DNA from: Podarcis pityusensis
Lineage: Eukaryota
DNA length: 64,000 bases
Direction: 5' to 3' (one strand)
Assembly: GCA_964106645.2 (NCBI GenBank)
Contig: OZ067038.1
The position numbers and the translations under genes were made by a program. The notes beneath the pieces are model-generated. The model did no database searches. It was not told the origin of the DNA and saw only the letters and a list, made by a program, of their open reading frames with translations. Shown here piece after piece: positions 1 to 64,000 of the stretch (its first letter is position 1; every line of letters begins with the position of its first letter).

Positions 1-277
1 GATTTAGGCAGAGCCAGCATCCATTCAAATATTCACCCATTCATTCAGTTTGTTATCAATAATAATACGCTGGGAGACTTAAAACAGAAACAATAGATGC
101 AATAAGGGTTGTTGGAAGCAGGGCTACAAGGCACTTGAAGCAGGTGAATACTTGAATACTTGAAGCTAATACCCTTTAAAGATATATGAATGCATGAGTA
201 CGTTATATACACAACCTTCATGAAGACTTGCATGACAAAGGTGTATAAAATTATGGTGTGAAGAAAGCAGAATATTT

Positions 278-400
278 TCTCCTCTCATAATATTAAAATA
301 GGAGTCATCAGATGAAGCTAAATGGTGGGAGATCAGAGCAGATAAAAGGCAGCACTTCTTCACATGGTGCGTAGTTAAACTGTGGAATTTTTTACCATAT
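278..400 (+). mobile_element. CR1 LINE ORF2 3' fragment (degenerate)
   Basis: ctcataatattaaaataggagtcatcagatgaagct...ttcttcacatggtgcgtagttaaactgtggaatt resembles the CR1 C-terminal SHNTRTRGHxMKL...FFTQRxVKLWN region. Confidence 0.7.
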
Positions 401-402
401 CA

Positions 403-603
403 TGAAAACAACATACAAAAATGCATTATGAGAAACTGCTTGAAAAGAAATGTGTACTAGGATAAATTCTCTAATTTGCTGAAGGATTTCCATGATGAAT
501 ATGGTAATCACAAATTGCTGCAGAAATTTGAAGAACTGAATTTAAGATTGTAAAAAATGCAAAAGTGGGGGAATGGAAATGGGCAGATTTTTTTTCCATC
601 CCT
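403..603. mobile_element. Partial hAT/Ac-like non-autonomous element (same family as 5722-6088)
   Basis: Ends ...gggcagatttttttccatccct, matching the family's terminus, and shares its gaagaactgaatttaagattg body. Confidence 0.55.
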
Positions 604-796
604 CGCTATGGCTAAAGCCATTTTGCCATGCCCAATTACCCGTAGGGGTGAGTCAGCTCAGCACGGAGCTAGAAGGAGCAGAGAATGCAATAACTGAGTT
701 GTACTGGGCAGATCCATATAGAAGGGTCAATGCAGAGACAGAATCAACTTCAAACAGAGCTGTTTACACACTGTACATTGAAAATACATCCCCCCA

Positions 797-991
797 GGTC
801 TGTGTGCACACCATACATTTGTGTGCGCAAAGCACATTTATAGTGCAATTTCCCCTCAAAAAAAAAAAAAAAATTCCTGGAAACAGTAGTTTAAGGAGAC
901 TGGGAACTGTCATTCTTTGAGGGGTAAACTGCAGTTCCCAAGATTCTTTGGAGGTGGGAATGTGCTTTAAGTGTGTGGTGCATGTACAACC
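797..991. mobile_element. Palindromic MITE (possibly PIF/Harbinger-like)
   Basis: Imperfect inverted ends cacaccatacattt...aaagcacat / tgtgctttaagtgtgtggtg; a related copy lies at 4163-4332. Confidence 0.6.
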
Positions 992-1994
992 AAGGAAAGT
1001 CTGCCCAAATGGGAACTGGAATGAAGATACAGATAGGCAGGATGATGGGCAGGGGAATAGAGGTGCTGGGAAGCTGGGAAGGGAACAGGTAGGCAGAGCA
1101 ACAGAAGACAGGCAGGCATGCAGCTGGCAGGTGGGGACAAGAAACAACCAGAGTTATAAGACACTTCCTTATCTGATAACAACGGTCAGGTTGGGAACTT
1201 GAAAAGTATCCAGCATAGGGTCATATTTGAGCAACTTAATGCTTTTATGTAAAAAAATTTTTTTAAAAAAAAATCTGATTCAGTAATCTTGTTAGTATTG
1301 GTCAAATCCAGGCCAATCAAAAGGAGTAAAATCATCTTTCCCTTAAGTAGCAACAAGTATTACTATAAGTTGGTCAACTCAATATACACATACACAACTT
1401 TAAAAATAATCAGATCTCATGAAAAGAAATGCATGCTCCTGGTGGACAGGGGAGCATTCAGTAGACTTTTAACTTTATTTGAGTAGACTATACAGCCTAA
1501 GCAGTTTAATAAATCTGCACACTTTCCACACACAGAGAAGTGGGATCATTTGATTTTAATATGTATTGCTAATTTGCTTCACCCTTAGCAGTAACAGCGC
1601 AATAAACAAATGAGCCCTTGGGTCTGCAAAGATGTGCTTGCAATAGTCTCCTAGATGGATGACATCGTTATTATATGGCACTGCTATGCCCCAAAAAGGT
1701 TCTTGCCCCTTTTTATATCTGTTTTATTACTGATGTGCTTTATGATCTCTGTGGCTGCTATTTTTCCTTTCCAGCCTCTCTGTTGTAGGCTTAACTGTAT
1801 ACAGTCTGCTTTATATCTAATTGTTGGCCTTACTAATTCTTAAGATGTTGTGATTGCTGTAACTCATGTTTTACCTTGTATGAGTTGCTCATTTTTGCCT
1901 GTACCCAAGATCAGCAGGTGAAACGCTGGCTCTGGGCATGGAAGGCAGCAATCTGAAAACTTAGTTACTACTTAGTTACTAGTCATTTACTTAG

Positions 1995-2135
1995 GGCACA
2001 TCACCTGTCTTCCATGATGGAACTCAAGGCAGCATCCACAGAGTTCTCATGGGGCCTCGCATCTAAGCACTGGTCAAACGCAGACCTGCTTAGCTTCAGT
2101 AAGGTGGCTGTATCATTGTCTCCAGACCATGTTTT
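1995..2135 (-). mobile_element. 5S rRNA-derived SINE-like element
   Basis: Minus strand reads ctgaagctaagcaggtctgcgtttgaccagtgcttagatgcgagg (5S internal control region-like), then a gctgccttgagttccatcatggaaga tail. Confidence 0.6.
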
Positions 2136-2769
2136 CAGACTATGCCCTGGAAGTGATTTTTCAGTTTGTGAAAGCAAAGAAGGTATAGAAGGGTGTGGGG
2201 GTGGAGGACAATAGCCTGCTATTGGCCACAGCCTAGATCGGAGTGGAAGGCAACTCCTATCATCAGCAGGGACTGATGGGATTTGGAGTCCAGCAGTATC
2301 TGGAGGGCACCAACTTATAATGGAAGCATGGACTAGAGGGATCACATGTATCAATATGCCAGGCAACGCAGGGCTAGAAGGCTGGATATGGAAGACAGAC
2401 AACCAGCTTGAATGGTGATAAGACAGAGAAGGATGAGAGATGGCCTCTGGGACAGGAAAATTGGGATCCGTTTCATGTTTCCAGCAGCTCGTAGAAACAG
2501 AGAGGAACACTCACAAATGCAATGGAACAAATTGCATGGTGAGAATCTGGATTTGTCCACTGGTATGTGGATATCTGGATCACCATTCAAGGTTATGTTT
2601 TTTGATTGCAGGCAAAGCAGCCTCTCAGTCGTTCTGCAGTAATGGAGGTGTGAAGAGGACCCAGGAAGGGATGGCTCAAAGTCTGTCAGCAAAATTCCCC
2701 CGGTGGCTCCTGCCTATATCTTTAGGCCCCAACAGGCTTACCTGGTGGTCTTACCTGGCAGAAGCAGTA

Positions 2770-2972
2770 GCAGCAGCGCTTAGTGGTTTGGAGCCACCTT
2801 TTATATTTCCCACAATGCCCCAGGGTGACACTAAGGCAGGGCACTGTGGGAAATTAAAATGGTGGCTCTAAGCTACACCATGTGGAGTGACCAGAGCAGG
2901 TATAGGAGTGGGCCTTCCCAGGATGCAGGGCCTTGGAAATTGTCCACGGGTGTCGCAGGCTGACGCCAGTCC
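2770..2972. mobile_element. Old DNA-transposon-like fragment with internal hairpin
   Basis: Inverted repeat gagccaccttttatatttcccacaatgccc / gggcactgtgggaaattaaaatggtggctc (about 2783-2875). Confidence 0.45.
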
Positions 2973-3949
2973 CAGAAAACAATATGGTAGAAGTGGACTG
3001 TTTAGTCTACCCAAGGGACAGCAATAGATCGTAAAAATCCCTTGCAAGTTGCAAGTCAAAGTAGCAAGCTTAGTGTTTTTCCAATGATCATATTATCTGT
3101 CTCCTTTGAGCATTTCAGCAGCTTCCACACAGCATCCCTCATATTTTATCCCACATTTTGTGAGTCCCAAAGCTGCTATGAACAGAAGCATGCGTGATCT
3201 TTTTATATCGTTACTGAGTAGTTTATCATTTCACTGTTCCTCAATTTCAGGTTGCAATTCTCCTGTTCAATCATCCAATTACAGAACAAAAGCTCTATGA
3301 ATCTGCTTACATTAACAGTTCCTCACTATGAATAATCAATATGCAATAGCTGCTACAGAATAGTTACAAACCCCACTGGTGGGGATAGGGGGGTGGGCAC
3401 ACAGAATAAAATTAAACAAAAATTACACACCCAAGCGATGCCATTAAATTGATCACCTATATCCTGTCTTAATAAATACTCTTTTCCCGTTAAGTGTTTT
3501 TATACTTTTTAGAGCTTTTTAATTGCGCTGTTGTTCACATCCTTCTGATTATCACAGTGCACAGGTGTTTTATAAATACAAATCATCATTAAACCTCTTA
3601 TATTTTACAGCCCAATCCTTAAAAGCAGTCTGCCAATGTAAGCCCCGTTCCATTCAACCACATATGTGTGAACAGAATGCTTTGCCATTCAAGCTGTAAG
3701 TTATTTCCCCCCAAGGGCCCTCTGTGTGTTAGAAGCACAGTCTTGGTATAACTGATTTTCCAATTTTCACATTACAAAGTAATGGGAAGCAGAATGAGAG
3801 CTTTCATTTTGCTTCCCCATAAACGTGGACCTACACAGTTTCAAAATTGACTGTAAGCAGGAACTCCTGTAATTAAGCTTCCATTGCAGTTGCTCTGTTT
3901 CTTTTTCTTGCTGGTATCCTTGCCGGATTTCGGTGGGGGAAAGCCTGTA

Positions 3950-4030
3950 GTCAAATGATGAAGCTGAAGCTAAGCTGGCCTTGGTCTGGGTCAGTGCCTG
4001 GATGGAAACTGGACATTATTATTATTATTG
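3950..4030 (+). mobile_element. 5S-derived SINE head fragment
   Basis: ctgaagctaagctggccttggtctgggtcagtgcctggatggaaact resembles 5S gaagctaagcagggtcgggcctggttagtacttggatgggagacc. Confidence 0.55.
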
Positions 4031-4162
4031 TTATTGTTATGGTTGTTGTTGTTGTTGTTGTTGTTAGACTCCTCTGACTGGCTTGTCCTAGCTCGGGTTG
4101 CCCTAGCTTCCGACAAAATTAAAAACAAAACAAAAAACGCTCAAACATTCAAACCCGGAAAA

Positions 4163-4332
4163 CTGGTCCACATTATGCATTTAAAGCACATGGCTTCCCC
4201 CCTAAAGTATCCTGGAAATTGTAGCTTGTGGCTCACAGAGCTACAATTCCCAGCACCCTTAACAAATCACAGTTCACATGATTCTGCAGGGGGAAATCAA
4301 GGACTTTAAACACATGGCATGGATGTGAACCC
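4163..4332. mobile_element. Palindromic MITE, relative of 797-991
   Basis: catttaaagcacatggcttcccc...ggactttaaacacatgg with an internal ctacaattcccagcaccc. Confidence 0.6.
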
Positions 4333-4364
4333 CTTGGAGTTTTGTGAAGCAACAAAGTTGGAAT

Positions 4365-4758
4365 AAAGTGTTGGTGCTGACCTTTAAAGCCCTAAACGGC
4401 CTCGGTCCAGCATACCTGAAGGAGCGTCTCCACCCCCATCGTTCTACCCGGGCATTGAGGTCCAGTGCCGAGGGCCTTCTGGTGGTTCCCTCACTGTGAG
4501 AAGCCAAGTTACAGGGAACCAGGCAGAGGGCCTTCTCGGTAATGGCACCCGCCCTGTGGAATGCCCTCCCACCAGATGTCAAAGAGAAAAATAACTACCA
4601 AACTTTTAGAAGACATCTGAAGGCAGCCCTGTTTAGGGAAGCTTTTAATGTTTAATACGTTATTGTATTTAAGTGTTTTGTTGGAAGCTGCCCAGAGTGG
4701 CTGGGGAAACCTAGCCAGACGGGTGGGGTATAAATAAATTGTTATTATTATTATTATT
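4365..4758 (+). mobile_element. L2 LINE 3' end (5'-truncated)
   Basis: Translates to KVLVLTFKALNGLGPAYLKERL...RAFSVMAPALWNALP...FRRHLKAALF with an in-frame stop; 3' UTR and (TTA)n tail; paralogous to 59150-59625. Confidence 0.92.
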
Positions 4759-5721
4759 TACAATTGCATTTTAGAAATTTTTATTCTTCCTCCCTACAGG
4801 CTACACACCTGACTGATCCTGCTCAGAGCCTCCCTTGCATGCTTTTGCTTTTTTTAAGATGAGCAAAATTCCTTATGTGGTGTTTACAAAGCAAAATGTT
4901 AACCATAGCCGTTGGGCTGTAAGTCAGAGCTGGAACTAAAACAACCTTTGCAAAGCTGATGGCCTCCAAATGTTTCGGACTACAACTCACATCAGTTCCA
5001 GGCAGCCAGATTATAAACCCACCAGCGACCAATCCAGTGAGGAGGATAAGGCTGAACCGCCCTGTGTTTTGTAGGAAGAAAAGCTATGAAATTTCACAAA
5101 AGAAATTTCATTTCTTCAAGGCTTCAATTAAATTTTCTGTGCTGGGCTGATATTATTTGTTACTATTCCCTTTTGTCTGGAGAGGGGAAAAAATATTCAA
5201 CCAGTGTTTCCTACCTGTCAAAACATATAGCTCTGAAACATGCTTTTCTGACAACAAACATGGCTGAGAATCTCCAAACAGCCCAGTGTGCTTGGAGAAG
5301 ATGCATGCTGAGCATCACAAATAAAAGTTGGAAAAGTGAGTGGGGAGGGAGGGGAGAGAGGGAGAGGGAGAATGAAAGGTTAGATGGAAAGACAAAAGCA
5401 GATGACATGCTGGAATTTTTTTGGAACAAATAAGAAGAATATAGTGCAAATCACATAACCGTCTGATCAGAGATGGGCAAAAACAATATCTGAGTAGATG
5501 TCCACAATCTAGATACGGAAGAAAAATACTCCTAATTTAGTTCAAATTTCAATATTTATCATGGACACACATTAGTGCTTACTAAGCTGCAATAAAAGGA
5601 TCTTCGTCACCCAAAAGTGATCTCCAATCAAGATTAGAGGAGGGAATAGCTTGATGGTGGTGGAGATACAATTGGGCTTCCTACAGCCTAGCATAGAAAC
5701 CAGAAGAGTGTCAGTCATGAG

Positions 5722-6088
5722 TAGGGGTGGGAAAGAAATTCAGTTCAGTTCACATTCAAATGAAGATTTACTTAATTTACACTTTCCGAACCAATATGCT
5801 GACTAGAACAGAGGCCTCCTTTCAAAATTTGCACTTCTCTGAATTTTGCAAAGCACTTCTCCAGATACATAAAGTGTACAAAAATACACATACTAGGGGA
5901 AAGCGTTCATCAAAAATGTCTATAATAGGAAAAACTGCATACATTGGAAGAAATTTGCAGGAAAATATTGGTGCATTTTCATGAGGGCATTTTTTTAAAC
6001 AGATGTGGAAATGTGGAGAATTGGACTTGAGACTGGGGGGAAATGAGAAACTGATAGAAACCAAAATGGACAGATTCATTCACCCCTA
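5722..6088. mobile_element. Complete hAT/Ac-like MITE
   Basis: Perfect 8-bp TIR taggggtg/caccccta; the flanks gtcatgag and gttgcgag reconcile as one 8-bp TSD after CpG decay. Confidence 0.75.
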
Positions 6089-6316
6089 GTTGCGAGTCCC
6101 TTCTGAAAAAAGCTGACCAGCTCCAGCTCTTATATACCAGGAATTTCTGCAAACCTCCACTTAACCTTCAGCCATTGCTCCTACTCCCTAAATTGCATGA
6201 GTTTGATGTCCCTGAGGAACTTGTAATCTATATTTAGCAGGGTGGTGGGAACCCTTTGGCTTAAAAAACCTAAAGGAGAACAAAAGCACTTCCCCCCCCA
6301 GCCCAATTTTAAAATC

Positions 6317-6506
6317 CATAGAATCGTAGAGTTGGAAGGGACCCTGAGGGTCATCTAGTCCAGCCCCCCAATGCAGGAATCTAAGCTAAAGCATCCATGA
6401 CTGATGGCCACCCAACGTCTGCTTAAAAACCTCCAAGAGACCACAACCTCCCGAGGGAGTCCATTCCACTGTCAAACAGCTCTTGCTGTCAGAAAGTTCT
6501 TCCTGA
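6317..6506 (-). mobile_element. CR1 LINE 3' end, segment 1 (split by an insertion)
   Basis: catagaatcgtagagttggaagggaccctgagggtcatctagtcc is the reverse complement of a CR1 tail; collinear with 6977-7162. Confidence 0.9.
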
Positions 6507-6976
6507 GCCTTGAGCGGGGAAGGCTCCGGTCTCATCCTTGGCTTCTGCTCCCCATCCCAATTCTATCTTGCTTCCTAACTGGAGACGTGGGGAGGGAGAT
6601 CTCATAAGGCAGGTTTTTGTTTTTAAATGGAATGGGTATGAGTAGTCTGTTGCTGTAGCAAGAAGAGTGGCTTTGAATCCCCCTCCTGATGCGGAGAACC
6701 TCAAGGCCTTGGAAAGAGAGGAGGAGGATCGCCTGTTTATATAAATCACAGGCGAAAATCAGTAGCTTAGCTGTATGTGACGGTCATTCTATATAGGAGC
6801 GGAAGGAAATCGCCTTTCCAGAACTGCGCTCAGAATTGTTGTGAATAGAGGTTCAAATATGGCAATAAACTCTTCTTCCCATAAATTGCTTACATATCGC
6901 AGTGTCCCAGCACCAGCTGTTTGCAACACCATCAATCATAATAAAAGAATAAAATTTCAAAAAAAACAACAAAAAA
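6507..6976 (+). mobile_element. 470-bp polyadenylated retroposed insert of unknown origin
   Basis: 17-bp TSD cagaaagttcttcctga at 6490-6506 and 6977-6993; AATAAA at 6940 and 6948; A-rich tail at 6959-6976. Confidence 0.85.
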
Positions 6977-7162
6977 CAGAAAGTTCTTCCTGAAGTTTAG
7001 CCAGAATCTCCTTTCTTGTAAATTAAATCCATTGGTTCGAGTCCTACTCTCCGGAGCAGGAGAAAACAAGATTGCTCCATCCTCCATGTGACCACCCTTA
7101 TGATATTTGAAAATGGCCCTCATATCTCCTCTCAGTCTCCTCTTATCCAGGCTAAACATACC
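6977..7162 (-). mobile_element. CR1 LINE ORF2 C-terminal fragment, segment 2
   Basis: The ORF track gives MFSLDKRRLRGDMRAIFKYHKG...SRTRTNGFNLQERRFWLNFRKNFL, a typical CR1 ORF2 end. Confidence 0.92.
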
Positions 7163-7298
7163 TCAGTACCTGTACACTGAGTTGGAATTACATAACTAAG
7201 AGCACACTAGGCACATCTAAACACACACACAGTCTTCCAGCACTTATCCCCGTGAGCCTTTGCAGCCTGCTCTGCCACTTTGCAATGCAACTGATTAC

Positions 7299-7489
7299 TG
7301 TGAGTCGAGGACCCTCAGCTCGCTTAGGGATAAATAAGACACAAGGATGCATGTATTTTAGGTTAATGGGCTAAAGAAGGCCACAACTTTATTGGTTACA
7401 GCATGTGAGTGGTATTGGCTTAGGCACTGGATCAAACAATCTATACATGACTCCACCCCGCTCAGTGGGGAGTCATCCGAAGGTTAACA
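7299..7489 (-). mobile_element. Possible LTR fragment
   Basis: tgtgag...ttaaca span with a minus-strand AATAAA; no TSD found. Confidence 0.25.
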
Positions 7490-7619
7490 ACCAGTGGAAG
7501 GAGCTTGTTGATGCAAATACAACTGGAAGCTTCCCCTGATGTCACCAGGCATTGTGTCATGGCCCTAGCCACCAGCAGGGCATTGGAAAGGATCTACAAC
7601 CACCAGATTCCTTTAACAG

Positions 7620-7775
7620 AATACTATCCAACATCCTGTTCTCACAGTGCCTAACCAAGATGCCAATACCAAGCCCACAAGCCAAACCTGACCACAACAG
7701 TACTCTTCCCTGCATGTGATTCCCCCAGCTGCTGGTATTCAGAAGCAAAGCTCCTCTGACAGTGGAGACATAGTA
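7620..7775 (-). mobile_element. Old CR1 3' UTR fragment
   Basis: atccaacatcctgttctcacagtgcctaaccaagatgcc is the reverse complement of the motif at 19047-19150. Confidence 0.65.
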
Positions 7776-9419
7776 TTTAAGTTCACTGGGTCTACTCTGA
7801 GTAAATGTTGGTTGAATACAACCCATTGTGTGCACACATACAAAAACACATACTGCACACATTGGGATACCAATGTCTCTTGTACCTTGAAATGAGGCTA
7901 TACCAAGTTTTGGCCAGCCCTGTCTGTCTGGGAAGATGATATACTCTGGGTCTTGACATACCCATTGTCCTCCTCCTTCCTGTGCTCACCTCCTGATGAA
8001 GCAGCCAATATACAGGCTGTCTTCTCCTTGGCCATTTCCTCATTGTCTCTAAATAGAGCACAGCAACCTGGACGTGGTTCCTGAGGTCAGGAATGCCCAT
8101 CACAGGACAATTGGGTCTCATCAGTGAACTTACAGCAGCCCAGCAGCCTCAGTGACCCACCAAGAACGATTGGTAGCAGCTATGTCTTCATGGTCATGGC
8201 TGCCCCATGGGTGAATGTCAGATTGCTGCTTTGCCCAGATGGTTGCTGCAGGCTCAATGGGGCTTTCCTCGTGGGCAGGGACACTCCCTGAGAGAGGAAG
8301 TCTAGGAAGCTCCTCTGTTATCTATCAGTATGATATGGAAGCAGCTCTCTGGAGTCTCAAGTAAATGAGATCCCTTTGCCTGAAGATGCCAGGATTGGAC
8401 CTGGGATGCATTACATGGCCCCATCTAGAAGAAGCCAAATGCAACTCCTTCCTTTTACAGCCTCTACACTATTTTAACTGGGAAAGCAATGAAGCAATTA
8501 CGTTATTTATGGATAGCAAATCATAGAAAACAAATTATCTGCAAGTTGGATGCTCACAGGGAATTTTCCTTGGCACACAAACACAAACAGATATATATGT
8601 ATCTATACAGAAACATTTTGAAAATGGATAATAAAATGCTTCAGTTTTTTGTTGTTGCATGCTGTCAAAAAGGTCTTAATGTGTGCTTGTTTCAAGAATT
8701 ATTTTTCTCCCCTGCTCTTTGTTTGCTAAAGTAGCTTAGCAGCAGTAATAAAGAGTGGAAATATCAGCTTCAGTGCACCAACAAAATGAGCATTCACAGA
8801 AACTATTTTCCTTCACAATATATAGAGAGCTCCTTTTTCTTCTTCTTCTTCTTCTTCTTTCCCTTCTCTCTGTCTCTCTCATGGTTTCTGGGCTATCTTT
8901 TTTTAGGGTATCTCTCTAATTTCATTGAGACTGCTCTGCTGAGGTATGATACTATAGTTCAGTAGCAATAGGAAAGTTAGCCCGAAAGAGCCAGCTTGAA
9001 ACTACCGCAAACTGTTTTCACTTCTTATGTTTAACATTTCATCTCAAAGGGCTCTTTGCTCTTTCTGTGAGTTACAAGGCATTACTTTGTCTCTATTGTG
9101 CTTTACTGTTCTAAGGTGCCTCATTGACGGCAGTGAAGTAGACTACAGTGTGCCAACTGGAGGCTGGCAAAAGTTTTTTAAAAATTTGGTTGAACTTAGC
9201 CTACACCCCTCAGGAGCGCTCACTGATACAGGCAGACAGTCTTTCCCTTATGCTGCCCTATTATGATTGATGTGGGGTGATAATATACATATGTCTATTT
9301 AACCAGACACAGTGTCATTAATCATGGCACCCCAGGTTGTACCTCTATATAGTTTCACCTTTGGCAATAAAAGGAATCCCAGAATGCTACATTGTTGTAG
9401 CTGGCAGGTTAAAAAATCT

Positions 9420-9742
9420 CACCTAACCTTTACCAGGAGGTCCCAGGGCAGGTTACAACAATTTTAAAATACGATATTAAAACAGTTAAAGACAATTACA
9501 GTCTAGAGCAGGGTTTCCCAAACTTGGGTCCCCAGCTGTTTTGGGGACTACAGTTCCCATTGTCCCTGACCACTGGTCCTGCTAGCTAGGGATGATGGGA
9601 GTTGTAGTCCAAAAACAACTGGAGACCCAAGTTTGGGAAACCCTGGTCTAGAGAATAGAGTGGGTGCTAAGATATAGGTCTCAGGTACCAAAGGGTAAAG
9701 AGGTGCAGCCTCAGCATCTGATGGAAACTACTTGATGAAGGT
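9420..9742 (-). mobile_element. Old L2 3' end interrupted by a hAT MITE
   Basis: ggtcccagggcaggttacaacaatttt...aaaacagttaaa continues after the MITE as aaagaggtgcagcctcagcatctgatggaa. Confidence 0.55.
9509..9645. mobile_element. hAT (Charlie-type) MITE, 137 bp
   Basis: TIR cagggtttcccaaacttgggtc / gacccaagtttgggaaaccctg; perfect 8-bp TSD gtctagag matching the NTCTAGAN preference. Confidence 0.93.
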
Positions 9743-10048
9743 ATAATAATAATGATAATTTAATTACTTGTACCCCGCCCATCTAACTGAGTTGCCCCAG
9801 CCACTCTGGGCGGCTTCCAGCAAAATATGAAAACGCCATAAAGTCAAACTTAAAAACTTCCGTATACAGGGCTGCCTTCAGATGTCTTCTAAAAGTCATT
9901 TAGTTGTTTATCTCCTTGACATCTCAGTAGAGGGTGCTCCACAGGCCAGGCACCACTACCAAGAAGGGCCTCTCTCTGCCTGGCTCCTTGTAATCTCACT
10001 TCTCACAGTGAGGGAACCGCCAGAAGGCCCTCAGAGCTAGATCTCAGT
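9743..10048 (-). mobile_element. L2 LINE 3' end
   Basis: Reverse complement of the 4365-4758 type (ccccagccactctgggcggcttcc; agggctgccttcagatgtcttctaaaagt). Confidence 0.88.
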
Positions 10049-11034
10049 GGAAGCACTCCTTTGGGAATATTATACACACCTCTGTGTTGGTAGGAACTCC
10101 AGAGTTTAAGGAATGCCACAGAGAATGTAACATCTACCCAGCACACATTGGAGCACTAAAAAAGTTTGTATAAAAAGGAGCCCAGGCCAGACAACATCAA
10201 CAGTGGTCCTGCCACAGCGCTAGACCTCAACACCTGCCGAACCATATTGGCTACAGTGCCAGGACATCCACCTTTGAGATGTAACCATATTTATCTCCAG
10301 TTTTTATTTTTTAAATATTTTTCTACTGTCTTTCAACTCCCCATTGTGTTTCCATGGAAGTAAAATACTCATTCTGCCCAGTCATGAGATGTCACCAAGT
10401 TGTCAAGTGACCTTTGCAGGGCAAAATAGGTCTTTTCAATTCTGTGCAGCACTTTTGAGGGCTCCTCTGAAGGTCTGACAATCAACTGACTGTCAGGTCT
10501 TCAGAAGCCACTTTCAAAGCACTGCCTGGCCTAGTGCTTTGCACAGGTTGGGTGCCTGCAAACCCCCTTTTTACCAGCCTCGCATGTGATATCATATATG
10601 ATATCAGTTGGGTATGGGATGCCCAAAATTAGGGAGGCATGGTGGGCCAAATCAGGCCTGGGAGCCAGAGACCCACCACCCCAGCATAGAGTTTCTGACA
10701 TAGGGGACCTGGTGTTCAAAGGAGCCCAAGCTGTGCCCATGTTGGAAGGAGACACCTGCAGTTAGAGGTGTAAAGGAGATCGCAAAGAGCTTTTCTCCAG
10801 TTATGCACCACTTGAGCGGTCGGCATGTGAAAAGGTCTTTCTGCCTTAAGCATTTCTTCCATATTGTTTTTATACCTATCTTGTCCTTTTGCACTGGTTT
10901 CAAAGCTATTTTGGGTTATTTTTAGGTGAATCGCCTTCAGACGCACGTGGAAGGCGATTCTTAAATAAAATAAAATAATAATAAAAAAAGATGTTATTAT
11001 TTCTATCTCTGCATACAGGACAGCTATAGCCAGC

Positions 11035-11035
11035 A

Positions 11036-11075
<40 letters not shown>

Positions 11076-11078
11076 AAT
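11035..11078. repeat. (AAAG)n microsatellite
   Basis: Direct tandem array. Confidence 0.95.
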
Positions 11079-11757
11079 CAATCAATCATTTAAAAACCAA
11101 TGAAAAATGCATACACTGGGTGATGGACAGTTATAGAAGCTATGTCAAACTAACACCAGCAAGCACAGATTTCTGAACATAATGGTATCCCAAAAAAGAA
11201 CAAAGCAGAAACATGAAGTCTTGTGGAGGGATGGAGCAGGGGGAGATCTGCAGGAGACTGGCTACAGGAGGCTACAAGGTTAAATTGGAAGCCTAGAGAA
11301 GTCTGAAGAACACAGATGTAGATAGAACTGAACGGTGTGTCTTTGGGGAAGGGAAATGTCAAGGAGTCTTGGTTTTCTAAAATGATTGAGGACTCAGTGA
11401 GCTGGGAGGTAGGAACTAGACTTTTAGGGTGGTGGCACTCAAACTGCCATTGGCCATTTAATATTCAGAGTACTCAAAAGTTCCAGCTTCAGAAACATGT
11501 GAGCCTTTTCACTATAAAAAAGGCAAGGCCAGAACCAAAAGCTTCAGGGTCAGGGGGAGGTAGATTTCTGTCAACACAAAGGTATCATTCTGGTCCCCCA
11601 AAATAAGGACGTTTATATGCAGTTGTACATGAGCAACATACAAGTAATGGATTTAAGCCTGCCGGAGCACAGTCATATGCAAGAAAGTGCAGACTGATAG
11701 TATGGACATTTGGGAAATGGAATATTCAGCTGGACAGCTTAAAAAACACACAACTAT

Positions 11758-11957
11758 GGATGAGATTCAACTAAGCTGTTGCATGCACCGAATGAGGTCC
11801 ACTCATGCAATGGGACTTTCTTCCTCACCCTGCCCCCCCCCCATGCCCCCTAAATTTGTTCTGGCAGATTGGGAGGAGGGGAGGGGGAAGTCCCATTACA
11901 CAGTGGACCTCGTATCATGCACACACACCACACTTTGTGCCACGTTAAATCCCACCC
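11758..11957. mobile_element. Old palindromic MITE
   Basis: Inverted ends ggatgagattcaac / gttaaatcccaccc and inner arms gaggtccact..aatgggactt / aagtcccatt..agtggacctc. Confidence 0.55.
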
Positions 11958-12514
11958 TTTGGATATACTTCCACCTTTGATTCCCCTCATCTAAGCAGGG
12001 AGGTGCCTACAGTGGTTTGTTCTACTTTCAGGGATTCTAGGTATAGAATATGAAAAACTCAAGACCGTATAAATGTTCATGATGCTAAATTGGGTCCTGT
12101 CGAGGTTTAGACTTGCAGCGGCTGGTCCCTGCTGCAAGGGGGAGGAACTCATTGGGGTGGCCAATCTCTGAAGGCTTATGGGATCCATTTGGATTGCAGA
12201 AGGTCCTTAGGAAGTTCCAGTCAGCTGGGCAGGTGGTTCTTGTTAATGCCCTGGTCACTTTGTGGAATGTAGGGATGACCCAGATGGTTGATATGGTTGC
12301 TCTCAAGCATCCTCTTCTACTGAGCCCAGTCAGCTCCTTGATATACTGGAGAGCTAAGCACCTAAGTCTGTGGAAATTTTTGCCCCAACGTTGACTGGAA
12401 TCTAGTGTCTAATGCAACCAGAATAAGCTGTATTAAGCGCAGCACACATGAATAGAGAAAGAAGCAGTGGTGCCACTTGGCTCACTGGAAGAGACGATCT
12501 CTTTCAGATATAGC

Positions 12515-12645
12515 ATGGTTCATGCAGCTGTGGCTTTCCATATGTTGCTGAACTCCATCACCCATCTGCCCCAGCTAGCACAGCCATTGGTCAAGGATGA
12601 CAGGAGTTATAATCCAACAACACCTGGAGGGCCACAGGCCTCTCT
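12515..12645. mobile_element. Degenerate hAT MITE
   Basis: ctgtggctttccatatgttg...caacacctggagggccacagg; relatives at about 27740-27850, 44990-45110, 60902-61030 and 62131-62230. Confidence 0.65.
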
Positions 12646-12678
12646 GGATGGGCATTCCAGCTGTGCAGTTAGCTTATA

Positions 12679-13159
12679 CAGTGGTACCTTGGTTTTCAAA
12701 CACCTTAGTACTCAACCAACTTGGAACCCAAACACTGCAAACCCGGATGTAAGTGTTCCAGTTTGCGAACTTTTTTTGAAAGCCGAACATGCTCCGTTTT
12801 GAGTGCCACGCTTCCGTTTTGAGATGAGGTCTGTCTGTTTTTGCTATTTATTTTGTGTTTTTGTGGCTTTTTTGTTTGTTTTTGTGACTATGTGGAACCC
12901 AGTTCATCTACTGATTGATTGATTGATTGATTGTGTGACTGCAGTACATTGTTTATTGCTTTCATTTTATGGCTCAATGGTCTCGTTAGATAGTAAAATT
13001 CATGTTAAATTGCTGTTTTAGGGGTTGTTCTGAAAAGTCTGGAACAGATTAATCCATTTTACATTACTTTCTATGGGAAAGCGTGCCTTGGTTTTGGAAC
13101 ACTTTGGTTTTGGAACGGATTTCCGGAACGGATTAAGTTTGAGAACCAAGGTACCACTG
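12679..13159. mobile_element. Tigger/pogo-like (Tc1-mariner) non-autonomous element
   Basis: TA TSD; TIR cagtggtaccttggttttcaaac / gtttgagaaccaaggtaccactg. Confidence 0.92.
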
Positions 13160-14424
13160 TATCTTGTGACTTGAGTGTTGTTTATTTCAGCAAGCAGAGC
13201 ATGTGTCCTTAAGCTGCTTTGCCCATAAGAAACTTCCCCCTCTTCCCTCTTGTGCTTTTGCTTTGTTTTCTTTCAGACATCACATCGCCCTGGAGGAAGT
13301 GTTTTAAAAACATCCTAAGTCTCAGATCTGTCATTGGCAAACAGTAGCAGAACTACAACTGGTCAGTTTCAACAAGACATCTCTGGTAATAATAATAATA
13401 ATAATAATAATAGCGTGGAGATGAAGAAACCATGACATGAATCTTCTGCCAAGCCTTGTGAGTCTTTATGTGTGTTTTGTAAACAGCAGCAGTTCACCAC
13501 ATACCCATTCAAAGTCAAGCCACCTGCCCCCCCATGCATCTTCTCTGATGTAAAAGAGAAGTCAAAACACATCCTCTTAGGAAGTAAAATAAATGAACCC
13601 AGGAGGAAGAATATTAAGTGGGTTGGTTTGTTTTGCATTATGGTGCTCATTCTTCTGATTCACTGTGATGTAACTTGGTTGGGAAATAATGCCAAAACCA
13701 CAACATTCTTTATCTGTCTTTTTCCCCTTAGAGTGTTTGCCAAAATAGTCACACCAGTTCAACCCCAAAATGAATTTCTGGGGTACCTTTAACATTTCAG
13801 CTTCCTTTAGCAAAAAAAAAAAAAGAACATCACCATTTTAAGTAGGGTTGAAACAAACAAACAAACAAAAATCCTTCCAGTAGCACCTTAGCGACCAACT
13901 AAGTTTGTTATTGGTATGAGCTTTCGTGTGCATGCACACTTCTTCAGATAAGTAGGGTTGTAAGATTTCTGACCTGCATTCATCGCAAACAGCATTGCTT
14001 CCATTCCACTGCAGTTCGCTTACCACCAAATGCTACATTATTCATCTCTCTCATAATGTATGTTATGCATAACGATTTGTGTAACTTACATAACTTCCAT
14101 TCATTCCAATCTAAAGGAAATGTCAATGTAAAACAAAAGTCATTATTTGTGTATCATTTGAGGACTTTAAAAAAATGTTGATGAATACTCATCCCATTCC
14201 TAACTCAAGACAAACATGGAATTGCCACACTCCTCAACCGACAACAGCTGTCCAAAGAAGTGGGGGGGGACATATTGACAAGACTAGACTGGAACTGAGG
14301 AATAATCTACTGTAGGATAGACAGACAATAGAAAATGCCCACCACTTCTTGTTACATACAGATCTCAGTTAAAAGTGATGAAGGGACCGACCACAGCAGC
14401 GGACCCAGCATCTAGTGAAGGGGG

Positions 14425-14490
14425 CTGAAATCTGATGCCACAATCAATCTGGTAGTTTTTAAGGTGCCACAAGACTTTCTGTTCTCTTCC
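14425..14490 (+). mobile_element. Penelope-like terminal fragment
   Basis: atgccacaatcaatctggtagtttttaaggtgccacaagact resembles the reptile Penelope end. Confidence 0.55.
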
Positions 14491-16280
14491 TCATTGCAAT
14501 TCTTGAATGGAGAATAATGGCACAGACCTTTGATCATCTTTACACGAACCTATCCTACCCCCAAGAGGTAGGCCAGGTCCTCTCAGGCAAGCACGCGCGC
14601 GATTGTGCAGGAGTTCATAAGGTTTCGAGGAAAAAAGAGCAGAAAGCCCATAAAACTTCTGCTGCAATTCACAGAAACTTTCAATGAGATTGGAAGCGTA
14701 TTCATGTTGAAAATATTGAGTCGCTAAGCCTTCAGACTGCATTCCAAAAGTCTCCCAGAAACATTTCAATCAAGAGTGCGAGTGTGAGACAGCCAAGCCA
14801 TTTGGGCAAAAAAGCACTGTGCAGAATTATGTTGGTGAATCTAGTGCCCTCCAAACGACCTCATATTAGAGCCACAGCATTAAGTCATGGAGAAACCTGT
14901 AAGTAAGATGAATATTTTTTTTTCTTAAAAAAAAGAGAGAGAGGAGAAAAGGAAAAACCTCCCGAGTTCCCAGTAAGAATGCTAAATTACCCCTTCTCCC
15001 AATGGAATGGTTCACTTTCATTTCCAAGTAGCAGTAAAGCCTATTGACCCCCTCAGTGTTATCCTTTTCACTGCTCATGCAGTACTTTCTTTAATCTCTC
15101 GGATCAAAGATTGGTCAATAAAAATCATCCCTGCTTTTGTGAGGAGCAAACAAACTACAGTCGGTCTTATGATAATTGTAAATCTACACTAAATTCTTTG
15201 AGAAAGAGAAAAACCTTCCAAGTTAACCAGGCTGTTGGAAATTTGTCATTCTCTTCTGCTAAAAAAGCAAACTTTTCAAAGCTTGCTTGTTTAGAATGGT
15301 AGCAAATCTTTATTGCACACCCTAAACTCTTTTTCCTTTTTGTTTTGTTTTGTTATTGTTTTACAAATGTTTGCTGAACTTTCACTAGCCTTAGAATATT
15401 CAGTTACTGCATTATGCTGGTTTTGTAGCATATTGGCTATGATCTTGAGGAGTGGATGTGGGGGAATGAAATTAAGGAACAAATTCCTACCAGCAAAGGC
15501 TTCACACCAAGGTGGAAATGTTATCCATGCTGATTTCTGGGTTTGCACTGCAACTGATTATTGGTGGAGAGATCTGTTTCTTTCCTTCTCCCTGTAACCC
15601 ACCATCGGTTTCAACGGCACACATGCTAGAATTGTATATATTCTTCAGAGATAGAATATATTCCATGATTTTGTTCAGTAAAGTAGAAGTAGTAATTACA
15701 CAAACATGGGTCAGTAAGAAAGGTCAAGGGGCTGGGCAATCTATTAATAATGGCACCTGCGTTCATCAAAAAGATACTATTTTAGGAAGCTGGTGACATC
15801 CTCGAGAGAGATATTGAGGTTAATAGGCCAATATAGTGAAGTGCCTGGTTGCACGTGTAACAAAAATAAATCTGAAATTACTGGATTGAATATAAAAGAT
15901 GAAGAAAGAAAAAAGTTTTTGGAGTAAACTTTTTAAAAGATGAGAGAACTTGGAGTTATGACTGCTTGCCTGCCTGCCTGGATAATGTTTTTAAATGCAA
16001 TTGTATGCAATGAGATGGGCAGGGTGGGGGAGGGGAGAAGCATCTCAAGATGCCTGCAGCCAAAGAACTGGACAATAAAAAAAAATCAGTGGGTTGGATC
16101 TAGAGATTCCCCTTTCCGTTTGCATTGGGGACCAGGATCTGATAAGGCCTCCCTGTTGAAACAAGGGGGTCATTTTCACTTGTTTGTCATTCCCCATCAG
16201 CTCCCAACACTATCTTCCATGCTATCTTGGGGGGGGGGGGCTAATCTCCTGAAGCAGGTTTTCATGGGACAGTGGTAAGT

Positions 16281-16845
16281 GGAGATTGGGGACAAACGTG
16301 ATTCAGTTTGCATTTACAGGTGAACTTTCATAATTCACATTTTTCAAAACAGCACATGAACCAAAACCTTCAAAATTCACACTTCTCCAATTGTTTGCAA
16401 TGCAGTTCTCCAGCCAAGAAATGTACAGTGGTACCTCGGGTTACAGATGCTTCAGGTTACAGACTCCGCTAACCCAGAAATAGTACCTCAGGTTAAGAAC
16501 TTTGCTTCAGGATGAGAACAGAAATTGCACAGTGGCGGCAGGAGGCCCCATTAGCTAAAGTGGTACCTCAGGTTAAGATCAATTTCAGGTTAAGAACGGA
16601 CCTCCGGAATGAATTAAGTACTTAACCTGAGGTACCACTGTATACAGAAATGCATACAGTAGGATAAAGTGTGCATATGCAAGTAAAAATAACATACAAA
16701 ATGCATTATATCAGAGGAAATCCCTTCGCAAAAACTTATTTTCAATAGGTAACATTGCATACAAAACTGTGTATGCCAAGAGAAATTTGCACCAAAATGC
16801 AGATGAATTTTTATGAGAACTTGAAAAAGAATCACAAAAGATGAA
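16281..16845. mobile_element. hAT/Ac-like element (family of 5722-6088) hosting a Tigger MITE
   Basis: Shares ttcaaaattcacacttctc...tgcaatgcagttctccag with the 5722 copy and resumes after 16642. Confidence 0.6.
16426..16640. mobile_element. Tigger-like MITE family A
   Basis: TA TSD; TIR cagtggtacctcgggtta / taacctgaggtaccactg. Confidence 0.95.
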
Positions 16846-17507
16846 CCTCCAGCCTCAGCTAAAACTGGTTGATCATGCCAGTCTTCCTTGGACTGGAGTT
16901 CGTCTCTTTATAGCCAAATAACTTTCTATGAAACTGTAATGGACGAAGTCCATTCCTGCTACTTATCTCCCTGTAACATGTGTGAACACACACACACACA
17001 CACACACACAAAATTTGCTTTCCTTTGAACACTACCAAAAATCGGTGAGATAAAGTGAAGCCTACTTTTGAATCGTGGCATATAGCATCATTTAAGTGTT
17101 GACAATCATCCATTCACCTGGGCTATTTCCACCTGACATTTCTTTGGCGACAAACAAGCTACACAACAGTAAAGCTTGTCTGAAAGTTGTCACTATCTAA
17201 TTGTCAGGTTGCGTTCCCATCAAACCATGCCTGGGCTATGGGATGTCATTCCCAACTCAAGAGCTGGAAATTATGCTCTCAGTTTTATTGTTCTGAAATC
17301 AGTGGCTGGAACTGGGATCTTGAGATTGAAACAGAGAGCCTGAAATATGATATAGCATGAAGGAGGTGTGACTCTGGACAGGGGCTGAAGCACTGGAGGC
17401 TTAAGGGAGATTGGGACACTGCCCTACCAGATTCATTCTGTCCCTAGTCAGTTCCCCTGCCCCACCTGCTTTCATACTTGCAATCAGCCCAGGGAGTGGT
17501 GCTGGCT

Positions 17508-17701
17508 TAGGGTTGCCATATTTCATGAAGTGAAAATCCAGACACAAAAGTTGTTGAGCTGTTTTTAAGGAAAATCGGCAAAAACGACACTGCTGACATG
17601 GATTGCCATATGGCCAGATTTTCCCGATTTCCGACCAGAAACTGCTTCCAACTGCAGTGTTCCGGGTATGTCCAGAAAATTCCGGACATATGGCAACCCT
17701 A
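17508..17701. mobile_element. hAT (Blackjack-like) MITE
   Basis: TIR tagggttgccatat / atatggcaacccta. Confidence 0.8.
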
Positions 17702-18568
17702 TCTAGCTGCTGGCTTCCTCCTCAGCCTCAGTGCCTTCAGCAGAGAGGAGGATAAGAACAAAACTAGAATCAGCTGGCTCAACTGGCATATCACTATTCC
17801 CTTCCTTATCTGAGGATGGCTCTTGGGACTAAGCACACACCAGTCTATGGAGCTGACATGGGTAGGTATCCAATGGCACCTGTTTTTGGTCCTCCCACTT
17901 GATCTATTCTGGGCTTGGACTTACCAAGCAGGAGCAGTGGACAGTTGAGAAATTGCAGTTGGGGGCAGAATTAATGTCATAGGGGGCACAAAGAGAGCAC
18001 ATTGGATGGAACCCCCTAAAACTGGAGCCAACTTTACATGATGTTTCAAGTTCCTACTCCAGATTCCCTAATATCTTATTATCCCCCATCCAGGCAAGGG
18101 ATCATGCCAAGTCCAACTTGAGTGCAAAGTAGCATGTCATAGAGGTCAACATTCATGCAAGAAACAACACCACAACCAATTGTTGCACCTTATGCCTTTC
18201 AGGACCAGCTGGAAACCATTGCTAAAGAAAGGTTGCAAGAGCAAACCAATAACTTGCAAGAACCTTTTGCTTATTTTTGTTCGTCAGTCCCTCCTTCCCA
18301 TCTTGTTCAATAAGTAATATGAGCCTTAATGGCCTTTTCAACCTGTGCTCATGCATTGATCTCTCCTTTCCACTCAACTCACTCTGCATAAGACCTTCCC
18401 GGCTGAACAAGACGGCCAAACTTCCTTTTGTATTCAAACCTTCTCCAAAAGAGATTTCTTCTGTGGGGGAATAAAAAAAATAAATCTGCTTCTCACACAG
18501 TGACATGCCTTCTTATTGTGGCAAGAACCACGAATTCCAGTGAGCTAAAATTTTGTTACTTTCAGGAT

Positions 18569-18863
18569 CAGGGCGGTCTTAAGCATATGCGGCGCCAGGG
18601 TGCAAAGATCCGCCCAGCACCCCCCCCCCCAGATTGCCCAGTCCCAGGCGCGCAGGAAGGTGGAGCCGGCCGGCTGGCTGCCTCAGTGTCTCACTGGCTT
18701 GGTCACCCCCAAACTCCCAACACAGAGCCACCCACAGCAGAAGAGCCCGTCATGGCGCTCTGACCGATGGGCGGGCTCTTCCCTGGACTCTCGGCCTGGT
18801 GCCCCTGAGAGCCTGGCACTTGGGTGCCCTGCACCCCTAGCGCCTATGGGTAAGACGGCCCCG
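18569..18863. mobile_element. GC-rich hAT (Tip100-like) MITE
   Basis: TIR cagggcggtctta / taagacggccccg; internal hairpin gaagagcccg...cgggctcttc. Confidence 0.7.
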
Positions 18864-19046
18864 CAGGTGATAGTAGGACACATTTTGACAAGAGATCTCT
18901 TCATCTCACATTTTTATGCAATCCTCAAAAATATGTCATCCACAATCTTACTGAAGAACATTTCACCTCTATCGTCGGAATCATCAGGAAAAACCCAAAC
19001 CCTTGCATAAACACATAATAGCTATAAAGTTATTTAAGAGCAGGCG

Positions 19047-19150
19047 TTAGAAAGGATGGGAAACAGACATCTGGTTGGCCACTGTGAGCACAGGATGTTG
19101 GACAAGATGGGCCATTGGCCTGATCCAGCACAGCTTGTCTTGTACTTTTA
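19047..19150 (+). mobile_element. CR1 3' UTR end
   Basis: catctggttggccactgtgagcacaggatgttggacaagatgggccattggcctgatccagca. Confidence 0.75.
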
Positions 19151-20223
19151 ACTAAAGAGACATGCTACAAAAGGAAAAAAGGAACGAGGAGAGAGGAAGC
19201 AAATGAACTTGTGTTCCAATTATTTCATACCATTACATAATGTAGTGACATCATCACCAGGTAGAATGGGAAGGAAAGAGCCCAATGGCAGGCCGTTCCC
19301 AGGCAAGCCAATGGATGGGACCCCTCAGAGACAGCCATGAGAATATCATATGGGAGGATTTCATGGCCTGGACACTCCCAAACAGCCTCCTTCTCTCCTT
19401 TTCACGTGCCATGGGCAAAATTAAATTGCGGGCACCTCGAGGCCAGAGGCCATGCTTCCCCATTTCTGCTAAGATGTGTCCAGCACACTTGTTGGATATA
19501 AAAATAATAACTAAGAGAAGGATGCAGCATCTGCTCCCTCCTCATAAATAAGGAACTGTGATTATTTTCTATACACATTTATACTGCAAGGTTAATAGGC
19601 ATTTTGCTGGCATACTTATTTTTAAAAACAGACTTTGGCTTCCAATGCCAGGTCAAGCACATCAAGACTCAAAGGTTGTGAGAATCTCTATATTATATGC
19701 ACAACAGCCCAGTATTAATTTGCTGGTTGCTCAGGCTGCATATTTAAGTTTGGCTACTGAGCATCAAAGAAAGTGGAGATGCAGCAATCAGCTGTGCGTA
19801 GCCACTTGGTGAACGTTATTCAACTGCTTTAGCAGCACCACCATGCATTAATTACAGAAAAGAAAGATTAGCCCTGACATACTTCTCTGTCAGCCGGTGG
19901 TCAATAAAATGTTATCTGCCATCTTGACATAATCAAGCCATTCAGCTTTCCAGTGTGCATCAAACGTACACATCCTTGTTTTGCACACCCACCCACTCGC
20001 AACAACAGCAAAATCACTGCCCACAAGGGGTTTCTCTGGCACAAACCCCACTGAAATGAATGAAAGCTGTGCAGTGTGGTAACGGTCCTTTACAAGAGTC
20101 TGCTCCCCATCCCTCAGCATCTGCCGTGTGAGGTGGCTGCCTCGCTCTGCCTCAAGGGCAGGGTTGGCGCTGGCTGCAGTTGCTGAAATTCCCCCTTCTA
20201 TACCCAGCATTTCGGAGCATTGC

Positions 20224-20947
20224 AGACCCTCCAAGTGTCCCTGTTTTCCGGGGACATTGCAGATTTACAGAAGCTGTCCCGGTTTCTGATTTGATCCCAG
20301 AATGTCCCGCTTTTCCTTAGGATGTCCCTATTTTCTTTGGAGAAGTGTTGGAAGGTATGGTGAGATATCCCTATTTTCATCAGAGAAATGTTGGAGGGTG
20401 TGGAGTTATCTGACCCCTGAGCAGCCCTGTATATGGAAGTTATTTTAACGTTTAATGCTTTATTATGTTTGTATATATTTTGGAAGCTACCCAGAGTTGG
20501 GTATGATTAGCAAAATAATAATAATAATAGAATAAGATGTCCTTATTTTCATAAGAAAGAGACGCGGGTAGCACTGTGGGTTAAACCACAGAGCCTAGGA
20601 CTTGCCGATCAGAAGGTCGGCAGTTTGAATTTCCGCAACGGGGTGAGCTCCCATTGCTCGGTCCCTGCTCCTGCCAACCTAGCAGTTCGAAAGCACTTCA
20701 AAGTGCAAGTAGATAAATAGGTACCGCTTCGGCAGGAAGGTAAACAGCGTTTCCGTGTACTGCTCTGGTTCGCCAGAAGCGGCTTAGTCATGCTGGCCAC
20801 ATGACCCAGAAGCTGTACGCCGGCACCCTTGGCCAATAAAACGAGATGAGCACCGCAACCCCAGAATCAGTCACGACTGGACCTAATAGTCAGGGGGCCC
20901 TTTACCTTTATTTTCATAAGAGAAATGGAGAAATGTTGGACGGTAGG
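20224..20947. mobile_element. hAT-like element with gtccc subterminal repeats, hosting a SINE
   Basis: Starts cagaccctccaagtgtccc; repeated gaaatgttggagggt blocks; paralogous fragment at 56762-56855. Confidence 0.65.
20559..20910 (+). mobile_element. Sauria (Squam1) SINE, full length
   Basis: tRNA-like head, body, (ACCTTT) tail; TSD ttattttcataaga at 20543 and 20908. Confidence 0.93.
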
Positions 20948-21398
20948 CCTCTGGGCACCCTATGCCTCATTGCTTTGCATATTTCTCTTGCGCATATAAA
21001 CCTCTATTCTACACAAATGTCACATTCTCCAATATGCCCATGTGTGTGAGAGAGTAATATAGGACCCTGGCATATATTAGGCTTTTTTTTCTGATTACAC
21101 CAAAGTTAAACAAGCAGTGGCTGAGAGCCAAGAAAGAACCCTCTTGTCCGACAGATGCTTTTTCTATATAGCCGAGCACTCTTCCAACTGATAGGAATGA
21201 TGGTGTCGTTGCAGAAAGAGGAGAGTTAACAAAAGGAAGGGATGCTGTCTGCTTCAACATGGGAAATAGGGCAAAATGTAATGGCACGGGGAAAATCTAA
21301 AAGACAGTGAACTGAGTCCATTTCAAAACAGATAAAACATTAACAGAACAGCCGAACCTTTTGTGACAGATCACACACAAATGGTAAAACAGTAGGCA

Positions 21399-21404
21399 TT
21401 TATT
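21399..21404 (-). terminator. Candidate poly(A) signal
   Basis: AATAAA followed 17 nt later by CA and then GU-rich tttgtgtgtg. Confidence 0.45.
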
Positions 21405-21934
21405 TTCATAGCCATCATATGTCCATGATAAAAGTCAAAATAAATCATAAATACTGGCATAAATATAGAGTATGGTATACATATAGCCATGGCTGCAATC
21501 TTGTGCCCAATTAAGTAGCTAAAATCCCACTGGGTCAATGAGATGCCAGTCTTTTTTAATTTGTAATGTATCCATCTATCAATTGATTACACTCACATAC
21601 ACATACACATAAAGGTTGTGTATAACTGCGTACAACTGTTATTCTCCAATGGCTTAAGATTTTTCACTACAGAGTTTTACAAACAGCAGCAAAACCACTT
21701 ACAGCATTGTGGAGTGCTGCCTCTCCATTTTAAACAAAGCATTCATACTGGAAAATAATGTGAATACTTCAGACATGAAACAATATGCACCTTCTCTAAA
21801 TTGTTTCTAATGATAGAGGGATATTAATAAAATCCATAAACCATTAGTACTGTTATGGCTGCTTTGTTCTGAATTACACATAGACCTTTTTATGTTTATT
21901 CCTCACAGAAAATGCATGAAAAAAATTGAAATCC

Positions 21935-22098
21935 NNNNNNNNNNNNNNNNNNNNNNNNNNNNNNNNNNNNNNNNNNNNNNNNNNNNNNNNNNNNNNNNNN
22001 NNNNNNNNNNNNNNNNNNNNNNNNNNNNNNNNNNNNNNNNNNNNNNNNNNNNNNNNNNNNNNNNNNNNNNNNNNNNNNNNNNNNNNNNNNNNNNNNNN
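21935..22098. other. N-block, 164 nt
   Basis: Run of n. Confidence 0.99.
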
Positions 22099-23544
22099 AC
22101 GCTTTCAATGAATCTTTTCACCATATTATCCAGCAATAAAACTGCAGTTTGGCCAAGTGGTAGGGGGAGAGAAGGATGAATTTTAAAGAGGTAAACACAT
22201 ACCATACCTTGTTTCAAAAATTGTATTGGCGCTTGTCTCATATAATGCAACAGAATATGACTAAATACATCAATCCTGCATATAAAGAAGCAACAGCATA
22301 AGGTATGTAAAATATTTCGCTTGCAGCAGGGGGAAAAATCAGAATAAGCTGGAAAAAAATAGTTTAAAAACTAAAAGAAAACAAGACTCTGGGTAATGGC
22401 TTTATTAATGTCCTTTATATTTATATTTTCCCCTGATGATGAAGTTACGGATCAGTAATAGGATTTGGCAAGTGATTTGAGTACTTATATGTAGACTTAA
22501 TACACCTCAGTTCTAATCACTGGAATCAACCACCTTTGGTTGTAATTCCCTGTAGATCTTAATTTTTTTTAAGTGCCTGAACCAGCTTGTTCTGGTCCAG
22601 AAAATGCTTGCCAGACAGGATATTTCATCCAGGTGTCTCCCAAAACTTTTAACCCCCTTTTATGGAATCTAGTCTCTCCAGTTCCTTCAGCAAAAGTGCT
22701 GGGCCGTGGCATGTTCGAAGGCGGACTCTGGTGCCTTTAGAGACTGCAGAACCAAACAACACAAACACAATAGGGTATGTTGAGTCCTTAGTCCATTTTT
22801 AAGGCATGATTGTCCCACAGTCGAAAATCCACATTCAACACTCAAATTTCACCTGTAATTAAGTAACCCACTGAAATATCATTAACCAAAACTGGGGTGC
22901 TCCTGTGGGAACAATCACAGGCCTGGCTCATACCATTACTGTGGCCTAATTGGCAGCTTCCATATTAATGAGAGCTGGGATATATACCTATAGCCAACAA
23001 GGAGCTATTTTCACACCCCACTCCCCCCCCCCACATACCATCACAATGAGTGATGTCATCAAATTTCATAATTCCTTCATGCCAAATAGAACTCTTATTG
23101 ATTCAGGTCCTAGCTTTATGTACTGTTAATGGCATGATTAACCATCATATAAAGGCTTTTAAATAAATAAATAAATACCAGGTATGGGTAGGGAGTTGTC
23201 ATCAGTGCTACATGGGGAAGCAAGGTTTAAGATTTTCTCTCCAGCTACGATCTCAGTAAAAAATACTCCTCACCAATATAGCTTTTCCTAATGCTGTACG
23301 TTGTGTGGGGTTTGATTGTTTGTTCGTTATAAAGGTCACAACCATGTTGGGAAGCAGAAACTTGATGACAATCTCCCACCCCAACGCAACTGGTTTAAAA
23401 ACTCAACAACGTGATTGCAAATCATGTCACTCGTTTGGCATGTAGTCAGACCCTCGTAATGCTTAGTTTCAACATAATATGCACACATTACAGCCCCTCA
23501 GATATGACGGAAACTATGTGGTGCAATGGGGTAAAAGCAGTAAA

Positions 23545-23660
23545 GCAACAATGGGACCATCTATCTTGGACCTGGTCCTCACCAGCAGGGAGCAACTGAT
23601 CAATGAAGAGGAAGTACTGGGAACCTTGGGAGGAAGTGATCGGGTCCTCTTGGGTTTCAT
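23545..23660 (+). mobile_element. CR1 endonuclease-domain fragment
   Basis: ATMGPSILDLVLTSREQLINEEEVLGTLGGSDRVLLGF matches the CR1 motif TRxxAILDLVLT...LGxSDH. Confidence 0.8.
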
Positions 23661-24500
23661 GACACTGAGGTAAGAGGAAGCTGAGTGCAGTCGGACATGC
23701 ACTATGGACTGTGGGGCTCTGAATACAGGTCAATGAAAATGGTGTGGCGGGGAGGATTTTTTTATATTACAGAGTTTTAAATATATCCAATAGATGCATA
23801 AACTTTGGCTATGGTTGTAAAGTTTGACTATGGGTTTCCTAGGAGTAAGTTCAACTGAAATCAGTGGATTTACTTACCAAGTAAAAATGCAGGCGATTAG
23901 GATCTATATCCACTGGATACTAATCAAGGCTCATTAAAGTTTTACCTCTGTTTGTATTCCAGGCTTCCAGCTACTGCGACATTTACAAGGCTTGCTGCGC
24001 TATATCCACTTTTTAATATTAAATTATTTTTATATTTATAGGAAAGACCCTCTTTTCTTCAAGTATATGATTGTACACGCCTTGCACCGTGGTTTGAAAA
24101 TGGCTGTTAAGTGCTCACGGAATGGAACATTTAACTGTCATTTATATATTTAGTCATTGTTATTGCTATTTATTATTCCTACTGTGGGCACAGTGTTCCC
24201 AATCAAGGGTCAGGGCTCAATTGTCTAGTGGCTAGCACTAACAAATAACTGAAAAGACAGCTAGGCAAGTCCCCTGTCCCAGAGAGGTTACAGCCATAGA
24301 CTCAGCAGCGTACTTATGTATTTCTAAAATGCAGACTTCAGCAAAAAAAGAAACATCTGGGAAATCTTTAAAGGGGGAAAAAACTCTGAAGGGATTTAAA
24401 CTGTAACAGGACTTTATCACAAAGAAGTTTCCTCCTCTCGGGTTTTTTTGGGGGGGGCACTTTAAAAATTACAAATCTACAACATAGGGCATACTTTTAC

Positions 24501-24674
24501 CTGTGGAAGAGGAAAAGCAGACACTCACAGACCACAAGACATGGCTGACACACTTGCATCAATTTTGTGTTGTAGGCGCTCAGAAGCCAAGGCCAATCAC
24601 AGCTTCCCAGCAAAACAGAAGTGTGTGCGGTTGCTACAAGTGGCAATCGATGTGTGAATTACATATGCTCTTTC
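24501..24674 (-). other. Candidate non-coding/poison exon (174 nt)
   Basis: ttctgtttag|GAAAG...CCACAG|gtaaaa; stops in all three frames. Confidence 0.3.
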
Positions 24675-25046
24675 CTAAACAGAAGTGCAATCCATGTGGG
24701 AAACAAGATGCGCTTAAGGCAGCCCTTAAACATTCGTGTTCCTTAAGAAAAAAAGGCATATCCATCACTGGTCCTGCATAACCAAACAGGGTTGGTTGGT
24801 TGGTTGGTTGGTTTGTTGTTTTAAATAAGACTAGTTTTGAGAATTGTACCTGCAACAATCTGGGCATTCTAGTTTGGATCATTTTTATGTTCAACAGAAG
24901 CGATGCAACATTCCGCAAGCATTTTAAAATACCCAACTTCATGTTACAATGGTTAAAAACGAGTCTCCCGACCCACCTTTTTTTCTGTCTTAGGTGGATT
25001 GGGTTTATCTACCTCTTTGTAGTATACTGAATTGGGTATTTCTCAC

Positions 25047-25264
25047 CTTTTTTTTTTTTTTTTTTTTTTTTTTTGTCTAAACTGCAGAAATAAAAGTTCA
25101 CAATAAAAGTAAGATATTGCTCTCGGCTTCCCTTCTCTTTCCCTACTGCTGTATGATCTTCCTTTTGTCCTCGATCCCTCCTTTATCCTTTTCACCTTCT
25201 CTTTCTTACTCTCGCACTGTCCCCTTGATCCATCAGACGCAGCCAAGCCATCTGATACGTATGC
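25047..25264 (-). other. Candidate exon (218 nt; alternative acceptor at 25081)
   Basis: ttactttcag|GCA...AAG|gtgaga; internal ttttatttctgcag|; ends in an A27 run. Confidence 0.28.
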
Positions 25265-26003
25265 CTGAAAGTAATTTTGGACAGAATCAAAATGCCCTAG
25301 AATCCTTAGTAATCCTCCTCAGATCCCTATACTGAGCTCTGGTTAGGCCCTTATATATTCAGCGAACAGCCTTTCAGTCAGCCGGTGAGGAAATTGAAAA
25401 CCTTTTTACAGTAACACTGGAGAGAGATGGCAAGTCGTGAAACAAACCAGTCTGCTAGAAAGGGGGGGAGAGGGGGGAGGAGGAGGGAAGGGTCTGTGCA
25501 GAATTAAAGTTATGATGGCCATAGAGCAGCAACTGGAAAGAGGGAAGCCATACTCAAGAAAGCAAGTTGTCCTATGCATGCTTCCATATTTCATAGATAA
25601 TTACTTCAACTGCCTCAGAACACCTTGCATTTAAAAATTGCACTATAGTAATGGGACCAACAGCTGGTGAAGGAAGAGTGAGAAGTAAAGTGATAGAAGC
25701 AACACAGCTGGTGAAATATATAAAAAAGGAAGGGAAGCGGCAATGCTAATATGAGGCTAAAGAGGGAGCAACGTGGCTGGGCCTGTAAAGGCGCATAGAG
25801 GTTGGAAGGGCAGATTTGGGAAGATGCAGACAAGTGGGGTCAGTCAGTGGTAATGCGTTGCCTACGGAGGGGCGTTACTTGCAGAAAGCTAAGGCTCCAT
25901 GAGAACAGAGGCCTGAATTATCTCTGTGTGAAAAGGTCTCAGTGCAGCAGCCCATAGGGTGAGGCCATTTGCCTATCTGGGTGATGACCCTCGCTTCCAA
26001 ATA

Positions 26004-26245
26004 CAGTGGTACTTCAGGTTAAGTACTTAATTCGTTCCAGAGGTCCGTTCTTAACCTGAAACTGTTCTTAACCTGAAGCACCACTTTAGCTAATAGGGCC
26101 TCCTGCTGCTGCCGCGCCACCGGAGTACGATTTCTGTTCTTATCTTGAAGCAAAGTTCTTAACCTGAAGCACTATTTCTGGGTTAGTGGAGTCTGTAACC
26201 TGAAGCGTATGTAACCTGAAGTGTATGTAACCCGAAGTACCACTG
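26004..26245. mobile_element. Tigger-like MITE family A
   Basis: TA TSD, cagtggtac TIRs; carries an extra tgtaacctgaag unit. Confidence 0.95.
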
Positions 26246-26436
26246 TAAAAAGAAGTCTGAGGCTGCAGTCCTATAGCCATGCACCTGGGAGCGGGCCCTA
26301 TGGAATCCAATGGATCTTCCTTCCAAGTAGCCAGATACAGAAGAGTATGTGTAGGTCCCTGCATTTGACATTTCCCTCTAACTCTTACCTCAGACTTTCC
26401 TCCCTCTCCTCAGTCCTCTTGGGATTATATATATTA

Positions 26437-26640
26437 CATACCATCCAACATTTCCACATCAAAAACCTGGATGCAGGTCTTCCGGAATGTACTCCCGGGG
26501 TGAGTCACATGACCTGTGCCATGATCTCGCCCCAAGCGTTTCTTATTTCTTTTTCAAGGCAAGATTACAACAAAATGGCCGCCTTGATCTCACGCAATAA
26601 AATGGGGCGTCGCTTTTTTTCTGGGACACTTGGTGGGTAT
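26437..26640. mobile_element. hAT-like MITE
   Basis: Ends cataccatccaa / ttggtgggtat; tatatta on both flanks. Confidence 0.6.
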
Positions 26641-26876
26641 TATATTAGCTTCCCCGACTCTGTCTCATTTCCCCTCTGTTTCCATTTTAATTTTTGAAGG
26701 GCTTTTAAGAGATGGCTCAACTTTTCTCCTCTTTCAGTTTTGTTTCTTCTTTTGCATATACTGCTTCAAATACATGTATCTGGTGCATATGATCAGCTCC
26801 TGGCTTAATAAGCCAGGGCATACATAAACTCAAGTCCTTTGCTCTTACTTTACTTTTTCTTTTCTGTGAGTGGGAA

Positions 26877-27064
26877 AGAAAGTCAGGAAGCAGCAGCTAA
26901 CCATAGCTTCCTTACGTCTGAACTGGGAAATGATGGTTAATGACTTTCAAAAAAGCAAAAATAGAAACCAATGGGTCCCATAGCTTGGCTTGTTTGGAAG
27001 CCATTAACCACGGTTTCTTTGACGTAATGAGAAGCTATGGTCAGCTGTGCATTCCTAACATTCT
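26877..27064. repeat. Long imperfect inverted repeat (old MITE?)
   Basis: Arms cagctaaccatagcttc..ttacgtc..tggttaatgactttcaaa / tttggaagccattaacca..gacgtaa..gaagctatggtcagctg. Confidence 0.7.
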
Positions 27065-30000
27065 GATCACCCTGAAGCTCAATTATAACCACTATGTATC
27101 TTTGTTCTTGGACATCTTTTTCTTAAAATACATGTACTGCTGTAAAGGTATTTATGCTTTTAATAACACTTAGTATTTATGCCAAGGGTGGCTAACAGTC
27201 CATGGACTGGATCCAACCCAACAAGCCACGGTAAGTGTCCCCACCAGCCAGACATCATCCCTCTGATTAGGGGATAAAAGATCCTTCTAGCAACCCTGTA
27301 GAGAAAATCTCTAAAGAGCGGTCAGAGGGATCTTTCATCTCCAATCTGAGGGCTAAACACCACAGCACTGAGGTCAGAGATAAAAGGCAGCATTTGTTCC
27401 CACACCTTCACACCAGTAACAGAGGGATTATATCCTTGGGAAATGCATGGCGGAAGCACTTAGAACACCAAACCAGCAAACCACCAAGTTGGGAGACAGT
27501 AACAGGCTTTGGCTTGGTTATGAAGTCAAGCCAAAATTTGTGGTGCCCCATGACTAAGATAAACAGGATCAATATTGTTCATTCCACATGGAGAAGCTGA
27601 GAAATAGTGCCTTATTCAAGGCTACCTGGTGAGTTCATTGCCAAGGTGAGATTTTACCTGGATGCTTCGCAGCTCATCACTCACACTCACTACCCCTTAA
27701 GTGCAGCAGCTGCCGTGTTGCCCTGGTTTGCTCCACAGCAGGGATGGTGAACTTGCAACCGTCCAAACTCCCACCATTCCTGAATGTTTGGCATGCTGGC
27801 TGTTGCTCTTAGGCCAGCAACATTTGGAGGGCCACAGGCTCCCCACCCCTGCCTGCAAATAAGAACGGAGGCATAAGATAAAATAAGTGAAAATGAGAAT
27901 TTTGATGCTTCACACATTAAGAATTGGTTACTTTTATACCCCTGAATATCAGATATATTTCTCTAACATCTCTCTGTTTGCCTGGGTTAATATTTCACAG
28001 CTTAGGCACTCTCATTCGCTGCATTGTAGAATAGGTGAAGTGCCCAAGAACAACACATTTCCCCTGTTGCTGGAAACTCAATAAATATGATGGAAATGGG
28101 AAGGGAATTATATTCTCTCTCATTGTCTTCTTCTGCATGATTAAATCATTAATCATTCTAAACATTCTCCTCTCATGATTCATGAGACCATTCCTATAGT
28201 CTTATATATTCCTTTATGACTATATAGTCAGTCTGGTATCTTTGACCATTTCTTTGCTTTCTCCACCATCTGCCTTCCTCATGTTTCTTCTAATTAGGCC
28301 ACTTTCTGCATCCTTCCTCCAGGTATCGTCCTACAGCTGTGAAAGTCTTTCTTTCTTTCATCCTTCATCAGATCCTACCCCATACATAAGCTTTTCCTTT
28401 CTCTCCTCTTTTAAAGAGTTTGGTCTCAGCTATATCTCAGATTCCTAAAGTTGGGTTGTTGGAGGCCATGGAGAATAGAAAGGAGGAGGAGGACGAAAAA
28501 GAGAAATATGGAATGATTAAATAAAACATCAGAGTTGTCCGAAACCAGTGTTGCTCATTTTGGACCCTGTGACCCTTCTGTGCTGATGAAGATGTAGTCA
28601 TTCCAACTGCATATAAATAATATTGTTTTATTTTAAGGATTCATTTATTCTAGTGATTTTGTATTTTGCCTTTCAATAAAATTCCAATGATGGCTTTATT
28701 TGTTTATTTATTAAACCACTAGGGTTAAATCAGGCAGAACAAATCTTGGCTTAACCATGAGTCCCAGCTCAGATGCTAAGACAACCTTTGGATTAGGTAA
28801 ACTTGGCATGGAAGTGAAGATGACCAAGCTGGTAATCCGTAACATTACACTGAAATGCCAGAGCAAATAAAACAACTTAAAGCATCTAAAAGAGGTGCTA
28901 GCATTCAAGAGGGTGGGAGGCCATCACAGAAAAGACTCCTTCTCCATCTGCTGCAAATAAAATCGTCACTATCTGTCTGACTAGATGGCTCCATGGCTGG
29001 ATGACTAGAAGGTGTTGATGTGCTGTTTTATAGCTATAGCTATTTATATGTTATTATTTCTGCATGATAAGCATGAAAACTAATGCATACTAGGCTAAAC
29101 CTCCTCCTCCCAGAAATTATCACTGGTGCTTAACTGATGGTGACATCTCTATGAGCCTCAATTCAGGTGACAAATCTCTTTCTCCACACCTATCTATTTC
29201 ACTTCCTCTGGAGCCTGCAGAACGAATGGTACGTGTATTATGACCACAAAGCAAGAGCCCTGTAGATAGTGACAGAGCTCAGTAAGGTTGCCAGAGACCT
29301 GAAGCCAAAAGGCGTCTTACTGAGTATGTCAGAGGAAGCAAGACAAAAGTCACCAACTGTGAGTCAAGCTAGAGGCATTGTGACAGTTCAAGACATTTAA
29401 GCACAGAACTGTCCAAACCACAGGAGTGGGAGGCCCTGATGTAAAAAACCAAACCTCCCCTTCTGCAGCTTGAAGGTGGAAGAATTGCCAAGGCAACACG
29501 GTCAACAGATGAATCTTGAATCCTCAGGAGGCGGAAGGATTTAGACCTGGGGTGAAAACCAGTTGTCCAGGTTGGCTGGGGCTCAGGGGAGGAGTGTGGG
29601 GGGCTGCCGGGGCAATGGCCCCGCACACATTTGGGGGGGGGTTGCTGGCAGGGTGGTGTGAGGAGGATGAAACAGGCATTCATCTTTCCGATCAGTCCAA
29701 TCAGACTGATGGGAAGGGCACACGCCTGCCCTGTTGCATCCTCCTCAAGTCGCCCTTCACACACCAGGTACCATAAAGACACACTTTGCCAATAACCTTT
29801 GGAACAAAATGTTCTAAGCCATAGATCACCCAGCCCCAATTTGGATCCTCTCACTCATATACACACTGTTGCTTTTAGACTTCTCCTTTTCTTCCTCTCC
29901 TCCTTAAAACAACTTTGTGTATCGGACATTGGAACTGCTGTGGTGTGGTGTGGTCCTAAGACTTTCCACAGAACTTCTGCTTCCTGCCTAGTTTTGACTG

Positions 30001-30653
30001 TATTTGCTGCTAAGTTTGACACTTCCCCTCCCGCAAGACTCCTGTACCTTTAAAAGTTGCATGATGACAGGCAGAAAATTCACAAGTACCCCATTTTCGG
30101 TTGCGGCCTATCTGGGCTCAGAATAGTTGAAGCTGTTACCTTCACGCCTAAAGATATGAGGGGAGGGATATGCGGAAAGTATACTTGCTGTAGCCCTCAA
30201 GTTTAAATAAATGGTTGCTGAAGTTGTAGATAAACCACTGAAAGGGTTTGCTCTTGTAAGTTACAGCAGAGCAGCACGGGAGAAGGGGTTGTGGGGAGGA
30301 TGAAAAATGGAAATTCTGTCTTAATAGGGAAAGGAGGGAAAGAGTTTGACAGCCCTGTGCTATTAGAAACTGAACCAATTCTTGTTCAGCGACATGAATT
30401 TCAACCATAACAGCCTTGTGTTATAATTAATATGACAAAGGGCTTCCATTTTGTAAGTCCCGCAAGTTACCTCTCTAGATAAAAAATTATATTCTATTCT
30501 CTCTTTATGTTATGCAATCTCTTTACTGTAAATATTGCTGTGATAAGGAGAGGAACAAACATCAGCACCAGCATTTTGTTCCAAAAACATCTTGCAGAAA
30601 TCACACTATGCTAGTGATATTTAATTGTAACATAAAAATTAAACACCATTTAC

Positions 30654-30882
30654 TCGANNNNNNNNNNNNNNNNNNNNNNNNNNNNNNNNNNNNNNNNNNN
30701 NNNNNNNNNNNNNNNNNNNNNNNNNNNNNNNNNNNNNNNNNNNNNNNNNNNNNNNNNNNNNNNNNNNNNNNNNNNNNNNNNNNNNNNNNNNNNNNNNNNN
30801 NNNNNNNNNNNNNNNNNNNNNNNNNNNNNNNNNNNNNNNNNNNNNNNNNNNNNNNNNNNNNNNNNNNNNNNNNNNNNCCGCA
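30654..30882 (-). other. Candidate 229-nt exon, almost entirely N-masked (30658-30877)
   Basis: aattttcag|TGCGG-N220-TCGA|gtaaat. Confidence 0.4.
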
Positions 30883-31344
30883 CTGAAAATTCTAATTTGA
30901 AGTGAGGTTTGCATTTTATTGCTGTCCATCCAAATTAGTTTTAAACTGACAGCTACATTTTCATTAAAAATGTAAAGATACTAAATATACCTGCAGAGAC
31001 TGAAAAGGAAAGTCTGCTACACATGAGTTCAAACTATATTTTTGACACTTAATGAGTAAAGGTTGAAATCCAAAATACTTCTTGTTAGTCCAATGCAAAA
31101 AAAAAAATCAGGGGGGGAAATCACATACATGAAGCAAGGCATTTTTTCTCCTTTTCAGTAGTTCCATTAAAATCTCATTGGTGGAATAATTCATGTGAGC
31201 AGCATTTTTTTTTTTTTAAATCTCATCATAAATCATAAGATTTCACTTCTAGTTTTCATTTTGCTTAAGGAAACCATACTCCATAGATGCTTTTCCTGTT
31301 CCTCTGTAAGATTCAGAGTGCCAAAGAAGGATAGAACTAAGGAT

Positions 31345-31854
31345 AAGGGGGGGGGGGGGAATGGGTCAGTTCAGATTTTAATCCAAACCTACCTAATTCA
31401 CAATTCCTGAAAGAATATGCAAACTGAAAAGTAGTTGTCGTACGCACAATTTGCACTTGTCTGAATTTTGCATTCAACCAAATGATGTGAACAAAAAATG
31501 CTTATTAGGAGAAAGTGTGCACAAGAATGCATACGCTGCTGAAAAACAACATACAAAACGTGCACTGTTATATTAGGCAAAGTTGCATGCATAAATGCGT
31601 ACAAAGCCAATTTTCACATAAAAACTGTATGTAGATTATTATGTTTTGATTGTGTTTTTATCATTGATGTTCTGTAATGTGTTTTCAATGTTGTATACCA
31701 CCCTGGGATCTTCTGATAAAAGGTGGCATATAAATTGAAATAATAATGATGATGACGATGATAAATAATAATAATACTGACAAATTTTCATGAAGTGAAA
31801 ATTTTCATGAAGAGGCAAGTATGAAACTGAAACTGACAGATTTGTCTGAACCTA
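31345..31854. mobile_element. hAT/Ac-like element (family of 5722-6088) with an L2 tail inserted at about 31630-31775
   Basis: gtcagttcagatttta...aatttgcacttgtctgaattttgca...gaaactgacagatttgtctgaaccta. Confidence 0.55.
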
Positions 31855-31991
31855 GATATAAATAGACAGTTTTGTGTGACTTGTCCCGTTAGCTTTTCCC
31901 CATGTGACGTTTGATACAAAAGTGCAAGAGTGATTTTTCTGGAGTGTATTTTTTAGTCTCCATTTGAAAACCACCAGTGATGGCTATTATG

Positions 31992-32192
31992 TTTTTTTTT
32001 AATAAGATATTTATTAAGATTTTCAGAAAATTGCAATATAAAAATGAAAAAGAAAAAGAAGATACAAAGTTACAATATAAAAATGAAAAAGAAAATACAA
32101 AATAAAAATGATTAAAAACCACTCAATTTTTCCATTACTTATTTTTCCTTAGCTTGTTTCCCAGACCTCCTCATACCTCCCTTTTTTGTATT
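31992..32192 (-). mobile_element. Short L1-like 3' end insertion
   Basis: Perfect 21-bp TSD ccaccagtgatggctattatg (31971-31991, 32193-32213); poly(T) and tttatt on the + strand. Confidence 0.85.
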
Positions 32193-33574
32193 CCACCAGT
32201 GATGGCTATTATGATACATAACTGGACTCACATGGTGGGCAACAGAATATTGTGCTGATTAGCAGGTGAGATAAATGAATTCTGCCAAATGGACACACAT
32301 ACCCCTTCCAGAGAGCAGGCTCCTGTGTGGGGAGATATTTTCCTTGCCTTAAGCCAAATATCCAGGGCCTAGATGTTCAAAGCTAAATGGTACTATTGAT
32401 TCTGGTTTATTTATAAAAGGGAAGGCATTAGTCCAAAATCTTCTTTCTTTTTTTTACCGCGGAGCTGTTATGAAATTATCTCCTTCACTCCCATTGAGCT
32501 CAAACCCTCAAACCATAAACTCCTTAAAGAAGAATATACTCTTTAAAGGGTAAATGCTTTTGAATAGTTAGGTTTCTAACCACTATATCTGCTTACTTAT
32601 GTGAAACTGCTATTTCCATGTGCACTTTATAACACCTACTTCAACAGGTTTTTAGTATGTGTACATGTTTGACAGACTATAGAAGCACACAATCTCAAAA
32701 AAGAAAATCAACAAGGAAGTGAAGATCTCTCAGGGTGAGAGAGAAGAAAAATCCCAGGTGAGAGCTTGTAGGGTCCGCCATTTTCTGTGGTTGACAAGAG
32801 TTAAGAGCTACCTTTGAAAGAGGACTCTGTGTTTTCTTTTCTGCTTCTTTGTCTGTATTTGTTTTTATTTGGATTGGTTTCTTTTTATCTTATTGTATTA
32901 TGAAAAAGCGTCAATAAAATCCTGTGGGGTGGGGAGCAAGGCCAAAGCAAGACGCTGAGTGCCTTCTTAACATAGAGCCTAATCCTGTCCACATTTACTT
33001 GGAAATAAGTCCCATAAATGGGAGTTACTTACAAGAAACCACACGTAGGATTGCAGCTTTGCTCTATGTTTTGAACTGTTCACATAAATATTTCTCACTT
33101 CATGAGAAACCTGAAACAATCCTGTTAATGGATCCTTCATCCAAAAGAATGATTTGATTACGCTACAAGGTATCATTAAAAGCAAACAGTAAATGAGAAC
33201 CAAAGTTAAATTGGTACCAGGAGGAGGGTCATTGATTGTTCTTCTGTTTTGTTTTTGCTAAATTCAAACGTAAGGCAGCAAGCCCAGTTTTGGAAATCTG
33301 TTAATAGAAATGTAACAATCGATTTTTTTTCTTTTAAAAAAAGAATACGCATAGGGAAAAGACAATATCTGGGAGAACTTTCACTCTTACACAACGTTAA
33401 AGGAACATAACTTTGATCTGGGAAGGGCTGGCAAAACTGGTAGGGATAGTGCTCAATTATTAACTCACAAATCTAGAAATCTATTGGAGTTACTAAGAAA
33501 CTATGTAAATGCATAATTTGTGTTCTTGATGTCTCAATAATTACTCAGGATGGCACTGGGTCCAAATTTCACTC

Positions 33575-33575
33575 T

Positions 33576-33630
<55 letters not shown>
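33575..33630. repeat. (GT)n(GA)n compound microsatellite
   Basis: Direct. Confidence 0.95.
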
Positions 33631-33634
<4 letters not shown>

Positions 33635-33879
33635 TCAGGTGAAACTAGAATTAACTTCATCAATAAAGGCCATTTCTTTTTGTTTGAAACAGATTGTCTT
33701 AAACTATGTACACTGAAAGCATGTACATTTTCCACAGAAACCCATTCTGAGTGCTAACCATGATGTATATCTCAGCTCACTCTATTAAGTGGATATTAAT
33801 TAACACTACTTTACAGCAGAATTCCTACGAAGTAGCACATATTATATAGACATTAAACCCCAAAGAGCTCACCAAAGAG

Positions 33880-33995
33880 CTCCCTCTGATTAATGTTGTG
33901 ACAAAGAAAAGTGAAGAATCGCAATGATTTATCACTAATTAGTGACAGATGTTGTCCACAGATCTTTAAACAGATGAAATGGCCTTAATATTACA
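33880..33995. promoter_or_regulatory. Candidate PBX-HOX/MEIS composite enhancer
   Basis: TGATTAAT at 33887, TGATTTAT at 33925, palindrome TCACTAATTAGTGA at 33932-33945, TGACAG at 33943, CAGATG at 33946. Confidence 0.5.
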
Positions 33996-33999
33996 TCTC

Positions 34000-34001
<2 letters not shown>

Positions 34002-34041
<40 letters not shown>
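34002..34041. repeat. (AC)n microsatellite
   Basis: Direct. Confidence 0.95.
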
Positions 34042-34042
<1 letters not shown>

Positions 34043-34894
34043 ATGTGGTACAAGCGTGGGAATCAATTATGTATCTATAAGGCGGTTTTTGTTGGATTCA
34101 GGAGTCTAAATGCAAAGGGGTCAGCTGGACTGCACATAAGTTGATATGACTGGTAATGCTTTATGCCACTGCAATCAGTTTTACTTATTACTGTATTAAT
34201 GGGAGACTGATTATAATTAGATGCTTGATTTATGCTAAAATCTTCAAATAGATTGATGGGTTTGAAGATCTGGGAAACAAACAAACAAACCCCAAACCAT
34301 GGCTTTGCTACAGTTCCAAACTCACTCACTCTCTCTCTCAACAATGTACATGCAAAGTGTATTTAAAAACTTCTATTCTGCCATTTATGCAATTGTGCTT
34401 AATTGCCAATAAGGCGCTGAGCAAAACAGAGAATTAAATTAAAAGTTCAATAAACACAGATCAATATTCTTGTAAATACCGAGTCTATAAAACGATCTCC
34501 TCCTTAAATGTAGTTATACTGCAGGTGCCGTGCCGTATCATCTCTGTTTGAATTTAGCTGATTGTTTTCCAGTCAAGCTAAATTCCTCTCTAATAAAAAC
34601 ATGCTGAAAAATCCAGGCACGATGCCAGCAAAGATTAGAAGCCGGCCCCTTATTCCTAAACTGTTGCAGTCTCCTGCCTCAGCATTAGCTCACAATCAGC
34701 TGAATAAAGAAGTCATCTTCCGTCTAACATGTAAATAAATCATCAGCTTCACTTACTTTACCACTGGCTGTTTGTCATTCAGGAAAATAATGGTTAATCA
34801 ATGGTTAATCAATGAAGATGTGTAACGTATTAGTTTGCAGTCCTTCATCATCCTATTTTCTTCAATTGCCTGGGGGTTTGTGTTCAGTACTTAC

Positions 34895-34955
34895 AGAATC
34901 GATTACAATTGGGAGTGATCACTCAGCTCATGTTGAGAGCTGTCAGCTGCGCTTT
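34895..34955 (-). other. Candidate 61-nt exon with stops in all frames
   Basis: ctctttacag|AAAGCG...GATTCT|gtaagta inside a TE-free block. Confidence 0.3.
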
Positions 34956-36174
34956 CTGTAAAGAGTTTTTACCCTTCTGTTTAATATAAGAAGGTAATAT
35001 TTAGCTGCATCTGACAAGCGCTAGCAGGCATTCATGGCATGAGTGGTGGTGAAGAAAGATAGGTACGGCAGAGAGATATATACTAAATAACTAAACGCAA
35101 CACTATGCGGCACTTGGTGAAACTAAACTTTTCCTGACTCCACAATAATCATAAGCATTTCTGTGTTGTTGAAGAAAATTAAAAGAAAATAGCCGTCTGC
35201 TTATCATGCCTGCAGGGAAGGGCTGAGACAGACAAGTGACAATAACGTCTTTGTGTATAACCAAAGTGGGGGGGGGGAGAGACAGATAATTTGTCCATTT
35301 TCTTCTGAACAGACACCCAATTCTCCACTCTTTACATGTGGGTGTGCCTGACAAGCCTTCTGCCAGAGTCAACAGAAAAGTTTAATATAAACATTTTGCA
35401 AAACAGCTTTCATGACCAGCAAAGATAGGCACAGCAACAGCTTGAAAAATCACTTTATTGTGTGAATTGCCTGCCTTTAACTTATTTTTCTTTTTAAAGG
35501 AAGTATAAGCATCCCTTGTCACCAATGTTAAGGTTGGGACAAGGCTGGCTGGGCTCCCTTAAAGGCCCCCTGCAAATGTTGCAGTCAACGAATAGAGTTA
35601 TTTGTGTTAATTATTGTTTTTGTCATTTTCTCTGCAAATCTGCACCACTGATAGTCATTGGGTGTGGGGATGGAGACTAATAATCATTAATGTCTTTCAT
35701 TAAATATTTACAGCGCAACAGTATTGATTAAAGGGAGGCGCAGTATATAAAAATAGTGTCATCTATTAGCGTTTTAGTTCCAACACCACCCTCTTGTGGT
35801 TGAATGCCTGCAGAGATTTTCTTTTCCTCTGCGTGAAACGAAACACGCTGCTGTTATGCAGAACTTTCAAGTTCTCTTTATAGCTGCTTATTATGGAACT
35901 TTCAAAACGAGAAGGTATAATCGGAACCTAGGGTTAAACTAGAGGGGATTATGGGGGATTTTCTGCCCTACTTATTTTTAAAATGCAGGGGGAGGTGATT
36001 TTCTTTTTTAGCAAAAAGGTGCAAGATTGAACCCCTCCTGTACTCATTTATTGCCTCTCCCGTGCCCCTTGCAACGCATTTCTCCTAGGTAAGCTCCTGT
36101 CTCACCTCAGGATTTCAGCTTAAAAATGCCTTGAGAAGGGGGCACAGACTGCAGAGAGAACCGTTGTGGGCAGT

Positions 36175-36517
36175 AAAGGGACCCCTGACCGTTAGGTCCA
36201 ATCTCGGATGACTCTCGGGTTGCAGCGCTCATCTCGCTTTACTGGCCGAGGGAGCCAGCGTACATCTTCCGGGTCATGTGGCCAGCATGACTAAGCATGA
36301 CTCTGGCAAACCAGAGCAGCGCACGGAAACGCTGTTTACCTTCCTGCCAGAGCGGTACCTATTTATCTACTTGCACTTCATGCTTTCGAACTGCTGGTTT
36401 GGCAGGAGCAGGGACCGAGCAACAGGAGCTCACCCCATCGCGGGGATTCGAACCGCCGACCTTCTGATCGGCAAGCCCTAGGCTCTGTGGTTTAGCCCAC
36501 AGCGCCACCCGTGTCCC
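36175..36517 (-). mobile_element. Sauria (Squam1) SINE, full length
   Basis: Reverse complement of the 20559 type; TSD gttgtgggcagt at 36163 and 36518. Confidence 0.93.
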
Positions 36518-36624
36518 GTTGTGGGCAGTGGGAGGGCATAATTTCCCCAAATCTTGTCTTTCCCCCCTCACCCACAACTTAATGTGTCTTGGGCCAGAGC
36601 TAGTTTTAAACAAGCCATGCCTCG

Positions 36625-37059
36625 TGTCATAAATATAGGGGTTGCTCGTGCGTAAGTTGCCGCCACTCCTGGCTAGGTTGCCTTGTTAAACCTTTTCTGT
36701 CTGGACAGCCCTTCACTTTGTGGCTGTTTCAGTCGCTAGCAGAATCCGTCAGTGGGCGTTTCTTAAACCTTTTCCAGCATAAAAGCTGTTTGACCCCAAG
36801 TCTCCTCCTACTCTCCCTGCGCGGAAGTCTTCTGCGCAGGGAGGGTGTGGGTAGGGGAGGACCCGTGCTCTCCCCGCTGGTCTCCAGCGAGGAGTCCTGG
36901 AGCCCCCTCACCGATTCCCCCATCTGCCCCCCTTTATCCCTGGTGTTACGCTGATTTCCTTCCCTGGCGGATGAGCTGCCTCTCTCCCTGCTGGGCCCTT
37001 CTCCAGCATCGCTTGAGAGCCTTGCCTCCACCTCTGGCTCCGATGTCAGTTCCCTGACA
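36625..37059 (-). mobile_element. Solo LTR (Gypsy-like) containing a 110-codon open frame
   Basis: tgtca...tgaca termini; perfect 5-bp TSD cctcg; paralog at 39915-40369. Confidence 0.9.
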
Positions 37060-37194
37060 CCTCGCTTAGCCCAAATCACCATTACATCTAGTTCAGCCCT
37101 AGTGTTAGTCAAGTGCAGTCATGGCCATGTGCAGGCCTGGGCAACTAGTGAATGCACATAAGCTAAATGCAGAGCACATGTGCAGAGAGCCAGC

Positions 37195-37385
37195 TGTCAC
37201 AGTGTTGGAGGAGGACGAGGGAGACCCAGGTTCAAATCCCGACTTAACCATGAAACCTGTAGATGGTCTTCAGCCAAACAATCACTTCCTCTCATTCTGC
37301 CTCACAGGATTAAAAGAAGGCGATGAATATATAACTCCCGGGGGGGGGGGGGGAGAGGATATAAATACAATCAATAAAATAAATA
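37195..37385 (+). mobile_element. Squam3-like tRNA SINE (old)
   Basis: gtgttggaggaggacgagggagacccaggttcaaatccc (B-box) ... gatataaatacaatcaataaaataaa. Confidence 0.6.
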
Positions 37386-37885
37386 TGGAAGCTCATGGAG
37401 GAGAACGCTAAAACCTCTCCATGTCAAAGCTTCTCAGGCCTTTCAGAAATAGGTGGAGTGGGTCGCCAGGTATGAGATGGCCTGTAATACACAGTGGTGT
37501 CGACTTGCATTCTCCTCAGCAAGTTGTCCAGGCTTAGGCATGTAAAACGTGAAACTTTTGCTATGATTAATACAGGTGTTTTCTAAAACCTTGCAAAGGT
37601 TTTCATCCAGTGTTTTAGAATTGTATAGATATATAAAATAAAATATAAAATAAAATAACACCCTTCATCCAAGGATCACAGGGTGGTTTATAGTATAAAA
37701 ACACACACAAAAAATAGCATAATAATAAACAGACTCATAACCCTCCCCCCATTTCATTCAGAGATATATTTCATTCATGCGCATGTATGTAAATGAAATG
37801 GGGGGGGTATTGGTTTGTTGGTTTGTTTGTTATTACATGTTTTTCTGTTTTTGTAGTGTGTTTGTGTGTGTGTGTATGCTATATG

Positions 37886-38310
37886 CAGTGCTTTTTTCTA
37901 AAACAAACGTTTAGGGGTATAGTCATACCTCAGGTTACAGATGCTTCAGGTTGCATTTTTTCGGGTTGCAGACCACCAAAACCCGGAAGTACTGGAACGG
38001 GTTACTTCCGGGTTTTGGCAGTCGTGCATGTGCAGAAGCACTAAATTGCGCTTTGCGCATGTGCAGAAGCACCAAATCGCAACCCATGCGTGCACAGACA
38101 TGCCGCTGCGGGTTGCGGACGCTGCGGGTTGCGGACGTGCATCCCACACGGATCACGTTCACAACCCGAGCGTCCACTGTACTCTCATTTGGACTCAAGA
38201 AAATCACCATTTTATAGTTCAAATTGGGAAAAATAAATACAATAAATGGACAAAAGTGCAAAGATTCACGTAATGCTTAGGGGTATGCGTACCCCCAGAA
38301 AAAAGCACTG
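37886..38310. mobile_element. hAT MITE hosting a Tigger-like MITE
   Basis: 14-bp TIR cagtgcttttttct/agaaaaaagcactg; TSD gctatatg/actatatg. Confidence 0.88.
37920..38179. mobile_element. Tigger-like MITE family D (nested)
   Basis: TA TSD; agtcatacctcaggtt / aacccgagcgtccactg; relative at 52099. Confidence 0.85.
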
Positions 38311-38811
38311 ACTATATGTATATACACAGTTGTCCCCAACAGCTGCAGATAGGCAGGGTCATAAACTCTGCTAACAGGGGTGTTTTCTGAAAGAAAAGGG
38401 GTAAAAGACTACTTAGGGATCAGAGAGTGCAAGGGAGAGGTTAAGAAATAAAACTGAAAGTGATCACATGTCATTAGATGGATTTGTATGATATGAAGAG
38501 AAACCAGAGTGATCATATGCTGTTATTCCAGTCACTTTTCTTTTTGCCTTTTAGTCAAAAATTAGTTGTTGTTTCTAACTGAAGTAGAACATAACTTAAG
38601 CAAAAAAAAATGAAGTTCATTGCTTCATTTGGAAGGTTTTTTGGCTTAGATGCAGACATTTCCGTTGCATCAAGAAACAGACCGTCTGAAGTAGACAGAC
38701 ACAGACAGACCATGGCTATATAGCAACAGACCATGGGGATGAATAAATGGTGTTGTGCAATTCAAATAGAGAAGAGAGAAGATGGGGGCAAATAAAGCAG
38801 CCACATTTCAC

Positions 38812-38945
38812 CTTTGCAGAAAGGCGAATGAATACAGCTTTGGACAAAAATACCGACGGAGCACAAAGACCGCAGGAAAATGCCTGTGCTGAACTCTAGT
38901 CAGGCCACTGCAGTTTCCACAGTGGTCAGTCTTGCAACCTTTGTT
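38812..38945 (-). other. Candidate 134-nt exon
   Basis: gctttacag|AACAAAG...GCAAAG|gtgaaa; one open frame NKGCKTDHCGNCSGLTRV...; no recognised homolog. Confidence 0.25.
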
Positions 38946-39914
38946 CTGTAAAGCCTCACAGACCAGAAAGCAGAGTAATAGTTTAAGGATAAAAAGGCTG
39001 CAATTCTCCATTGCATGTGGTTTTAAAAATTGAGCATCAGAATAACACTGAGTAAAACCATAGTGATTGTGGACCCAGCATTAAAAAAACAAAAACAAAA
39101 AACAAAAAAGGACTTCTTAAGGAAATTTGGCCATTGGAAATTCCAGTATGAATTTACCCAAGCAGCTCCTCTGGAGTAATGTGTAGATTATAATTTAGTT
39201 ATCCACCAGCTCTCCTTCCCAACACTTTCTGGCTCAAATTGAGATGGGGTGTGTGTGTATGTGCTTTAAATTGCATATTTGGATGGTAAATATATTTAGA
39301 AATAGGCTTTTTCAAGGAAAATACATTTTTTAAATAGTTTTTAAAACACAGATTTTGTGTGTGTGTGTTTAATTACAGATAAATGCAGAAACAGAACAGA
39401 ATGGACTTTTTAGCAAACATATGTGAACACAGAATAGAAATACCAGGTTTCATCAATCTGTAGTTAAAATGTGGCTGGCTGTCTAGAATAATACAAGCAC
39501 ATCCCATAGTCTGGAGAAATCTTACTGTCGAAGAGGGTCACCAAAGGTCTCAATTTACATGACTCAACTCATCTGATACATTTTGGTGCTACTGAATCCA
39601 AATTTTCACTTTAATCAGCCATTGGAAGTTGGCTTTTGACAAAAAATAGCCTCTGTTGCTACTAGCCATGACATTGGAGGCATATATTTGTGAATCATTC
39701 CTGAAAGGCTCTCTGCAATAAAGGTTCAACATGTCAATGGACCCATATCTGCAAGTTTCCTTTTCTGCTATAGTGCCCAGTTCTCTTAGCTCTAGTCAAA
39801 ATCTCATTTGTATCCAATATTTGCAAAAGGGAAATAAAACACATTACACATGTTGCCAATGAAATCATTATGTGATTAAAAATACAACATTTTAACATTT
39901 CACAGAAAAGTAAC

Positions 39915-40369
39915 TGCAATGGTTCTAGGGGTTGCTCGTGTGTAAGCCGGTGCTTATCTCCCCGGCTGGGTGCAAACACCTGGCTGGGTTGCCTAAGTGA
40001 ACCTTTTCTGTCCGGACAGCCACTCACCCGTGGCTGACTCAATCGCTGGCAGAATCCGTCAGTGGGCGTTTCTTAAACTTCTTCCAGCAAAGAACCTGTT
40101 TGACGCCTAGTCTCCTCCTACTCTCTCTGCGCGAAAGCCTTCTGCGCAAGGAGGGCGTGGGCAGCGGAGGACCCCTACTCTCCCCGCTGGTCCCAGGCAA
40201 GGAGTCATGGGACCGCCTCGCCGCTTCCCCCCTCTGCCCCCCTTCTCCACTGGTGCTACGCTGATTCTCTTCCCCAGAAGATGTGCTGCTTCTCCTGATC
40301 CCTGGACGCTCTGTGGAATCCCTCTGGCTTTTGCTCTCTCCCTCCGGCACTGATGGCAGTTCCCTGACA
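39915..40369 (-). mobile_element. Solo LTR (same family as 36625) containing a 110-codon open frame
   Basis: tg...tgaca termini; perfect 5-bp TSD gtaac. Confidence 0.9.
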
Positions 40370-40668
40370 GTAACCAACAGCATTCTGTTTCTGATTAAAG
40401 TGTTCCTGTGATGTACATACAGATGTAGACAAAATGGCACCAGCCACAAACACAAGAGGGAGCGATCAACTGACTCTGGGTAACCTTGAGGTTTGCAGGA
40501 ATATGAAGCATCTTTTTGGGGAGGGAGAACTTACAGAGAGAAACATTTGTGTGTGAGAAAGAGAAACAGAGTGTATGGGAAAGTGAGATGAAGGAGGAGA
40601 TGTGGAGGTGTGGAGAGAACCATCTTGTTTTCTGGATAGTTCATTTCCTGGTTCATGCTAAGATGCTA

Positions 40669-40894
40669 CAGTGGTACCTCGGGTTAAGTACTTAATTCGT
40701 TCCAGAGGTCCGTTCTTAACCTGAAACTGTTCTTAACCTGCAGCACCATTTTAGTTAATGGGGCCTCCTGCTGCCGCTGCGCCACCAGAGCACGATTTCT
40801 GTTCTCATCCTGAAGCAAAGTTCTTAACCTGAAGCACTATTTCTGGGTTAGCGGAGTCTGTAACCTGAAGCGTATGTAACCCGAGGTACCGCTG
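40669..40894. mobile_element. Tigger-like MITE family A
   Basis: TA TSD, cagtggtacctcgggtta TIR. Confidence 0.95.
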
Positions 40895-40987
40895 TATTTG
40901 TAAATATCCCAAGGGTCAAAACTGAGACTGGCATATAAAAACCCACAAATACAAGATTTTAACATAGCTGGAACTGGGCAGCCAAGT

Positions 40988-40989
<2 letters not shown>

Positions 40990-41055
<66 letters not shown>
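40990..41055. repeat. (CT)n(CA)n compound microsatellite
   Basis: Direct. Confidence 0.95.
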
Positions 41056-41341
41056 CAAAATAGAGACAGAAGAAATCAGAACAGCCCAATGAGAACCGAG
41101 GTGATCTATGGGAACAAAATGTAGACTGGTGGGTGTGTGTGTGTGTGGAGTGGCCAAAACTCTGAACAGAAGAACTCCACACTGCAGCATTTTGTTGCAG
41201 TCCCCACCCCACTTGTGACAACTCTATATGAAGCATTATGCACCAGCTTGCCGTGGAAAATACACAAGCAACATACTGTGATCATGGTTTTCTCTGCACT
41301 GAACACCTGTACTTTATTATGCTAGCATCATGTAAAAAGTA

Positions 41342-41560
41342 CAGTGGTACCTTGCTTTGCAACCGCTTTGGATTACAACCGTTTTGAATTACAAACCTGG
41401 AAATGCATGTCCCTTTTTTTGGATTGCAACCCATTTTTGGGGATGACAACCATTTTTGCGGGGAGGCCCCATTGGTGAAAGCGCGCCTTGGGTTACAACC
41501 TGTTTTGGTTTACAACCGGACCTCCAGAAGGGATTATGGTTGTAAACCAAGGTACCACTG
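41342..41560. mobile_element. Tigger-like MITE (related family)
   Basis: TIR cagtggtaccttg / caaggtaccactg. Confidence 0.9.
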
Positions 41561-42570
41561 TGTCTATTTGGATCAAAGCTGCTGGAGTTTTAATTCTCTC
41601 CCCTCATTTGCTGCTTTCTGGTGCACCGGCCACATTTGAAAGGATCTACAGCATTCTTGCAAATCATCTGCTGTACAACATATGCATGATAATACATAAT
41701 ATTAAATAAGTGAAAGGTGATGGATGCATGAATATTAAGATAGCTTCTGCTAGTCAAAATGTGTGCATGATACTTTATACAAATTCATTGGTTTGGGTGA
41801 AGTTACTAAGTTTTGATGCTTTGGAATCAAAGTTTTATTGCCGAAGCCTCTAACGAGTCCACATGAATAGCAAAAGGAAAGTTATAATTCAATTTATAAA
41901 GACAACTGACAAAATAAAAGTAAAGGGAACAATGATACATGTTTATTGACACAAATGATGTTAAATATTATATTTATATCATCAGCAAAACAATGACAAA
42001 TGAAAGATTCAGCAAAGGTTACGGCTTGACAAAGTAAGGTTTTTTTGAAATGTGGACCCCAATCAAATTGATAAAAGCATAAATGATGCAACACTTTCTG
42101 ACACTAAAGTCTTTACTTCTGCTTATATATATATATATATGGAATCCTCCACTACAGTGGCCTAATGTCAGCATTTGTCCATAAACTCTTTCATAAAACA
42201 GAAATGGGAAAAATGATTTAAAGCAGCTCAATTTGTCTGTTTACCTTAATCTTTAACTATTCCCAGATGTCTTAGCTACATGATGTATGACTCCTTATAA
42301 AACAATTTTTCAAAGATATCCAAGACAGGGCGGGGAGGGGGGAGGGGAGGGAGTCAGACTTCTGTCCTTTTAGCCACATAACTTTACTAAACAAGCGACA
42401 AACAGCAACACTTTTTAGACTGTCAGAAAAAAAAATTAATGGGTTGTTCATATTATTTTAATCACTCCTGTCTCTTTTCGTAAATGTCCATATACAACTC
42501 ATATTCTCTCCTTTAACCAAAGGCCAAAGAAAATTTGGTGTCACAACTTCAGCACTGACAATTGCCAGTA

Positions 42571-42768
42571 CAGTGGTACCTCGGGTTACAGACGCTTCAG
42601 GTTACAAACTCCACTAACCCAGAAATAGTACCTCAGGTTAAGAACTTTGCTTCAGGATGAGAACAGTGGGAGGCCCCATTAGCTAAAGTGGTACCTCAGG
42701 TTAAGAACAGTTTCAGGTTAAGAACGGACCTCTGGAACAAATTAAGTTCTTAACCTGAGGTACCACTG
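42571..42768. mobile_element. Tigger-like MITE family A (internal deletion)
   Basis: TA TSD, TIRs. Confidence 0.95.
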
Positions 42769-44624
42769 TACAATCCTACTCCTGTTTCAGATTTTGAATA
42801 TACAGTTGCATTACACAGCCTGTACCTGCAAAATTCAGGTTTGATGACTATATTACACCAGGGAATGATCATCAATTCATGTGGATGAATGATGCCTTGA
42901 GTCCTCTCTGGCGAGTATTATTATGGTGATTATCTTCTATATTACAGACTCCATGCCAAAAAAGAGAATAAACCACTGTGACTGTTGGGCTCTTTCTTTG
43001 TTCTAGAGTTTTATATGTTTAGAGGTGCCGACTGCTGTTTGTTTTATTACTGGTGGTGGTGGTGGTTTATTTCATTCATGAATACCTTCCTATGGAACAT
43101 CTCAAAAAGCTTTCAAAACACATAAAAAACATATAGGACACTGTCAGTACACACACAGGCACTGTCAATACCTGGGACCCCCCCCACAACCCCCCCCACA
43201 AAATCCTGAGCAAAACACTGCCAGCTACCCTATCATTCCCAGCCAATGAACGAAGTACAACATAATTTTCAATGAGAAGATTCCATTTGTTATCTAATGT
43301 TTGCTTTTCTGCTGCTCTTTTAAACCAGTGCACCAAAAACAAAATAGCTCTCATTTCTAGTAATTGAAATTCACCTTCATCCATTAAAAAATGTCCCTTG
43401 CCAGTTTCCCAACCAAAGCAGGGGGGGGGGGATCTCAGGCTTTGAGGCCAAATGTCCCTTTGGGGCTTCCCAGGCCAAATACCCTCTAGGAAGCCACAGA
43501 AACCCTCAGCAGCCCTCCTCCACTCCCTCCTTGGGTTCTTTTGCTTGAATGTAATGTGTTCTTGAACTGTATCATTCCTCTTGTTTCCCAGTATTTATTT
43601 ATTTTTACCAGCACCGATAAACCACTGGAAAGTAGCCTGCAGGTACAGCAGACCATTTCAAAAAGAAGGGGGTGGATGTAAATTCCCACTCAAGGTTTGA
43701 TCACACAGTGATACATTAAAATTAAAGGCCACAATCCACCAGGCAGGACATTGAACCAAAATGGGAGCAACACAACTGCGTGACAATGCTGTTGAGCTAC
43801 TCTCGTTCACTCTGATGGGCTCATGCAAGGGGAGATCTTGAGGGACTTGGGCCAGACTCACAGATTCTCAAAGTCAGAGAGTAATTATGTCAATCTCCCA
43901 CTTGATTTTCCCAAAGGGAAATGTGGCACTGAAACGCTGTGTTTTCTTTAAAAACCTGCCTCTCAATTAATATTCCAGGAAGACAGCTGAACACTATGGT
44001 GAAAACAAGCATTTCTCATGAATAGCATTTCCACAAAGTATCGCATGAAGTGTGTGCACTGTTTTAATGTTACACATATATTGTACTGTGCTTATCCACA
44101 AGGCAACTAGAGAGAAAAGGGATAGAAATCCCTCCGAAAAAGAAGCAATTTTCATTTGGGATCCCTCACCACCACAACATCACCACCACCCCCTCCTCCA
44201 CCACCAATTTCTAGGACGAAAATGGCTGTTTTAAAAACTTCAAGTAAGCTTGAGAAACTGACTGTGGATCATGTATACAACACAGGGTCAATGCTGTATT
44301 GAATTTCTAGACCATTTTCAGACTACCTTCTGGCAATGGAAGCATTTTGACCACTGACACTCCCTATGGGTATATCTGACTATCCCGGTACAATGCGCCA
44401 TTCTCCATTATTGAATCTACAACAAACTGCTGTAGGTTATTCATTGATTGAGTGTTTAAGTGTATTCTTTGGGAGTAAATGGAAAGTGAATTCTGTAGAC
44501 AGCCACATAAAATAAAATTCTAAAAAATCAGCAGAATTCCTTGCTGGAGAGAGATGTGCATTGGGGCCAATGTGATTATTTTTGTACTTGTTTTGTTTTT
44601 CTGCATCACTTGCTACCTACAGGA

Positions 44625-44625
<1 letters not shown>

Positions 44626-44663
<38 letters not shown>
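44626..44663. repeat. (ATT)n microsatellite
   Basis: Direct. Confidence 0.95.
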
Positions 44664-45149
44664 TTGTTCATCTATTGAACAGGTGTGGGTGGGTGGGTGA
44701 GTAGTTTATTCTCACAAAAAATTAAGCTATCACCAAGATGACAACATAGGGATATAAGGTGAAAGCCTATCTCTCTCTCCACCCCCAATGTCTTTAAATC
44801 AATTATAACAGGCAGACTGTTAATCAACCAACACAGATGCAAGAAGGTAGTCTTTAAGTATTCCTAAAAGAGGCCAGAGGAGGAGGATTAAAAGTGAGCA
44901 GTTGTTCAGATTTAAGGCAAGTGTTGTGCATGCCGTAACGTGTCTATGCAAATCTTCAGTTACAGCGCTCAGAAAATATTCACAAATCATTGCCTTTCCA
45001 GATGTAGCTGGAGTCCAGCTCCTATCAGCCCCACCTGCATGGTCCATAGTCAGGAACAGTGGGCGTTCCAGTTCAGCAACATCTGGAAGGCCAATGGTTC
45101 CCCATCCCTGATCTAAACTAATTCAGCAGGGGGCCTTGAAGGCACATGA

Positions 45150-45278
45150 GGGTCCCCACCTCATTAAAGAAGTCGGGGTCTGGTCAGGGCCTGGATGAAT
45201 GATCACCTGGAAAACACACATGCGCCATTCTGGGTAGCATGATGACAGAAATGTGGAATATAAATAAATTTAATAAAA
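45150..45278 (+). mobile_element. 5S-derived SINE-like element with L2-like tail
   Basis: gtcggggtctggtcagggcctggatgaatgatcacctggaaaac...gaaatgtggaatataaataaat. Confidence 0.5.
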
Positions 45279-45333
45279 TGCCCATCTGTAAGAGATAAGT
45301 CAGCCCGACTTTGTTCACAACACTGTTGCACTA

Positions 45334-45567
45334 CAGTGGTACCTTGGGTTACAAACACTTCAGGTTACAAACACTTCGGATTACAAACTCCGCTAAGTAG
45401 TACCTTGGGTTGAGAACTTTGCCCCAGGATGAGAACAAAAATTGCATGGTGGCAGCGCGGTGGCAGCGGGAGGCCCCATTAGCGAAAGCGCGCCTCAGGT
45501 TCAGAACGGTTTCGGGCTAAGAACGGACCTCCGGAATGAATTAAGTTTATAACCTGAGGTACCACTG
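45334..45567. mobile_element. Tigger-like MITE family A
   Basis: TA TSD, TIRs. Confidence 0.93.
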
Positions 45568-45892
45568 TATTTTGAGTGTGTGGCATATTGCCCCTGGCTG
45601 GTATTCAATCTGCTGTAAGTCACCTTTAAAGGTAGTTTTAAAATAAAACAGAATGTATACATATTACTCCAGAAATTCATTTGCAAACAAAACAAAGCCC
45701 AAATATTACACAGCATACACTTACTGTCATTGGTCTTTTTAAAATACAAAACAGAACACTGATTTCTACCATGTATATGAATCATAACATTGCCAGCATT
45801 CATCTGTCTCAAGAGACTATGGAGTGCAGCTGCAGAGGTAAAGTCAAACCGCAGGAGAATCACAGCGCCTGCTGTGGCTGCAGAGACTAGTA

Positions 45893-46118
45893 CAGTGGTA
45901 CCTCGGGCTAAGAACTTCATTCATTCCGGAGGTCCGTTCTTAACCTGAAATTGTTCTTAACCTGAAGCACCACTTTAGCTAATGGGGCCTCCCGCTGCCG
46001 CCGTGCCGCCAGAGCACAATTTCTGTTCTCATCCTGAAGCAAAGTTCTTAACCCGAGGTACTATTTCTGGGTTAGCGGAGTCTGTAACCTGAAGCGTATG
46101 TAACCCGAGGTACCACTG
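45893..46118. mobile_element. Tigger-like MITE family A, inverted relative to 45334
   Basis: TA TSD, TIRs. Confidence 0.95.
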
Positions 46119-46124
46119 TAACCA

Positions 46125-46498
46125 GTTTTTGCTGCATTAGCAGCACCAAAGTGACCTCTCTGGTGCGCAAGCCTGGCCAGTGCGCATGGAGGTCCTGGGC
46201 TCCCCAGATGACAAGGACCCCCCCCCCCCGCTCATGTGGTCCAAAGGAAAGCAGAGCAGTATGTTTGGCACCGGCATAGTTGCAGGAGTTGCCAGCAGGA
46301 GGCATACAAGACGCCATCCAACTGTCTCAGGGTTTACTCCTTAGCCTTTTCTTCTCCCGAATATGTCCTGCAATGCAGTGGGTATGAATTTTTCCTCAGG
46401 GTTTTCCTCCTGAAGCATTTCTCATGAACGAGTACAGATGCAAGGCAGTGGAGGTTTAAGATCAGAGTTTTCCTTCTCCTGGATGAGCTACCTTCCCA
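46125..46498 (-). mobile_element. RTE-clade 5' UTR-derived element
   Basis: Minus strand has ggagaaggaaaactctgatcttaaacc, a motif characteristic of RTE 5' UTRs. Confidence 0.6.
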
Positions 46499-47762
46499 TC
46501 ATAACATCAGCAACATTCATGTATTAAGGCATCTGCTGGCATCAAAGAGTCCTCCACAAGCAATCAGTTCAGATCCTCCTGTCCTCAGTGGGCAAAGAGA
46601 GGAAGTTGCAGATGGAGAAAGAAAGAGTTTCAAAAGGAATGGGGATGGCCTAAAGAGATAAACGTTTTGGTTCCACCCCACACACTGCTGGCATGCAGTC
46701 CCCAGTAAATTACACCCAAGGGATTGAGTGACCCTCAGTAGGAAAGAAGTTTACCAAAACTGATGCTCCAATGCTCTGGTTTAGTATAATGCAGATTTCT
46801 ATGACGCAATTTCCCACTGCTAGGGAGGCATCTTCTATGGTCTTCTGGAGCCTTCCTCCCACCACCACCCCTTATGCAACGTGAGTCCCTGGGGGAAAGG
46901 GAAGCAGGTTGAGGATTCTGCATATGAGCAGAATCAAGGGGAGGGGCCTTCTGGACTTGAATTTTGATCCTGCTCAAAGCAGTTCAGGCAGAAATGCTTG
47001 CATAACCCAGAATCCTTGCTTCAAGCACCACCTCTTCAGTTGCAGTTTGCCATACTGCAGAGAGCTACTGTTTGAGGAGAATCGGTTCTATGGCCCCCTC
47101 GAGCTCACAGAATTAGTTTGGTGGGTCTCTGGATCCTGGCCCATAAATTCCAGAAGGAACACTCACTCACTCTACCATACCAAACGTTTAACTACCTTGT
47201 GGATTTTTAGCCATTTAAGAAGTTGCATTCACGAGACCTTGCTTTCAGGACTGTTCCTAGCTTGGGTCAGTTGACAGCCATCTTACATGCTACAGCTTAA
47301 CTCTTCACGTACAAAAAGGAAAAGGAAAAAATTAAGGCAAGTACTTTCTGAACCAGGTGGCACTGCAGGAAAGATTTTCAGCCGAAAGAAATTCTGGTAT
47401 TGAAATTCTGAGGGGACACCAGGGAGCCCAGCTGGAGAGTGATTGGCAGACTTGTGGGGACTGAGGTTGGAGGTGGGGAAGATTGATGCCTTGGCTTGAC
47501 ACACACAAAGAGGGCTGTGTGTGTGAGAGAGAGAGAGAGTTAGTGAGTGAGTGAGAGAGAACCCACCATAAGGCATGGCAGTCCCTATAAACATGGGGAA
47601 TGTCAGTTTACTGTTTTGCCTATGGTACAAAAAAAATGCTTCATTCAAGTGCTGCATGCCATAGAAAAGGGCAGCATATCTAAAATGTTGCCATTCGCCT
47701 TCAAAAACACTGCAGCTCCCTTTATGTATGGAGTGGTGGCTGCTATTGAGTTTTTAATGTAG

Positions 47763-48249
47763 TGTTGTGAAGGGTTTTTTGGAGATAGGTATGTGAGACC
47801 CTTCTAACCTCTGGATGCAGCAAGTGTTAAAACATGAGCCAGGCTAGCTTCCTGTGTTGAGGTGATCACCTGGCCATTAAGAAAACAAAGGAAAGGGGCT
47901 CTGTGCCAAATGGGTGGGGCTAACAGGGATAGTTAGAAGGACAAAGCCTGAGTTTTAGTCGAAAGTGGGCAGTGATGTGACCTAGAAAGAAAGTAGCAAG
48001 CTGGAGAAAGAACAATGTTTGAGAGAAATGATTGATTTCTGTTTGAATCCCAAGGCTACAGCTATGGGAGAAACAAGGCCCTTTGGGGTGTTAACGCTGT
48101 AAATCCCTCCATCGTAGGCTCAGGTTGTATATATGTGTAAATAAACCACATATCATAAAGACACCAGAGTCTCCACTATGCCTCATTTCCAAAAGGGAAC
48201 ATGAACCCTGAAATTGCGTGCCGCTCAGAGATTGGGGTAATGTGCAACA
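47763..48249 (+). mobile_element. Solo LTR
   Basis: tgttg...caaca termini; AATAAA at 48140; flanks gtag/gtat. Confidence 0.7.
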
Positions 48250-49282
48250 GTATAGAGACCAAAGCTTCAAGAGACTGAACTGTGGTAACAAAGAGGGTCC
48301 TTTTTTCCCACACACACAAAAATCAGATTTTAGGACACTTGTGTAAACACATTTTCATATCAATCTCTCAAGCTTCCAGAAAGGCACTGCTCAGGTTCGT
48401 TGAGTAAAGCACACCAGCTTTAAAAACAATTTACCAAACCTGTATAAAAACCTTGGTGCAATTCACAAACCCTCCAGTCAAGTGGGCAGAGACGACTAAT
48501 AGTTAACACCCAAAGGAATTTAAAGAGTTCATTGGGAGTGTTGCATTAAAAGACTTAAAAAACACACACACCACCACCAAATGCTTCTCTAACCACAAGA
48601 TTCATGCTTCATCAGGAGATTCTAGCTAGACTCTATGGAAGTTTTCCAGAAAAAGAAATCACCCACATTGTTTACCTTTTAAAAATTAGAAACAGGAAGG
48701 CAACTGAGGGTGAAAAGGTGTACTCTCAAGTCTAAAATTCATCACCAAGCTTTATGATCTTTTAAAACCCAGAGGGAAATTATGAGATTTGCCATTTTTA
48801 TTCTTGTTACCAAACCCCGCATGGGGTTTTAAAGATGGCATTTGCCATTTTACGCAGTGTTTGCCATTCACCCCCAGATTAATCATAAGGACTTGTGGGT
48901 GGGGAGCATTCAAGCTTTCTAGCAGATGCCGGCATTTTGCTTCCCCCAGATGATGAGCAGCGGCACAGGCAATTCACACCCCTGCTGTTTTCGCTGCACA
49001 CCTGCACCTGCCGTGCCTGCAGCCAGTGATGGAAAGGAAAGGTGAGAGAGAGAAGCCACCTGGTCACTGCCTTCAGAGAAACCTTGATGTAACCTCCTTG
49101 GTAAGCAGTGAGTAGCAGGGAGGAGACTTGTCCACAAGTCAAAGAATAAAATTGAGATACAAGAAATGTAGGAATATCCTGAAAGGCATATTGACAGTAG
49201 GGAGCCCTTGTGTGGAAGACTCCTTTCCACATGAAGGAGGTCACAAAGTCATATGCATTGTGAATTTCTTTCCCTCCACTCT

Positions 49283-49285
<3 letters not shown>

Positions 49286-49321
<36 letters not shown>
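49286..49321. repeat. (GT)n microsatellite
   Basis: Direct. Confidence 0.95.
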
Positions 49322-49323
<2 letters not shown>

Positions 49324-51128
49324 AAGAGGAAGTCCTCCACCCTGTCACTGCTGTACTACTATAAACTGGCAGCCTGGTTCCATCCAACTCCAGCCTTGAC
49401 GCTACTCATCTTTGGAAGTGGAGTGCTAACTTTTGCTCATTCCCAAATGATCTTGTGTATGTTTATGTGTGTTGCGAGGTGGGGGGTGGGTGGGTATCAT
49501 TTTGACTTTTGCTGCAAAGTGACAAAATGACAACAGGTGATACAGCAAACAGTCAGAGAGGGTGGGGTGACAAAGTCGAGGCTGCTACTGGTACTAATGT
49601 TCCCCACATTTCATTTTATTATCTGTTTTAATTACGGATGTTTGTACAACTTCTTCTTTTTACACTTTGCAAACCACTAAGCAGCCTGTTTTGGAGTTAT
49701 GTAGTATATAAATTCATAAAGAACAATAGTTCAGAGGTGCTAAGACAGCTGCATTACAGGTGGAGCTTCTTGCTGGGTGTGTATGTAGATCTCAAGAAAC
49801 GTGTCTGCAGCTGCTGGAGATGCTCGTTCCACCATCCTTCCTATCTGTTGCCTGAGACAATTTGTCCACTGTGCCTATTGGTAGGGCCAGACCCATCTGG
49901 AGCTCTGCTCTTTTCTAGAGAAAAACTACCTTGGATATGTGCTTCATAGGAACCTAAAAGTGGGGAATAAAGATGAGGATGAGGGGAGAGAGAGAGAGAG
50001 AGATCCCTGCACAGCACTAAGAAGCCTTTATCTCTGTATTTACTATCAAGTGATCCCATGATGCATTAAAAAGGTGCACTATCAATTACAGCAGCACATT
50101 CACGGGAAGATGGCAGGCTGCTTTCCACTGGGTCAGACGACTGATCCATTTAGCCTTTGAGAGGGACTCTTGCTCCCTAGTGCTGCTAGGCATCAGGGTC
50201 TCTCTTTCTCTCTCTTGAAGGTAGCAAATTCAGGCATTAAGAGGAATCCTCGTTTCCCAGTAGTGCATCTCCTGTACACATCCAACATACCCAACCTGTG
50301 CTGTGCTGAAAAGTGTGCAGCTGCACATAGAAACGAGCCATAGCACCAGGTCCTCTGCCTGAATTTGTCTGTTTTCTATTTGGGATTGTTAGCTTCAATG
50401 TATGGGTAGGCCCTGTAGGAAGAACTGCAGGTACACGTAGTATAGCCCCACGGGTTCCATTTTATGGGGTGAGAGGAACATAAATCACAAAGATATAGGA
50501 CAAAAATGGGAGGAACAAAACCAGCTTGCTGTTTTATAGGGAATCTACTAAACTATTCATTTCCCATAACTTGGTTTCACAACCTTAGCTTTAAACGCAC
50601 AGCCCTTCACATTTTATGGAAAACAGCATTGATCAGGAGTTATATAATAATGGCTGAATGTGCCAAGCTCAGCATATATTTATAATTATCACAGGCTTTG
50701 TCATAGGCTACACACCAGCAGCCGAGCAGTGCAAATTAACAGTAGAAATACCTTTTTTTTAAAACAAACTCTTTCAAAACCATTATGTTACCCATATCCG
50801 TATTATCTGTGTCCGTTTTCAAAGCAAACAAATAATGATGATGAAATGCACACATATCACGCAGCTGTTATATATTAAGGCTACTTATTCTGCGTAAGGA
50901 AATGGGGAGGTGGTCGAGCTGTGAGCTTGTAGAATGGACTATAGCACTACAGACATTCACAATGTGAATGTTCCCCAGAGTTCTGAGAGAAAACGCAAGG
51001 GAACAGGCTGCACTAGAGTCTTCATGCGTCATGTGGTTGCTGTTCTTCGTTTTGTTTTACTGTTTTAATTTGTTTTAGTGTGGGATTTTTTAAAAAAAAA
51101 TAAGCACCCCAATACCTGCAGTCTGAGT

Positions 51129-51497
51129 GGGACGCGGGTGGCGCTGTGGGTAAAACCTCAGCACCTAGGACTTGCCGATCACATGGTTGGCGGTTCGAAT
51201 CCCCGCAGTGGGGTGAGCTCCCATCTTTCTGTCCCAGCTCCTGCCCACCTAGCAGTTCGAAAGCACCCTTAAGTGCAAGCAGATAAATAGGGACCGCTTT
51301 CTAGCGGGAAGGTAAACGGCGTTTCTGTGTGCTGCGCTGGTGCCGGCTCGCCAGAGCAGCTTCGTCACTCCGGCCACGTGACCCAGAAGTGTCTCCGGAC
51401 AGCGCTGGCCCCTGGCCTCTTAAGTGACATGGGCACACAACCCTAGAGTCGGACACGACTGGCCCATACAGGCAGGGGTACCTTTACCTTTACCTTT
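51129..51497 (+). mobile_element. Sauria (Squam1) SINE, different subfamily
   Basis: gggacgcgggtggcgctgtggg head; ggttcgaatcc B-box; (ACCTTT)n tail; TSD tacctgcagtctga at 51113 and 51498. Confidence 0.94.
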
Positions 51498-51724
51498 TAC
51501 CTGCAGTCTGAAGTGGCACAGCCCACACCACCACCTCTTAATTCTTAAGAGCCAATGCAGCATCTTCCAGAGGTTGTGGAGGTCACCTCAAAAGTGCGTA
51601 AGAAGAGCTGGATCGTGCCAAAAGTACTCTCCCCACTTACGATTCTCAGTGAGTTTTATTCAGAAACACGCTGCCTCTTACACTGGAGGGACTTGCTACA
51701 CAGCTACCACGGCTTGTAGTCACG

Positions 51725-51830
51725 AATAGTCATATCCACCATGAATATGTCTAAACCCCTTCTGAAGCCATCCAAATCAGTGGCTATCACTACTTCCTGA
51801 GGAAGTGATTTCCGCAGGTTAACTAGTAGA
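51725..51830 (-). mobile_element. CR1 ORF2 end fragment
   Basis: SLPQEVVIATDLDGFRRGLDIFM in the ORF track. Confidence 0.8.
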
Positions 51831-52098
51831 ATTTCCTTTAGTCTATACAACATTGTCCGGCATTCAGCTTTGTCAGAGGACCCAGAGAGGGAGAACTTCT
51901 CTCTGTCAACTCCCACAAGCCTGCAGCCAGCACAGCAAATCCTTGGGGATAATGGAAATTTTAAGGGTAGGTCAGGGCTAAGCTAAAGCATTGATTCCAG
52001 CAGTAAAATGTAAGTTGTTCATTCATTTATAAAATTTATACCCCACCCTTCCTCCCGAATAAACCCAGAGTGGCAAACCCTAGAGTGATAAAACAAAA

Positions 52099-52348
52099 CA
52101 GTCATACCTCATGTTACATTTGCTTCATGATACATTTTTTCAGGTTGCGTCCCGCAAGTACTGGAAAGGGTTACTTCTGGGTTTCACCACTCACGCATGC
52201 GCAGAAGCGCTAAATCGTGCTTCGCACATGCGCACAAGAGCCAAATTGCACCGCGCACCTGCGCAGATACGGCGCTTCAGGTTGCAGGCCTTTCATGTTG
52301 TGAACGGGCCTCCGGAACGGATCCCGTTCGCAACCAGAGGTACCACTC
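52099..52348. mobile_element. Tigger-like MITE family D
   Basis: cagtcatacctc / gaggtaccactc-ta. Confidence 0.85.
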
Positions 52349-53041
52349 TAGAAATGAACAATTGACTCTATACTGAAACTATACAACTGCTATTGGCCTC
52401 GGACTATATGGTCAATGGTTAGGGATGATTGAAACTGGGAATCTAATGGATTATAGGTATCAAATTGGGGAAGGCTGGTGCATAGGATTGAAGCCTGACT
52501 CCAGAAGAATTTTTTAAAAAACCAAAAACTTATTGCTGATTGAAGCTTAGGATTCCAGAACAATTTGCTTCTAATATAGAGAATTCTTCTGGCGCTGCCT
52601 GTCCTAAACCGTCAAGGCCTCCAGTTTGAGAACATGTGAAGACCCGTGACAGATATATTCTGTTAAAGCCAGCCATTCAAACTATACCCACTGAGGTATA
52701 ACTCTGATAACTGTTAACTCTTAGTGTTTAAGATTAATGCAGGAGGAAATTGCTTTGCCCAGCCATGCCTGGTTTTATTAGGTATGGTGTCTATTTTTCG
52801 GATTAAACATAAAGCTCCCAGCTCCGACATAAAGTCACCCATCGTCAGCAAGGGGAATGTATGCTCAAGATGGCAGACATCTAAGACAACTTCCCCATAT
52901 CCCTCTTTGAGGGTTGAACCATGCAAAAGAAAACCTTTTCACATTTCTCAGCTTCACTTTGCTTTGTGTCCCATGTAGGAAAGGCAGACATGTTGTACAA
53001 TAATTGTGTGTTCACATAGGAGCTGCCATACAATTTTAATA

Positions 53042-53285
53042 CAGTTAAACCTCAGATCCCGAACGCCTCCGTTTTGGAACGTTTCATCTCCTGAATGTCA
53101 AAAACCCGGAACTACCGGTAAATGCTCCGGTTTTCAAACAATTTCCAGAAGCCAAATATCCAATGCTGCTTCTGCTTGAGTGCAGGAAGCTCTTGCAACC
53201 AATCGGAAGCCGTGCCTCGGGTGTCAATTTCGGAAGCCAAACAGGCTTCTGGAACAGATTACGTTTGACAACCAAGGTTTGACTG
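53042..53285. mobile_element. Tigger-like MITE family E
   Basis: TA TSD; cagttaaacct / aggtttgactg. Confidence 0.85.
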
Positions 53286-53286
53286 T

Positions 53287-53358
53287 AATAATTATTATAA
53301 TTTATTCTTCGCCCATCTGGCTGGGTTGCCCCAGCCACTCTTGAATGACTTTTCAGCA
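53287..53358 (-). mobile_element. L2 tail
   Basis: cgcccatctggctgggttgccccagccactct. Confidence 0.75.
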
Positions 53359-53405
53359 TCCAATAGAGCTTCTTGTTACTCCATGAGAGAAAAGGATTTG
53401 GTGGG

Positions 53406-53791
53406 TGTGAAATTCAGAAAATGTTGGGATAGGGGTTGTCGGAGCCTCCGCTACGACTGAGCTACTCCTCCGGTCGAGTCCTTCGGAATCGCCTCCGACG
53501 ATGATTAACGACCTGAGCCTCTGATAAGGCTCCAGGCACATTCCCTCATTATGCAGAGTATCCAGCAGCAGGGAAGGACGAGAAATTTGAGCAACATTGC
53601 TAGGTTTTATTTCTAACTACGCAGACAGAAAAGAAATATACGTGCTCTCTCTGTGAAAGCAGAGAGCAACCGGAACACAAAGGAACAGGAAACCAGTAAC
53701 GTCACATCCATCTCCCATCTTCCGTGACACTTCCAACAGCCTGGAATCTCTGGAATGCAAACCAGAGTCTTGTGACTCCAAGCACTTCACA
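53406..53791 (-). mobile_element. CpG-rich solo LTR
   Basis: tgtgaa...ttcaca termini; flanks gtggg/gtggc; minus-strand AATAAA at about 53606. Confidence 0.7.
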
Positions 53792-53859
53792 GTGGCAAAA
53801 CACAGAAACCAACAGGGGTATGAGAAACATGGGGAAATAAGTTGCTCAAGGGACTGAAC

Positions 53860-53945
53860 ATGGATTTTCCAGGTGACTCCCATCCTTTCATTGACTAGAC
53901 TCAGACCTGCTTCACTTCAAGTAATGCTGCTGTATCATTCACCTA
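53860..53945 (-). mobile_element. 5S-derived SINE head fragment
   Basis: ttccaggtgactcccatcc...cagacctgcttcacttca...gctgtatcatt parallels 2060-2120. Confidence 0.5.
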
Positions 53946-53987
53946 GACCCTAGGCTATGGCATGGAACTGCGCCCTGGACCCTAGAC

Positions 53988-54340
53988 TAGGGGTTCTCAA
54001 ATTGTGGTCTGCAGACCACCAAAGGTCCATGAGCTTCATTCAGGTGGTCCATGGCCTAGATTTGAGTTTGAAAATGGGAGCTGCTACATCCATCATATTA
54101 AATATTTTATTTTCAACTGTATTTCAGCTGCTTCTTTTATTTCTTATATTTTATTTTGTGGTACTGCCACTTGAGGTGCATGGAATACAATATATAATAA
54201 AGTAAGGAATTAAAATACAATTAAAATCACAATTAAAATCACAGTATCTAGTACAGCACATTACAATTACCACAGCAAGCAGAAAAACCATTAAGTGGTC
54301 CACCAAAACCATTAGCAATTTTCAAGTGGTCCTGGGGAGA
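53988..54340. mobile_element. hAT Charlie-like element
   Basis: taggggttctcaaattgtggtc start, with repeated gtggtcc motifs at both ends. Confidence 0.6.
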
Positions 54341-54344
54341 GCGA

Positions 54345-54822
54345 GGTTGAGGTTACCACCCCACAGTCTGAGGTGAAGGAGGTGGTGGCCAGAGACAGAG
54401 CCTTCTCAGTAGTGGTACCCTATTTATGGACGTCACTCTCTAAAGGGATTTGCCCAGCGCTCACTTTGTTTTCTTTTCATTACCACGAGAAGCATTGCTC
54501 TCTTCTGCCTTGGTCAGACCACACCTGGAGAACTGTGTCCAGCTCTGGGTGCCACAGTTTAAGTAGGATATTGGAGCATGTGCAGAGGGAGATTCAAGTC
54601 ACAAAAAAGGAAATTCAATCTAAACATCAGGATGAACTTTCTGGCAGTAAGAGCTCTTCAACAGTGGAGCGGACTCCCTTGGTCGTTGGTGGCCTCTCCT
54701 TCTTGAAGGTGTCTAAGCAGAGGTTGAATGGCCATCTGTCATGGATGCTTTAGTTGCAATTATTTCATTGTAGGGGGCTGAACTAGATAACCCTTCCAGC
54801 TCTACAATTCTATGGTTCTATG
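54345..54822 (+). mobile_element. L2 fragment followed by a deleted CR1 3' end
   Basis: ARDRAFSVVVPYLWTSL (L2); gccttggtcagaccacacctggag...ccttccagctctacaattctatggttctatga (CR1). Confidence 0.75.
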
Positions 54823-56148
54823 AAGTGTTGTTTTTTTAAAAATCTTTTGGGCTTTCTTTGAAGCTTTAAATTCTATTCTGGGATCTGCTGCTTTATTGCT
54901 AAACTATTCATGTGTGTTTTATTTCTGTTGATTGCATCGTTGTTTTATTTTGAGGGGGACCAATTGTTTGAAGCATTCTATGTAAATGCAGCCGCACAAC
55001 ACAACCATTTAACATGGAAATTAAGAGTATATTGAGGTATATGAACCTATGATCAGGTTAGGTGATAATGGAACTATACTATTGAAACTGTGCTTTTAAA
55101 AAAGAAGAAGAAGAAGAAGAAGCATTTCACTATTTGTTGAACTATTTTTAGTCAATCCAAATATTATTTCTAATCCTTTTTTTAAAAAAAAAATTATCCA
55201 ATGCAGCAAATATACATTTGTCATTATCTTGATTTATTGGAGAGGGGGAAGAAAAGCAGGTTAATTGAACCGATTTCATTCAATATTTTCCCAACCTTAA
55301 TTGTTGGAGACACAGATAGGGCTGTCATGATCAATTATACTGTTTTCTTGAAATCCCCAAAGATGGGGTGCTTGGGGGGTGCACAGTTAAGGAGCTTCAA
55401 GGCCTAACCTTTCATGTGTGTGCTAATTGCAATCTTTTATTGGCCAGAATATTATACTTCAAGATACCAAGGAGAGCTCTGAAACCTTTCTTCCCTTTGA
55501 AAGGTTAAAAAAAAAATGTTCTAAAAACCTAACAGGGCTAACCCATCTCTCTCTTTAAAGTCTATTTTTGGCTAATTCTTTCTCTCCTTCCCCCACCCCT
55601 TTGTCTGAGGTCAAACCAGAGAAAAAGAATGTGAAGGATATGAACGAGAAAGTTAAGTTTACTGGCCTGGGGTGCAGTGGGGGGGGGGAGGGGGAGGGGA
55701 CGGAAACACAAACGGACAGCGGCAGACGCCAGGAAGAAATTGCAAGACCAAAGCAGTAAATTCTCCCCACCAGCAGAGGGAGCCTCTGCACTTCAAAGGA
55801 TAAGCTATGCCTGTGAAGAAGCCTTTGCTGCTGTTTTTTAAAAACACAACTGCACAAAGCTCTCTAGAAGCAGCAGACAATTAAAGCATGCTAACAGATT
55901 TGTAGGTGCTAGAAAGCAGGAGCAGAGAGACAAAAGGTTTTTTTGCTTAAGCACCAAATTTTGAATCTAAGCCGTATCAGAAGTTCTTTGGGTTAGAGGG
56001 GAATCCACAAAATGGAAAAATTCAGAAAACGTCTGATTAGGGATCGCAGTGATCTTCTGAGTAATATAAGCGCCATCAAGAGAGGCTGAAAGGAACAGCT
56101 CTCCCTGTGTGTTGCTATTTTGAAGGCCAGCATTCCATTCACACCAAA

Positions 56149-56760
56149 ATAATAATAATAATAATAATAATAATTTTATTTATACCCCGCCCTCCCCAGC
56201 CAAGACTGGGCTCAGGGCAGTTAACAACCAATAATAAAAACAAATTGATTGAAATACAACTTAAAAAACAAGATTAAAATACAAGATTAAAACATTAAAA
56301 TGCAGCCTCATCACAGGAGGAGAAAGGAAAAAAGAAAGAGGGGGAGGGAATCAAATTGATTCCAAGCCAAAGGCCAGGCGGAACAACTCTGTCTTACAGG
56401 CCCTGTGGAAAGAAATCAGATCCTGCAGTGACCTGGTCTCATGAGGCAGAGCGTTCCACCAGGCCGGAGCCAGTGTTGAAAAAGCCCCAGCTCTGGTTGA
56501 GGCTAATCTAACTTCCTTAGGGCCTGGGACCTCTAGGGTGTTGCTATTTATGGACCTTAAGGTCCTCCGTGGGGCATACCGGGAGAGGCGGTCCCGTAGG
56601 TACGAGGGTCCTAGGCCGTGAAGGGCTTTAAAGGTCAAAACCAGTACCTTAAATCTGACCCTGTACTCCACTGGGAGCCAGTGCAGCTGGAAAAGCACTG
56701 GGTGAATATGCTCCCATGGCAGAGACCCCGTGAGGAGCCTCGCTGCAGCATTCTGCACCC
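56149..56760 (-). mobile_element. L2 LINE 3' end with intact ORF2 C-terminus
   Basis: VQNAAARLLTG...LHWLPVEYRVRFKVLVLTFKALHGLGPSYLRDRL...WNALP...KTELF; (AAT)n tail. Confidence 0.95.
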
Positions 56761-56761
56761 G

Positions 56762-56855
56762 CATAATCTCCAAGGGTCCCGATTTTCCAGGGACAGTCCC
56801 AGAATTACAAAAGCCATTCCGGCTTCTGGTTTGATCCCAGAATGTCCTTATTTCT
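56762..56855. mobile_element. hAT-like terminal fragment (family of 20224)
   Basis: gtcccgattttccagggacagtcc...tttgatcccagaatgtcc. Confidence 0.65.
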
Positions 56856-58614
56856 CCTGCTGGTGCTGTAGCCACTGAGCTCAGGCAGGACGATGAGCCG
56901 GCACTTGTCCCAAACTGCAAAGGAGCATCTTGTTGCTACTCTGTGGCCTCTTCATGGCTGCCACTTCCGGCTTCCTTCCTTGCGCAGCTCATAACATTCT
57001 GTGAACAGAGTTGACACAACTGCAGCCACACGAGTGTATGGTTACGCACACACAACTTCCACTGGTGTCAGTCATGAGGCTGGGGTAATGCGAAACAGCA
57101 TTCAGCGGTGGCCAACGCAAACTTTTAGCGTGGGAATCAAAAGTGTTTCTAGCTGAAACTGCAGAGGAATTTTAGGTAGGCAGAATAAAATTACTAAAGC
57201 TTGGACTTTGGCCAGGTCACTGGCATTAACATTCCTACTCCAGCAAAAAATAAAAAATCCCATTAAGACATTAATGACCACAAATGGCCAAGACCTTGAT
57301 TTGCATCTCATCGGAAGGAGCTTAAGTAGGCCACACTGTTATGTATCCCTTCCCCTCTCACATACCAACCCCCACCCCCAAAATTAAGCCATCTTAATGG
57401 GGCAATTCTTCCAGTTAAACTTTGGGTTGAGAACGACTTAAGAGCAAACAGAAAATGATCTATGAGCCAGTCCGAAGAGAAACACAAGAGCAGCCCCCCA
57501 GCCGAGGTCAGATTCCTCAAGCACAGGCCATCCAACTTTTGGAGAGCGCCTGAGAAATGACTAAGTTAAAACCTAATTAAAATAAACATGCAGACAATAG
57601 CTTTTGATGCCACTCAGCAAAGATCACTCCTTTCTCTGAAATTAAGATACACCAATTCCAGGAACCTAAACTATTTTTCATCCCCCAGATTTGGAGGGCA
57701 AGCGCACGGCATGAGCGGATGTGCCAAAAACATGTCAGTGGTGCATACGCTGATGAGAAAAGAAGGGGAAGACGGATGGTCGTGCTCCTGATAATTTATT
57801 TCTATACTCAGATCTACAAGCGGCAGGAAAGCCGAGGGAGGGAGGAAGCAGAGGTTGCCAGTCGCCTCCTTCCTCAACAGCCACAAGGATGTTTAACTGA
57901 GCATGACTCATCTTCACAGTGACTAGTCAGCCTATAGACAATAAAAGGATCTGGCTGGCAAGAAAAGGTCAGTATAGGACATGAAGCAATGGATTTCTTT
58001 TCTTTTCTTTTAAGAAAAAAAAAAGGATATTGCAGGGTTACAACAAAGATACTTTGCTAGGCTGAGTCTGTGCCATAATTATGAATGCGCTCCATTATTA
58101 ATATGCCGTTGTGATTTCTGCTCCATGCAAGGGATGGATAATGATATGCATTGGCGGGTGTTCCGGTGCCCCAGACCACGATGGACTAATTTCAAGAAAG
58201 AACAGAGTGCTGCAGAAGCATCAGATAGATACAGAAGCCACAGCAGAAGATTCAGATATTACCTTCATCTTAAGATATACCGCTATTTCCCCCATCTCCT
58301 ACTTACTCGGAATTCTCTAGTAATTTTTTAGAGTGCTTTACGGTCTTTATTGTGTTTACCTATGAAGTGGGCTATTCCCATTTTACAGATAAGAAAGGGA
58401 GAGAGCTGGGATGAGCCTGAATCAAGTCCTAGTCCCCTAAACCCCTTTATTCCCCATCTGTCTGCTCCTCAAGCTCCTGTGCTTTGTTTGAGAAAATACA
58501 AAAACTTAGCCTCTAACTTTGTGGTAGACTTGAGATTGCCTGCACAGGGAGCCAGATTCCTTCTGACAGCAAGGCCAGAGACCCTCTTATCCCCCCTCTT
58601 ATTGGAGACTATCT

Positions 58615-58800
58615 TCTACTATTTGTCCATACTACTCAGTATGGTCTACTATGAGTGGCAACAACTCTCCAAGGTGAGTCTCAGACAGAGAGAGGACTTT
58701 CCTCATTGCCTGCTTCTTGAAATCCTTTTTACAAGCAATTCCAGGGCCTGAACCTGACACCTTCTGCACACAGAGTGTGTCCCTTGCCATTGAACAAGAA
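58615..58800 (-). mobile_element. Old tRNA-derived SINE with CR1-like tail
   Basis: Minus strand tgtgcagaaggtgtcaggttcagg...cttggagagttgttgccactca.agtagaccatactgag. Confidence 0.5.
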
Positions 58801-59149
58801 CACTTCTCCCTTGCATCCTTTGCTATCTGAATCTAGACAGCCTTGATGGCTCCAAGATCTTCTGTACTGTTATCCTTTTACCTGTACAGCATGCTTATTC
58901 CTCGGGGGAGGGGAATTTTGCACCTGTAGGCTAACTGAACCAGCACTTTTAGACACCTGTGCTCCCTGGGATAAGGTGACCACTTGGCATCTGCCTCTCA
59001 TTCAGAGAGGTTATCTGCATTTCGAGAGGGAAGGGTTGACCTGCCATCTCTACCACAAGGACCGGGATGCGTGTGTCTCCCTGTTCTGCCTCAAGGTCCC
59101 TCAACACAGGTTGCTCCTCTGTGGCGTATGGCTTGGGGAGCTCCAGGTC

Positions 59150-59625
59150 AGCTAGACTGGTGGCTGGGAGTGGCTGCTGAGACCATAGAACACTGGTCCT
59201 GAAAGACCTACATTGGTTCTCAGTACATTTCTGAGCACAATTCAAAGTGTTGGTGCTGACCTTTAAAGCCATAAATGGCCTCGGCCCGGTATACTTGAAG
59301 GAGCCTCCCCACCCCCATCGTTCAGCCCAGACACTGAGGTCCAGCTCCGAGGGCCTTCTGGCGGTTCCCTCCCTGCGTGAAGTGAGGTTACAGAGAACCA
59401 GGTAGAGAGCCTTCTTGGTGGTGGCGCCCGCCCTGTGGAACGCCCTCCCATCAGATGTCAAGAAAATAAACAACTATCTGACTTTTAGGAGACATCTGAA
59501 GGCAGTTTAGGGAAATTTTTAATGTTTGATGTTCTATTGTGCTTTTAATTCTGTTGGGAGCTGCCCAGAGTGGCCGGGGAAACCCAGCCAGATGGACAGG
59601 GTATAAATAATAAATTATTATTATC
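59150..59625 (+). mobile_element. L2 LINE 3' end
   Basis: Closely similar to 4365-4758 and extends further 5'. Confidence 0.92.
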
Positions 59626-61241
59626 TATTATCCTCTTAAGAGGATTCCTCCAGCTGAGACATGGCACTACCTAACAACACCACCACCACTAGCACCATGG
59701 AACTTTGAAAAGGATATGGGGAACATACTCAAGTTATATGAAGCGCTGAGCCCACAAGCAAATATATTTGCACCCAGAATTTGGGCAGTGAGAATAAATT
59801 ATTTGAGATTCAAATGGGGGAATGGAATGGAGCACAACTTCAGAGACATCTGCATCCAGGCCTCCCTGCTAACCAAAGTGGTGGTCAATCTACCACTCCT
59901 CTGATGATTTTTGCAACGAGCCCTGAGCCAACGGCTGTTCCCTTATCAGTACAGACTGTACAAAGTTCGGTGAAGTAGAGATTAGTGGCCAATTCACAAA
60001 GACATTTTTATCAAGCGGCAGTGGCAATCCAAGGGGGGGGGGGGATTCACATGGATCTGCAGAATTAATCAAACTGAACATTTGCTATGAATATTCATCC
60101 CCACTGTAATTAATATATAAAACAGTTTAAAGGATAGAAATGACAGCAGTTTCTACATTTCTCCGAGCCTCATGATGAAAGTCTCATTGCCTTCCTTATT
60201 TCTCTCCACTTAGGGCAAGGCTGCGCCAAGTCATTTCCCCATTATCTGTCTCTGAAACTACTAGTACAGGAACCTGCTGCAATCGGAGGTCCTGAATACT
60301 TTTCTTGCGATTCTGGAAGCCAATTGCCATCTTCATGCAGCAACTGTAAATGCTAGGGCTACATTAGTGTTATACTAGGCATTCCTGCAGTAAAGGTAAA
60401 TGCAAATTGGAACTAAGCTAGTCTAAACTGTTTAAATGTCGATTGCAAACCCCTTGGGACAGAGATTCTCCTTTTATAAAGTGCTATCATGTTCCTTGAT
60501 GTCACTGTTATGGCTCAATATTATAATCTAACTCAGCTAAATGTCTCTTTCCTCTTTTAGTGGCACTAACCAAGAGGCATCCACCATCAATGATTTGCTC
60601 TCAACTCCTGGCAGTTGTGACTCAGGAATGAGCTGTACAGTGTATTAGTAAAGTCTGTAACTTGCCCCCCCACCAAAATCTAGCTACAGATCTGCTCCGA
60701 ATTTGCATTTCCCTTGTAAGTTGTGGCAAGGTGGGTCTTTTGCCTGTCATGCATCGTTCCCTAAACTGATTTTGAAGTTACGGAAGCTAAGAATTCTGCG
60801 GAAATAGAACTCCTGACTTTGCAGCGGAACTGAAGATATAGAATTAGGAGTATGCTAGTACCAACTGCTTGATTTGGGGGGGGGGGTGTAGCTATTTAAA
60901 GCAAAGGTGTGGGACCTGCAGCCCTTCCAGATGTTGGACTCCCATCATCCCTATTGAGCCACGCTGGCTGTGGCTGATGGAAGCTGGAGCTCACCCACAT
61001 CTGGAGAGCCACAGGATCCCCACCCCTTTGAGTCTGATGCAACTCTTTCAATCAATTTATCCTTATCTATTTCCTACTGCCCCACCATCACCACCACAAT
61101 CAGTGAGCAGGTATCACCTGCACATGGCATCCCAGAAACTGAAACTTGTGTATATTTTCATTTGCAGGCTAGAAAGTTCATTCATGCCAAGAATCCACAA
61201 CATTTGCTTTGGAAGAATGGAGTTGAATTTCTACAATTTAT

Positions 61242-61545
61242 TGTCAGGCACAGAACATCCAGAGTGAGGAGTCCACTCTTTATTATCCAAAGTACACTTA
61301 CAAGTTAAGCAAAGGCATGTCCTACATCTCTGAGCTACTCTTTGACTCTGCACCAGCCTGACGGATCTCTCTCTCTCTTCCTGCACCTGTTCATCATTCT
61401 CCAACCCTGCAGCTTCTCCTGCGTCTGATCTCCCGGCTGTTACAGGTTCCCCCGGATTACTGATCCCTTCATCCAAGTCAGTCTCCAACCCCCCTTCTCA
61501 TCAAGATCCAGCCCCCACTCCTCAGTGTCCAACCAGTCCCTGACA
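61242..61545 (-). mobile_element. Solo LTR (Gypsy-like)
   Basis: tgtcagg...cctgaca termini; perfect 5-bp TSD tttat; minus-strand AATAAA near the 3' end. Confidence 0.88.
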
Positions 61546-62555
61546 TTTATTAACTATCGTCACCTCTCACCAAGATATGCAATAAATACTAGATTTAATA
61601 GTTGATTTAATTCTTTGGCTACGGCCATATCAAATTTCCATATGCATTTTTGGCTGTCATATTTTATTATGCAATTACTTTTCTTCCTTGTTTTAACAGG
61701 CATGTGGGAAATAAACACTATTTTCCCTCCTTAAAATGTCAACCATTTCTTACACATTTACCTAAATGTGCATTTTATATTTGAGTTCCTTTAACAATGT
61801 TTTCTTTTGAAATGATTAAGATTAAAAAAAAAATTGTTAACTTTGCTGCGTCAAATGTGCATTCTGTAGTTGACCTTTCTAATGTTTCATTTTGGAATTT
61901 TTAAGATGTTTTATTTGCCTGTTAATTACATTTCTTTGAATGTATACTTTTATATTTAGCTTTCTTCAGCAATATTTTTCCCCCTGGATTGTTTTATTTG
62001 ATGTTTTAATGTGCTGTAAGCCAGACTGAGATTTTTTCCCCTTACAAATATAAAGTAGTAAAGAAATGAAAATAATAATAATAATAATAATAATCTACAT
62101 ATTCAGAGATAGATCCTCTTTCTGCTCAAGGCAGGTGTGGGGAAACTTTGACCTGCCAGATGTTGCTGAACTACAACTCCCATCATCCCTTGCCATTGGC
62201 CATATTTGCTAGAGCTTATTGGAGTTATTTCCTCAGAAATAAATGTCACCAGCTATCCTTATATCTCTCAGTTACTCAAAATACTACTCATGCGGATATA
62301 TAATGCTAAGTCAGATAGCAGTAGACTGAGAAGAAATGTGGAGAGGACCAAATTTAGCTCACTGCCCAATATATCAACAGGATTTGAACCCAAGGCTTTT
62401 AAGGCGGAAAGGAGATATAAAATACAGCCTCATCCCCACACCTCACAGTGTCGATCATATTTTAATACTAATTAGTCATTTGGCTGATTATTCAGTCAAA
62501 ATATGCTAGACCGAAACAAATTATATTCTTAGCACATATTTCACATATTGGATCA

Positions 62556-62855
62556 NNNNNNNNNNNNNNNNNNNNNNNNNNNNNNNNNNNNNNNNNNNNN
62601 NNNNNNNNNNNNNNNNNNNNNNNNNNNNNNNNNNNNNNNNNNNNNNNNNNNNNNNNNNNNNNNNNNNNNNNNNNNNNNNNNNNNNNNNNNNNNNNNNNNN
62701 NNNNNNNNNNNNNNNNNNTTTTGNNNNNNNNNNNNNNNNNNNNNNNNNNNNNNNNNNNNNNNNNNNNNNNNNNNNNNNNNNNNNNNNNNNNNNNNNNNNN
62801 NNNNNNNNNNNNNNNNNNNNNNNNNNNNNNNNNNNNNNNNNNNNNNNNNNNNNNN
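62556..62855. other. Two N-blocks (163 and 132 nt) separated by 5 nt (ttttg)
   Basis: Runs of n at 62556-62718 and 62724-62855. Confidence 0.99.
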
Positions 62856-63273
62856 ATGTTATCCTTGTAATTAAAAAAAGCTTGAGATTCGCTTTCATCC
62901 TGTTGACAGACTGGGCAGACAGGCTCAGCACTCTAGCCTGATGGTTTCGGGCTGGCTTCCCTGTTTGACAAAAATAACCAGCACGTTATTTTGCGATAAA
63001 AATGCAGAACATCCGCAGAGACCGAGCAGAAAATAATGAACAAAGATAAAATAATAAGAGAAGTGACAAAGCCTTAGAAGCTAATTAAACTGCTCAGGCC
63101 CAAATGTTGCCTGCTCTCATTTGAGCAGCGCACATCCCCTTTCCTTGTATTAACAAATTTTCATTGCATCAGAAACTTCCCCACTCAGGGAAGAATTGAG
63201 TGTGGAAGGAGAGCCATAGCACCCACTCTGCATGCTGAATCCCTGTCATCTCCAGATAGGGGTAGGAATGTCA

Positions 63274-63737
63274 GTCCGTATAGTTCAAGCTATGGTTTTC
63301 CCAGTAGTGATGTATGGAAGTGAGAGGTGGTCCATAAAGAAGGCTGATCGCCGAAGAATTGATGCTTTTGAATTATGGTGCTGGAGGAGACTCTTGAGAG
63401 TCCCATGGACTGCAAGAAGATCAAACCTATCCATTCTTAAGGAAATCAGCCCTGAGTGCCCCACTGGAAGGACAGATCCTGAAGCTGAGGGTCCAATACT
63501 TTGGCCACCTCATGAGAAGAGACGACTCCCTGGAAAAGACCCTGATGTTGGGAAAGATGGAGGGCAGAAGGAGAAGGGGATGACAGAGGTCGAGATGGTT
63601 GGACAGTGTTCTTGAAGCTACCAGCATGAGTTTGACCAAACTGCGGGAGGCAGTAGAAGACAGGAGTGCCTGTCATGCTCTGGTCCATGGGGTCACGAAG
63701 AGTTGGACACAACTAAACGACTAAACAACAACAACAA
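63274..63737 (+). mobile_element. BovB (RTE) LINE 3' end
   Basis: VRIVQAMVFPVVMYGSERWSIKKADRRRIDAFELWCWRRLLRVPWTARRSNLSILKEI; ggggtcacgaagagttggacac end; (CAA)n tail; frameshifted. Confidence 0.96.
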
Positions 63738-63918
63738 ATTTCATTTCATTTCATTTCATATTGTTTCAGAGCACTTATCAATAGTTGCGACGTTGCCTTG
63801 AGTAGTGCCACACAATGCTTCAGTGTTGACCTGCAGAAAAAATTAGCTGAAAGCACAAAGTAAAGTTTGAGTGCTTGGAAACCAAAGTGTAAGTGGTTAC
63901 AATTTATTTACTTACTTA

Positions 63919-64000
63919 CCGTATATACTCAAGTATAAGCCGACCTGAATATAAGCCGAAGCATGTAATTTTACCACAAAAAACTGGGAAAACTTATTGA
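63919..64000. mobile_element. Tc2/pogo-like DNA transposon left end (runs off the window)
   Basis: ta|ccgtatatactcaagtataagccgac...tataagccga. Confidence 0.75.

Follow-up and report, generated by a model that had tools for sequence, protein, structure and literature searches.

The pol gene of a lizard chromovirus runs into its 3′ long terminal repeat

Two solo long terminal repeats (LTRs) in a stretch of 64,000 nucleotides from Podarcis pityusensis (the window; assembly GCA_964106645.2, contig OZ067038.1) contain the same long open reading frame, and the question raised by this locus is whether that frame encodes part of a protein and, if so, of which one. Both LTRs lie where an initial annotation of the sequence had placed them, each bounded by a target-site duplication (TSD) of 5 bp, and they represent two subfamilies, A and B, that are 83% alike (Table 1). 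Copies of either subfamily elsewhere in the genome are about 97% identical (among the best 40 scored of 2871 first-look candidates for A, and of 2468 for B). A protein search of the genome with the last 52 residues returned 8227 first-look candidates, the best 150 of which were scored, and copies are present on all large contigs.

In both LTRs the frame begins at base 2 on the minus strand and comprises 109 sense codons and a TGA, such that the 330 stop-free nucleotides reported initially are confirmed in each copy but include the stop; the two frames align without gaps. The initial annotation had proposed purifying selection on the basis of a hand count for the last 50 codons, and this count was reproduced exactly: between the two copies at the locus, 13 of codons 60–109 differ synonymously and 4 by replacement, with third positions accounting for 12 of the 18 base differences. 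By the NG86 method, these codons have a dN of 0.046 and a dS of 0.474 (ratio 0.10, Fisher p = 6.8e-6). Of codons 1–59, 5 differ synonymously and 32 by replacement (ratio 0.82, p = 0.57), so selection is evident in the last 50 codons, whereas the first 59 are near neutral. The accompanying description of a disordered linker followed by a basic module also agrees with what we find, in that AlphaFold predicts the linker to be disordered and the last 50 residues contain 14–15 Lys and Arg in two clusters.

Table 1. Positions, within the window, of the two solo LTRs and of the features they contain
Feature	Position	Strand
Solo LTR of subfamily A (LTR A), 435 bp, TG...CA	36625..37059	-
TSD CCTCG of LTR A	left 36620..36624; right 37060..37064	
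Frame in LTR A: last 109 pol codons and stop; fills U3	36729..37058	-
LTR A codons 1–59: Ser/Gly/Glu-rich linker, open, drifting (dN/dS 0.7–0.8), predicted disordered	36882..37058	-
LTR A codons 60–109: conserved basic module (14 Lys+Arg, TP site, CW)	36732..36881	-
11 nt in LTR A complementary to the family PBS: putative self-primer, putative transcription start 36753	36743..36753	-
Solo LTR of subfamily B (LTR B), 455 bp	39915..40369	-
TSD GTAAC of LTR B	left 39910..39914; right 40370..40374	
Frame in LTR B: last 109 pol codons and stop	40039..40368	-
LTR B codons 60–109: conserved basic module (15 Lys+Arg)	40042..40191	-
Same putative 11-nt self-primer in LTR B (putative start 40063)	40053..40063	-

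The LTR frame as the end of pol

We are highly confident that the LTR frame codes for the C-terminus of Pol in a lizard Ty3/Gypsy chromovirus and is read in frame through the polypurine tract (PPT) into the 3′ LTR. Full-length copies were recovered in which pol is open from reverse transcriptase (RT) to the LTR stop, with no in-frame stop just upstream of the 3′ LTR: three A-type copies have open frames of 1062, 1052 and 1011 codons, in which Pfam recognizes RT, RNaseH, H2C2, rve, SH3_Tf2 and Chromo domains. (A fourth long frame ending in an LTR was rejected because that LTR had inserted in a LINE.) There is no stop between the chromodomain and the LTR frame in intact copies, and the frame within the LTR has no start codon of its own. 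This is the C-terminal Pol/integrase extension, entered via the PPT, that had been one of two initial proposals; the same two observations speak against the other, an accessory frame of the nef or sag type. HIV nef and MMTV sag are open reading frames that overlap U3 and, like the lizard frame, place protein coding there, but they are separate genes with their own start or spliced RNA, whereas in the lizard element pol continues into the frame without a break and ends there.

Junctions between pol and the LTR were collected by DNA search for subfamily A and by pattern search for subfamily B, in neither case by frame, and 30 of each were examined. The second of two FxGF motifs preceding the LTR is in phase with it at 21 of 29 A and 17 of 28 B junctions, and the chromodomain is in frame with it at 19 of 28 scorable A and 15 of 29 B junctions. 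Those out of phase (8 of 29 and 11 of 28, respectively) result from slips in the G run that are spread over several lengths. In subfamily B, the two most frequent spacings are exactly 3 nt apart; among four A copies that are one base shorter, three share flank and clade and thus represent one duplicated insertion. Indels within the G run numbered 7 in 27 A, 12 in 25 B and 0 in 13 E, and only these counts are usable, as a pol-wide comparison of indel rates was swamped by reference-specific indels.

Existing protein models show the same arrangement. Nine Podarcis muralis Pol models in UniRef match the tail profile, the Ensembl-derived UniRef Pol models carry the tail uncommented, and one Podarcis gene model has the LTR frame as its end. 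One contig set and the reads of three raw RNA runs, the runs possibly from another species, gave 50–124 records each when mapped to a family A element; these records fall on both strands and are mostly partial, with no pile-ups of starts or ends and no bridging shown.

The element lies between TG...CA LTRs with a TSD and has a G-rich PPT ahead of the 3′ LTR. It begins with gag, which contains a CCHC knuckle, and continues with protease, RT, RNase H, integrase, a Tf2-type SH3 domain and a chromodomain. The gag gene, the PR-RT-RNaseH-IN order, the TSD and the PPT make it a Ty3/Gypsy LTR retrotransposon, and the chromodomain at the integrase C-terminus makes it a chromovirus. Judged by a primer-binding site (PBS) complementary to its own LTR, it belongs to the self-priming Tf1/sushi-type (V-clade) chromoviruses: in 11 of 16 elements from families A, C and D, a stretch of 11 nt situated about 2 nt past the 5′ LTR is the complement of one of equal length within the LTR. 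The misses were three copies of A, each with a single substitution, and two of D whose bounds had been set wrongly. There is no tRNA PBS. A self-priming match in family E was seen by eye. Such an arrangement is described for the Tf1/sushi group in PMC6317226 and PMC4600332. If, as in Tf1, the RNA begins with the 11-nt stretch, the transcription start would fall within the last 6–8 codons, and U3 would lie entirely within the frame. The nearest named proteins are from Podarcis muralis, and the lizard Pol is only 34–43% identical by BLASTP to the fish and frog proteins compared.

Four related families (C, D, E and F) have the same layout, with 74–217 codons in the LTR; Pol is only about 56% identical between families. 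Family C has 217 LTR codons, with junctions in frame in 6 of 7 cases and one frame of 1538 codons. Among loci that were partly picked for long open frames, 13 of 16 of the D types (74–103 LTR codons) and 7 of 7 A variants are in frame. Family E has 100 LTR codons, and a 1374-codon open frame ends at 29 of 150 matches by hand count; the two family E frames that were opened contain integrase and chromodomain. In family F, with 108–109 LTR codons, the single junction seen is in frame. When 1.8 billion representatives were searched with a profile, no more than three of the top matches carried the full tail, and FxGF followed the chromodomain in 5 of 129 scorable matches, the named ones all from Podarcis. 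From this rarity the long tail looks lineage-restricted, in a collection in which transposon proteins are poorly represented.

Motifs of the integrase tail

Tails from these families, aligned in 14 rows, consist of the chromodomain, a first FxGF motif, an acidic spacer, a second FxGF motif, Gly and Glu residues encoded by the PPT, and the LTR-coded part. The latter starts with a Ser/Glu linker whose length varies freely; a basic cluster follows, then a hydrophobic stretch with CW at its end and, in most families, further basic residues. Beyond the chromodomain the tail extends for about 175–350 residues; its LTR part, of 74–217 codons, is always in frame, and the Trp and Cys of CW are present in 14 and 13 of the 14 tails. 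In family C there is no second FxGF, nor is the Trp followed by a basic cluster, and the D families differ greatly from A. AlphaFold folds the chromodomain alone and predicts the tail to be disordered, with one weak helix of 4 residues. The LTR peptide has no match in Pfam or PDB, and searches of Pfam, PDB and Atlas returned nothing for either this peptide or the first motif.

The chromodomain of family A is recognized by Pfam (PF00385, E = 1.8e-9) and folded in the AlphaFold model; that of family C can be aligned, yet the Pfam Chromo search gave no match. The third cage aromatic is missing from all 14 lizard tails and the first from all 12 rows that cover it, whereas these positions are kept by 83 and 79, respectively, of 91 library matches, 38 of which have an AT-hook-like motif in place of the acidic tail. 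Without all three cage aromatics, the lizard chromodomain is by its sequence not of type I, and it likely no longer reads methyl-lysine.

Both FxGF motifs are acidic and lie between the chromodomain and the PPT, just before the LTR. The first comprises an aromatic residue, an acidic linker of 8 residues and FxGF (GF in 14 of 14 tails, the first Phe in 13), its linker in family C being Ser/Thr-rich rather than acidic. The second comprises W-x3-F, an acidic linker and FxGF, and occurs in 13 of the 14 tails, the exception being C. These motifs resemble TND-interacting motifs (TIMs), which are described in PMC9987994 as an obligate short helix, an acidic linker of 8–16 residues and an FxGF needed for LEDGF and HRP2. 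As in TIMs, a hydrophobic stretch, an acidic linker with Ser/Thr and FxGF occur twice in series within a disordered region, and both motifs conform to the linker and FxGF pattern (linkers of 8–9 residues); they differ from known TIMs in sitting in the tail of a retrotransposon integrase, where binding is putative. The hydrophobic spacing before the linker would fit a helix, and a low-confidence model of the lone chain has none at the first motif and 3 residues at the second. The host genes for LEDGF and HRP2 are both present in the P. pityusensis genome. Prediction of a complex between the lizard LEDGF TND (P0009 289-376) and the first FxGF motif scored 0.31 against a mark of 0.34, and the three controls scored 0.00; this result carries no weight here for or against binding. 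That the motifs bind the TND of LEDGF/HRP2 is a suggestion that we make tentatively.

Other elements offer partial parallels. An overlap of pol with part of the LTR has been noted for pufferfish V-clade1 (PMC11117352). Vertebrate V-clade elements resemble the lizard element in having Gag followed by PR-RT-RH-IN-chromodomain, as well as a self-priming PBS. Fish proteins in the library end in a chromodomain, an AT-hook-like PRGRGRP, GG-x-V and about 20–26 further residues, and these ends would fit a short read-through into the LTR of about 20–26 codons, as far as protein sequences can indicate. The lizard tail, in contrast, spans U3 completely, bears acidic FxGF motifs where the fish proteins have the AT-hook, and follows a chromodomain from which the first and third cage aromatics are missing. 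In plant CRM elements of group A, Pol likewise runs into the 3′ LTR, and this LTR codes for the CR motif, a conserved putative integrase targeting domain (PMC3059260, PMC3605345); there the CR motif replaces the chromodomain, whereas the lizard element keeps a chromodomain upstream of the PPT, and CRM primes with tRNA-Met whereas the lizard elements self-prime. A short C-terminal region of Ty1 integrase combines a bipartite nuclear localization signal (NLS) with a targeting domain and so joins import to host-factor tethering (PMC7459421). It resembles the lizard tail in the role proposed for the latter; Ty1 is a Copia element, and its tail is not LTR-coded.

The initial annotation knew of no description of such a frame. 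Within the literature searched, this stands for the lizard tail itself and not for the overlap of pol with an LTR, which CRM group A and pufferfish V-clade1 already exemplify. The available text of PMC3601003 has nothing on open reading frames in LTRs, and our literature search, with older subscription papers and Repbase/Dfam outside its scope, turned up nothing that describes the lizard tail, coding across the whole of U3 in the Tf1/sushi group, or FxGF in a retrotransposon integrase. As far as the literature was searched, three features are new: whole-U3 coding, the loss of two cage aromatics from the chromodomain, and the pair of acidic FxGF motifs before the LTR.

Purifying selection on the last 50 codons

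Only natural copies entered the codon counts (49 A, 50 B, 21 E and 23 F, with at most 20 of each in pairs), after out-of-register copies had been left out (9 of 60 A, 10 of 61 B, 1 of 31 E and 7 of 30 F) and duplicates merged. The last 50 codons are under purifying selection at the protein level. Between subfamilies their dN/dS is 0.13 (A–B), 0.08 (A–E, with dS of about 3 and dN of 0.26), 0.31 (A–F) and 0.36 (B–F), none of them near 1; the B–E and E–F pairs are saturated. For the first 59 codons the ratio is 0.71–0.78. Variants found in at least three copies comprise 36 synonymous and 21 replacement or stop changes versus 45 and 76 among private variants (p = 0.0013). When differences between subfamilies are compared at the codon level with a baseline of private variants, which are themselves 37% synonymous, only A–B is significant (p = 0.011; p = 0.11–0.47 for the other five pairs). 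Premature stops are present in 4 of 49 A, 3 of 50 B, 0 of 21 E and 5 of 23 F copies.

Constraint is unevenly distributed along the tail. In five copies of A, B and F type, dN/dS is 0.06 in the chromodomain, 0.12 and 0.07 in the two FxGF motifs and 0.17 in the LTR core; the PPT region (0.76) and the LTR linker (0.69) are unconstrained. The LTR core of the D families has ratios of 0.19–0.29. A control placed after the stop spans only 6 codons and has no power.

Roles of the tail and alternative readings

Because a full-length RNA, running through U3, would end in R, it would carry all of U3, and Pol would be made with its tail. Taken as a whole, the explanation that we consider probable is that the frame is the end of Pol and that its last 50 residues give the integrase a tail for nuclear import and for binding to chromatin or a host factor; the import and tethering role, taken by itself and judged from sequence features, is slightly less secure. 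The tail would stay on the integrase, its basic clusters acting as an NLS that imports the integration complex, and a short amphipathic L/W-L-C-W helix would bind a partner. The CW helix and the FxGF motifs may bind host chromatin proteins, and the FxGF motifs might engage the LEDGF/HRP2 TND in particular, taking over targeting from a degenerate chromodomain. A more specific scenario, which we consider less likely than not, is that lacertid chromoviruses exchanged the methyl-lysine cage and AT-hook of the fish type for a long disordered tail, in which two TIM mimics grip LEDGF/HRP2 and a U3-encoded module provides import or nucleosome docking. Since reverse transcription copies U3 into both LTRs, solo LTRs keep the imprint of coding passively, and the frames at this locus, each lacking a start and located upstream of the putative promoter start, are relics.

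A simpler possibility is that the tail is Pol-encoded and selected but is only an NLS on a spacer, with no role in targeting and with FxGF motifs that have either no partner or one that is not a TND. Two basic clusters with 14–15 Lys and Arg in 50 residues, a tail predicted to be disordered apart from one weak 4-residue helix, and a near-neutral linker are all in keeping with this. An NLS would have no need of an invariant Trp and a near-invariant Cys in families whose Pol sequences are so divergent, nor would it account for FxGF motifs constrained as strongly as the chromodomain or for the lack of a basic cluster after the Trp in family C, and we regard this reading as unlikely. Less probable still is that the protease cuts off the tail as a separate small protein, either a chromatin tether, as p12 is in gammaretroviruses, or a lipid-modified membrane anchor. 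The long flexible linker between the chromodomain/FxGF part and the terminal module, and the conserved Cys with its hydrophobic and basic neighbours, would suit such a product; the 14-row alignment, however, contains no conserved cleavage site, and the CR motif, the analogue in other chromoviruses, is described as an integrase C-terminus.

If conservation reflected DNA or RNA signals, such as the promoter and self-primer, the frame would be a tolerated read-through with no role as protein. The near-neutral N-terminal half would be expected, and DNA constraint does contribute, since the last 8 codons overlap the 11-nt self-primer and, in families A and C as well as in one D element, CW lies 26 nt ahead of that primer. 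Yet the distance is 33 nt in other D elements, and the bias persists when the last 8 codons are omitted (A–B, 9 synonymous to 4 replacement; shared variants 29:20 versus private 40:64, p = 0.023). With synonymous sites saturated, as the A–E pair illustrates, this reading is already largely refuted and very improbable. An antisense frame across U3, with the pol-frame signal as its shadow, has next to no likelihood: one plus-strand frame is open in both window copies, with ratios of 0.32 (A–B), 0.20 (A–E), 0.32 (A–F) and 0.29 (B–F) that are equal to or lower than those of the pol frame in the A–F and B–F pairs, but in the best-resolved pairs, A–B and A–E, they exceed those of the pol frame, the plus-strand frame has no ATG in LTR A, and the sense frame runs on from pol without physical interruption.

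A pol tail in U3 accounts for the protein-coding look of thousands of solo LTRs in this lizard, and it serves as a warning that gene predictors can take the LTR frame for a false exon. It also provides a natural case in which a promoter region must encode protein as well, with many subfamilies in which to measure the trade-off. Lentiviral integrase binds the LEDGF/HRP2 domain through its folded core and is not known to use a motif of the FxGF type. If the FxGF pair does bind LEDGF/HRP2, which could easily be tested with these short motifs as peptides, the lizard elements would have reached the lentiviral integration tether by an independent route, through motif mimicry. This would offer a lead on the choice of insertion sites by vertebrate Gypsy elements, so far poorly known, and the whole promoter region would double as protein code in a retrotransposon that uses the host tether of HIV.

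Motifs following the chromodomain

The FxGF motif, which resembles LEDGF/HRP2-binding motifs, followed the chromodomain in only 5 of 129 scorable matches, and Podarcis was named for three of these five. Proteins P0135 and P0142, which belong to more distant families, combine a chromodomain with a single acidic FxGF motif, and the C-terminal end of P0135 also has a basic cluster and LLCW. An AT-hook-like motif was present directly after the chromodomain in 38 of the 91 scorable chromodomain matches (library proteins P0131-P0279); among these, the proteins whose source was looked up belong to catfish, carp and characin genomes.

Reading frame and splice-donor consensus in family C

Despite LTR pairs that are 99.5-99.9% identical, five of the seven family C elements (loci L133-L139) have a frame change within pol, although out-of-frame counts, in this as in all families, may be inflated by assembly indels at homopolymers. 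Directly 3' of the 5' LTR, L133 (positions 939-944) and L137 contain GTAAGT, a splice-donor consensus, which in family C overlaps the self-priming primer-binding site.

Family A in its genomic setting

Repeats within or beside family A copies
Feature	Coordinates	Remark
Interrupted family A element	L031:1980-6900	Interruptions: non-LTR sequence with an RT, and a solo LTR of family C
SINE-like stretch, a putative Sauria SINE	window 36190-36515	About 100 bp from solo LTR A

The Podarcis muralis gene model A0A670JKR6 (UniRef; P0004), a phospholipid-transporting ATPase, has as its C-terminus the final 44 residues of the LTR peptide of family A. This ending is likely to be a gene-prediction artefact; exonisation of the family A LTR could alternatively account for it.

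A single 38-Mb contig (G000:C19), comprising 2.5% of the genome, holds 19 of the 40 best family A LTR matches, none of the 40 best matches to the LTR of subfamily B, and 4 of 150 matches of the young family E. The excess of family A LTRs looks like the outcome of retention and duplication on a repeat-rich chromosome, perhaps the W.
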